From contig NW_003314347.1 of NCBI RefSeq assembly GCF_000143415.4, forward strand, positions 124,001 to 188,000: DNA of 64,000 nucleotides. The letters are read 5' to 3'. Each line of letters opens with the position of its first letter. The first letter of the stretch is position 1. Shown here piece by piece: positions 1 through 64,000 of the stretch. The notes beneath the pieces were generated by a model, which did no database searches, was not told the DNA's origin, and saw only the letters and a program-made list of their open reading frames with translations. Made by a program: the position numbers and the translations under genes. The DNA comes from Selaginella moellendorffii (taxonomy: Eukaryota; Plantae; Lycopodiophyta).

Positions 1-2207
1 GCCGGGATCTTGACGAGGGGAAGAGGTTGCACTCCGAGATAATCAAGCGTGGCTATGGCGGAGACACCTTCCTTGGGAATCTTCTCGTTAGGATGTATGG
101 CAGCTTTGAGAGGCTAGAGGAGGCGACGTGGGTGTTTACGAGTCTTCAGGAGCGCAATGTCTTCTCGTGGAACATCCTGCTCCATGCTTTTGCCCAGTCT
201 GGGCATATGGAAGGATCGAAAGATGCTTTTGAAAAGATGCCCCTGCGCAGCATTGTGTCGTGGAACGACATGCTATGGGCGCTCGGCGAGGACTGCGCAG
301 CGATGCAGGCGAAGAATGTTTTCGACGAGATGCCTGAGAGGAACGTGATATCGTGGGCGAGCCTCGCTGCAGCATTTGCCCGTGCCGAGAAAGCCGACGA
401 GGCGGCGCTCGTTTGCGGGCAAATGCCGGGATGGAATGCCGTCGCGTGCACTACGCTGGTGGCGGCGCTGGCGCGGGCCGGGAAGCTGGACGAGTCGCGG
501 GCCATGTTTGAGGCCATGCCCGAGCGCAGCAGCGTCAGCTGGAACGTTTTCATCTCGGCCTGTGCGCTCTCCGGCCACCTCGAGCGCTGCACTGCCGTGT
601 TCGAGCGAATGCCGGCCTGGGACGTGGTCTCGTGGAACTCGCTCATGCAAGCTTACGTCGAGAATCACTGCACGGAGCAAGCCAAGGCCGTGTTTGATGC
701 AATGCCGCTCCACAACCTTGTCACCTGCAATGCGCTCATCGCGGCCTACGGCAGCCATGGGATGCCGGATGACGCCAAGCTCGTGTTTGACGGGATGCGC
801 GAGAGGGATGCATTGTCATGGGTGCTCGTCGCCAGAGCTACTGCCGCGGCTGGGAGCTTGGTCGTGTTGGAGCGGCTCCTGGACAAGATCCCGTGCCATA
901 GCCTGGTGGCTCGCAACGTCGCCCTCCATGCAGCTGCTAGGGGCGGAGATCTTCCAGGGGCCGCGAGCATGTTTGCAAGCCAGGAGCTGTGCTATCACCG
1001 GGACTTGTTCTCCTGGACGACGATGGTGATGGCGCTAGCGGAGCAGCAAAACAGTCCCAAGAATCTAGACCTGGCCAGGGAAGTTTTCACCAGGATGGCC
1101 TGCTGGGATGTCACAGCTTGGAACGCCATGCTCGCCGGCTACAGCCGTGCCGGAGACGCTCCGGGGACGAAGCTGCTCTTCGACGAGATGCCCGAGCGGG
1201 ATCTGGTGTCGTGGACGAGCCTGTTGGCGGTGTGCAGCGACGACGCCCTGAACGCGGCCATGCACAGAGTGCCTGCTCGAGACGTGGTGCTGTGGAACAT
1301 CGTGGCGGGGGCGTATGCCCAGCTCGGGCACATCGAGCAGGCGAAGGCCACCTTCGATGCCATGGACGAGCGGGACACCGTGTCGTGGAACACCATCGTT
1401 TCGGCGTATGCCCAAGCCGGGCGTAGCCGGGCATCACTCGCCACCTTCTGCGCCATGGATCTGGAAGGCGTGAAGCTCGACGATGTCAGCTACGTGAGCC
1501 TGGTCGAGGCAGTGAGCGGGAGCAGCGAGAGCAGCCTCAGCGCGATGCGTGGAGTGCACGAGATCATAGCCGGGGTGGACGATGGCCGGCTCCTGGCCCA
1601 GGTGACGAAGGTGGCGAACGCGGTGCTCAACATGTACGCCAAGCGTGGGATGCTCCAGGCCGCGAGGGAGGTGTTCGACGCCATGCAAGCGCAGGCCCGG
1701 GACGTAGTGACTTGGAGCACGCTCATCGCTGCCTATGGCTCGGCCTGTTTCACTCCAGCGGCGCTGGAGCAGACTTTGCATCTCTTTGGCACGATGCAGC
1801 TGCAAGGGATCCAGGCGGACGCCATCACTTTCGTGTCTCTCCTGGCCGCTTGCAGCCAAGCTGGGCATCTCGTCCATGCCATGGCGCTCTTCGCTGCAGT
1901 GGCAGCGAGGGATTTTGCCGGAGTTGCTGCGAGCCTGGAGCACTATGTGTGCTTGATCGATGCACTGGCTCGGGCGGGGGAGCTTTCACAGGCACACGAG
2001 CTGCTCGAGTGCATGCCTTTTGAGCCGAATGCTCTGGCGTGGCAGACGCTGCTGGGGTGTGCCAAGGATCAGCTCGATCTGTGTCGAGGCCAAGAGGCTT
2101 TCCGCCACCTTGTTCTTCTGTTTCCACCGGGAGCTCCGTCGCTGGCCTCGGCCTACACTCTCTTGTTGCAAATCTCTTTTTCTTGCAGAGAGGTCGACAC
2201 AGGATAG
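1..2207 (+). CDS. PLS-class pentatricopeptide repeat protein with C-terminal E domain, no DYW; 5' end lies outside the window
   Basis: Many PPR repeats (FDEMPERDLVSW type) and an E-domain-like end (HYVCLIDALARAG...AWQTLL). Intronless. The frame is open to the left edge (RDLDEGKRLHSE), and the listed start at 27 is TTG. Confidence 0.93.
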   Translation, partial: RDLDEGKRLHSEIIKRGYGGDTFLGNLLVRMYGSFERLEEATWVFTSLQERNVFSWNILLHAFAQSGHMEGSKDAFEKMPLRSIVSWNDMLWALGEDCAAMQAKNVFDEMPERNVISWASLAAAFARAEKADEAALVCGQMPGWNAVACTTLVAALARAGKLDESRAMFEAMPERSSVSWNVFISACALSGHLERCTAVFERMPAWDVVSWNSLMQAYVENHCTEQAKAVFDAMPLHNLVTCNALIAAYGSHGMPDDAKLVFDGMRERDALSWVLVARATAAAGSLVVLERLLDKIPCHSLVARNVALHAAARGGDLPGAASMFASQELCYHRDLFSWTTMVMALAEQQNSPKNLDLAREVFTRMACWDVTAWNAMLAGYSRAGDAPGTKLLFDEMPERDLVSWTSLLAVCSDDALNAAMHRVPARDVVLWNIVAGAYAQLGHIEQAKATFDAMDERDTVSWNTIVSAYAQAGRSRASLATFCAMDLEGVKLDDVSYVSLVEAVSGSSESSLSAMRGVHEIIAGVDDGRLLAQVTKVANAVLNMYAKRGMLQAAREVFDAMQAQARDVVTWSTLIAAYGSACFTPAALEQTLHLFGTMQLQGIQADAITFVSLLAACSQAGHLVHAMALFAAVAARDFAGVAASLEHYVCLIDALARAGELSQAHELLECMPFEPNALAWQTLLGCAKDQLDLCRGQEAFRHLVLLFPPGAPSLASAYTLLLQISFSCREVDTG

Positions 2208-2500
2208 CCGCGCAAGCTCAAGCACGGTGATTCACTCCTTTCCTAAAGTCCAAAGAATTCATTTCATGGACAAGAGATCTTAAATCTTTGATTTCAGACA
2301 AAGTTTTCTACTTCTTACATGATTTCTAGCAGTAGTAGTCTGGGAGCACCCCTTTCTCGATCATCCTCTCACTCACCTTGTCCATAATCCTCGATCAATT
2401 CCAGTCCACGCACTTCTCCAGCAGCCCGTCTCATCCATCTTTTGCACCACCTTTCTTTTGATTTGTCTTGTGAAGAAGTTTTGGTAAAGTCATTGTGGTT

Positions 2501-2573
2501 GCCGTCCTAGCTCAGCCGGTAGAGCGCGTGGCTTTTAACCACGTGGTCGTGGGTTCGATTCCCACGGACGGCG
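2501..2573 (+). tRNA. tRNA-Lys (anticodon UUU)
   Basis: Full cloverleaf: acceptor GCCGTCC/GGACGGC, D-arm GCTC/GAGC, anticodon arm CGTGG-CTTTTAA-CCACG, T-arm GTGGG-TTCGATT-CCCAC. A downstream T-run (~2609-2617) fits a Pol III terminator. Confidence 0.97.
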
Positions 2574-3934
2574 AGACATTTGTTTCTTGATTGCGACTGT
2601 ACTTAATGTTTTTTTTGCTTTTTGTAGATTTGTTGTAACCAAATCCATGCTATCATTGCCAAATGTCGCGGGGTCAAGGGACAGGACCGGCAACTTGCGG
2701 GCGTGTTGACGCCCTGTGCAGTCTCCACGTGGATGGGGGGATCTATAGAACTGTCCAGGAATCGCGGTAGCGTTTCCACGTGGAGGCATTCCAAGCAAAA
2801 AAGGTCCCTTTTGTCCGGTCAAACAGGCAGTAAGAAAATCTCGGAGTAGCAACAAGGAGAAAACGGCAAGAACATCCATCCTTGACCAGTCCAGCCTTTG
2901 ATCCTTGTTTTGGAGTTGGAGACCAGGACTCCAAAGTTTTGGATCCACGTTATAAGAGTTTGGAACCTTGCTTAGATCACGGGCTTGGAAGCTCGCTTGG
3001 ATCACGACGGTCACAACAGGCTCGACGTCGTTCTCCACCAACAATCCCAAGAAAACTGATGGGGACAATCTTGCGTCGTCGGCCTCTAGATCTCGCGAGT
3101 GATGCCAAAGAGCTCGTCCCCTTCCCGTAGATTTGTCTGCAAAGTCACGCCAAATCGCCCCCGGTCGAGTTTGCTCCATCCATTTGCAAACTTTGGAGCT
3201 ATCGGTAGCGTGCTTTGACTGGACTTGAGTTACTAGATTGCTTGAGCTTAATCCAAACGCTGGATCGATTGGTGCTACTTAGCGTGTTGATTGACCTGGT
3301 CGCAACGAGAATGAGTTGATCGGAACCATTCTTTCTCAAAGAAAAACACGACAACAACTCACTTGCAAAGTATAAGCGTTGAACGCTTCCGCCGAGAAGA
3401 ACAGTGAAAAAACTCCCAGGAACAGTGCCGAAATCCCCCGAACTTACAGCCACGAACAGCCTAAGTGAGACAAGAGCAGATCAAATGCCTCGCTAAATTC
3501 CCTTCCAAGCAATAAACCACCAAATGGATCGAAAAGAAATACCTGTGACCTGTACAGCATTGCGCTCCAAATGGTGTGAAGAATCTCCTTCGTAACAAGA
3601 AGACATACGTCGATGACATCTCTGTGAGAGCAGCACAAGCAACCTGCATTAAAAAAGAGCACGAAGGCGAAAGCAAAGAAAAATCGAAACAGTATAGAAT
3701 GGCTACGAAGAGTTTCTATTTGCAATCTACTATACCTGTGGTGAGAGTTCGGACGGCCAGGATCGGAGAAGACTGGGATATATATATATATCATAGGAAT
3801 GGGGGCAGATCCTGCACAAAGCAAACAGAGCTTGAGTTCTTACTTGTAGAGGAGAGAAGAAAAAGAGGATGCAAACTTAGCAGCTAAGAATCCAGCTAGA
3901 ATTCTCCAGCAACTTACGCAGTTTCCAGTCTGAG

Positions 3935-5308
3935 ATGTCGGAACAAAGCGTGCTATCTTTCGCTGGAGATGGAGAAGATCAAGACGCGAGCTTCCCCTTC
4001 TATAGACTCGAGACCGGGAGGCGAAAGTACCAGCAGCGGAGGCTCAAGCCACAAGCGGAGTCACTGGAAAGAGAGGCAGTGCTGAGCAGCAGCGAGAAGC
4101 TTGGTAGCAGCAGCAGGCCGAGCGGGAGAAGGAAGAAGAAGTTCGTGGGAGTGAGGCAAAGATCGTCAGGGCGCTGGGTGGCGGAGATCAAAGACACGAC
4201 GCAGAAGATCCGGCTATGGCTGGGGACTTTCGACACGGCGGAGGACGCCGCCAGAGCTTACGACGAGGCGGCTTGCATGCTCCGGGGCGTCAACACGCGC
4301 ACGAACTTCTTACCGGCGGCATCGCCCTCGAGCGGCTCAGTTCTTCCGTCCAAGGCCGCGCGGACGCTCCACCAGCGCCTGAAATCGGCCAGAGGGAAGA
4401 GCTCATCAAATCCATGCACTGTAGCTCCAAAGAAAGGGGAAGATGAAGCTCAAACCATGATTTACAGCTTTAACCAGCTCCAGTACTTTGGCGACGAGGA
4501 AGAGCTCGGCAACGTCCAGGCACAGCCACTCCATGTCCAATCCTTCACCACCTTGCTCGCCAACGATGGCTTCCCAAAGTTCTTCCACCACCAAGAGCAG
4601 CAGCGCGATCTCTTCACTGCCAAAACCACGCCAGGGATGAGCGATCACCAGGGAAGTATGGCTACCACCTTTGATGGCTTTGGAGTAGCGGCTATGGAAG
4701 TTCTTCCAGGAGCTCCTCCTCCAGGAGCCCAGGAGCTCGATCGCCGGAACTCTCCAGCCAGCTCGGATGATCTTAGCGACACTCTCTCGGGGCTGGAAGA
4801 GCTGGTCGTCCAGAGTGGCGGAGAGGGCGACTCCATCTACACGTCGCTCTTTGATCTCTCGGTGGACATGTCCATGCCTGGCAGCGATCAGTTCGAAGAG
4901 CTCTCGGCGATCACGGGCTTACCAGAGGCTCCCAGCGATCTCCAGCTCCCCCCTAGCGAGAGCGAGGAGAACATGATCCTGCGCGAGCAAATCCGGAGGC
5001 TGAATTTCGAGAGGATCTCGTCCGCGTCGCTCTACGCCATGAATGGGATCCAGGAGCTCTGCCTGATGAGATCCAGTGAGACTACGAGCAAGAATTCGAT
5101 TCCCATCACCAGCTCACCTTCTCTGTTTGGACGATCGCCGCCGTGCTGTTCTTCCAATTCTTCTTCCTTCCTGGTGGCATCGCCAGCGGCATTGTCGTCG
5201 TGCAAGATCATGCAAAGGTCGCCTGGATGGGGCGGAGCCTCGCCTGGCGCTAGCGGTGATTGCAATGCGGATGGGAGCTGGGGAGCTCACCTCTGCCGCG
5301 TCGCCTAG
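3935..5308 (+). CDS. AP2/ERF transcription factor (single AP2 domain, intronless)
   Basis: AP2 domain [44 protein letters not shown]...TRTNF in a 457-aa ORF. Confidence 0.93.
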
Positions 5309-5745
5309 GGCGAGGAGGATTGATCGATCGATCGAGAAAGCTTTGCCCTAGAGGATGGAATGAGAGATTTATGCACGAATTTGCTCTCGGATTGGAGAGA
5401 GCAACGAGTGCAAGTGAAGGATCAGGCAGCGAACACGCGGCATTCTCCCTGCTCGGTGGCTGATCCTCCATTCATTCAAAGCTTCCCAATAAAACCCCCA
5501 AAAGGGATTTGTTCTTGTTAGGGTTTTAGAGCATAGCGTCGATAGCGCGATGGAGCGATCGCGCCATGGAGTGCATTCTAGTGTCGCGCTCGCCCTCGCA
5601 TTTCATCTACTGGATGGAGCGCCAACGAGATCGGGACGAGGTCTGCGTGAAATCTCGGTATTGTTCCTGAAAGCGATTTCTTGGATTGATTTGCTTTGCG
5701 CGTAGAATTTCTACCGATTTCTTGTTTTGTGCGTAGAATTTCTGC

Positions 5746-8335
5746 GTGTTCTTTGGACTGCGAGGATTACGTAAAATTTCGCTGTTTCTTTGCAGGAGGG
5801 ATCGATCATGGACGCTATCGCCCATGATTGTATCCATCCATCCAAGCCATGCCAAAGCTGGGAGCGCGTGGCAAGCAATGCAGGGATCAAAACCACAAGG
5901 AATACGACAAAGCTTTTGCCGAGACTCTCAAGGTACCTATAGTCTTTACAAGCAAGTAGCGATGGAAAATCTCTCACCCATCATGGCGTGTTTGTTGCGG
6001 TGCCTTTCAGAAGATTCTCGCGGCCAAGTTTGTGGCCTTGCAGAAGGTGTCGTTCATATCAGTGATCGAGCTCGGGATACTAGCAGCTCCAGGGCTGGGG
6101 TCTGGGAGGCCGAGCGCAAGCTTCTTTCCTCCGCGTTCCATACGGTTGCAAGCTGCCTGGTAGGATGGGAGCGATCTGGCTACTTGAGCACAGGCAGCTG
6201 CAACGAGGTGATCAAGGAGCTCCTGCGTGTCATGCACACGGGTTTGCAGATCATCCCGAGCTCCTCAGGAAGCAGGAAAGGATGGAAGGTCAGGACGCTG
6301 TTTATCGAGGAAGAATTCAAATTCGTGCTCCAGCAGCTCCGGGATCTCACACACCTGGTGAGTGTTTTGCTGCTGGGAGACGAAGATCTTCCTCACGTCA
6401 GTAAATACCAGGTCAGAGTGATGGCTATGGTTTCGGTTGCTGATATCGATGGTCTACGCAGTGAGCTAGAGAATGCTGCAGCTCTGGACAAGGACGTCGT
6501 TCTAGAAAAGCTGAGCAAACGGCGAAGGGGGTACGAGGAGCTGAAAAGGATCATGCTTTGGGAAGGTGACCGAGGAAAGCTCGAGATCAACCACAGGCAA
6601 CTGGTGTTGGGAAAACTCATCGGCTCTGGCACTTTCGGACTGGTTTACGAAGCGGGTTGGCTCCATCAAATTGTTGCGGTGAAAATATTCAGGCCGGGAG
6701 ATTACAGCTTCGAGAAGGAGTTTACTGCCTTGGTAACGTTGCAACAGCATCCCAACGTTGTCAGCATCATCGGCTTCACGCGTGATGTTGAAGGCAAGCA
6801 GTGCTCAATCATCATGGAAAGGATGAGTATGGATCTGGAGAAATTTATAGGCGAGAATAAGGGGGCTGCAGGAGTTCCTCTCGTCACGGCAGTGTCGATT
6901 ATGTTGCAGATAGCGGAAGGGATGGCTTTCTTACACTCGAAGAATGTCATACACAGGGATCTCAAGCCGCGTAACATCCTTGTCAAGTACTTGGAAGTTG
7001 GGATCCTCACAAAGATCTCGGACTTTGGCACGGCCAAAACGAACTTCTCTACGTCTCAAGCTGCGAGTGCCACGGTTGGAGTTGGCACAAAGATTTACCG
7101 AGCACCAGAAGTCTTCCGCTCTGAGAACACGGACGGGAAGGCAAAGTACTCGAAGAAGGCGGATGTTTACAGCTTTGCAATCATCTGCTGTTACCTGGTG
7201 ACCGGAAGGCTGCCGTTCGAAGACATCATCGAAAGGATTGACTTTGCGATACTGGTCTGTGCTGAAAATAAGCGTCCGCAGCTACCTGTGGACTGCCCGG
7301 AGGAGCTAACAACACTTATCCGGAGCTGCTGGAACCGTAATGCCGAGGAGCGGCCAACTTTTGGAGAGATCTGTGACCGTTTGAAGCGTCTACGATCGCT
7401 TGTGCTAAGCGGAAGAAGCTTCTGGTACGAAGCCTTTGACAGCCAACTTGGAACGACCTCTCGAGTCAGGACGTTCTCACAGCCGGAAATCGCAGAGGCC
7501 TTGACGAGAAACGAGAGCAAATGGAGCGAGGGATCAGCTTACCGGGGAATACTGGTCACTGGAGAGGAGGTGGCTGTGGAAGTCTTGCCATCGGGCATTG
7601 TGGAGGCCGAGCTCAACTTCTTTTGTCGAGTCAGCCATCCAAACATCTTGAAGCTCATCGGCTATTGCAACGAGGGAGGACGATTCTCGACCGTGAGCGA
7701 GTACATCACGCAGGGAAGCCTCATTGAGCACCTCCATTTTGGTAAGAGTTTTCAACTTCTCTAGGAGTCACGCGATTTGTGTCCAGGGCACAGATACAAC
7801 AGTGTTTCACTAGACTGGACGCGAAGAATTGATACTGCTATAGGAGCTGCAAGAGGACTTTATCACTTGCATGAACTCGAGATAGTTCATGGCAACGTCC
7901 ACCCAATCACCGTGTTCTTGAGTGGAGACAACTCAGAGGGAAAGATCAAGTATCCATTGTCGTTAGAAGCGCCGCAGTACGAGGTACGTGGCTTTTAAAT
8001 CAAAGCTGTAAGCTTCTCATCGTTTTGGACAGGACTACGCTGATCCAGCCGGAGTTCTATCCACGGAGAGCGATGTGTACAGCTTTGGGGTGGTAATGCT
8101 GAGGCTAGTGACAATCCAGGCCGCGAAGCAGCTCCTCAAGAACAGCTTCACGAAGCGCGGCGTCCAACACTTCATAGAAACGCATGTGGATCCGGAGCTG
8201 CTGGTTCCAGAGCACAGGGCGAAACTCAACTGGTACCTTGAGCTGGGGATGAGGTGCTTGGCACCGGAAGTCTCCCACCGTCCTTCAATGCGTGATATCG
8301 TCCTCCTCCTGCTAGACATTCGAAAGTGGGGGTAA
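5746..8335 (+). CDS. Tandem kinase protein: helical N-terminal domain, TKL/Raf-like kinase, RLK/Pelle-type pseudokinase; true start uncertain (possible upstream exon near 5550-5640)
   Basis: Kinase 1 has GSGTFG, VAVK, HRDLKPRN, DFG and APE. Domain 2 is assembled across GT-AG introns 7742-7786 and 7984-8032 (…HLHFG|HRYN…LDWTRRIDTAIGAARGL…PQYE|DYADP…SDVYSFGVV). Confidence 0.88.
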
Positions 8336-8502
8336 GCCATGCAAACGATCTTGCTTTTTCATGTTTGCTTCTTTTCGAACAGTAATCGAGCAAATTGAAT
8401 TGATCGAAAGAGAAGTACCAATATTTCGCAGGAGCTCCAAAACTGTGACAAATTGTATAAAGAGTAAGCTGCTCACACTTCAAACCTACGAAAGCACGTC
8501 CT

Positions 8503-11263
8503 TTACAAGTCTCTATGTTTTCCATCTTTCAGGATTTGCAGTGTGTACTTCTCCTGGAGACGGGCTCGTCTCGCGCGCTTTGCCTTGACCCACGCGGGCT
8601 CCTGAAAGATTAAAACAATGTGAGCGAGAGAGCTCCATGACCAGTGGAGTACGCACCTCAGGAACAAAGCACTTGAAACCAAATTTTGCGAGTAGCAAGA
8701 GGTGTTCCATCACGAGTATAGCGGCCATCCCCGGTTCTACGTTCCATTGGCCAGCTTCGTCATATAGGCACACCAGCAGTGCACAGTTTGTACAGATAGC
8801 CACCACACCCATGTACTGCAACAACAAATATGATATCATTTAGCAGTGAGATGTGATTTCTCCGGTCACACAAACCTGAAAGATTTGGAGCCACGCTCCA
8901 ATGGATGCCGCCTCTCGTGGTCTGGGCCTTCGAAACATCAGCAAGAGTTTGATTGCGTCCGAGCGTATCTCCACCAAATTGTTCTGATAGCAAAGAGGTT
9001 TGCTTAACTATGATGAAAAGAGTGTGTTTTGAGTGAAATGACTTACGATGAGAGCAAAAACGAAGACCAAGGGAAACGAGCAAGCAAACATGGTAACCAT
9101 GCCGAACTGTAAGGCGAGTTCTAGGAAATCTGGAAAGAATTAAGGTCGTGAGTATATAGCCAAGGCAGTAAGATTTCAATAGTACCGTCAAATAGTCCAT
9201 CTTCCAGATCGTCTCCAACACTGGAACTATATTCTGGTTTCAAATATTCCTCTTCGACTGGCGAGCGTATTTTCTTGTCATCCGATTTTTTATGTTCCTC
9301 GTCATGCCTGCTTGAATGTTTAAACGCAATGCTAAGATACAAACAAACTTACTTCGTAGCTTTATGTTTCGCATACAAATACGAGAACCATGGTACCACA
9401 TTTTCAGAAATGTTGCTCATTATCTGTACACAAAAAATGTTGTTTTCACGACGTTTTTTGTTAAATCATGAAGCCATACCTGGGCGATTATCAGTCGTTG
9501 AACAAGGAAGTGCCGTAGCACAATGAAGTCTCGATGAAACAATGCATGGTAAAACAAGCCGATGTAAGACTGCATGAAATAAATCCCAAACACCTGTACA
9601 CGAGAAGAGCTTTTAAGAAGAAAAACTTAACAATGGCACCCTACCTTGTAGATGAGTCCATCTGATTCAGCCTCTTTGCTACCATAGTGCTCGGTCTTGG
9701 TAAGCTTCACTGCAATCTTCCCTCCAAGATTGGTAAACACTTGAATTCCTAAGAGATATATCACCGTTAAAAAATACCTGCAAGATGGAAGTCAAGAAAA
9801 CTTAAGAGACAGTGAGACCAGCAAAATCACCTTAGTACTTCATATGATGCCATCTTGTTCATGTGTGCGTATGCAAGCTCGAAAGGAAGTTGAACGAATA
9901 TGATTCCCACAATAACAATCCCATTATTTCTCGCACTTTTCAGCTGTTCCAGCCATTCCTTCTTCTGAAATGCCTGCTTCTGCAGCTTGTTGATATCCAT
10001 CTCATGGATTCTTCCTGCCTGTATCCCGCCCTCGTTTGTCACCGCCGCAAAATCTATGTTCTCCGCCTCCTCAGGCCCTTCGCTGCGATCTAAAGAAACT
10101 CCCCACCTGCTCAGGAGTTATCAAGCCAAGACAAGTTTAATTCCCAAACAAACCTTGTAAGCAGTGCTGCGTTTTTTCTTTTCCAAAACTGCAAGAAGAG
10201 CACTGACCAAACCACAGTCATTACAGAAAGGGCTACAGGGAGAGCAGTTCCCCATGGTCTGCAGCAAAAATTAAGTGAAACACAGCAATGCGAAGGGAAA
10301 CGAGATTACCTTGATTCCTTGTAATAAAAGAAAGCCGCCACTATAGACGGAATGACAAGCCACTGCGTATACATTCCAAGAAACGCAAAATATATAGCCA
10401 CCTGAAATTCTAAACATCATAAGACACACTTGTTTTCAAAATTGCCAATCACCTTGGCACCGAAATACGCGTGGATGGCATCTACAGGTTGCGACGTAAG
10501 CCCTTTGAAATTCATTGCCCAACCTTTCAACAATTCATTACGCGTGGTTTCATCTGAGGAAAAGCAAATGAAAGAAAATAATAAAAAAGGCAACAACTGC
10601 ATGCTAGAAACAGACCGTGAAGCACGAAGACATCCTTAACAACTTCAGAAGCCTTGAGCACTGCAAGCATGTTCTCTCCCGGTTTTAGCTCTAGCTCCGA
10701 TGATTCACCCACCGTGAACTTCACAGGATGGTCTTTCTCATTAGCCTGGAGAGAAGTGCCAGTCAAACCGCAACAGAAAGCATTAAACGATGCCATACCA
10801 CACTATACAACAGGTACTCCATGCAACTGTATTTTTCTGTCCAGGTAAACAACGAGTTGCTGATTGCTTGTCGCACAAATGCATCTCGCTTCTCCCAAAC
10901 AAATGGTACTTCTAATCCTGTAGGAAGAATAAAAGTGAGAAAAGTTTTAGCCTTTGTTCGATCGGCAAACAAACCAAGGTAAGTCGATTTCTTGATGTTG
11001 AGCTTCTCCGCTGTGCGACCAACAACCTCGATAGGTGCCGCGATCTGAAAAGCCACAAGTAAACGAAAGCAAAAGCGTATAAGAAAACTTACCTTGATGA
11101 ATCTGATCGAATCCAAGCCCTCTTCGATCTCAACGACGAGGCCACTATTCTTCAACGCCTTGATATAGCTCGCCACAGCATCGTTGTCAGACCCGGGGCT
11201 GTGCTTGCTGCTCGCGACCGCGATACAAATCTCGAAGCGCGGTGCTGCATCCGATGACTCCAT
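8503..11263 (-). CDS. Anoctamin/TMEM16-like membrane protein, multi-exon
   Basis: Exon peptides [61 protein letters not shown]|EPAWVKA. ATG at 11263, TAA at 8503-8505. Confidence 0.88.
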
Positions 11264-11479
11264 AGTGCAAAAGTGATCCACTGAGAGCTCGCGCAAGAAC
11301 AAATAAGCAGGACGTGGACGGTGGCGATTTCAGTGCCAAGTGGCAGCGTAAAGAGCCTCCACGCTGTGGCAGCGCAAACTTCTTAATATCCCCGGTGGCT
11401 GCGAACCCGCAAACTCTATCTTCTGCAACGAAAGTTTTCATCCAAAGATCGCGAAAAGGAAAAGTCAAATCCATACCTT

Positions 11480-12895
11480 GGGCCCAAGATGGATCCGAAA
11501 TCGCAAAGAAACATAAAAGAGTTGAGCTTTGGACTTTCACACTGGTGGAAACGTCAGGCTTTCCTGCAACCATCTCTAAGCTCCCAGATTTTCTCCCTTG
11601 TCCGCAATCCCAGCTCACCCCTGATCATCCCACAAACAACCTCTTCCACCCTTGCAGGAAACTTGTCACCCCTGGTTCCATCTCTCCCACGATCATCGAG
11701 TCGAATCCCAACTTTCCAGACGTCCACAATGTCCTTGCAGTTCAACCTCTGCTCGAAGAAGCACGGCCAGCAGATCATTGGGACGCCCGCACAGATGCTC
11801 TCGAGCGTCGAGTTCCATCCACAGTGCGTCAAGAACGCTGAGACCGACGAATGTCGGAGAGCTTACAGCTGAGGAGCCCAGCGAACGACGAGGCCGTGCC
11901 TGTTGGCTCTCTCGCGACGCGCCTCCTTGGATCTCTCCAAGCCGTCGAAGAGACTTTCCAGTTCTGCCACCGAGATGCTCGAGATGCTCCCAAATGAAAC
12001 GTAGAGGATCGAGCCTGTCTAGCCACTCCATGCAGACGTCCTCTTCTCCCCAGAGAGCTCCTGTGATTCCCATTTGATAGAGTCAGCCTCCAAAAACTCG
12101 GCAGGGAGTAGAGGACCTACTGGAACCAGCTGAGGAAATCCTTGCTCTCGAGCTGCTGCGATCTCGCTGCCTTCCAGAGCCTCGCACGAGTTGACGATGA
12201 TCCAGGCAGCGTTTTTGAGCCCCTGGTTGCGAAGAATGGCGGTGTCATAGCCAGTGTCATCGAAAGAGCTCTTGATGAAGTCGGGCAAGTCGGTGGGATG
12301 CAAAGGAGGAAGCCGCGGAATCTAGACAACATCGTCACTCTTCACAGTGTCTGCCAAGAAAACGTTCGAGTGAGACGAAGAACTTCCAATGGATGAAAAG
12401 CTTGCGAAGAACTGGTGGAATGGAATTTTGCTTTGCTGTGGTTGTGAGCTTACCTCGATCGATGGGGATCCTTCCAGCAGCCAAGTGCAAAGGAATACCT
12501 TGCTCCGATAGAAACGTCGCGACTGGCAGTGGATAGAATGCGAATCTCCTAGCCACTTCCTCCACCCATCCGAGGATAGAATCCGACACAATGAAGCTCA
12601 CCGGGCAAGACGACGATGGGCCAACGATCAGCTCCACGAACGGCTCCTCCATCCTCCTGGTAGCAGCGATGAATTTCGAGATGTCCTGCATGCTTCACTC
12701 CGGCAGCATCTCATCTGGAATCGTGGCGAGGTGGATGCCGATGCCGCGATCCTCTGGCGATAGCACAATGGCGCCGTGATTCTTCCTGGTGCTGACGAAT
12801 GTGACGCGGAATCCCATCGTGGACGCCAGCGCCAGGGAGAGCTGGAGCAGTGGATTGATGTGGCCCTGGCCTGGATAGGGGAGGATCACGATTGC
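11480..12895 (-). pseudogene. UDP-glycosyltransferase (family 1) pseudogene
   Basis: N-terminal ILPYPGQGHINPLLQL and part of the PSPG box ([30 protein letters not shown]), broken by a stop at 12695-12697, several frameshifts and deletions. Confidence 0.88.
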
Positions 12896-12970
12896 CCCAT
12901 CAGTTAGGGCTCTTCACATTTTCTTTCTTTCTTTTTTCTTACTTGGCAGTGAAGAACCCTAGAAAAGAGA

Positions 12971-14774
12971 ATGGCGATGGCGGTGGCGCCCAGCGCCTCC
13001 GACTCCGATCTCGCCTTCCAAATGCAGATGAACGAGGCGCTGGCGGCATCGATGGGCATTGACACGCTGGATGATCGCGGAAAAGGTGAGAAGACGGCCG
13101 GATTTTGGCAGATGGTGATACTGGTTTCTCGTTTCTAGCTGGATGGAGGAGCAAGCTCCTGGGCGTGGAGGGCGACGCGGCGCTGGCAATTCGCGTCCAG
13201 GAAATGGAGCTGGAGGCGCTCCAGAAGCAGGAGGAGGATCGCGGCAAAGCGGCCAAGCTGCTCAAAGCGCTCAACGAGAGCGCGGACCAGCTGCTCCACG
13301 ACGAGGCAATGGCTCGCGAGATCGATGAGATGGACGAGGGGGAGTGGGAGGAGAATGGTGACTTGTACGAGCGGCCTTTCCAGTCGGGGATCACGGGGAC
13401 GTTCTTCCGGGTTTTTTTCAAAGGCTACTCGGTTTCCGAGGGTGGTGTGATCGTCGGTGCCGCTCTTGGTGGATCGATCATGGATTCCAGTGGAAACGAG
13501 CTCCTCCAGCTCAAGAGATACGTCGCAACTCCCACCGGGAAGAACGTCGCGCAGTACTATGCTCTCGTTGACGTTCTCAAGTCGGCTCAGTCCATGGGAG
13601 CTCGCAAGATCATTGCTTACACGGACTCTCGCCCTCTCAATAACCAGGTGGGGGTTCTTCTTTTCTTTCGCCAACTTTCCTGATTCAGACGCTTCGTTTC
13701 TTTTTCTTTCCTAGATCAAGGGATATTGGAGCGTCTCTACAAAGGCTATGAAGGCCGAGTATGACAAGGCAATCGGGCTCATCGATAGTTTCGAGTCGTT
13801 TGATATCAACCTTGCCCTCCACGGAGAGAACTGGCCAGCAGACAATCTAGCAAAGTCGGTCTCGATCAGCCAGAGGCAAAACACGGCTTCCAGCAGCAGG
13901 TCCATGTTTCACTGCGTCATTTGCCTCGAGGACGTCCAGGATGCGGACATTTACACTCTCACCGAGTGCTCTCACAAGTTTTGCTCATCGTGCGTGAAGC
14001 AGCACGTCGAGGCTACAGTGACAACCGGGCGGACTTTCCCGGTGGCTTGCCCGCAAGTCGAGTGCACGAAGAAGTTCACCGAGGGCGAGTGCAAGAAGCT
14101 GCTGTCCGAGGTGGCTCTCAAAGTTTTCATGAAGAAGATAGAGGAGGAGCGCATCCCTGATGCGGAGAGAGTCTATTGCCCGTATCCAAACTGCTCGGAC
14201 TTGATGGATAGAAGGACTTTCCTCGACCCCAAGCCCCGGAAGTTGTGTGGAGCTTGCCACAGATACTTCTGCCTCGACTGCCGAGTTCCCTGGCATACAT
14301 TCTCGACTTGTGCTGGATACCAGCGGCTGCCTCTCGACTTAAAAGATGCCGCAGACGCAAAGCTCTACAGGCTCGCGGAGAACCAGAACTGGAGGCAGTG
14401 CAAGCAGTGTAGGCGGATGATTGAGCTCTTGGAAGGGTGCTACCACATGACTTGCAGGTATGATTTTTCTGCCTCGTTCTTTTTCTTGTGAATGATACTC
14501 GGTGTTCTGGTGCTATAGGTGTGGCTGCGAGTTTTGTTATACCTGTGGCATGGAGTACCGGAATAAGATACAAATGTGCACCTGCAACCTCTGGGACGAC
14601 CGCTACATTATTAGAGAGGAAGAAGAGTTCTCGGACGATGGAAGCGGCAGTGACGTCGAAATGGATCTTCGCGACCCGTTCTACAAGACGCAGCTCTGTA
14701 GATACTTCGCCAACGGGCACTGTCGTCATGGAGTCAACTGCAGGTTTGCTCACGGTAATCACGAGCTGAGATAA
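12971..14774 (+). CDS. RBR (RING1-IBR-RING2) E3 ubiquitin ligase with an RNase H-like domain and a C-terminal CCCH zinc finger
   Basis: Exons 12971-13085, 13139-13647, 13715-14457, 14519-14774. Motifs CVICLED…CSHKFCSSC, YCPYPNC…CGACHRYFCLDCRVPWH, CKQCRRMIELLEGCYHMTCRCGCEFCYTC, and YKTQLCRYFANGHCRHGVNCRFAHG. Confidence 0.9.
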
Positions 14775-14910
14775 AAACTTTATACTTTTTTTTGGTCCTG
14801 GAGAAGAATAGAGTTCTAGGAGTGAGTCAAGGCCAGGTTTTTAGATTTAGGAGGAACTCTCAAGGCCAGGTTTTTAGATATCGGAGCTTAGTGGAGAGGA
14901 AAGGCATTCT

Positions 14911-15303
14911 ATGGCGCAGGAAAATCCCAAGAGCGTACTGAAGCACGTATTGCTGGCGAGATTCAAGCCCGAGATCTCGGAAGAAGAGGTTGCATCTCTG
15001 ATTGCTGGTTACGAGGCGCTTCCACAGTCGATTGAAGCGATGAAAGGCTTTGAGTGGTATGTATCTTCCTTTCTTTTCCTTCTCATCCAACCTCTTTTTT
15101 GGGACAGGGGCACCGATGTGAGCGTGGAGAACCTCCACCAGGATTTCACTCATGTTTTCACCTCCACTTTCGAGTCTCCGGAGGGGCGAGATGCGTACCT
15201 TGTCCATCCCGCGCACACGGCCTACGCAAATAAACTCCTTCCGGCCCTGGACAAGGTGATCGTTTTGGATTTCCACCCAAAGGTTGTTTGTCATCGCAGC
15301 TGA
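14911..15303 (+). CDS. Stress-responsive A/B barrel (Dabb, HS1-like) protein
   Basis: LKHVLLARFK…FEW|GTDVSVENLHQDFTHVFTSTF…YLVHPAH…KVIVLDF, with a 51-nt intron at 15057-15107. Confidence 0.9.
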   Translation: MAQENPKSVLKHVLLARFKPEISEEEVASLIAGYEALPQSIEAMKGFEWYVSSFLFLLIQPLFWDRGTDVSVENLHQDFTHVFTSTFESPEGRDAYLVHPAHTAYANKLLPALDKVIVLDFHPKVVCHRS

Positions 15304-15309
15304 ACCAAA

Positions 15310-16050
15310 GCTGTTCAATCTAAAAGCTTTCCAAGTTTTTCCTAGCGCCCTGGGTGCTCGAGAACAAGACGTAAGGTGCCGAGTTCTCTGGATCCAACTT
15401 GAGACCTTTATCGGCAGCTCTCGCCGCCGCCTCGACATTCCCGTGAGCTTTGCAAGCGCTCAGGTACGCCATTCATCCAATGCCACTGGAGATCCCGTCC
15501 GTCAAAGCCTCTCCCTCGTAGAGCTGTCCCAGCCGTCCGAGCAGATCAACGGCACACGCGTAGTGATCTTTCTCGAGGCAAACTCCATGGTAGCCTTGCA
15601 TGGAACCCAAGAAAAACATTGTTTTAGAGAGCTTGCCTGGTTGCAAGCCGAGAGAACGTTGGTATGCTCTTGAGGGTCATTCTCAAGAACAAGTCTAGAG
15701 TGTCCCATGGTGAGCATAGGCCGTATTCCACGACTCTGTATCCCATAATTGGAAGTCCTTGAAGATCTTTCTTGCGTTGCTGAGATGACCACACTGGTAG
15801 CAACGCATTTTGGATCCTGGTCCTGAGACACGATCTATAGTCACTTAGCATGCTTGCGTGAACGAGTTTTACAGTGCATCAAACACGACTATGCTCATAA
15901 GGTTAGGGAGGTAGCGGATATGCCTGGTGCAAGCGTCATAGTCCTTTCCTCTTGGAAAGAGAATGAAAGACGTTCTTAACAATATCATGGATGCCATGAG
16001 AAGGTTGGCAAAATCGGATTGAGAAAGATAACTATTCCTTGCCAATAAGT
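15310..16050 (-). pseudogene. Internally deleted PPR pseudogene, paralogous to 18488-20206
   Basis: 15290-15880 closely matches 18468-19090 but carries deletions and frameshifts. A remnant of the N-terminal segment (YLSQSDFANLL) lies near 16000-16040. Confidence 0.85.
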
Positions 16051-17338
16051 TCAGGTGAAAGATTATCACCAAAGTAGAGAGTCAAAAGGTTATATATTAT
16101 TATGAATTCTTACCACCAAAAATCTATGATTAAATACATTTTATTTTTCAGGGAAAGTATAGAAGCATTTGCTTTGCATTGCAGGTAGCGCTTAATAGTA
16201 GTGTTATTTTTATTTACTAATCCAGTTGATTAAATGAAAGTTTATAATTATAAATATGTTTATAATGTATTTAAACACAAGATTAATTTTATTGAATATC
16301 AAGAATATAATAGGAAGTGTTTAGGAAAATTTATAAATTATAAATACAAGATTAATCTAAATGAATAACAACCGTTAGCTGGTAGAATATTCAAGCATAT
16401 TCTAGGTATGTCCTACAGGTTTGCTTAAGCAAACCAAAAATCAAGTAAAAAATCAAGTAAAACATATAAGTGAACAATTGAATAAAGTTGAGATTTGTTT
16501 AATAAATTTTTTTAATGACTTCAGTTATGTAGAGAATAATGTGTAAGTAAAACAATAGAATTTTCTTTTCTAGTTATTTAATTTTAAATAAGAAATAATA
16601 CGTGTAACTGGTGCTTATTTATAATAGTTCTAGATTTTAAAAGAATTAAAGAAAGCAAATGATATAGAAAAATCACATCCTAGAAAATACTTGGATATTT
16701 TAAGAATATTCATTACCCTTGCAAGGCCCCCAATGAACTTGCTGCAAATGAAGACGGTGGGCACAACCTGCAAATTGCCCATTATCCGGGCCAGGTTATG
16801 CTTTTTTCTGGTGGAAGAATTGCATCAAATCTAATCTGAAGCTAAGTCTTCTTAGAGTAATTTAATGGAAGTTTTTTATGCTTAATTTGTCAAGAAGTTT
16901 GAAGAGGTTGGCCTAGGGTTTGCTCCCTATTCATTTCATAAGAGTATTCATTGTCATATAATTATTCATAAAATGACAAAAACATATTGTACAATGTAGA
17001 ATATATTTTATAGAGCTGATGGAACATAATTTTAGTAAACATTGAGGTAATAAGAGTATTATATTATTATTTATATAGATGGGGAAAGTCTCTAAGTATT
17101 AAAAGAAAAATATTAGATTATTAAAATTATCTATGCTAAGATGCACAAGGAAGAAATATTCTTTTGTTACTAAATCAAATACTAATACAATTTTCATATA
17201 TAGTAAAATTGAAAAGACAGGCACTAATCCAAGCTAAACTAAATACTCATAAATAAACACAAATTTATTTATAAAATATACTTATTTATATTATTATTGA
17301 AGATAAAAAATATCAATTAAAACTAAAACCTGTAATTG

Positions 17339-18262
17339 CTACATTTTAGAACTCCATATGCAAACTTGAGCTTGATAATCATTTATAGCCACTTGTCCTG
17401 TATTTTCAACACATACCATTAATGTTAGCCAACAATATCCATTACATCTCACACCTGAATTCCATAATGCTCCATTTATAGATGTATAAATAACCAAGTT
17501 ACCATTCATATGAAATGTAAGGTGACAAGACCATCCTCTTGGCTTAGATGATTTAGTTGACCATATAGCATAGTTTGGAGTATGAGTTATTCCTTCATAA
17601 AGTACAAGATTACAATCATCTTGCATAACAAGATAATATTGACCATTAGGTGATATAAGCATTCTGTTGGTTTTTAATGTTGATATTCCAGAAAGATATG
17701 GTCCAGTTTTCAAGCATGATCTAAAAAGCCAACAATCAGGTCCAGAATAACCATCATCATTTTGATACAAAGCCAAACTTGAGTATTTTGAAACATTAAA
17801 CATGTACTCTTGGATTTGAAATTCCTCATTACTAATTGAATAGCTTATGGTATATCTTCCATGTGTTATTTCTACTGTACCATAATTACTAATGTCTTGA
17901 GCAGCCAATAATCTATATAATCTCTCAAAGTTATAACGCAAACTTAATCCTGGTTGCATTACACCCCAAGATGGAAATATACTACACATCATATTTGAAT
18001 ACCATGGACCATCCAGATGACCACATCTTATAGATACCTCTAATAGTCTATTATTAAATTTTAAAATGTTTGCTAAAACCATTTCTCTATAATATGGTTG
18101 ATTACCAGGTATTCTTCTTATTTCTTTCAAAATAAGATCTAAAATAAACTTTTGAGGTAATATGGAATTTGGATTTTCTCGAAATAACTGCATACCAAAG
18201 CATGAACTTAGTAAAAGCAAAAAGTAACAGCTTAGAAGAGTAATATCTTTCCTCAGATCCAT
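17339..18262 (-). CDS. Secreted protein with a C-terminal bulb-type (GNA/B) lectin domain; very AT-rich
   Basis: Signal-peptide-like N-terminus; LISPNGQYYLVMQDDCNLVLY (QxDxNxVxY site), HMNGNLVIY, IWSS; intact 307-aa intronless ORF. Confidence 0.8.
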   Translation of the reverse strand: MDLRKDITLLSCYFLLLLSSCFGMQLFRENPNSILPQKFILDLILKEIRRIPGNQPYYREMVLANILKFNNRLLEVSIRCGHLDGPWYSNMMCSIFPSWGVMQPGLSLRYNFERLYRLLAAQDISNYGTVEITHGRYTISYSISNEEFQIQEYMFNVSKYSSLALYQNDDGYSGPDCWLFRSCLKTGPYLSGISTLKTNRMLISPNGQYYLVMQDDCNLVLYEGITHTPNYAIWSTKSSKPRGWSCHLTFHMNGNLVIYTSINGALWNSGVRCNGYCWLTLMVCVENTGQVAINDYQAQVCIWSSKM

Positions 18263-18487
18263 AAATCTTAAGTATTTAAGGTTATTAAATAAATAAAGTA
18301 ATTTATACTTCCAATTTAAGTTATCTTTTATGAAGAAGACAAAATGATTATATATAGTTTTTATACATTTGTATTTTTGTTTAAAGTTTTGTAGTGTATA
18401 CTAGGATATTCTAATGGAATTAACTTTTTCTGCCTTGAGTTTCTGAGGTTGTTTGTCATCGCTAAGTTAGGACCAAAGTATTTCAAT

Positions 18488-20206
18488 CTAAAAGCTTTCC
18501 AGAGTTTTACTGGCTCCCTGGGTGCTCGAGAACAAGACATAAGGTGCCGAGTTCTCTGGATTCAGCTTGAGAACTCTATCAGCAGCTCTCGCTGCCGCCT
18601 CAACATTCCCGTGAGCTTTGCAAGCGCTCAGGTACGCCATCCATCCAATGCCACTGGAGATCCCGTCCGTCAAAGCCTCTGCCTCGTGGAGCTGTCCCAG
18701 CCGTCCGAGCAGATCGACGGCACACGCGTAGTGGTCTTTCTCGAGGCAAACTCCATGGTCGCCTTGCATGGAAGCCAAGAAAAACATCGCTCTGGAGAGC
18801 TTGCCTGCATGGCTGCAAGCAGAGAGAACGTTTGTGAAAGTTATTGCATTGGGTGGTATGCCCTCTAGGTTCATTCTCAAGAACAAGTCTAGAGTGTCGT
18901 GGATCTGCCCGTGGCGGGCATAGGCTGTGAGAATCCCATTCCACGACACTTTATCCCTTGATCTCATGTCCTCGAAGATCTTTCTCGCTTCTCTGAGATG
19001 ACCACACTGTCCATACATGTGAACCAGCGCATTTTGGATCTTGGTGCTAAGATAATATTTATAGTCACTTAGCAAGCTTGCGTGAACGAGTTTTCCTTCG
19101 TCCACAGCGAGGACACTCCCACAAGCGTCGAGAGCACTGATGAAACAAGCCTCGTCCAGTGTAAATCCCTCCAGGTCCATGCAAACGAAAACTCGAAACC
19201 CTTCCTTGCCATGCCCGCTCTGGACATATGCGACCAGCAGAGCAGTCCACAAAACAACGTCTTTGCTTTCAGCACTGTCAAAAATCTCTCTTGCCCGATC
19301 AAACTCTCTCGATCTACTGTACATGTTTAGCAGCGAAGTTGCCACCATCAGGTTTGAATCGTATCCACTTTGAGCAGCAAAACTGTGAATCAGTCGACCA
19401 ACCGTTAGATCTCCAGCGTCACCACAAGCTTCCAACACGCTCACAAAGTTAGCGTCGTCGGGCTTGACACCTTCGACGCTCATGAGCTGGAACAGCCGGA
19501 TCGCCAAATTGGAATGCCCGTTCTGGGCATATGCAGCCATCATGGCATTCCATGTCACCTCGTTTTTGGTCCGCATCACATCAAACACAGCCTTGGCCTC
19601 TCCAATATTTCCACATTTTCCATACATGTCGACCAGCGCAGTTCCCACTCGAACGTCACAAAGAATGAAAGTGGAATCAATGCTCTTGTGAACACTCTTG
19701 CCTTGTTCTAAGGCATTGCAACTGGAGAATCCATCCAGAATGCTAATCAGCGTAATTTCATTCGGTCGAATCCCTTCCTGATCCATGAGCTTGAATATGC
19801 AAAAGGCTTCTTTGGAATTCCCAGCTTGAGAGTATGCAGAAATCATTGAGTTCCATGAAACAACATTCTTGAGTGTCGAGGGCATTTTGTCAAAGATATC
19901 TCTCGCCTCGCGGATATGCCCGTTCTGGGCATATGCGGCAAGCATGATAGTCCAGGAGAAAACGTTCCTCTTAGAGATTGAATCGAAGACGTTTTTAGCA
20001 TCGCTGATGCTGTTGCACTTCCCGTACATGCGTATAAGAAGGTTGGCAAAGAATGAATCGGATTGAGAAAGATATCCTGCCTCCAGAAGGCTTTGGTGGA
20101 GTTTCCTGCCTGTTGTGATTGACTTGCACTGACTGAGCAAAGCTTCATATGATCTTTTCTCAGTTTTCTCATGACAAACATCCACAAGGCTATTCCTCGA
20201 TAGCAT
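18488..20206 (-). CDS. PLS-class PPR protein with E domain
   Basis: 572-aa intronless ORF of PPR repeats ending HYACAVDLLGRLGQL…WMAYLSACKAHG…APYVLFS. Confidence 0.93.
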   Translation of the reverse strand: MLSRNSLVDVCHEKTEKRSYEALLSQCKSITTGRKLHQSLLEAGYLSQSDSFFANLLIRMYGKCNSISDAKNVFDSISKRNVFSWTIMLAAYAQNGHIREARDIFDKMPSTLKNVVSWNSMISAYSQAGNSKEAFCIFKLMDQEGIRPNEITLISILDGFSSCNALEQGKSVHKSIDSTFILCDVRVGTALVDMYGKCGNIGEAKAVFDVMRTKNEVTWNAMMAAYAQNGHSNLAIRLFQLMSVEGVKPDDANFVSVLEACGDAGDLTVGRLIHSFAAQSGYDSNLMVATSLLNMYSRSREFDRAREIFDSAESKDVVLWTALLVAYVQSGHGKEGFRVFVCMDLEGFTLDEACFISALDACGSVLAVDEGKLVHASLLSDYKYYLSTKIQNALVHMYGQCGHLREARKIFEDMRSRDKVSWNGILTAYARHGQIHDTLDLFLRMNLEGIPPNAITFTNVLSACSHAGKLSRAMFFLASMQGDHGVCLEKDHYACAVDLLGRLGQLHEAEALTDGISSGIGWMAYLSACKAHGNVEAAARAADRVLKLNPENSAPYVLFSSTQGASKTLESF

Positions 20207-21399
20207 CCAACGGTTACCCCTTTTGAATTAAGAGTTTTGATTTAATATTTTTAATCTAGTAGGAGCTGTGCATCCAGGGTGAAGCATATCTGCGGTTGCT
20301 ACTCTTGAATAGAATACTTAGAAGCTAATGCTTCTGATGGATCTTACTGCAAATGTAATGTTATCCCTTGCAGTGAAAGTCAATACAAACCTTTTGACAA
20401 TTTAGCTGTGGTGGCAAATTCTCAAACAGGCAATGGTCAATCCTTCCTCGTTAAGGTTTCTACGAGCTTGCATAAATTTTTGTGCAAAGATGATTATATA
20501 TATATATATGCTTGCAGACGCTCTTGTGGCTGAAATACTCGGCTGGCATCCTTGGTTTGCTGTGGCAGTTCTCACAGTATGTAGGTTCCAAGCTGCAACA
20601 TGCTTGAGCAGCGAATTTGTCTTTCAAAATTGGATAGAAAACCTCTTGAATACTGCATATGTGCCATGGATCTTCCATTAAAAGGATCCTGCCTTTCTCC
20701 ATTTGCAATTCCCTTTGTAATATGAAACAACTTTTGATGATCTGCAGACATCATTAAAATAATTCTTCTACTCTTAACCACCTGATCATTCATCTGATGT
20801 GTCTCACATAAAAGACATGTGCACAATCTCCTCATATCATTTTGGCCAACCATATTTTGCAGCTGCACCATGATAACACTCTTAAGAAGTCTCACCTCTT
20901 TTGTTTGTGGCAACAGCAATACTAAATGCTCACTCTAACAAACATAAGAGAGATACTGTGGTTTGTAGAACTTGCAAGTTACTATTAAAGGTTTATTGAG
21001 GGATTTGCTAGGGGTTCAAAATGCATAGTAGATATAACTGACCAACTTGAAATTTCTTGTTAAATGTATTTGTTTTTGTTCTGCATTTGCTTTAATCCCA
21101 AGTTTAGTAGTTGGTAGAGTACTTATATTTTTTATGTTATGTTGAAATAGCATTAACCTTCGTTTAGCATTATTTTGTGTACTAATTTTAATATCAAGAT
21201 GCTAAAAGCTTTAGAATTGTTCCAATGTTGCACCACTCTGGTGTTTTACACTCAAGAGTTTTGTTTTGTTTTGGCTTAAAGCTCTAAAACTTAAGTTTTA
21301 CTTTGTTGCCCTGATAATATTATATTAAAGTGAATTGCAAACAAGCTAACATTTTGTTGAAAAGTTCCTCAAATAGATGATAATTTTAGCAAAGTATGA

Positions 21400-22620
21400 C
21401 TCTGAGTTTAATTTTAAAAAAAACATTTAAGATTGGCTAAAGCTTTGAATTATAAAATACTTCTAGAGCAAGAAGAGATCAAAAGAAAAAGATGATGAAG
21501 TCTTAACAATAAGTGTTAATATGGAAAAATATTGAAATATTTATAAGTTTTTAAAATCAATGAATTTTCTAAAAGGTTGAAAATGTGCTAAGAGGAAGAT
21601 CATATGTAAGTCAAAACCATTCAGATTAATAAGTGATTAACTTTATTGAGTTGGACGAGACAACATGCTTCAAATAACAATTAGACAGAACGAACAAAAG
21701 GAAATCATGAGGCATTGCTATGAAAGATAATATAGTGAACACTCCTTCTATAATTATATAGCTAAGAATGCAAAATTTCTAGCTAACATTATTTTAGAAC
21801 ATGAATTAATGGTAAAGATCATATCATATTTGTCAAGTATTTGGAAGAAGAATCCCTCAATTCAACTAGAAGGTCTTCATTCAATTTTGTTGACAATACC
21901 ATTTGAAAAATGGGGGATAGATTCCAATTCTTATAGTGGTATCACATTAAAAAAGCCTTATCTCAAAGGTAATAGACTACTTTACTAAATGGGTTAAAAC
22001 AATAACAATTAAAACCAACGTAAAAGGAAGTTATGATAAACTTTTTTGTCCAAAATGTATGTATAGCATTTGGTTGCTTGTTAGAGATTGTTATTGACCA
22101 AAGCTCATATTTATTCAATGAAGTAGTTAAAACACTAATGAGGAAGCTATTGATTAAATATCAATAGTCAATATCATACTATTCACAAGCTAATTGGTTG
22201 GTGAAAAGAATAAATAATGTATTGTGCAATATTCTAGAAAAATTGATTTTTGAAAAAAAGGAAATTGGGACAAAATAATTACTATATCATTATAAATTTA
22301 TAAAACCACACACAAAGTAATAACAAAGTTCACTCCTTTTCAATTAATTTATAGGACATAAAATATAATTTCAATTGAGTTAGAAATCCCAAGTTTATGA
22401 TTAGGGTTGAAGTATGAACTAAGAAGGACTTGCAATTAAGGCTCATTCAACTTAAAATGATGAATAAAAGTTAACATCACGCTTTTTAACATATGAAATG
22501 ATTCATAGTAAAGAAAACACAGATTTGATAAAGAATCTGTAAAAGCTTTCCTAAGTTGGCAATTTGGTTTTGTTGAATAGTACACCAAATCCATAAAAAT
22601 AACTTGCCACTGTGCTCACT
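21400..22620 (+). mobile_element. Heavily decayed Ty3/Gypsy integrase remnant
   Basis: Broken frames give IPFEKWGID, VIDYFTKWVKTI, FGCLLEIVIDQSS and YYSQANWLVKRINNVL. Many stops; AT-rich. Confidence 0.78.
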
Positions 22621-23398
22621 CAGTTAGCTTCCAAAGATCACCACTATTATTTGGTATTAGAAAAATTATCAAGTTTATTTTGTATAGAATCATACTCTTC
22701 TTGAAATTTTTAGAGTTCCTTAGATTTTAAAACAAAAAGACACACCAAAACCAAGAATCCCTACAAAATGTGCAAGTCCACATCCTATATTGGTGATTAA
22801 CTCTTTGATCAAGTATTATAAATTTCTACAACAACTCTACACTTTCTTATAAAATTGTAATCAAATTTTGACCAAGTCATGGTAATTACTGATGACATGT
22901 GAAATAATATCAAATGACATCTTACACTCTCTAAATAAGTATTAGAGTAACTTTGATCCATGCCTTCATATAAAACGCCACTATAACACCAAGTAAAACA
23001 AGAAAATTAATAAACTTTATAGAATGGTGGAAAAAGCTGTTGAAAGTTTAAAAATACCAAATTTTTCTTATATTATTGTGCTCTAAATTCCAATATTTTA
23101 TATTTTAAAGAACTTACTAACTAGATCCCTCCCTAAAACCTTATAATTACTCATACTCCAAAGTTTAACAGTTTATATTTAAAACTTTCTATCTTGCACT
23201 AGAATGTGGATGGTGTAATGAGTTTGATTTTCTTATATTAAATTTTCAATTTCAATTTAATATGAACAAAGCATAAGAGGTTATACATTTCCTCAACCAA
23301 ATAAAGTAATAACAATATATACTTTGGCTTGTTTTAATCTGTTCAGGAAAAGTGAAACTAGTGGAATACCGCCTGGCAGTGAAGAATCCTAGCAAAGA

Positions 23399-25124
23399 AT
23401 GGCGATGGCGGTGGCGCCTAGCGCCTCCGACTCCTTGCCTTCCAAATGTCGATGGGCGATGCGCTCGTTGTAGTTGTCCTCCATTGCTTGCTTCTGTTTG
23501 TGTTTGGGCGGATGGTTTCTCGTTTCTTGCTCGGCCTAGCTGGATGGAGGAACAAGCTCCTGGGCGTGGAGGACGACGCGGCGCTGGCAATTCGCGTCCA
23601 GGAGATGGAGCTGGAGGCGCTCCAGAAGCAGGAGAAGGATCGCGAGATAGCGGCCAAGCTGCTCAAAGAGCTCAACGAGAGCGCGGACCAGCTGCTCCAC
23701 AACGACGCCATGGCTTCCAGTCGGGGATCACGGGGACGTTCTTCCGGGTTTATTTCAAAGGCTACTCGGTGTCCGAGGGTGGTGTGATTGTTGGTGCCGC
23801 TCTTGGTGGATCGATCAGGGATTCCAGTGGAAACGAGCTCCTCCAGCTCAAGAGATACGTCGCAACTCCCACCGGGAAGAACGTCGCGCAGTACTATGCT
23901 CTCGTTGACGTTCTCAAGTCGGCTCAGTCCATGGGAGCTCGCAAGATCATTGCTTACACGGACTCTCGCCCTCTCCATAACCAGGTTGGTTGTTCTTCTC
24001 TTCTTTCGCCAACTTTCCTGATTCAAACGCTTCGTTTCTTTTTCTTTCCTAGATCAAGGGAGATTGGAGCGTCTCTACGAAGGCTATGAAGGCCGAGTAT
24101 GACAAGGCAATTGGGCTCATCGATAGTTTCGAGTCGTTTGATATTAACCTTGCGCTCCACGGAGAGAACTGGCCAGCAGACAATCTAGCGAAGTCGGTCT
24201 CGATCAGCCAGAGGCAAAACACGGCTTCCAGCAGCAGGTTCATGTTTCACTGCGTCATTTGCCTCGAGGACGTCCAGGAGGCGGACATTTACACTCTCAC
24301 CGAGTGCTCTCACAAGTTTTGCTCATCGTGCGTGAAGCAGCACGTCGAGGCTACAGTGACAACCGGGCGGACTTTCCCGGTAGCTTGCCCGCAAGGCGAG
24401 TGCACGAAGAAGTTCACCGAGGGCGAGTGCAAGAAGCTGCTGTCCGAGGCGGCTCTCAAAGTTTTCATGAAGAAGATAGAGGAGGAGCGCATCCCTGATG
24501 CGGAGAGAGTCTACTGCCCGTATCCAAACTGCTCGGACTTGATGGATAGAAGGACTTTCCTCGACCCCAACCCCCGGAAGTTGTGTGGAGCTTGCCACAG
24601 ATACTTCTGCCTCGACTGCCGAGTTCCCTGGCATACATTCTCGACTTGTGCTGCATACCAGCGGCTGCCTCTCGACTTAAAAGATGCCGCGGACGCAAAG
24701 CTCTACAGGCTCGCGGAGAACCAGAACTGGAGGCAGTGCAAGAAGTGTAGGTGGATGATTGAGCTCTCGGAAGGGTGCTACCACATGACTTGCAGGTATG
24801 GTTTTTCTGCCTCGTTCTTTTTCTTGTGTACGATACTTGGTGTTCTGGTGCTATAGGTGTGGCTACGAGTTTTGTTATACTTGTGGCATGGAGTACCGGA
24901 ATAAGATACAAATGTGCACCTGTAAGCTTTGGGACGAACACTACATTATTGGAGAGGAAGAAGATTTCTCGGACGATGGAAGCACCAGTGACGAAATTCA
25001 TGACCCGTTCTACAAGACACGGCTCTGTAGATACTTTGCCAACGGGCACTGTCGTGATGGAGTCAACTGCAAGTTTGCTCACGGTTTTATTGATATGTTT
25101 TTTTCCAGGTTGGCATTAAACTAA
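23399..25124 (+). pseudogene. Second RBR-CCCH E3 ligase copy; 5' part frameshifted, RING-IBR-RING-CCCH part intact from 24086
   Basis: Near-identical to 12971-14774, but exon 1 is disrupted and a deletion near 23712-23716 shifts the frame. Confidence 0.82.
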
Positions 25125-25789
25125 TTTAATGTTTAATTTCTAATATGAAGAACTTACTAGTAAGTTAACATTGAACATATCCACTTTGAGCAGCAAGACT
25201 ATGCTCACAAAGTTAGCATTGTTGGGAAGATATGCCTGGTGCAAGTGTCATAGTCCTTTCCTCTTGAACGAAAAAGAACGTTTTGAAAAAGATAAGCCTT
25301 GAAATGTTGAATAGGTGAAAGATTAATCACCACTGGAAAAAATAACATGTGTTTTGTCTATCAGTGACAGTCCGAAGGTTAAGAGTATTATTATGAAATC
25401 TTACCACCAAGGCTTTGATCTTACCACCAAGGCTTTGATCAAATACATATAATTTTTTATTTTTAGGTTACGTTTATGTCTGAGTAATATATTGATGTTT
25501 TTAAATATTTATTATCCAAGTCATTTTAAATTTCAGTAAGGTTCACTTTTTATAATTTAGGAAAAAAATTTCTTGTTTAAAGTAAAAAAAGTTATTTATT
25601 TATCTGGGAATGTATGGAAAAATTAATAAACATGATGAAGTTGAGGTATGTTTTTTTAAAGACAAAGTATAATTATAAATAGTGTTTGTTCAAAGTTTAA
25701 ACTCTGATTATTTATAATACTGGAAAATCACAACCGTTTGATTGAGAAATGTCCTGAAATATACCTGAATATTCTAGGATTATTCCTTA

Positions 25790-26380
25790 CACCTTTAAGA
25801 GTAGTCATTGTCATATTCATAAAATGACCAAAATATATTTTACAATATAGAATGTGGAGAAGGCAAAACCATATTTGATAGGATTGATGTAATTTTAGTA
25901 AATGCTAAGGTAATACTCAAGATATGGATTTATATTCTCCAAGTATTAATAAAAGAACTATTAAAATATTAGAAATATGTAATGCATCTGTTCTCTAAGA
26001 TGCACAAGAAAGAAATATATTTTTGATACTAGATCAGATACTAATACAATTTTCATATATAGTAAAATTGAAAAGCAATCTAACACTAATCCATGATAAA
26101 CTAAATACTCTTAAAAATTTGACATATTCCATAAATAAAAACAACTTTATTTATTATTATACATATTTAACTTATTATTAAAGATAAATAAATATTGTGT
26201 TCTTCCTAAGATAATATTGACCATTAGGTCATGTATGCATTCTATTGGTTTTCAAAGAAAGATATGCTCCCGTTTAAAGGCATGATCTAAAAGGCCAACA
26301 ATCAGGTCCAGAATACAAAACCAAAGTTGAGTATTTTGAAACATTAAACATGTATACTTGGATTTGAAATTCCTAAATAC
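25790..26380 (-). pseudogene. Decayed duplicate of part of the bulb-lectin gene and its 3' flank
   Basis: 26208-26375 matches 17630-17825 with deletions; 25800-26190 matches 16940-17310. Confidence 0.75.
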
Positions 26381-26384
26381 TAAA

Positions 26385-26906
26385 TCGACATGTATGGAAA
26401 ATGTGGAGATATTGGAGAGGCCAAGGCTGTGTTTGGTGCGATGCGGACCAAAAACGAGGTGACATGGAATGCCATGATGGCTGCATATGCCCAGAACGGG
26501 CATTCCAATTTGGCAATCCGGCTGTTCCAGCTCATGAGCGTCGAAGGTGTCAAGCCCGACGACGCTAACTTTGTGAGCGTGTTGGAAGCTTGTGGTGACG
26601 CTGGAGATCTAACGGTTGGTCGACTGATTCACAGTTTTGCTGCTCAAAGTGGGTACGATTCAAACCTGATGGTGGCAACTTCGCTGCTAAACATGTACAG
26701 TAGATCGAGAGAGTTTGATCGGGCAAGAGAGATTTTGACAGTGCTGAAAGCAAAGACGTTGTTTTGTGGACTGCTCTGCTGGTCGCATATGTCCAGAGCG
26801 GGCATGGCAAGGAAGGGTTTCGAGTTTTCGTTTGCATGGACCTGGAGGGATTTACACTGGACGAGGCTTGTTTCATCGGTGCTCTCGACGCTTGTGGGAG
26901 TGTCCT
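26385..26906 (+). pseudogene. Inverted ~520-bp PPR fragment copied from ~19110-19632
   Basis: Near-identical to the reverse complement of the internal part of PPR 18488-20206, with a 1-nt frameshift near 26735. Confidence 0.9.
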
Positions 26907-27103
26907 ATAACTTTCACCAATAGTTTCATCAACAAACAAAAGCTCTTTAATGCCACAAAACTGCTCAATTTGTGACTTCGAACATACTTGCAAAAGAATA
27001 CAGTCAATTTCTAATCGCATGGGAACGAACGGGACAAACCAAGGAGAAGTCAGAGAGTAAATCTTATGGATTCATATAAGAGACCACGCACAAGGGCGAC
27101 GAA

Positions 27104-28858
<1,755 letters not shown>

Positions 28859-29081
28859 GGCTGAAAATCCCCCTTTCTTCCCGGCCCAGCGCCCCGCGCG
28901 GCCGCGCTCTCTCTCGCGCGCGCCTTGACCTAATCTAGATCCAAAATATCGCCATAGCCAATTCTCTTCACTCTCACCCTCGCAAGCCCTAATCGCATCT
29001 AAGGATATTCCACAATGTCCAAATTTGACCCGACCCTACTAGACCTAATATATAAAGACTTACGTTTAAACGTTTATATAG

Positions 29082-30368
29082 TTATGATTTCTGGGAGAGC
29101 TTGAGTAAGATTGCGCCAATTCGGTCCTCAAACCCAAGCCTATAGTTATCGTAGAAGTCAAATATTTGCATTGCTATGTTCTTGATCTGGAGCACGGCAG
29201 ATCCAGGAGTTAAAATACGAACAAGAACGCGCAAAAGAGTCTCGTCACTCACCACGGTCATGTCCACCCTCGACTCCTCGAACCAGAGGCGATTGTCCCG
29301 CTCGTTGATCACGCACGAGATGTAGATGCACGCCAGAGCGATCATGTAAGGTGGATGCATCAGTATGAGATCGGTTCCATACGAATCGTTCACTATGGAC
29401 CTGCAAGGCAAGCACGGCGTGATTGACAGCTTAGAAACGAGACGCAAAGTGTTACCAGCACATCTCGATCATGTCCGACAGGCCAGCGTCTCGCAGCAGC
29501 CTGAAAGTATAATCAATCATCCAGAACAGAAGATCTAGGAAGCTCTAAAAAGCAAGACTTACTGGACAAGCGGCCTGTAAGGATGATAGATAACTAAGTA
29601 GTAATCTAGCGCCTCCAGGAGCTTCATTTCCATTTCCAGGATGTCTTTGATGTCGTAGCGAAAGCCATTCTCATCTGACCCTGCATTTCAAGGAAGTGAA
29701 AGTCAGTGAAGCTGCTGAACTAAAGAATGCGAGGTACCTACCGATTTGTTTCATGTAGAATATGAGAAGCTTGGCTTGAACGGTACTCTCTTCGGCTTTT
29801 GAAGCGAGGTACAGGCATGTCGGTGCCACAAGCCGAGGATCATACTCTGAAAAGCTTTTCCTGTAAAACAAGTTTCGTAAGCACACCAAAAGAAGAATTC
29901 TTCAGTAGAGTTACCTGGTGTAAACCCGTCGGAAATATGCGATCGCTGTCGCCACAACACTGCATTGATCAAAATCCCAAAGTCAATCCGAAATGATCCA
30001 AAGAGAAAACGAAGAAAGATTCAGAGAGCTAGCTAGAACGAAGAAAGAAAAAAAAAAGATTGAGAGAAGCTACCGTTGGCGAACTTTTGCACGCTGTGCC
30101 AATTTCTTTATGTCTGCCCAGTTAATGAAGCAAAAGTGTTATACGCTTCTTTGGAACTCACGAAACTCACAAGAAGAGAAGTAGATCTTGATGATCTTCA
30201 CATCCTCCTGCGTGAGGCCACGGTCGCGATCGTCGTTAGAAACCACTGAAATCTCCTCCTGCTCAAGCAGCCTCTTGCTGCGGGAAACCACAATTCAGCA
30301 ATGCGGCAGCACGGCGATGGCGATCGCGATTCATACCAGTGAGACGACGTCCAGAAATTCGCTGCCAT
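29082..30368 (-). CDS. CYCC1: Cyclin C (Mediator kinase module), multi-exon
   Basis: MAANFWTSSHC…KVRQRVVATAIAYFRRVY…PTCLYLASKAEE…LLEALDYYLVIYHPYR…HPPYMIALACIY, with canonical GT-AG introns. Confidence 0.95.
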
Positions 30369-30456
30369 GCGCCGCCGCCTCCTCGCCAAGCATTAGGGTA
30401 AAGAAAAATCCCGAGCGAGAGAACTAATTGTTTGTCCGCCCTATTTTTCTGTGGCT

Positions 30457-31377
30457 ATGGCGGCAATGGCCTCCATCGCGACAACCTCGAGAAATCTCGG
30501 CGGCGCCTTCGTCAATCCATCGTCCACGCCTCGGCGGAGGATCCATGTCGTGCGGGCGTCCTGTGAGTGCGTTCTTTGTTTCGATTTCTCGCGGATTGTT
30601 TGCTCGCCGATGCTGTGATTCCTGGCCTTGCTTTGCATGGATTGATTCGAATGCGATGCTTTCTCGCTTCCAGTGCTTCGTTTTCTACTGCTTCTAAATG
30701 TGTTTTTTTCTAGCGGAGCCTTCCTCCAAGAGCATCGAGAATATGCGCAAATTCTCGGAGCAGTACGCTAGACGATCTGGGACTTACTTTTGCGCGGACA
30801 AGAGCGTCACTTCTGTGGTGATCAAGGTTTGTTCTCTCTGTGTTTTCTTCTTCTCTTCTGTTTGTAGTGGATTCCAGCTCTAGCTCCTTTGCTCTCGAAT
30901 TTTCAATGACACTGGGAGTTACAGGGTCTAGCGGAGCACAAAGACACCTTGGGAGCTCCGCTGTGTCCTTGCCGGTAGAATCATATTCTTCACTCTAGAG
31001 CTTCGTGAATTCACTCTGGATGCTTCTATGGCAGGCATTACGATGACAAACCCGCGGAAGCGTCACAAGGATTTTGGAACTGCCCTTGCGTTCCCATGAG
31101 GGAAAGGTTGGATCCTTCTTTCTTTTCTTCGTGATCTTGGTTTTTTCTTTCTTTTCATCTTCACTCGCAAACGATTTGCTTTACAGGAAGGAATGTCACT
31201 GCATGCTCTTCCTCACTCCAGAGAACGATTTTGCTGGCAAAGACCAAGTAAGATTTCCAGAGAAAAAAAAAAAGTATTTCCAATCGATCGCCACGAACTA
31301 ACGATATGTTTCGATCTTCCAAACTCTAGACGATCTCTGCGGACGAAATCAAGGACCTCACGGCGAGCCTCGGATGA
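30457..31377 (+). CDS. FTRC: Ferredoxin-thioredoxin reductase catalytic subunit with a plastid transit peptide
   Basis: MRKFSEQYAR…LGAPLCPCRHY…WNCPCVPMRERKECHCMLFLT over 6 exons; TGA at 31375-31377. Confidence 0.95.
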
Positions 31378-31708
31378 TCATATCACGCATGAATGTAGTG
31401 TCGGTCTCATAAACGATGCCGTACATGAGAATATTTTATAATTAGATTCCGGTACGGCACTGGACGCCAAAGATTATACCGTCTCACGCAATCGTGAAAG
31501 AGAAACATAGGTCGGTCCCATTCTAGGGCTAACGTCTCTAAGTGGAGAGAACGCGGCTTCGATCGATTTCTTCCTTTGCTCCGCCGCGCCAGCGTGTAGT
31601 GAATCGAGGTGAGAGATTCGTGTTGCAGCGCTCGCAGCGTCGATTTCTGGAAATTTCGGCCCCCTTGATTGGAATCCTTTGCGTCTAGCAGTCTCGGATT
31701 AGAACAGG

Positions 31709-34299
<2,591 letters not shown>

Positions 34300-34546
34300 A
34301 TTCTCGCTAGCGCTCGCGCTTTTTTACACTCGTTTTCTCCAAGTGGGAAAGATTTTTGGTGTTGCAGCACTGAACTAAAGTTCTCCAAAATAGAATTTTA
34401 GAAAGATCCCTTTCCTCCCGCCAAAGCATCTTCTCTGAATCTACGTGGCACCTTGGCAGGCGGACACGTGTCCTGGGTACCAACTGGCGGCTAGGGCTTT
34501 TTAAAGTTTTCTTGTTCTTTCTCTTGTTTTGGGGGGAGGAAGAGCG

Positions 34547-35359
34547 ATGGCCGTCGCGCGGGGCGGAGGAGGAGCGAATGCTGCGAATGGAGTGGCGGCG
34601 CTGGATCATCCACCGCCGGCGCAGCAGCAGCAGCAGCGGCAGGAATGCGCGGGATTCATGGCGCTCGCTCGCGATTACTTGGGCGAGCTCGTTTCGGGAT
34701 CCAAGCAGGGCAGGGACAGCGTCTTGGCAAGGATGCGAGCTCTGGCCTACGATAAAGGCCCCAGAGCCCAAATCGCCGCTAGGCAAACCATGGCGGATCT
34801 CCATCGCTGGATGCAGGAGAGCGGCCATCTCAAGATCACCCTTCTTGGTGCTGTGAGTATTCTCTCTAATCTTTTCTTCGATGATGAGCGAAAGATTTCT
34901 TTTTCTCCAGGTTGGGCTGGTTGGATTGGCGGCATTGGCAGCGCTCGCAACGTTTGTGGTGGTGTTCGTATCAGCGACCGCAAATGCGATGATGATCAGC
35001 TTGATACTCTCGATCTCGCTGGTGGGATTTTTGATGGCTTCCTTCTTCACGTCCCTCACGGCTGTGTATGTTGGAGCGCTCCTGGCGGCCGGAGTTACCA
35101 TCTCCAGCCTCACATTCTTTAGCATCTGCGGGATGATCATGGCTGCCGGTACTACTTCACTACTCTCGTATAGCTTTGTTCTTGGATCTTAGAAAAACTC
35201 GTTTTTTGGATGGCAGGATGGTTCACGTTTTCGTGGGGGATTTGGAACTTCGTCCGGAAGATCTTCCAGATTGTAAGATACTCGGCTGGATCCGTGTGGA
35301 GCGCGCTATCATCGCAGCCAGCGGCAGAGATCAGTGTCGAGAGCCTCAAGCAGCAGTAA
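34547..35359 (+). CDS. LDIP: LDIP-like lipid-droplet protein (LDAF1/promethin-related)
   Basis: Three exons with a long hydrophobic hairpin (FVSATANAMMISLILSISLVGFLMASFF…VYVGAL…|GWFTFSWGIW) that resembles Arabidopsis LDIP as I recall it. Confidence 0.8.
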
Positions 35360-35612
35360 AAATCTTGATTTTAGAACCAAAATTCCATCAATCAGGTGTA
35401 TTTTTTGGGGAGGAATTAAGATCATTGAATCTTTCGAAAAACCATCGAAAGAAAGAATTGTAAGATCATTGACTTTCCAAGTTCTTCCTACTGTACAGTT
35501 GGAGGCACGAGAGAGAGAGAGAGAACGAAAGAAAGAACTTTTGTTTCCTTCCATTGCTATATCGCTAGATAGCCAAGAGAAAGAAGAGATGAAGAGCAAA
35601 GGGTTGATCCTC

Positions 35613-36064
35613 TCAAGAACTCGTGTACTTGGTGACGGCCTTGGTCCCCTCGGACACGGCGTGCTTGGCGAGCTCTCCCGGGAGAATCAACCTCACCCCG
35701 GTCTGGATCTCGCGAGAGGTGACGGTGGGCTTCTTGTTGTAGAGCGCCAGCCGCGACGCCTCCTGTGCGAGCTTCTCAAAGATGTCGTTGATGAAGAGTC
35801 CATGATCCCCATAGCCTTGGACGAGATCCCCGTGTCTGGATGGACCTGCTTGAGCACCTTGAAGATGTACGTCTTGTAGCTCTCGGCATTTCGTTTGGCG
35901 CGCTTCTTCTTGCTCGATCCTCCGCCGCCGCCGCCTCCTCCTCCTGCCCCCGATCCCTCCTTGAGATTGAGCGCTGGCTTCTTCTCCGGCTTGAGCTTGG
36001 GTGGCTGCTTCTCGCCCTTGGCCGCCTTGCTCGCCTTCTGCTCGGACGACGAATCCTTGGCCAT
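35613..36064 (-). CDS. H2B: Histone H2B with an apparent 1-nt frameshift at ~35797 (assembly error or recent pseudogene)
   Basis: [30 protein letters not shown] in one frame, then [16 protein letters not shown]…KAVTKYTSS in another. Confidence 0.9.
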
Positions 36065-36191
36065 GTAGGAAACGAAACTGGAGAGGATCAATCAAAACGC
36101 GAGAGGATTTGCGATCGATCGTGCGAAGAACTGTGGATGCCGCCGCCCTGGGAAAGAAGAACCAGCACAACAACAAACTAACTTGGGGGAG

Positions 36192-36275
36192 ATTATAAAT
36201 GCGCAGCTGGACCAATCAGCGACGCCCAAGGCGATGGCGCGGATCGATCCGCGACGAAGTCATCTTGACCGTTAA
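36192..36275 (-). promoter_or_regulatory. Plant histone promoter: TATA, CCAAT, double octamer palindrome CGCGGATC-GATCCGCG (36238-36253), MSA-like AACGG
   Basis: Exact plant histone Oct motif in both orientations ~175 bp upstream of the H2B ATG. Confidence 0.8.
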
Positions 36276-36409
36276 AAGTGCAACGTCGGATACACGTGTC
36301 AATTTTCTAAGCTTGCGACGTGGCTACTCTTCCGAGGAAACTTGGCTACAGCGAAGAAAAATGCCCTTTATAAAGATCACTCTATCATAGTAGTTTTGCT
36401 AGTTTCGTA

Positions 36410-38081
36410 TTAGGATTGTGGCGATTTCTCGGCGGAAGACTCGTTCGGGAGTTTGTGTTCTTGCGATGGCGATGGCGATGGCGGGGAGGAGATTGCGATA
36501 CATTCCTGGTGGCGGAAGCAGTGGAGGACGTGATCGTTCGTCATCCCGGCGGCTTGCATGAACGAGTACATGATGGTCGGCCCGACGAAACGGAAGCCCC
36601 GCTTCATGAGATCCCGGCTCATCAAGTCCGACTTTGCCGACTTGATTGGCACTTGCTGCGGCGTCCGGTACCGGTTGACGATCGGCTTGTGGCTCAGGAA
36701 GTTCCACACGAACTTGTCCAGAGATCCAAACTCTTGCACCACCTGGAAGAGAATGAATCACGATATGGAAACTTTGGAATTGTTTGTCTCACCTCGACTA
36801 TGCACTTTGCGTTGTCGACGATTTGCCGTATCTTCCCTTCGTGCTGGAGTATTTCCGGATCAGCAGACAGGGAAGAGATCTTCGCCTCATCGAACTTCGA
36901 CACAACCTCGGCATCGAATCCAGCGAACGCAGCTCTAGAGAACACAAAAAAAAACTCTTTTTAGTAGGAAGAACGAGCTCGTTTCTTTTTCTTTACCTGT
37001 AGTGCTCTCGCTTGCTCAGTAGTGCAGACCAGCTTAGCTCGGCCTGCGCACCAGCAAACACTAAAAGCTCGAATAGCTTCCTAAAAAACGAAGATCAACA
37101 AGTTGATGAGAGAAGAAAACGAGCTTACTTATCATCGTGGACGGGAACGCCCCACTCGGAATCGTGATACTCGACATACGCCGGGTCTGTAGCCACGAGA
37201 CACGCTCTTTTCAGTAGCAAAAAACTAAGCTAGAATGAATGCAAGCAAGAACGAGCACAAGAAACGAAAAAAAGAATCGCGGAAACTTACGTACCACTCT
37301 GAGGTGTGATCCACGAGCAGCGTTTTTTATCTGGAGCGGCCGATGCCAAGTCGACCAATCCCTCGGGAGCCACCCGCCCGGCCTTCGGCGAGCTTTGCTT
37401 CTTCCACCCGGGATGGATCGACCTCGGGCTCCTGATCGGACTGTAAGAGCTCCCGGGAGCTCGAGACCCTCGCGGCGAGCTCAAGATCAAAGGTGGCGGA
37501 GGAGGAGCCTCGATCTCCTTCTCCGCGAACGTAACAGCCTCCGGCACCGCAAACGTCACCTTCTTCTTCTTCTTGGCGCTCTCGTCCGCCGCCGCCACCT
37601 CCGCCAGTGACTTCCAAGGTGGCGGCGAAGGATCCTCCACGCAGCTGCTACAGCTGCTGGAAGACTCCTCGTCGGTGGTGCAGTTCTTGGCGATGGCCAT
37701 GGCTTCCTCTTTGTCGTGGGAATTCGAGCTGGAATTGGTGGTGGAGTCGGAGTAGAGGCCGTAAGTGAAGCTGAAGAACATCGGTGTTGGCGGATCCATG
37801 ATCAAGCCATCTTTCCTCAGCGGGCTCTGGTAGTCCAATCCTTCGCCACCATTGCAGTGTTGATCGTCACTACTGCTCACTTCTATCGTGTCGAAGCTGG
37901 AAACCTTCTTGAGAATCGGCGATGGCCGCTTGATCTTCTCCTTTTCCTCCTCCTCCTCCTTTTCCTCGTCGCCATTCTTCTTCTTCTTCGCGGGGCTGAG
38001 AGCTTTGCTCCACTGGTTTCTCCTCACCACTCTCACATTGCTTGGATGCTGCTGGAGTGGTCTTCCTATAGACATAGACAT
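36410..38081 (-). CDS. DNA-3-methyladenine glycosylase I (TAG) family protein with a long low-complexity N-terminus
   Basis: KRCSWITPQS|DPAYVEYHDSEWGVPVHD…LFELLVFAGAQAELSW…GFRFVGPTIMYSFMQAAGMTNDH. Confidence 0.93.
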
Positions 38082-39596
38082 TCTCTTCTCTCTTGTGTTC
38101 TTCCTGTTGCTACGTTCCAGCTACCGTGAAGGCGAAGTTCTTCGTTTTCTCTGTGGGGTATCGGTTAGCTTGCACTGCAAGATCATCACCCACAACTCGC
38201 CACCTAACTAGGCGACTGGCGAGATCTAGAGCGCCACCATCGAGATTAGCTTAGCCATCCTGCCTTGGCTGTTCATCCATGTCGCCTTCCTTGAAAGCCT
38301 CCCCAATCTATGATGCTATGGTGCTAGGACAGGAGGAGTAGCAAACTTGCCTCGAAAGCTTTGGGAAGAAGCCATGCCTGCCCCTGTTCATCTATGATCG
38401 AGCGAGCTAGCCGCTATCCTATGCCGAAATCCCGAAGAAATGGAGCTCTAGAACTCCATATCTCCCATCCCCGGGAAACCCAATCCAATGCTGCCAAAAT
38501 GGTACCTGGATCCAGCTCCTGCGCGAGAACCCATCACTGTAAAACGCTCGCTCGCTCGCTCGCTCGCTATGGTGCTGGAGAAGCAGAAACAATGTGACCC
38601 GAAAGAAACCCCTTTATCTTCTTCTTCTTCTTTCTCTCTTTCCCTCTCGTTGCTCAGAGCTCCAGATTGACGGGGACGCCACAATGCCAGTCGCTAGTGC
38701 CTTGAATCACCACACACATCAACATTCGCATTGATTGATTCGTCGCCCATCTCTTCTCGCGCTGGAGCTGGAGAGAAACAAGAGAGAAAACTAAAGAAGA
38801 ACAAAGCACGCACACGCACCACCAGTGACACACACTCTCTCTCTCTCTCTCTCTTTTCTTCCAATTCTTTTAGTGACGTGTAAGGACAGCATGTCAGCCT
38901 CGGGCCAGTAGTCGTACGCCACGTCATCCCTGTTTTGTCCTGCCACATGTAATAACCTCCATGAAAGGGAAAGCGGTTTGATTGACTCGATCAAAGCTGA
39001 TGGAAGAAAATTTTTGATTCCACGCAATGTTGAATTTTTGGCTACCGCTTTTTGTGACGTTGGATCGATCATCTAAATCCATCGAATCAGCAACATTGCC
39101 AAACAGCAACATAACAGGAGATGTTTCACCAAAAATATTTTGATGATCAAAAGCACTCAGCAATGATCGTTATGGCTTGCCAGCTATCAAATTTGCTTTG
39201 CAGAAAAGTTGGCGCTCTTTCCCTTTCCAGGAAAAAACTTTAGAACATTGACAATGTTGTCTCAAAAACCTGGAGCATCAAACCATGGATCACTCAAATC
39301 TTCCAGTTAAAGCAAGATCATGGTTTTCTTCTTTTGCTTGCTTGCTAGATCTTTTTTTTTGGGATGGAAAAATGGTTCCATGTGATTGCCAGACAAAGAT
39401 TCATGTTCTTCCAGCCTTTAAGAATAGACACCACACACAAGAGAGAGAGAGAGAGTATATAAAAAAAAACAGCACCTTGGTGGTCAGGAGATCCAACGGC
39501 TGGAATGGACGCATCCAACGGCCGCCAGCCAGCCATCTTCATCAAAGGAAAAACAAAAAAAATGCTCTCCATTTTTCCTCTTCTTTTATAATCATC

Positions 39597-40847
39597 CTAG
39601 CTTTGATTGGCAATGGGATTACAGTACACTCCCCCGAGGGACGCCCGAGCTGCGAAGAACACATTCGTCAAAACTTCGAGAGATTTTGTCACGAAAGAAA
39701 GGAAAGGTTTCTCACATTTTCTGTGCGGCCTCAAAGCATAAGCGGCAACCTCCGCAGCGATGTCGAGCTCGAAAGCTAGAGCTTCGGCGGTTTCCAGCTC
39801 CCGAGCTGCCATCTCGGCTTCCTGCGCCAGAGCATCCGCCTCGGCTACGCGCGTCGCGGCTACCAACGATGCCTCCTCCGACTCCCTAACTATCAGTGTT
39901 GCTGTCTCTATGTCCATCTTTGGCTTCTTCGACTTTACTGCCCTCTTAGCGTCCCGGCCGAATGCTTTCTCGTCGTCGCTGTCGGGCCTCTGTCCTCCCC
40001 TGGGTTTGGAAGAGCCTGTATTGATCTTGTAGTTTTGATCCACCTGCGAGAGCATTCACCGTGGATTGAATCGTTTCATGGCAAAGAAACACGACTTACT
40101 TTCATCAACTTGCCTTGCACTGTCAAAGCTTTTAGCTTCGCGTTCAAAAGTTTCCGAAAGTTTGGCGGAACCATATGATGCTCCTGTAACAGAAAACGGA
40201 TCAAAACCTCGCAGACGATGGAAGAGAAATGTACCTCCACAAAGTTAGCAATCGCCGCACTACTAGAACCACCGGGATGTTTCATAACTATAATGGCTTC
40301 CAAAATAAAGTCGTCATAACTGTGGAAAGCAAGCCCGTAAGTTTCTTCATAGAGATAGGGGGAAACTAGTCACAAAAAGAAAAATTTGTCACCTTTGCGG
40401 ACTTGTTTCACTGGGTGTTGATGCCATCTCTCTCATTTCTTGATAAGCTGCTGGATCGGGGAAAGCTCCCAAGGGGTCAATCTGCAAAGGACTCAATCCA
40501 GCGTCCATGGATTTCCTCATGCCGCCTCCACTCGGCAGTCCCAGGACTTTGGAGGACCTTGGACCACCGGGACCAGAACAAGCACTCAAATTCCTCCATT
40601 TGTCCTGCCAAGACCAAAATCAAAACGAAAGAAGAAGATGAGGAGAGGGAAGAACCAAAGAGAGAAAAGGAAGTTCCAATTTCTCGGGTCACAGTACCTT
40701 CAAGTCGACATTAGAGCGAGATTTGAGAACGGGGCCAAATTTTGGATCCTTCTGGATTGCCCGCCACTTCCCCGCTCCATATTTCTCCACGCCGGCGCGC
40801 AATGCCGCTTCCTCTTCTGGAGTCCATTTCTGTTTCGGCGCTCCCAT
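39597..40847 (-). CDS. TRB: Telomere repeat-binding factor (single Myb histone, TRB/SMH)
   Basis: Telobox Myb [28 protein letters not shown]…RSNVDLK|DKWRNL, an H1/H5 globular domain, and a coiled coil ([16 protein letters not shown]). Confidence 0.93.
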
Positions 40848-41997
40848 TTTACAATGCTAGCAGCTGTGGCTGAGCTCAAGATCATCCACACGCGGAGCTA
40901 CGATAAAACAAGAAGAATCTGGAGATTTCTCCTCCCAGCGCTGTGGAAATCACACCTCACCTGTGGCCCGCGCGCCCAGAGCGGAGCTTTGTGGAGCTTC
41001 CCGCTCCCGGGATTGTCAAGAGCGAAGCAGCGAAGCAGAGAACTCTTCGCCACAAGCCCTAAACCTAATACGTGAGACCTAAAAAAGGGGTTTTAAATGT
41101 TTTCACCGAGTTTAATTAGCGCGCACAAACCTAGGCACCTTTTTATTGAATATGATTCTATAAAATAGTTATTATATGTTATTTAAAATTGAAAAATGCG
41201 ATTTTCTATTTTTTTTAATTATCAATCTGTAACATTTTTTCACTTTTTGAGTTTTAAACATTAGTCTATACATTAATGTTTGTTTTTAAGGGTGCCACGA
41301 ATTTTGAAATAATGATATAAATAAAAACATATAATTACTAACTACTTAATATTTTATGCATAAATAATTTTTATAAATTTTAGCAATTTTTTAAAATATT
41401 CATTGCATCTGTATTTTAAGTAATATTTCTTCCATATTGTTACTTTAAAATATGTTAATGTATTTGCTAAAGTTGATATACGTACATCAACTTAGTTAAT
41501 AAAAAATATTAAAAACTCTCTTGTAATATTAATATTCTACAAATTTTACCAATTTAAAACGATATTCATCTTGCATATAATGTTATAACTTTCAAAGTTC
41601 TTATCTTTTTTGTGATTTAAAAAATAAATTTATTATAAATAAAGAAAATGTAATATCTATTATTGCATTAGTATCACCAGATAAAGTGCACCAAATTTTA
41701 ATTGAAATTATATAAAACTAGCAATAAATAAGTTATTTTTTAGAAGATATTTCCATAGAATAAAAAAGTACAAACTTAACAAGACTAGAATTTTCATTAT
41801 AAAGATATCTAATGTTAATTTTTTCATCAATATTAGCTATATAACTTTTAATATTGTTTTATTTTATTAGAAGATATTGCTTTTTTGCATTCAATAAATA
41901 TAGTTATAATAACTTTTTAATATTGTAAAAATAAAAAATATTTCATCAATTTATAATACTATTTACTATTATTATAAAATTAATAATAAATTCATAT

Positions 41998-44900
41998 TGT
42001 GAGGGACAAGTGTATGGTTACGATGCCGTATACTAATATTAGCGTAGTGGGATTTTGGTAGCTGTCGGATTGGTTTCAATCTGGACCACTCGCTCCTGTA
42101 TATAAGCTAGGGTTTTTGGGCTAATTGATATGCACATTTCTGTATTCCCTTTCCATATTCCATGCACTCACATTTATGGAGGTGAGGGGCAGCTTTAATT
42201 GTCCCTGAGGAGTGCTTGGATTTAGGATTTTGGTTTAGATCTAGCTTTTGCATCGTCTAGATCTAGCTTTTTCCATTTCCTTTCTTTTGTTCTTTCTTTT
42301 CAGGGTTTTGGTTTAGATCTAGCTTTTTGCATTGTCTAGATTTACCATTTCCTTCTAGCTTTTTTTATCATTTCTCTTTTATTGCTCTTTCTTTTTCGTT
42401 CATCTTCATGGCAGATCAGTAATTTCCTCCTTTGACTCTAGAGCAGTAATTGGTACAATTGCTTGATGCTATGTGCTTGCAATTGAACAGCCAAACTCAG
42501 TTGATGGCGACGTTCACAGCATGTGGTACCACTCCTCCTGCTCTTGGTGCCAATCCTCGCGTTCAGCCGGAGTTCTTTCGTGGGAATCCTGGGGATGATG
42601 TGTACCATTGGTTCGATCACTTCACGGTGATTGCCACATATCATTCTTGGGATGATGCTCGATGTTTGCGTGAGTTTCCCACATGTCTCCAAGGGACGGC
42701 GTTGCAGTGGTACAATGGTTTGAGCGCAGCCACTCGTGGGGATTGGAGTGTTCTCCCGGATGTCTTCAAACGTGCCTTCGGACATGCTGATGATTGTGAT
42801 GATGCTTTCCAACAATTGCATCGTCTTCGCCAAGGGCCATCTGAGTCGGTGATGCAATTTGGCGTTCGTTTCCGAAGTTTTTTGCTTCGTGCGGAGCCAA
42901 ATATGTTAGAGCGGATCAAGCTAGGAATGTTGTGGCCAACACTTCGTCAAGATCTTGTCAGACTTGTGCATGGATTTGCTCCTGCCACCCTTGACGATGC
43001 TCTTCTCTTGGCACAACGTTATGAGACGTCGCCTCTTCCACTTCTTGCTACACGTCCTTCTGCTCCACTTCTTATGGGTGATGGTCCTATTCCAATGGAG
43101 GTTGATGCTGCTGCTGCTCGAGTCCAAGGCCAAGTGCGAGGACGTGGTCGTGGCCGTGATGTTCGTTGTTGGGTCTGTGATGAAGTTGGTCATACTTATC
43201 GGCGTTGCAGTCGTTTCCGGATTGGCGACCTCCATTTCCTGGGTGGAGACCTTGGCGTCAGCAACGTCCCGTGGGTGCTGTTGCAGTGGAAGGTCTGGAC
43301 ACCGAGATGCCTCCGGGAAACGAGGAGTCGCACGAGTAATGGAGGGACCTTGCGTGAATAAATTAGTGACCCCTCCATCTTTCTTTCGGGAGTATCATCA
43401 AGGGGTTCACTCGGCACCAGTTCATCAAGTGTTTACTTTCCAAGCTCGTTTTTATAACAAGAGGTCTCCTATTATTCTTTCCGTGTTTGTTGATACAGGT
43501 TCGAGTTTATCTTCTATTGCTCGACCTGTTGCCACACGTTGTCGTCTACACTTGCGTCGTGCGGCGGAACCAGTTTTCATTCTTTATGGCAACGGCCGTA
43601 CACATGCATGTGCACGGGATGAGGTGGACCTAGTTGTGTGTGTGGGCGATCTCAAGCTTGAGTTGCAGTTGTTGCGGGTGGTGCCGATTCAAGCTTTTGA
43701 CCTCATTCTTGGTATGGATTGGTTGCAGCGCAATCATGCCAAATGTGATTTTGAGGCTTCTCCCCCTTGTTTCATACTTTCTTATGTTTCATCCATTCCT
43801 CTCACTTCCATACATCTTCATCCCTCTACTTCTACCTCTGCTTCCATTACTTTTGTTCCCCCACTCTTTCCTTCTGTGTTTCCATCTTGTTCTGCTTTTC
43901 CCTTTTCCGATCCCTCCGACGATCTTTGTGTTGCAGCAGTTGACCGGCTCATGAAGGAGTATTCTGATCTCTTTGAATTTGACCTATCGTCTGGGGCCAA
44001 GATTGCCACATGTCATCCGATTCCAACCGGGGATGCTCGTCCAATCAAGGTTCCTGTTCGTCGTCGGTCACCTAAGGAGATCAAGATTTTACGAGCAAAC
44101 GTCAAGGAAATGCTGGAGAAGGGTGTTATTCGAAAGTCGCAGAGTCCTTGGGCCTGTGAACCTCATCTTGTAACGAAGCCTGATGGGAGTATTCGTTTTT
44201 GCATCGACTATCGTCTGTTAAACGAAGTGACGATCCCAGATGTGTATCCTCTTCCTCACACTGCTGATCTCTTGGATCGTCTGGGGCGAAGTCGTTAGTT
44301 CACCAAGCTAGATCTTGCTTCTGGGTATTGGCAAGTACCGATGGCCGAAGAAGATATTCCTAAGACTACTTTTCGTACACCATTTGGTTTGTACGAGTTC
44401 CTGGTGATGCTGTTTGGTTTGAACAATGCTCCAGCAACCTTCCAGCGGATGATGGACGAGGTTCTTTGCGATATGCCAGAGATGACTGCTGACTTCATTG
44501 ATGATGTCTTGATCCACTCGGAGGGGACATGGGAGGAGCACGTTCATGATGTTTGTAAAGTGTTGGATCGGCTATGCGACATTGGTTTAAAGCTGAAGCG
44601 GTCAAAATGTGTGTTTGGGTCCAAGGACACAACTTATCTTGGGTACCGTATTTCTCGTGAGGGTTTGCAAGTTGATCCTGACAAACTTGTGGCTGTTTTA
44701 AAGTTCCCTACTCCGAAGTGTGTGAATGATGTGCAGCGCTTCTTGGGTAAAGTGCAGTATCTCGGTCATTTTGTGGATCATCTTTCCGATCGCACTACAC
44801 CATTGCGAGCGTTGCTAAAGTCATCAACGTCATCTTTCATCTGGTCTCCGGATTGTGAGCGGGCGTTCGTGGATCTCAAAGAGCTATTGATGACTCCTTC

Positions 44901-47010
44901 GGTTTTGGCATATCCTGACTACACTCGACCTTTTATTTTGCGCGTGGATGCTTCTGACATTGGTCTTGGAGGTGTGTTGATGCAAGAGATCTTGAGTGTG
45001 CTTGGTCAGCACCATCCCATTGCATACATAAGCCGTACATTACAACTAGTGGAGATGAATCACTCCACGACGGAGAAGGAGTGTTTAGTAGCAGTCTGGG
45101 GTTTCGAGAAACTTCATGCATATCTACATGGTTCTCGGACGTTACTTAAAGGTGACCATGCTGCTGTTACTTCATTATTGAAGCGGAAGAACTTGGTTGG
45201 TCGTACGGCTCGATGGGCTTTGAAGCTTTAGATATATGATTTCGATGTTGTTCATCGCCCAGGGAGTTCTATGGCTGATGCTGATGCCCTTTCTCGAGCT
45301 CCTCTTCCTTCTCCACTCACTTCTCATATTTCTAACGAACCTGTTGTTCCAGCATCTGTGGATTTTCTAAATGAGGATTCTGTGCCGTCGGCAGTTGCTG
45401 TCCTTAACGTTTAGTGTCCACAAGGCGCAGAGCAAGATCTACCTTTTCTTGATGAGGTTCGCGAGGCTCAAAAGATTGAGCTGTGGATTCGAAGGCTTCG
45501 AGATGGGTTTGAGAATCCTACATCACTTGTTGATGACTTGCCTTTACGGCATTTACATTCTCAATATCGCTTTGAAGATGGCCTTCTTTATTTTGTGGGG
45601 ACGGATCCTAATGATCATTTACGGCTGGTGGTGCCTTCGGTGTTTATTCCACGGTTTCTCCATGCCTACCATGATTCTCCTGTTCTAGGTGGGCATATGG
45701 GACACCGTCGTGTCACCGAGAAGCTGCGCAAGTCTTTCTATTGGCTGGAGATGCGACGTGATATTATCCGGTATGTGCGTAGTTGCGTTTGGTGCCAAGC
45801 TCGTAATACTCCCCCTCGTGCTGCGGAAGGACAGTTGGAGTCAATTGCGGTTTCCCATCCGTTTGAGTTGGTGGCGTTTGATCTTATGGGACCTTTTCCA
45901 CGGTCGACTACTGGCAATGAGTATGTTATTATTGCTTCTGACTACTTGACTCGTTGGGTGGAAGTTGGTGCTCTTGCTAGCGCCTCTGCAACTGCTGTTG
46001 GATACTTCCTCCTCAATCGAGTGGTGTTCCAGCATTCTTGTCCAAAGCGGATTCTTTCGGATAATGGTCCCGCATTTATGGCGGAGGCATTTCATGTTTT
46101 GACATCTCGGTTGGGGATACGCCACACTTTCACGAGTGCTTATCATCCACAATCAGACGGTCTGGTGGAACGGCTCGTCCGGACATTCAAAGGGATGATT
46201 GCGAAGTATGTGAACTTTCAGCATTCGGATTGGGATGGTTATTTGCCGTCTCTTCGGTATGCATATGTTACAGGGGTGCAGAGTTCTGTTGGTGCTTCAC
46301 CATATAAACTCCTATATGGTCATGATCCAATATTACCAACGGAGCTGGGTTTACCTTCGCGATTGCCACGAGCTGCTGATGCTAGATCATGGGATCAGTA
46401 TTTGACGAGCATTCTTCCACTTGTCCGAGCAGAGTCTGCCGAACACTTAGGCCGCGTACAAGTGGGACAACAATGGCGCTACAACTCCCATCATCGTCCA
46501 CCTGCGGAGTACAAAGTGGATGATTTGGTGTTAGTTCGTTTTCCCCATATTACGGTACGTGGCTTATCTAAGGGGCTTTTTGCGCAATGGAAAGGACCAT
46601 ATCGGGTGTTGCGGCAAGTTGGACCACAAGTTTATGAGGTTCGGTATGACGTTCAACAGGCCGATCCTCAGAAGATTGTGCATGTGCAGTGGCTGAAACG
46701 CTTCGTACAAAGGGATCAGGAGGAGTTAATACCACCTATAGATCCACTGATGCCTCCTCCGGACGTTCCTCCGGATCCCGGCCCATCTTCAAGAGAACCC
46801 TGATGGTCTTCCATTATCGCGAGAGGAGGGGATGATGTGAGGGCTAAGTGTACAGTTACGATGCTGTATACTAATATTAGCGTAGTGGGATTTTGGTAGC
46901 CCTCGGATTGGTTTCAATCTGGACCACTCGCTCCTGTATATAAGCTAGGGTTTTTGGGCTAATTGATATGCACATTTCTGTATTCCCTATCCATATTCCA
47001 TGCACTCACA
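41998..47010 (+). mobile_element. Full-length but disabled Ty3/Gypsy LTR retrotransposon without a chromodomain; LTRs 41998-42172 and 46836-47010
   Basis: 175-bp TG…CA LTRs with 8 mismatches, 4-bp TSD ATAT, PBS-like TGGAGGTGAGGG, PPT 46821-46835. Gag has a CCHC knuckle; pol has PR (DTGS), RT (FIDD), RH and INT, with premature stops at 44296 and 45229. Confidence 0.96.
43315..43378 (+). promoter_or_regulatory. -1 programmed ribosomal frameshift signal (G GGA AAC plus H-type pseudoknot) at the gag/pol junction
   Basis: Slippery heptamer 43315-43321, 6-nt spacer, stem 1 43328-43336/43349-43357, stem 2 43339-43346/43371-43378; the -1 frame is the pol ORF. Confidence 0.8.
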
Positions 47011-47870
47011 ATATATATAAACTAAGATTTTGGGCAAATTGAATATGCATATTTTTGTATTCCATGCAATCATATTAATGAAGGTGAAAGGTAACTCTTA
47101 TTGTTTATAAGAAGTGTTCAGATTTATACTTTTGATTTATATCTAATTTATATTCTCATAAATAGGAGCTAAAAGCCACAACTTTCCTAAGAGCCCCACT
47201 CTCTCGACACCTAATATCCTAATTTTCAAGTCGAACCCAGTTAGAGGCAAACTAAACATACCACATATCAATCTCAATATATTTTGTGATTCCCTTAAAC
47301 CAACTAGCAAAGACCTCTCACCTAACCCTAGTACTATTTAAATATAAAGACAATTAACCTCAAATATCTTAATATCCTTAATCAATTGAAAAATAAAGTG
47401 CACTTTTATTCATGGGCCCTTTCTTTTTATATTTGAATTTCAATAGCGTTTATCTCTTTGGTTACTTATACTTTATAAAGTAGCAATTGGTGTAATAGAT
47501 TGATGCTATATGACTATAATTGGACAATCAAATTTAGTTGATGGTGGCATTTATGATGCATAGTGCAACTTTTATTACTCTTATTGCCAATCTTCATATC
47601 TTGTTAGATTTTATTCATAGAAATTTTAGGGATAATATGTATTATTAGTTTGATTAATTTACAATTAATAAATAATGCTCAAATATTTGCATGAGTTTTT
47701 TACATGTCTTCAAAGGATAGTGTTGTAGTGGTATAATGGTTTGAATGCAACCACATATGGATTAGAGCTTCTCCCATATGTTTTCAAATGTATATTTAGA
47801 CATGGTAACAACTACAATAATGTTTTCTAGCAATTGCATCATCTTTATCAATGGTTATCTGAGTTGATAT
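47011..47870 (+). mobile_element. Older decayed copy of the same Gypsy family (LTR 3' half, PBS, gag), interrupted by a TRIM-like fragment at ~47170-47465
   Basis: 47015-47150 aligns to LTR/PBS 42100-42250 and 47470-47870 aligns to gag 42435-42850, mostly by C>T and G>A changes. Confidence 0.85.
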
Positions 47871-47879
47871 ATAGATAGC

Positions 47880-50800
47880 ATATCTATTACTCTCGAACAC
47901 ACTCAAAGAAAAGCAAGACCAAGCTCAAAAATACATGTTTATTCTACCCTAAACCCTTGAATTGATGCTCTAAAAATATTCCCTAAATTGAATATTTTGA
48001 AAATCTTTATACTTTAAGATACATTGCAACAAGTGACCACGGGTGGATCAAACAACTTCATGAAGAGAACCTATAACCTATAGAGAAGAGAAAGAAACCA
48101 TAAAGAAAATAAAGTGTAAAGTTTAAAGTTTTCCTATTGAAACTTCGCTAAATAATGGAGACCATCTCTATGAATACTTTGTATTTGTAAATGACTTAAG
48201 AATGTTAAGTTAAACTATGGTACTAAGGAGAAAATGGATAGATAAATGAAAATGCAAACAATAAAAATGAAAAGTGTAATGAAAGTGATATAGAGACAAA
48301 ATGTAATAACCATTGCAAAATTAGAACAACTTGAGTTTTTAGATAATCAAGATTAATGCCACTTAGAAAAACTATGATCCAAGCCTAAGTCTACTTTGTG
48401 ATGAACTTAGAACTTAGAAGAGCAACAAAAATATAGTGAAAGAGGAAGAAGAAATAAAAGAAAGTAAAAGAAAAAAATAGAAGAAAGCTATTGTCAAACA
48501 CTAAAATGGTTTTAAATGATAGTGATGCTATATATGCTCAAACTAATAGTTATTAAATCCACCAAGATGTGAGAACTATCTCTTTTATGATACTCAATGA
48601 TATAGGAACTTAGCCATCTTAGTGCAAACTTGGATGAAGGTGTAAATCCTTAAAAATAACCATGTTACTTTGCTAAAATGGTGTTGAAGAAGCCTCAAGG
48701 TCTTGCCAAGCCTTGAGTTGAACATTCTATGTATAAACATGGTCCATCACTACTAATGTCTTCTCTAACTCCAAAAACTCCCAAGCTTGTGTTTGGAGCT
48801 ACTCCATCTTCAATAACTAGAACTCTACCACATGTTATGATACAAAAGGGATAAGATCTGAATTTCCATTAGAAGGATAACCTCTTGCCTATAGACAAGA
48901 AAGAATAAAGTTATGTTAATATTACCCTTGTATATGGTATGAAATGCCGACAATGTAGTAGGCAAGTATCTATGCCATGCTAAGGATGATCAACCATAAA
49001 CCTGCTGAAAATTGCTTTGATGGTTTTATTTGAAGATTTTACTTGGCCATTGCTCTATAGATAATAATTGCTACTATAAGTGTGAGTGATAGCCAAACTT
49101 TACATGAGAGTCTTGAACACCTTACTAATATGAGACACAAATCCCTAAGCCCCAAAGTAGAGCCGAAAGGGGCCCACATGGTAATGGCTAAAGTGGAAGC
49201 CAAACGAGCATAACACGTTTGGACTAAAAGTTTTGACTTGAATAGTCGAGAGTGAGAGTGGAACTCCTAACGAAGTGCTCGAGGAATGAGTACGAAGCAA
49301 GCAGTAAATGAGTCTCTAAAAAAGGGACACAAGAGGACTAACACATGACATATAGAAGTGTCGAGATGGACTTGAGACGAAGTTTGAGATGGACCTGAGA
49401 TGGACCTGAGATGGACCCAAGATGGAGTCCGATATGGAGTCTGAGATGGACCCGAGATAGAGTCCGAGATGGAGCCCAAGATGGACCTGAGATGGAGTCT
49501 GAGATGGACCTAAGATGGAGTCCGAAATAGAACAAAGACCGAGATTAAGACCAAGACCGAGACTGAGATCAAGTCTAAGATTGAGACTAAGACCGAGTCT
49601 AAGTCTAAGATCAAGTCCGAGTCCGAGTCTGAATATTAATACAAGTTGTTGGGTGAAAGCCCAAAGCAATCGTCTCCCAAAGGGTTCCAAAAGTATAGTA
49701 GGGAGAGAGTGGAGGTTGGATTCCAGTGGAACCAATTTAGCCAAGAAAGGCTAGTATGACCCAGGAAGGCTATACCCATGTGTTGGTGATCATATAACCA
49801 CTAAAGAGTCCAAAGTTAGAGTGAATATAGACAAACTATCAAAGTAGCTTGGTGAGGTGTTCAAGAGTTGGCTTTAGCTCGCATGGGAGATCAAATGATC
49901 AATGCTCCCAATCCAAGTGTGGGTGGCATTACCTACTTTGAGGCTTATCAAAACCTTGCTCTAGCCACCTAGCTAGGGCACCCAAAGGCAGATGGTGGGA
50001 AGAGTATCTATGGGGCTTGTATAGGGCTATAGTGTTTTAAAATTTCATCCCAGAATCCTAGATTGTGGAAAGGAAGAAAGGCAATTCACTTATGTGGTGA
50101 CCAAGGATGCAGTTATACAACAAGGAAGCCTTAGAGGTCATTGGGACATAGTGGTTGGGCTTGTGGGCCTTGCCCAGTGATAGTGTTGACAAACACAGCT
50201 GTGGACAGAAAGGGACTTGGTGGGGACTAAGAAAGGGATATTAGGGAAGGCTATTCCCCATGTCTGTGGGCATCCTAAAGAGTGGATTTAGGATGATCAC
50301 TCATGGATGAATGACCCAGCTTTTGAGAGACGAGACTGTGATGCAAGTGGTGTTGAACCACCAGTGTGACAAAGGTGATAGGCATGGCCTTAGCGTAAAA
50401 GGTTGATATGTCAATGATACCTTTGAGTGTCAGCTATGGGATCAAACTCATAAAGCACTTGGACCAAGTGCAAAAGTTGAGTAGCATATATGCCATTTTC
50501 AGGGCTAACAAGTCCCCAAGTCTGGCATAAGACTTATGGAGGTTGAGATTGAAACTCCTCCATATGGTCAAAGTTGTGGTTAAGTGATTAAAGTAGAATG
50601 GAAAAATTAATCACTTACAACTAAGAAACATGCCATCATGATCAAATATAAAAGTCACTAAAATGCCAATTGATAGAAAATGTGCTCATACAAGAATATA
50701 ACAACAGCATCTTAGTTTGTTATGCATAATATAATAACTTTCTCCCATTTTGAGAAATAATCTATTGCTACAAGTAAGTAGCAAAGGCTAAACCGATAAA

Positions 50801-51280
50801 GAACTTTATTAAGAAAAGTATAACTACAAAAGTTTATGCTTAAAGGTTGTTATTACTCCAAATATAGCTTTAGAGGGGCCTTATTAGTATGAATATAAGT
50901 AGCCACACCCTGAAGGTCTGCTAGAATGGGAGATATCTCTTAAGCAACTGCAACCAAAGCCTTACTTAGATATGCAATGTTCAAAAAGAATTGCAAATTA
51001 AAGTTTTAGATCAAAATAGTGTAAAATCTATGAAACCTTGTGGAGAAGAAAGGTTAGTATATCAAATTGAACCTGGAAAATGATGTAAGCTCTCAACAAA
51101 AGGTGGTAAAAACATTTAAGCATATAAACAATTGTCGTTGTCTCCTTCTCAATAGTTATATGTTTACACCTTGATTTTCAGAAAGAATGAGATGCAAAAT
51201 AAATCATATAGAAGGGGGTTTTATCATCCTTACACTAACAATAACAAATGCCAAAAACTTTCTCTTCAAGGTCATGTATG
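47880..51280 (+). mobile_element. Very decayed retroelement sequence hosting the solo LTR
   Basis: AT-rich, stop-ridden sequence with only weak gag/pol-like traces. Confidence 0.4.
49129..50619 (+). mobile_element. Solo LTR (~1.5 kb) of the same family as the LTR at 54657-56409
   Basis: Colinear with 54657-56409 and flanked by a perfect 5-bp TSD ACTAA (49124-49128 and 50620-50624). Confidence 0.92.
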
Positions 51281-51286
51281 TATTAG

Positions 51287-51753
51287 TATATGATTTTTTG
51301 AATTTAGACTTTTTAAAAGGTTATTTAGCTTAGTGCTTAAGAATTCTTAATCCTAAATATCCTAAAACCATTAACCAATTGGAAAATAGGGTGCATTTTT
51401 GTTTATGGGCCCTTTTCCTCTATATTTGAACTCTTATGGATTATCTTTAGGATCATTTTCTTTAGTTGCCAAAATCCACTACACTTTCTTACAAATTCAC
51501 ACCCTCATGAATGGAAACTAAGAGCCTAACTAGAGCAAACTAAACCTACAAAATGTAAATTTCAACATTTGGTATGATTTCCCTAACCAATTAACATAAT
51601 TGAGACTCTTTTGATACCATATGTAAGATCTTGAGTTTGGACTTCCTAAAAGGTCACTTAGTCTAATACTACTTAAACCCAATAATACTTTAATTTATTA
51701 GAAAACAAAGTGTACTTTTAAATCATCTATCAAATCATTCTCTTTAGTTTACA
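51287..51753 (-). mobile_element. TRIM-like miniature LTR element (decayed)
   Basis: Two related short direct repeats (~51287-51471 and 51622-51753) around a ~150-bp interior, with minus-strand PBS TGGTATCA (51612-51619) and a purine-rich PPT-like tract near 51472-51490. Confidence 0.65.
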
Positions 51754-51803
51754 TAGTAGCTACAAGATCAATGTCAATTAGAAAGTTTCTCTAAGTGACT
51801 CAA

Positions 51804-54656
51804 TGTAGCATGAATTTGGAGCCGAACTCCAAGCCTGTTGCGCTACGAACGAGGGTCCAGTACAATCCCACGAGCACCAGCTCCCTGTATCCAGCACCTA
51901 CACGCAAAATGGTGTCAGACGGAGTCTGGCACAATTTTGGCATACTGCTGGCCTAACGCGAGGAAGAGGGTACTCCACCGACTAGAGTAGCATGGAGCTT
52001 GGGTTTAGACCCAAGCCGGACACAGAACAAGGAGTGACACAGCCCAGTGGGAGCCAAATTAATATCTCAGATGGTCGGACATGCATTCCAACCACTATCC
52101 CTATTATACATTTGGAACCCCTCATAGTCCCCCCCCCCCCCCCCCCCCTAAGGAACACACGCTTTGGGCTTTCACCCCAAGCCTCCCTTAGTACCAAGAG
52201 TTAGTCTCTGGGACAAGCTCGAAATTTACCAAATATGGAATGGCGCTAGATTGCGAATTTGGACACGGGACGAACACCATTGTGTTCAGGCCGACCTTTA
52301 CACTCTGTAGATATGCCAAATGAGCAAATATAGACACTTTCCATAAATAGCATTTAGGACCGAAGTGAGACTAACACAAAGGGCATGATAGCGAGGGTGT
52401 TTGGCAGATACGGTAAGCTATCATCCAGCGATATCCTCAGTAGCTCTAGACCAACTTTGGCATAGTTGCTCCGCATAAGTCTCAACGGCCGGGACCAACA
52501 CTTTGGACATTGGTTTCTGTACAACAATCTATTGAGGCACTCTGCGAGCATTTCCTTGCAACATCTCCCATGGAGAATAGCCAATAGCGCTGTGAAATGT
52601 GTTATTATAACATATTTCTGCTGTATCCAAATGCTCAACCCAGTCGCGTTGGTCCGCCGCGATATAGTACCGTAGATAATCCTCAACGTGAGCATTCACG
52701 CGTTCAGTCTGCCCATCAGTTTAAGGATGATAAGCCGTATTGAACTTCAATTTGGTACCAAGCAGTTGGAATAGTGTGCCCCAAAACTTCCCCATAAACC
52801 TTGAATCTCTATCCGAAATCATCTTTTTGGGAAGACCACGAACTCGCACTACTTCATGGAAAAAGAGCTTTGCTGCTTGTTTCACATTCACTGTTCCCAC
52901 AGTTGGAATGAAGTGTGCAATCTTCGACAACTGATCCACAACCACCATCAAAGTATCATAACCCTTAGACTTCGGCAAGCAAGTGACAAAATCAAGTGTG
53001 ACACTCTGAAATGGCCATGCCAGTGCTGAAATGCACTTTAACTTTCCAGCCTACTTCTCAGTTTTGCGCTTACATTGCTAGCATATAGGGCAGGAACAGA
53101 CATAATCCGCTACATCACCTTCCATACCAGACCAGAAAAATCCCTTTTTCAACGAAGCCAGAGTCTTTCGCTGTCCACTATGTCCCGCTGCTGGAACATC
53201 ATGATGTTCCTGTAGAAATAATTGCTGGAGATCTTTAGAGGGAAGATACAATCTTTCTTGCTTATAGAATATAAGCCCATCCCGAACTGAGAAGTGAAGC
53301 TTCACATTAGTGCGACTAGCAACTTTTGTTGTTTCGCTACCAGGGCTCTGCTTCAACAACCCTGCACGACATAAGATTGCCTTCGCCAATGGATCACTTC
53401 CATATGAAGCTCGCACGTCCTCTAACCAGTTTGCACTGATTGCTGATATTGCCCGGAATTGAGTCTGACGACTCAATGCATCCAGAACAATATTGTCTTT
53501 ACCAGGTTTATATATGATTTCAATATCATATCTAGCAAGCTTCTTTTGCCAACGAGCTTGCTTCGCCGTAAGCTTAGGCTACGTAGCAAAGTAGCTCCAT
53601 GTGTTACTATCTATATAAACCTTGGTATGTCCACCCAAGTAGTGTCTCCAATGTTCCAGGGCTGACACTATAGCAAATATCTCTTTCTCATGCGTTGGCC
53701 ATCTTCATTGAGTTTCATCCAATTTCTTGGAATAGAACGCAACAGGACAACCATGTCACCTTAGCATAACACCAACCGCTTTGTCACAATCTTGCTGCAA
53801 CACAGCACCAATATCATATCCAGATGCATCACAATGCACTTCAAAGGGTTTATCAAGATCTGGGATCTTGAGAATAGGAACCGTAGTCAAGATCTCCTTC
53901 AACCGTACAAAAGCACGCTGGCAAGTTGGTGTCCAATGAAATGGAATACTACTCTTTGTCAACTCAATCAATAGAAGAGAAATTCTTGCAAAATTGTGGA
54001 CAAACTTGCGATAGTATCCCGCCAAACTGAGAAAGGAACGAACATTTGATACAGTGGTCGGGGTTTCCCAGGATTTCATTGCTTCCACCTTCTTTGGATC
54101 GACCTCAATTACGCCACCACCAACTATATGTCCGAGAAAGTTTACGGGCAATTGTCCAAAAGCGCATTTACTTTCCTTAGCATACAGTTTGTGTTCGCAC
54201 AATTTCTGAAACACCAGCTCCAAGTGTTTCAAATGATCCTCCAACGTTTTGCTAAAGACTAGAACATCGTCGATATATAGGACAACAAATGTGTCCAAAT
54301 AATCTCCAAATATTCTATCCATCATAGTGCTGAACGTTGCTGGAGCATTGCATAACCCGAACGGCATGACAAAAAACTCATAAGATCCGTACCGAGTCTT
54401 AAAGGTTGTCTTCTCTACATCCTGATCTGCCACCCGTATTTGATGATACCTGGACCACAAATCAAGTCACGTAAAATACTTAGCCTTTAAAAGTTGGTCA
54501 AACAAGTCATCAATGCGAGGCAAAGGATAACTATTTTTTACCGTGATCTTGTTTAGTGCCTGATAGTCAATACACATCCTCATGGTTCCATCTTTTTTCA
54601 TAATAAAGAGGACCGGCGCTCCATAAGGTGACTTGCTTGGTCGGATATGACCTTTG
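51804..54656 (-). mobile_element. Ty3/Gypsy (chromovirus-like) pol remnant with its 3' LTR (~51804-52126), interrupted within RT by the LTR starting at 54657
   Basis: RT (KTRYGSYEFFVMPFGLCNAPATF, YIDD), RH (HCDASG), INT (HHDVPAAGHSG, SDRDSRF, TAYHP), and a poly-G PPT at 52129-52148. Confidence 0.9.
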
Positions 54657-55204
54657 TGTGAAACACAAAATCCCTAGGCCCCAAAGTGGAGCCGGAAGGG
54701 TGCCACATGGTAGTGGCCAAAGCGAACGCCAAACGAGCGTAACACGTTTGGACTAAAAGCTCCGACTTGAAAGGTCGAGAGCGGGAGTGGAACTCCCAAC
54801 AAAGTGCTCAAGGAACGAGCACGAAGCGAGCAATAAGCGAGGCTCCAAAAAATGACCCAAAAAGGACTAGCACATGACACGTGGAATTGTCCGAGATGGA
54901 GTCCGAGATGGACCGAGACGGAGTCCGAGATGGAGCCCGAGATGGAGTCCGAGATGGACCGAGACGGAGTTCGAGATGGAGTCCGAGATGGACCGAGATG
55001 GAGTCCGAGATGGACCAAGACGGAGTCCGAGATGGAGTCTGAGATGGACCTGAGATGGAGTCTAAGATGGACCGAGACAGAGTCCAAGATGGAGTCCGAG
55101 ATGGACCCAAGATGGAATCCGAGATGGAGTCCAAGAAGGACCCAAGATGGAGTCCGAGGTCGAGACTGGGACCGGGACCGGGACCGAGACCGAGACCGAG
55201 ACCA

Positions 55205-55237
<33 letters not shown>

Positions 55238-56409
55238 TCGGGACCGAGACCGAGACTGAGGCCGAGGCCGAGTCCGAGTCCAAGTCTGAGTCCGAGTCTG
55301 AGTCCGAGTCCGAGTCCGAGTTCGAGTCCGAGTCCGAGTCTGAGTCCGAGTCCGAGTTCGAGTCCGAGTCCGAGTCTGAGTCCGAGTTCGAGTCTGAGAG
55401 GGTGAAAGCCCACCCAGACCCTAGGGGGTTTGGTGAGCTCCAAAAGTATAGTAAAGGGGAGGACTGCAGTGGAGCCAGTTTGGCCAGGAAAGGCCAGTTT
55501 GGCCAGGAAAGGCCAGTTTGGCCAGGAAAGGCCAGTTTGGCCCAGGAAGGCTGTACCCAGTGTTGGGTGATGAGCTGCCCACTGGGAAGTCCAAGAATAG
55601 AGTGAACACGGACCGACAAGCAGGGTAGCTTGGTGAAGTGTTCAAGAGCTGGCTCTAGTTCCCCTGGGAGATCGACTGGCCGATGCTCCCAGTCCAAGTG
55701 TGGGTGGCACTACCTACTTGGATACCAGGAGTGGCTCAATGGAACCTCGCTCTAAGCCCATGGCTAGAGCACCCAAAGGCAGAAGGCGAGGAGAGTACCC
55801 ACGAGGCTTGCATAAGGCCACGGTGTTCCGAAATGTTATCCCAAAGGCCTAGACTGTGAAAAGGAAGAGGAGTAGACCTCTGGTGTAGTGACCAAGGATA
55901 CAGTCGTGTAGTGAGGAAGTCCCAGAGGACCATGGGACTTAGTGGTCGAGCTTGTGGGCCTTGATCCAGTGGCAGGGTTGGCGAACACGGCCAAGGACAA
56001 GTGGGGACCAAAAAGAAGATATTGGGGAAGGCTATTCCCCATATCTGTGGGCATCTTAAGGATGCTAAGGAGTGGATCTGGGATGACCACTCATGGACGG
56101 ATGGCCCAATCTTGGAGAGACGAGATTGCAATGCAGGTGGTGTTGGACCACCGATGTGACCAAAGTGATTGGGCATGGCCTAGTGTAACGGGCTGGTATG
56201 TTGGTGGTGCCTTGGGGTGTCGGTCATGGGACCGGACATGTGGAGCACTTGGACCAAGTGCAAAGGTTGAGTGGCATGGATGCCATTCTCGGGGCTAGCA
56301 AGCCCCAAGTCCTGAGTGGGACTTATGGAAGTTGTGAATGAGACTCCTCCAAGTGGTCGAAAGTGTGGTTAAGTGACTAAAGTAGAATGGAAAAAATTAG
56401 TCGCTTACA
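54657..56409 (+). mobile_element. 5' LTR (~1.75 kb) containing tandem repeats, followed by a tRNA-iMet PBS
   Basis: TG…TACA termini; PBS TGGTATCGGAGC at 56413-56424; homologous to the solo LTR at 49129-50619. Confidence 0.92.
54890..55550 (+). repeat. Graded tandem arrays inside the LTR: (GAGATGGAGTCC/GAGATGGACC)n, (GAGACC)n, (GAGTCC)n, then a ~19-bp GGCCAGTTTGGCCAGGAAA repeat
   Basis: Read directly from the sequence; a shorter decayed version lies at 49360-49630. Confidence 0.95.
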
Positions 56410-59400
56410 ACTTGGTATCGGAGCTGTTTCTTAGTCCAACTTTTATTGGTGGCCAAGTATATCACCACTTGTATTGGAATTGGAAAGTCCTAGGTATGGA
56501 CCTATCCTCGAGGAGTAGCATGTTGAGAGGACATGGCTCTCCACTCAAGTTCATGCGTGAACTTGTGCACGATGTGGTGGATGGAAAAGGGCCAATAAGA
56601 GAACGACTTTGGGATCTTGGGAATAGTATGAGGGTTTCTTCAGAGAGTTGAGGATGTGATCCAGATGAGCGTTTGACGCAGCAAACGGGCTAATGTAATT
56701 GTGGTAAACAACTATAGTTGGGATCACGGGAAAGATGCAAACTCCAAGACGATAGTGGAGTCACAAGATTACCCTCATATAGTTGAAGCTGGTGCTCATG
56801 AATTTGAGACCGGAATTAATGACCGTGGAAGGTCAAATACGGAAGAGGACACAAGTCCTTGAAATGGCAGCCAGGGCTACCTTTAATAAATGTTGGAAGA
56901 ACCCAAGGAGTTAGGGGTGTACTTAAAGGATGAGTTGGTATTCTCATCACATGGACAAGTGGTCCTAAGGGGCAAAAGGTTGCCCCAAGAGAACAAATCA
57001 AGTGTCAGAGTAACACTTGCAAAGATGGTCTTTGTGAGTAAGACTTGAATACAAGAAGTTGTATTCCAGTGAGCTGGGACCTCATGGGTCGTCGGATGAC
57101 AAAATCCAAAAAAGCTGGAGGACTCAAATAGAGTCAAGGAATAATCCTAAAGGATTGATGGAAGCATTTGGACTAAGGTGTGTTGTACCCCACGAATGAT
57201 GGGGGGGGGGGGGGGGGGATCATAGGATCCAAGGATGAGAACAGAGGGTATCTCATCGATGGCAGAATGTGCTATGCTAAAGTGTTGGGAAAAGTGTTCC
57301 TAAAAAAAGCAACTTTGGTGCAGAGTTAGTGCTAACGGATAGTTGGCATGAGAAACGACTGGGTTGGTCTTGGCAAAGACCTAGACACAAGTGCAAAGTG
57401 TCATAAAGGCAGACGCATGGAGCCAATAGTGTGGAGACACTAAATGGGCCAAGGTGTGATGCCTTGAGGTTATATTGATGGGTTTATGAAAACCCCTTGC
57501 CAATGGAATCCCAATGGAAATGGGAATGGCATAGCCTATGCTGGAAGGCATGTGGTTGGAGTGTGGTGACCCAGATAATTATGGAAGTGTAGAAGCACTA
57601 AGCAATGAGTTGTAGGACTTGACAACTATGAGGCAACTAAGCATGAGGTGTAAGTAATTGGTTAAACGGGTAGAAGGTAGCTACCCAAGACTTCTTAATG
57701 GCATAAAAAAGTTAAATATACCCCTTTCAGGAATAAGTTGCTTATGTTGCGATATAGTAAGTCAATGTCATAAAAGGAAATGCTCATTGTCAAGGATGCC
57801 ATCATTGGGACACCCAAACACTCTAGAACCCCAAGAGGTGGTGTTTGGAGTCACAAGGGCATTAGATAAGGCCCAAGGGACTAAGTCTCTAGTGAATGAT
57901 GGATAGGAGGTGCTATCCAAACATCCAAGGTTCTGGAAACGGGAGAAATCCGTCTACCCGATTTGGACAAAGCAAAAAATGGGATTTTGGCAAGGCTAGT
58001 AATGGGCATATAGAGGCCCATAAGTAGCAACGTTAATCCCGGTGTGTGGGATTATAAGGTGAACATGCCCAGATTGAGGAACCACTCCCTAAGCTATTGA
58101 GTAGGTTCATCCCTATGAATACTTGCTAAGGCATGGTAGAAGGTGCAAAGCTATCTTCCTAGTTTGAAGGAGAATAACCAAAGGAAACATATGAGGCCAA
58201 AAGGCAAGTAGTATTGGGATGGAATTGAACCATAGAAATCGAAGAACATAACCAATGGTGGTTATGCAAGGTGGGAATGGAGAATCAAGAAGGTGCTCAA
58301 GGATGTTATTACTAGCAACCGCGATGCCATGGAGAGTCTAAAATGTGGAATTATCCATGTTAGACCATATAGGGAGTAGGGAGCTTGCAAAGGAGAAGCC
58401 TTAGCAAGCTAAGGAACAAAGTTCCTTGAAGGTTCCCAAAGACAATTCTAGGTAGATAAGTACCTAGAAAGCCAAGTGTAAATGGTTCCTAGAGTGCGCG
58501 AAATCAGAGTGGCGCAGTAAAAGCGTGGTCTTGAAGCTGGCCATGAGGCAAGGCTATCAAGGTTGGGGAAATAGTTCCCGAGTGTTCAAAGAGAAGGCTT
58601 TGAACGAAAATCGATGGTTAAAGACTTTCACACTTATGCATGAATCATGTTACGGTGGCCAGATGATTTGCTAAGTGGGATTGGCAAGTCAGGGGAATAA
58701 ATCCCTTAGTTGAAGGTGCTAACTTCAAAAGGGGTGGCCCATGGGGCCGAGCAAGGAGGAGTCCATGCATGATCACAGACTTGTTAAGTGAGAGGACTTG
58801 GCAATGTGGAGGAACTAGGTTCCTAAGTTGTGATCTATAGTGCGCTTTAAGTATATGATGGTGCACTGGCGTGGGGAGTCACGCCAGGCATCCAGTGTGA
58901 TGCCATCCGTAGATGCATATACGAAGGTTGGGTTTGAGTCCCGACCCTCTAGTGCTTGGGTTCGAGTCCCAAATCACTAGGGCGTGGTGATGGTTTGGAA
59001 TATGAGGACACTCATTTTTCAGTGATCATGGACTCTCAGTGAGGAGACTGGTTTGGGCACACTGCCAAGCGGGGGATGCCCCGGAGTTGTGATGCATAGT
59101 TAGATTGCTTAGTGTGAAAGCTCAACATATCTAAGTTGAAAACTTTGGTGCAAGTGGCACCAAGGACGTGGTGAATGAGATGGGGACACCCAGTCTCAGT
59201 GGCTATGAACCCTTGGCCGGATGGGCTGGCTTGGGTGCACCTCCAAGTGTGGGGGATGCCCCCGAGGTCATGGTCAACAACTTAAAGGTCTAAAAGATCT
59301 AGTACTTATTGGCAAACCTATTAAGGTGTTAAGGTTAGATCACTACGTGATCTTATGGCCAAAACAAGGACAAGGTCCTTGTGAGGTTAAGGAATAAAGT

Positions 59401-59820
59401 TTCAAGTTCAAAGTGTTGATTGGAACTATTGATGATGGTGTGGCTTGGTCAAGGTGACCAAATGAGAAGGACACCTAAGGGAAATGAAATATGTCAATGC
59501 GATGGCATAGTGAGTCCAAGAAAAGTAGTCTCAATAAGAGATCCAAGGGAGGGTCTCAAAAGTTGGGCCGTGGATAGAGCCCATAGAAAAAAAAAATGTT
59601 AAAAAGACGTACTAGAGGTGAACACCCTCTGGACTTGGAAAGCAAAGTCTTTGCTATGGAATCGAAAGGATACCTCGAGAATGGAGGTAGGGATCTGATG
59701 TTGCTAAGTGCAACAATCAAGGATAAGAGCAAAAGACTAGAGGCTAAGAAAAAAGCCATGGGAATCATGGGAAAGAATCCAAAACACAAAGTTAGGCCAA
59801 AAACGCTAAAAACTCTATTT
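56410..59820 (+). mobile_element. Non-coding or decayed interior of the large-LTR element (long leader or LARD-like)
   Basis: Follows the PBS; no recognisable gag/pol ORF over ~3.4 kb; contains a hairpin cluster at 58860-59280. Confidence 0.6.
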
Positions 59821-59997
59821 CGTTAAAGTGGGATTTATTCAGTAAAATGGGACTAGGTACAAATTTTCAAGTATTTGAAAATGACGTGAAATTATATGTT
59901 TTTTGTCCAGGGGCTAGACATATCTGGGGCATGGTGACTAGCGCGGTGACTTTGTGTCCAGACTGAGTCCATCTGGTTGTATAATAAATCTCATTGT

Positions 59998-61403
59998 CAA
60001 GGTGAACAAGCCGAATCTGAAGCTAAAGAAGAGCGATGGCTTGTGCGCACACACTATTTGTTTGTTCATTGAGCGTGTGGTGAGCTTTCCAAGATGAACG
60101 TCATTCCTATTAGCCAGACATATAACTTAATGGTGAGAACATTTAGATATTATTCAATGTTATCTTTTTCTAACGAATCTAATTGTGAAGGTGTAGCAAG
60201 AGGCATTGCTAGTCTGGAGAAGTCATTTAACTCATTTGACCCTTAGTGTATTTTCATGAAACTAAATAACATTCATATTATTAAGGAATTTCTCTAGTAC
60301 CTTTTTTTTATGACATAGAGGCTTGCATTTCTTTCAAAGGTGATTTAGTAAAAGGCCTGAGGGCACATGCCATTCTATTTCTCAGACCGGTATTAAGATA
60401 TACTAGTGCAAAGGGAAAAAGGTATTCGGTGATCAAGTAAATGGCATGAGGGCACACGCCATTATAAGCCTAAGCGCTAGTGGACACCTCCTTTTTGGTA
60501 CTCTTAGCAGTACTATCATCCTTCTCCGGGTCAGTTGTTTTGCTTTGGATTGTTGTCTCTGACGTTACTGGGGCGTTCTCGATAGTTGTTAATGTTGCCG
60601 TTTGTTCAGAAAAATGATCACCTGGAGTATAGTACGGGGAGTTTGGAAGACTTATATATTCTACATCTTCACCTATCTCCTTCTCCGTCTCCTTTTCTGC
60701 CTCACTTACAGATTTTGTGCTTGCCATGAGAACGGTCTTCACCCTAAAATATGGAGTTCGTTGTGTTATAAAAGGAAACCAACACACACGCTGCAAGGGA
60801 ATGATGGTACATAAAGCACGTAAGCCCACAATATGGGTTTATGTGCCATTAATATGGGCCACATGCCATATTATTAGATTTATGCACGTGTGATTGGTAA
60901 ATGCATATGTCACATCATCTTTGTTTTACCTCACACACTATATCAAGCCTAATGAACCATATCACATGTGCGCACATGCTATATATATGGAGAAGTATTA
61001 TGCAAGGATAGAAAAATTCAATGCATGATTGTGGAGAGCAATGGCATGAAGCCACATGCTAAATAACATTTTAGAGAAAGAATTAAAATAGAAACATGCA
61101 AACAGTACTGAGTGCAAGACTTAGAAGTGCACAATTGAATGAGGTATTTCTAATAAATATTTCACTCACCTCATATAGGAATGGCTACCACTCTCAAATG
61201 GCGTATCGCCTCATGCCATCACCTCGCAATTTGTTATAACAATCCGATGAATTCATATTCGGCTTGTTCACCTTGAACTTTAAGTAAGATTTGCTAGAAC
61301 AACTAAGAATTTATACTTGTTATTTGTATCATCTCACCTAGGAATGGCGTAAGGCCACATGCCATCATGCCTCCTCTGATTCAAATTCGGATTGTTCACC
61401 TTG
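59998..61403. mobile_element. TIR-bounded non-autonomous DNA element(s) with repeated ATGGC-N-GCCAT palindromes
   Basis: CAAGGTGAACAAGCCGAAT at 59998 and inverted copies ending at 61275 and 61403. Confidence 0.65.
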
Positions 61404-61437
61404 AAATAAAATACATTAGAAACTTAGTAAAGGAATA

Positions 61438-64000
61438 TTAATGAATCTCACCTTGAACCCGGGTTATGAATGCTCTTGCTGCATCTCTTGCATGGTCTGG
61501 CAAGGTGATGGTGGCACTTTGCTTCCGCATCCAACCATGCACAACATTATCCATCGATATGCTCATGCTGGGATCCCTTGGATTCAGCACCCATCTCTTT
61601 TCTAGGCAATCCTTCGTATATCCGGAACTTGGCTTGAACCACTCCACAGTTACATTGAAGGAGTTAGTTTCCGCGTCCTCCTCTGCATCAGTGATGCAAC
61701 GCCCCACCCATATCATTTATTTTTTATTACTGGGTCTGACAAGCACGACCATTCCTTTGCAGACCTGTACTGGATTGAATGCTGAATCCGGCTTCTTGTT
61801 CCTCGGCCCACAATAGTGATCCTCAACATCGTTATCTGTCACTGCATTTCCAGAGGACATTGTTCCGCTACTATCTGGTGCTCTGGGTTCTGGCCAAAAG
61901 GACTCTTCCAATTCTTCATATACAACCGGCCCATTTTGGATAGCAGATATAATCTTCTCCCAGTATTCGATCAAAGGCTTGCACCTCTGAAAATAGGATT
62001 CTCCACCAAACACCAACCCCCTCTTCCAGAAGGCAATATGCTGTCTAATCCCGGCCACTATACTTTCCTGGTCTTTGAGTCCATCCGGGTGCATCGGCCG
62101 TGGGGAACCCTGAGGAATCATAAGTTCACCAGTTATGGGATCTCTCTTGAAGAGTTCAATGCCGTCCACTGGCAGCCACACTGTGTCCCATTCTCTCATC
62201 TTGTACCTCATCACTGGAGCACCGTCACGCATGCTGAAATGAAACTGAAGAGGCTTGGAGTGGCCAATCAGCGTTTCGGATCCGTCCCTGATGTAGCCTC
62301 TTATAAACCCCTTAAAGTCTGGAACCTCTGTCACAAGTGCAGCTTCAACAGTGCCTTTGATGCAATTTTGGAATTCATCGTAGAGTTGTGGGAGGGTGAG
62401 GACATTGGATCGCCGGAGGGACTCTGCCAGGTGACTGAACATGGCATCGACGTCTTCATGAGTGTGCCCAACCATGAGAAAGCCAAGTGTAACCGTTTCA
62501 AATATGCCTTTGGCAACAAGCATCGCCAAGTACGCGAAGACGTACATGTTTTTGTTCTCACTGCCAGCATTGTCTGTTTGGAGCAGAAGATGGGGTGGAA
62601 GGCCACATCGGCCGCAAGAACTTCCTTGAGATTCTGCTTCGTTTGGATGAGGCTGTGCATTCACCGGGCGACCAGCCTCGTCGGAATGGCATGAGGCCTC
62701 ACGTGATAACCCTACAATCTGACGGCTAACATATTCACTGGGATGGCATGGGGCCCCACGCGATATTGCAAGCCTTTGCTCCTCCTCCAGCTGAACCCTA
62801 TATGGGGTTCGATCGACAAGGGCCTTATGCAAGGGTTGGCCGTTCAGCTCAGTCTGCGCACTTTGCAGAGACTTTAAGTGTTTTGCTAGGGACGCAATCA
62901 TCATGTTTGCACCCCCACCACCCCATAGAGGTACAAAGAAGTTCCCATAGTTCTGGGCACCATGCCCATGAGCGATTATGCCAAACAGAGACACAGGCAG
63001 CTGCATGGATGAAGAGATTGCCTTGGGGGCAGGATTGAGTCGAGGTAAGCACGTCTTTTTCTAGTCCATTTTGTCGTGGATGATGCAGAGGTAAGAGTCA
63101 GGTCTCTCCATGGAGAGAATCCTGTTATGATAATATGCAGTCCTGCAGCTTCTTTGCTCGATGTTGTAGTCGAGCCGCCTTCTAACCAACGTCTCTCGCT
63201 CTTAAGCGATGCAAGAATTCTTCGACAAAGCCATTTTGATAGCAGTGCACTCGTCACACTTTGAAAAGCTGGAGTACTTTCCTATACTCACATCCCTGAA
63301 CCTGTTGCTCCACAATCTACTAAATCTAGATTGGCTCAGCTTCCTGTAGCCATTACTCTGGAGTTCCCGATTCACATCTTCCAATATGGCCCCCTTGGTA
63401 TACATGGAAGGGAGAACTCGTTGGGTGTCTCGAGTTCCATCTTCCAAGAGGCGGGTTTTATGTGGTTGCTGCTCGCTACATGTCTCGACAAACCTCTTGA
63501 AGATTGCCTCTTCATATACAACATGACCCCTGGTTTTGTGAGTACCGTCGTTCCCATGGACTGCCTGTTGAACCCTTTGTTCCTCGAACTCAGTTTTGAT
63601 TCTGTAGAATGTGGTTCGAGGGACTCCATAAATGATTCTCCATGCCTTCATGCAGACCAAACCCCTCTGGAAGACCATGCCCCCCACCTGATGTTCTGAA
63701 GCATCAACAGATGACCGTAATGCCTCATACACAAAATTGCGAGCTGCCTTCCAGGACAATGTCTTGTATCTTGCTCTCTCCTCTTCAATAGCATCCCAAT
63801 CAGCATGTTGACAGCACCTCCTCTTGCAACAAGCAACTGTCGAGACCATTCGAACCTCCATCGCCATTTTCTGCCTTTTCGGTTCGTTGCTCAGATCCCT
63901 TTGGCTGCGCTTTAGGAAGGTGTACTTTCTTTTCCCATGAAGAGATGTTCTGTCATCAGTTGTAGTGGTGTTTGATTGTGAATCCTTCACATTCTCAAAC
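61438..64000 (-). mobile_element. Disabled Sola-like DDD transposase; 5' end lies outside the window
   Basis: Cys-rich region (CCKRRC, FSKCDEC), IIHDKMD, LQTDNAGSENKN, FLMVGHTHEDVDAMFS; premature stops at 63202, ~63062 and 61717 plus a frameshift. Confidence 0.78.

Follow-up and report, generated by a model that had tools for sequence, protein, structure and literature searches.

Introduction

In animals, the kinase that activates MLKL is a separate protein, and the kinase-like domain of MLKL itself is dead. The MLKLs known so far from plants are also pseudokinases, and they come from seed plants, chiefly from angiosperms. Mahdi et al. (bioRxiv 10.1101/681015) described the family for seed plants and found that the HeLo domains of the AtMLKLs cause cell death, that the brace and the pseudokinase bury them, and that AtMLKL immunity is separable from cell death. 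For tandem kinase immune receptors, most of the work has been done in cereals. The survey of Klymiuk et al. (2018; PMC6170490) covers 92 tandem kinase proteins (TKPs), which draw on RLK families such as WAK, LRR_8B, RLCK_8 and L-LPK, and carry no further conserved domain. In TKPs, the C-terminal pseudokinase is kept by intramolecular contacts and freed on effector binding (bioRxiv 10.64898/2026.08.07.743466). The kinase of Pm13, a resistance protein of the four-helix-bundle (4HB) kinase type, is intact (PMC10951266), and proteins of the Pm13/R3AK type have been proposed to be direct executors of cell death (PMC10951266; 10.64898/2026.08.07.743466).

Here we analyse a gene of the lycophyte Selaginella moellendorffii, located in a window of 64,000 nucleotides (contig NW_003314347.1, positions 124,001 to 188,000). 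With high confidence, this is an expressed gene for a cytosolic three-module protein, consisting of an MLKL-type bundle with brace, an intact TKL-type kinase (kinase 1) and an RLK/Pelle pseudokinase (kinase 2).

Results and Discussion

Gene structure and transcripts

The gene corresponds to the NCBI model XP_024517653/652, named "pyk3-like" and 822/823 aa in length, and its spliced product is identical to the public proteins P0004 (823 aa) and P0001 (822 aa). All its features lie on the forward strand, and their coordinates are those of the window. Coding exon 1 (5566..5657) opens with MECIL… at the start codon of the NCBI model, in line with the P0001 sequence; a transcript contig end flanked by adapter lies at 5528, and the joint over 5658-5795 occurs in runs X1 and X7. 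Exon 2 (5796..5932) is defined by intron joints in transcript contigs, and the joint over 5933-6010, which follows it, is present in all four runs. Exon 3 (6011..7741) encodes the bundle, the brace, kinase 1 and the N-lobe of kinase 2. Its acceptor is either 6011 or 6014 (NAGNAG), which yields the 823- or the 822-aa isoform, both listed by NCBI. Behind an intron of 45 nt (7742..7786), exon 4 (7787..7983) encodes alpha-E, the degenerate catalytic loop HGNVHPIT and the shortened activation segment of kinase 2, and exon 5 (8033..8331) its C-lobe (SDVYSFGVV…, …HRPSM…; Pfam 1.7e-5). Exon 6 (8383..8398), preceded by a joint over 8332-8382 seen in three runs, ends the protein with …G-NRAN and a stop at 8396-8398, matching the C-terminus of P0001. 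The original prediction gave the span as 5746-8335, but 5746 is only where an open frame begins, and it missed the short last exon (8383-8398, …KWG-NRAN); the strings that it quoted do occur in the translation of 5962-7740. The ATGs at 5962 and 5983 were considered as translation starts and rejected, since both lie inside an intron removed in all four runs.

Every intron is represented by GT..AG joints in spliced transcript contigs from four runs, belonging to four studies. Long contigs of 1.4-4.3 kb extend from kinase 1 through kinase 2 to the 3' end, and because the 45-nt intron is spliced out of them in each of the four runs, both kinase domains are carried on one mRNA. The dominant contigs contain kinase 2. 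The fusion of the two kinase domains is real and the gene is expressed: one spliced gene joins the three parts, as had been predicted, and its transcripts do not end at 7764. Retention of the 45-nt intron leads to a stop at 7762-7764, and thereby to the 659-aa isoforms P0006 and P0007 in NCBI.

The N-terminal bundle and brace

Direct sequence searches with the N-terminal region found nothing beyond the gene itself. The N-terminal 203 aa matched no Pfam family at E<=1, nor any at E<=0.01, and no direct match was obtained with the MLKL_N, DUF1221, MCAfunc or RPW8 profiles. An exhaustive HMMER search of 1.84 billion representatives with the N-terminal 186 aa gave 0 matches, phmmer against PDB sequences gave one chance match (E 1.2), a word search retrieved only the gene's own cluster, and phmmer and jackhmmer against 127 kinase relatives recovered only its own isoforms. 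Comparison with the N-termini of relatives by hhalign gave an E-value of 6e-5, and 23 of the 30 relatives' N-termini aligned with it match Pfam MLKL_N at the same position. Its neighbours in a protein language model were clusters of PUB10_N, DUF7792, MCAfunc, RPW8 and MLKL_N. A BLASTP alignment with the paralog P0025 (weak, E 0.002, shifted by one helix) was rejected because MAFFT and hhalign agree on another register, in which the EL..VM..G..L, W and A..D...L positions line up.

The predicted structures place an MLKL_N/HeLo-like four-helix bundle at 6016..6375, about residues 77-200 of the protein (helices 2-24, 32-54, 64-80 and 91-121 of the AF2 model), and brace helices between bundle and kinase 1 at 6397..6570, the latter from predicted models and the whole-chain match to AtMLKL3. 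The AF2 model of the bundle is of middling confidence (pLDDT 68), and it may inherit the fold of the relatives, because it was built from an alignment of relatives bearing MLKL_N. Compared with 48,161 PDB representative chains, its top match was the human MLKL NTD (Z 13.6, rmsd 2.9, 146/152 aligned), followed further down by mouse MLKL (Z 11.7) and AtMLKL3 (Z 10.9); MLKL entries took ranks 1, 4 and 7, while THATCH and talin bundles also reached Z 10-12, as helical bundles attain high Z by chance. With the N-terminal model alone, Foldseek found nothing significant in the PDB (AtMLKL3 was 27th), and a shape search of the ESM Atlas returned uninformative helical matches only. When kinase 1 was modelled together with the N-terminus (pTM 0.82), whole-chain AtMLKL3 (6ka4_A) ranked first with TM 0.68/0.63 over 519 columns, whereas other kinases aligned through the kinase domain only (TM 0.46-0.50). 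The helical, possibly MLKL/HeLo-like N-terminus proposed earlier is in this way supported by the models as an MLKL/HeLo-type four-helix bundle with brace helices.

The two kinase domains

Kinase 1 (6589..7419; Pfam PK_Tyr_Ser-Thr 1.8e-53) had been described as a catalytically complete TKL/Raf-like kinase, and all of its catalytic motifs are indeed present: GSGTFG, VAVK, HRDLKPRN, DFG and APE. The best of its 2,722 PDB sequence matches were AtMLKL2/3 (6KA4, 6LBA; 1e-35), with Raf next, and the margin of the AtMLKLs over Raf/MLK kinases is small (127 vs 114 bits). In a kinase tree drawn without AtMLKL1-3 and the DUF1221 kinases, kinase 1 is sister to Selaginella "MLKL-like" paralogs. Judged by motifs and relatives, kinase 1 is an active-looking TKL-type kinase of the plant-MLKL lineage.

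Kinase 2 is coded over three exons. Its N-lobe (7450..7741) has a shortened G-loop, VAVE, and the alpha-C Glu; further on, HGN stands for HRD in HGNVHPIT, Thr replaces the catalytic Asn, and there is no DFG. The ATP-anchoring Lys, the HRD Asp, the catalytic Asn and the DFG are thus all missing, and the stretch from HRD to alpha-F is 16 residues shorter. The core fold elements, namely the alpha-C Glu, alpha-E, the alpha-F Asp and the alpha-H/I Arg, are kept. The best solved relatives were SymRK (1.9e-24) and Pto (5.7e-23), then PBL2, BRI1, FERONIA and IRAK4, compared to only 1e-9 for CTR1 and Raf. The nearest sequences are RLKs at about 30% identity, and the sequence search revealed neither an ortholog nor any closer relative. 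An RLK/Pelle-type domain devoid of catalytic residues had been predicted, and the relatives and residues of kinase 2 identify it as an RLK/Pelle pseudokinase, assigned to RLK/Pelle at group level. Its frame is open in both haplotypes, which differ here by 4 synonymous and 2 non-synonymous changes (exon coordinates were joined by script solely for counting codon differences between haplotypes; the full-length analyses were run on P0001).

Relationship to known proteins

The seed-plant MLKLs (AtMLKL1-3) share with the Selaginella protein a HeLo-type four-helix bundle, a multi-helix brace and a TKL-like kinase fold in the same order; among solved proteins they are the closest to kinase 1 in sequence, and they come first in the whole-chain structural comparison. 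In contrast to the intact kinase 1, their kinase domains are pseudokinases, with HGELNPSN, no DFG and, in the alignment, no VAIK Lys, and they end in a serine-rich tail where the Selaginella protein ends in an RLK/Pelle pseudokinase. The bundle and kinase 1 are closest to the single-kinase "MLKL-like" paralogs of Selaginella, the nearest relatives of kinase 1 at 47% identity. These have a common N-terminal layout and junction and intact catalytic motifs, but at the C-terminus they have a helical region resembling EDC4_C (Pfam 7e-6) and no second kinase domain.

Mosses have a similar layout. In the moss proteins (Sphagnum P0015, P0017; P0016-P0023), an MLKL_N bundle is followed by two kinase-like domains, one of them often degenerate; in several, the first is degenerate (HGELKCSN, DFH) and the second intact. 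Unlike in Selaginella, where the second kinase domain derives from another kinase group, the two domains in mosses are both of TKL type and are copies of one another, which the tree attributes to internal duplication. By this sequence evidence, the moss bundle with two TKL kinases arose separately.

Cereal TKPs (WTK1/Yr15, RPG1, Sr62, RWT4) resemble the Selaginella protein in having a cytosolic kinase followed by a pseudokinase, sometimes fused from different families. The term "tandem kinase" used in the original prediction is apt insofar as an intact and a degenerate kinase domain share one chain; it fits less well in that kinase 1 is TKL/MLKL-like and is preceded by a 4HB, unlike in cereal TKPs. 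The Pm13/R3AK-type 4HB-kinases of Poaceae have an MLKL-type bundle, a brace and a kinase whose catalytic residues are intact, but the Pm13 kinase is RLK/Pelle (LRR_8B) and no second kinase-like domain is present. Animal MLKL with RIPK3 offers a works-like comparison only, in that a bundle executioner is under the control of an adjoining kinase-like domain; in the Selaginella protein, the intact kinase is within the same chain.

The bundle match, the intact kinase 1 and the degenerate RLK/Pelle kinase 2 together characterise the protein, at the level of sequence, as an MLKL-type protein in which the kinase still looks active and to which a pseudokinase of receptor type has been joined, and the MLKL family, with the pseudokinase as an addition, suits it better than the tandem kinases do. 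Since the nearest paralogs differ in the C-terminus and kinase 2 has no counterpart elsewhere in our searches, a fusion specific to this lineage probably supplied the third module. The searches gave no ortholog with all three modules, and hence conservation offers no argument for its function. We found no description of this layout in the literature, the plant-wide survey of TKPs by Reveguk et al. (2025) being outside the comparison.

Alternative explanations

Two adjacent genes joined by read-through could in principle mimic such a fusion, as an artefact of annotation or assembly. The 45-nt intron is indeed very short, with an in-frame stop if retained, and the RNA nature of the runs was only a guess. 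However, introns are spliced out of the contigs, which therefore derive from RNA; contigs spanning kinase 1 to the 3' end show identical GT..AG joints in four studies, both haplotype scaffolds have the same structure, and kinase 2 starts exactly where a kinase domain begins and lacks an upstream exon of its own. We consider an artefact very improbable. A more serious objection is that kinase 2 could be a decaying passenger: an MLKL-like gene would have taken up a piece of an RLK/RLCK at its 3' end, and this piece would now be drifting, in which case the protein would work as a plain 4HB-kinase like the Selaginella paralogs. This would account for the loss of all catalytic residues, for the shortening between HRD and alpha-F, for the lack of an ortholog or a relative above about 30% identity, and for the 659-aa isoforms, which stop in the retained intron ahead of most of kinase 2. 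A drifting fragment is harder to reconcile with three in-frame introns precisely spliced in all runs, with dominant contigs that include kinase 2, with a frame open in both haplotypes and with the retained fold elements, and we regard it as rather unlikely.

The protein might also be an ordinary TKL/MAP3K-like signalling kinase, with a helical N-terminus that serves regulation or oligomerisation, does no membrane damage and has no link to immunity or cell death. The whole-chain match to AtMLKL3, the MLKL_N matches at the same position in relatives and the ranks of the MLKL entries among the PDB chains all argue against it. What speaks for it is the NCBI name, taken from Dictyostelium pyk3, together with the nearly equal scores of Raf and MLK kinases, the lack of a direct Pfam match for the bundle, and the separability of AtMLKL immunity from cell death (10.1101/681015). 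On balance an ordinary kinase seems unlikely, a little more so than a decaying passenger. It speaks against the explanation given below that the 6 kb around the gene contain no NLR or other immune gene.

A possible mechanism

The three-module architecture combined with the mechanism outlined below is, in our judgement, probably the best overall explanation. At rest, the brace and kinase 1 would restrain the bundle, as in the AtMLKL tetramer. An altered state of kinase 1, or an altered contact between kinase 1 and the pseudokinase, would release the bundle, which could then oligomerise at the membrane and cause ion flux or cell death. The pseudokinase might be the bait that attracts molecules directed at receptor-type kinases, or else it might regulate kinase 1 from within the protein. 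By analogy with the described systems, the division into sensor, switch and executioner that had been proposed for this gene is plausible; gating of the bundle by brace, kinase 1 and pseudokinase leading to cell death, taken as a whole, is tentative and somewhat doubtful. If bait, switch and executioner were indeed combined, a single MLKL-based protein would be a complete cell-death sensor in a lycophyte, a plant that belongs neither to the seed plants nor to the cereals in which MLKLs and tandem kinases have been studied.

Going by their sequences, this lycophyte has MLKL-type proteins with a kinase that still looks active, one of which appears to have captured a receptor-type pseudokinase, and mosses seem to have reached a similar bundle and two-kinase layout by a separate route. 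The gene is a natural test case for two questions: was the kinase of the ancestral plant MLKL active, and can an added pseudokinase gate a four-helix-bundle executioner within one chain? Its value is at present limited to that of a single gene in a single species, known from sequence, transcripts and models.

Allelic variation in splicing and at the N-terminus

Exon 3 contains an alternative GT..AG intron of 50 nt (6412..6461), the joint of which was found in runs X1, X2 and X7. Its removal brings a TGA directly after …HVSKYQ and would leave a bundle-only product of 210 aa. At 6465 and 6494, contigs spliced in this way have the alleles of the window, so that the joint is found on the window haplotype only, at a contig depth similar to that of the unspliced contig of the other haplotype. 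The last exon base before the intron, 6411, is G in the window haplotype and T in the other. Much of the RNA of the window haplotype may be in this truncating spliced form. It is tempting to speculate that bait, switch and executioner in one polypeptide are complemented by the bundle-only product of this allele-specific intron, as a second activity route or as dosage control, but we consider this extended scheme improbable.

Exons 1 and 2 encode an N-terminal extension of about 76 aa that is absent in relatives, whose own N-terminal regions begin within about 10 residues of helix 1. Between haplotypes the extension differs by 8 non-synonymous and 2 synonymous changes; with a start at 5566, some 76 fast-changing residues, unlike any relative, precede helix 1. 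An out-of-frame ATG is located at 5550, 16 nt upstream of the start codon at 5566.

The two kinase domains are encoded by one spliced transcript

Positions 5500-8500 of the window hold a single gene, encoded on the plus strand. When its N-terminal region was used for a word search, only one cluster was returned, the "dual specificity protein kinase pyk3" isoforms of Selaginella moellendorffii (XP_024517653 and others; 822/823, 783 and 659 aa), which are found on two scaffolds representing the two haplotypes. The window encodes the haplotype of P0001 and P0004, the public 822- and 823-aa proteins (kinase 1 identity 100%, with agreement at the haplotype-specific residues). Full-length analyses were based on P0001, and single exons were searched separately. 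The coding exons, all on the plus strand, are exon 1 at 5566-5657 (annotated start codon at 5566), exon 2 at 5796-5932, exon 3 at 6011 (or 6014)-7741, exon 4 at 7787-7983, exon 5 at 8033-8331 and the small last exon 6 at 8383-8398. The 823- and 822-aa isoforms result from a NAGNAG acceptor at 6011 or 6014, and the NCBI isoforms of 659 aa match a transcript in which the 45-nt intron 7742-7786 is retained. The original prediction had correctly recognized a fused gene but placed it at 5746-8335; position 5746 is only the start of the open frame, and the small last exon had been overlooked.

Contigs from four public sequencing runs (four studies), whose RNA origin had been guessed beforehand, were aligned to 5300-8700. 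The contigs lack introns at GT..AG borders and therefore derive from RNA. The joints 5933-6010, 7742-7786 and 7984-8032 were present in all four runs, 8332-8382 in three and 5658-5795 in two. Since contigs of 1.4-4.3 kb extend from kinase 1 through every kinase 2 exon, both kinases lie on one transcript, and the main form does not stop at 7764. In run X2, an alternative first-intron acceptor joins 5657 to about 5737 (region 5656-5736).

The upstream neighbour is an AP2 gene: a single-exon 457-aa ORF immediately upstream, at 3935-5308, resembles an AP2/ERF transcription factor (YRGVRQR-type motif region), and the gene table of the other haplotype gives an AP2 match at this place. The downstream neighbour is an anoctamin-family gene on the minus strand, whose 3' end is overlapped by the 3' UTR of our gene at 8400-8700. 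A contig of 4.3 kb extends from kinase 1 through a CT..AC joint at 8601-8655, a minus-strand intron, and further alternative joints occur at 8461/8464-8532. No NLR was found within 6 kb, and no second kinase gene within the window.

The N-terminal region resembles the MLKL bundle

Searched on its own, the N-terminal region matched no Pfam family, no PDB sequence and none of 1.84 billion representatives. The closest kinase 1 relatives have an N-terminal region of equal length, and the N-termini of 23 of the 30 aligned relatives match Pfam MLKL_N. MAFFT and hhalign placed the region in the same register against them (hhalign E 6e-5, probability 65%), with EL..VM..G..L, W and A..D...L in common. 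Its protein-language-model neighbours were the PUB10_N, DUF7792, MCAfunc, RPW8 and MLKL_N clusters (scores 0.93-0.80).

In the AF2 model of the domain (pLDDT 68, pTM 0.64), four long helices come first, and three brace helices then lead to kinase 1; alignments of MLKL_N-bearing relatives were fed into this and the two-domain model. Among 48,161 PDB representatives, the best match was the human MLKL N-terminal domain (Z 13.6, rmsd 2.9, 146/152 residues), in a fold class where high Z is reached by chance (THATCH and talin, Z 10-12); mouse MLKL ranked 4th (Z 11.7) and AtMLKL3 7th (Z 10.9, 196 residues). Foldseek with the domain model alone returned nothing significant. The model that combines the N-terminus with kinase 1 (pTM 0.82) had AtMLKL3 as its first Foldseek match, along the full chain (E 1.8e-17, TM 0.68/0.63, 519 columns), and the remaining kinases aligned to the kinase part alone (TM 0.46-0.50). 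Relatives, language-model neighbours, domain model and two-domain model thus all tie the region to the MLKL bundle, which supports the helical, possibly MLKL-like domain proposed initially.

An intact TKL kinase is followed by an RLK pseudokinase

Kinase 1 (Pfam match 1.8e-53) retains GSGTFG, VAVK, the alpha-C Glu, HRDLKPRN, DFG and APE. The Arabidopsis MLKL cryo-EM structures 6KA4 and 6LBA were the top two of 2,722 matching PDB sequences (1e-35), followed by B-Raf, C-Raf and MLK/DLK. Judged by motifs and matches, kinase 1 is the catalytically complete TKL/Raf-like kinase that had been predicted. By contrast, the AtMLKLs, the pseudokinases of Mahdi et al. (10.1101/681015), read HGELNPSN in the alignment and lack DFG and the VAIK Lys. 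When 47 kinase domains were placed in one tree, kinase 1 was sister to Selaginella P0025, P0027 and P0028 (47% identity, SH-aLRT 88), single-kinase proteins named "mixed lineage kinase domain-like" by NCBI, with all catalytic motifs intact.

The best solved relatives of kinase 2 were SymRK (1.9e-24), Pto, PBL2, BRI1, FERONIA, LysM-RLKs and IRAK4, with CTR1 and Raf far weaker (about 1e-9). A word search gave RLKs at about 30% identity only and no closer relative. The domain begins where RLK kinase domains usually start (R-FS-Q-PE-I…). VAVE replaces VAVK, HGN replaces HRD and Thr the catalytic Asn; DFG is absent, the G-loop is shortened, and between HRD and alpha-F the domain is 16 residues shorter than SymRK. 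The fold core is retained (alpha-C Glu, alpha-E, alpha-F Asp, alpha-H/I Arg). The assignment to an RLK/Pelle domain without catalytic residues thus holds.

Origin of the layout and known systems

Moss and peat-metagenome relatives (e.g. Sphagnum P0015 and P0017) combine MLKL_N with two kinase domains. Both domains of the moss proteins are TKL-type and fall in one clade, and therefore arose by internal duplication. In several of these proteins the first domain is degenerate (HGELKCSN, DFH, AtMLKL-like) and the second intact, whereas the Selaginella gene has the reverse order, and its second domain is of RLK/Pelle rather than TKL origin. Bundle-plus-two-kinase layouts therefore arose at least twice. 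Six moss or peat-metagenome proteins (P0016, P0018, P0020, P0022, P0023 and P0030) carry MLKL_N, an AtMLKL-like pseudokinase (HGELKCSN, with DFH or DLR replacing DFG) and an intact second TKL kinase; we found no published description of this type.

The paralogs P0025, P0027 and P0028 end in a helical EDC4_C-like region (weak Pfam match, 7e-6), and their motifs suggest that the MLKL-type kinases of lycophytes have as a rule not turned into pseudokinases. The kinase search also gave Sel1-bearing relatives from Diphasiastrum (P0036) and Ginkgo (P0048), which fits a scaffold with changing C-terminal modules.

The published account of plant MLKLs concerns seed plants, where these proteins are pseudokinases and carry a serine-rich tail (10.1101/681015). 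In Pm13 and R3AK, both of them four-helix-bundle (4HB)-kinase resistance proteins, the kinase is of RLK type and intact (PMC10951266; 10.64898/2026.08.07.743466). The 92 tandem kinase proteins (TKPs) of Klymiuk et al., a set without Selaginella, were placed in RLK families such as WAK, LRR_8B, RLCK_8 and L-LPK and had no other domain (PMC6170490). Both kinds to which the gene product belongs, the MLKL family and the kinase fusion proteins, are already known. No description of a single chain joining 4HB, TKL kinase and RLK pseudokinase was found, a provisional result that does not cover the 2025 plant-wide TKP survey. Motifs, matches and spliced contigs confirm the three-part observation of the original prediction; its structural reading is supported, and the putative functional one, of sensor, switch and executioner, is plausible.

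Start codon, haplotypes and alternative splicing

An adapter-bearing contig end suggests a transcript 5' end near 5528. An ATG in good context lies out of frame at 5550, 16 nt upstream of the annotated start. Read from this ATG, the frame has no stop for roughly 100 codons and passes both of the first two joints, and the main ORF may therefore depend on leaky scanning. Residues 1-76 (5566-5932) form an extension that is absent from every relative, each of which begins within about 10 residues of helix 1. It may be a disordered segment; alternatively, translation may in truth begin at a more downstream position.

Codon differences from L001, the other-haplotype scaffold (GL377585.1), were counted by script on the joined exon coordinates. 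Both frames are open, with 25 synonymous and 25 non-synonymous differences: respectively 2 and 8 in the extension, 8 and 7 in bundle and brace, 11 and 6 in kinase 1, 0 and 2 in the linker, and 4 and 2 in kinase 2. From these small counts, the 76-aa extension looks like free-drifting sequence and kinase 2 does not.

Contigs of three of the four runs also showed an alternative 50-nt GT..AG intron on the plus strand inside exon 3 (6412-6461), at a depth comparable with that of the unspliced other-haplotype contig. Its removal brings a TGA immediately after …HVSKYQ, and the outcome is either a bundle-only protein of about 210 aa or a target for NMD. The alleles in the spliced contigs are those of the window haplotype, and no unspliced contig of that haplotype was found in these three runs. 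At the last exon base, 6411, the window has G (CAG|GT), and the other haplotype has T (CAT|GT), which changes the residue from Gln to His. Contigs of both haplotypes appeared unspliced in run X3.
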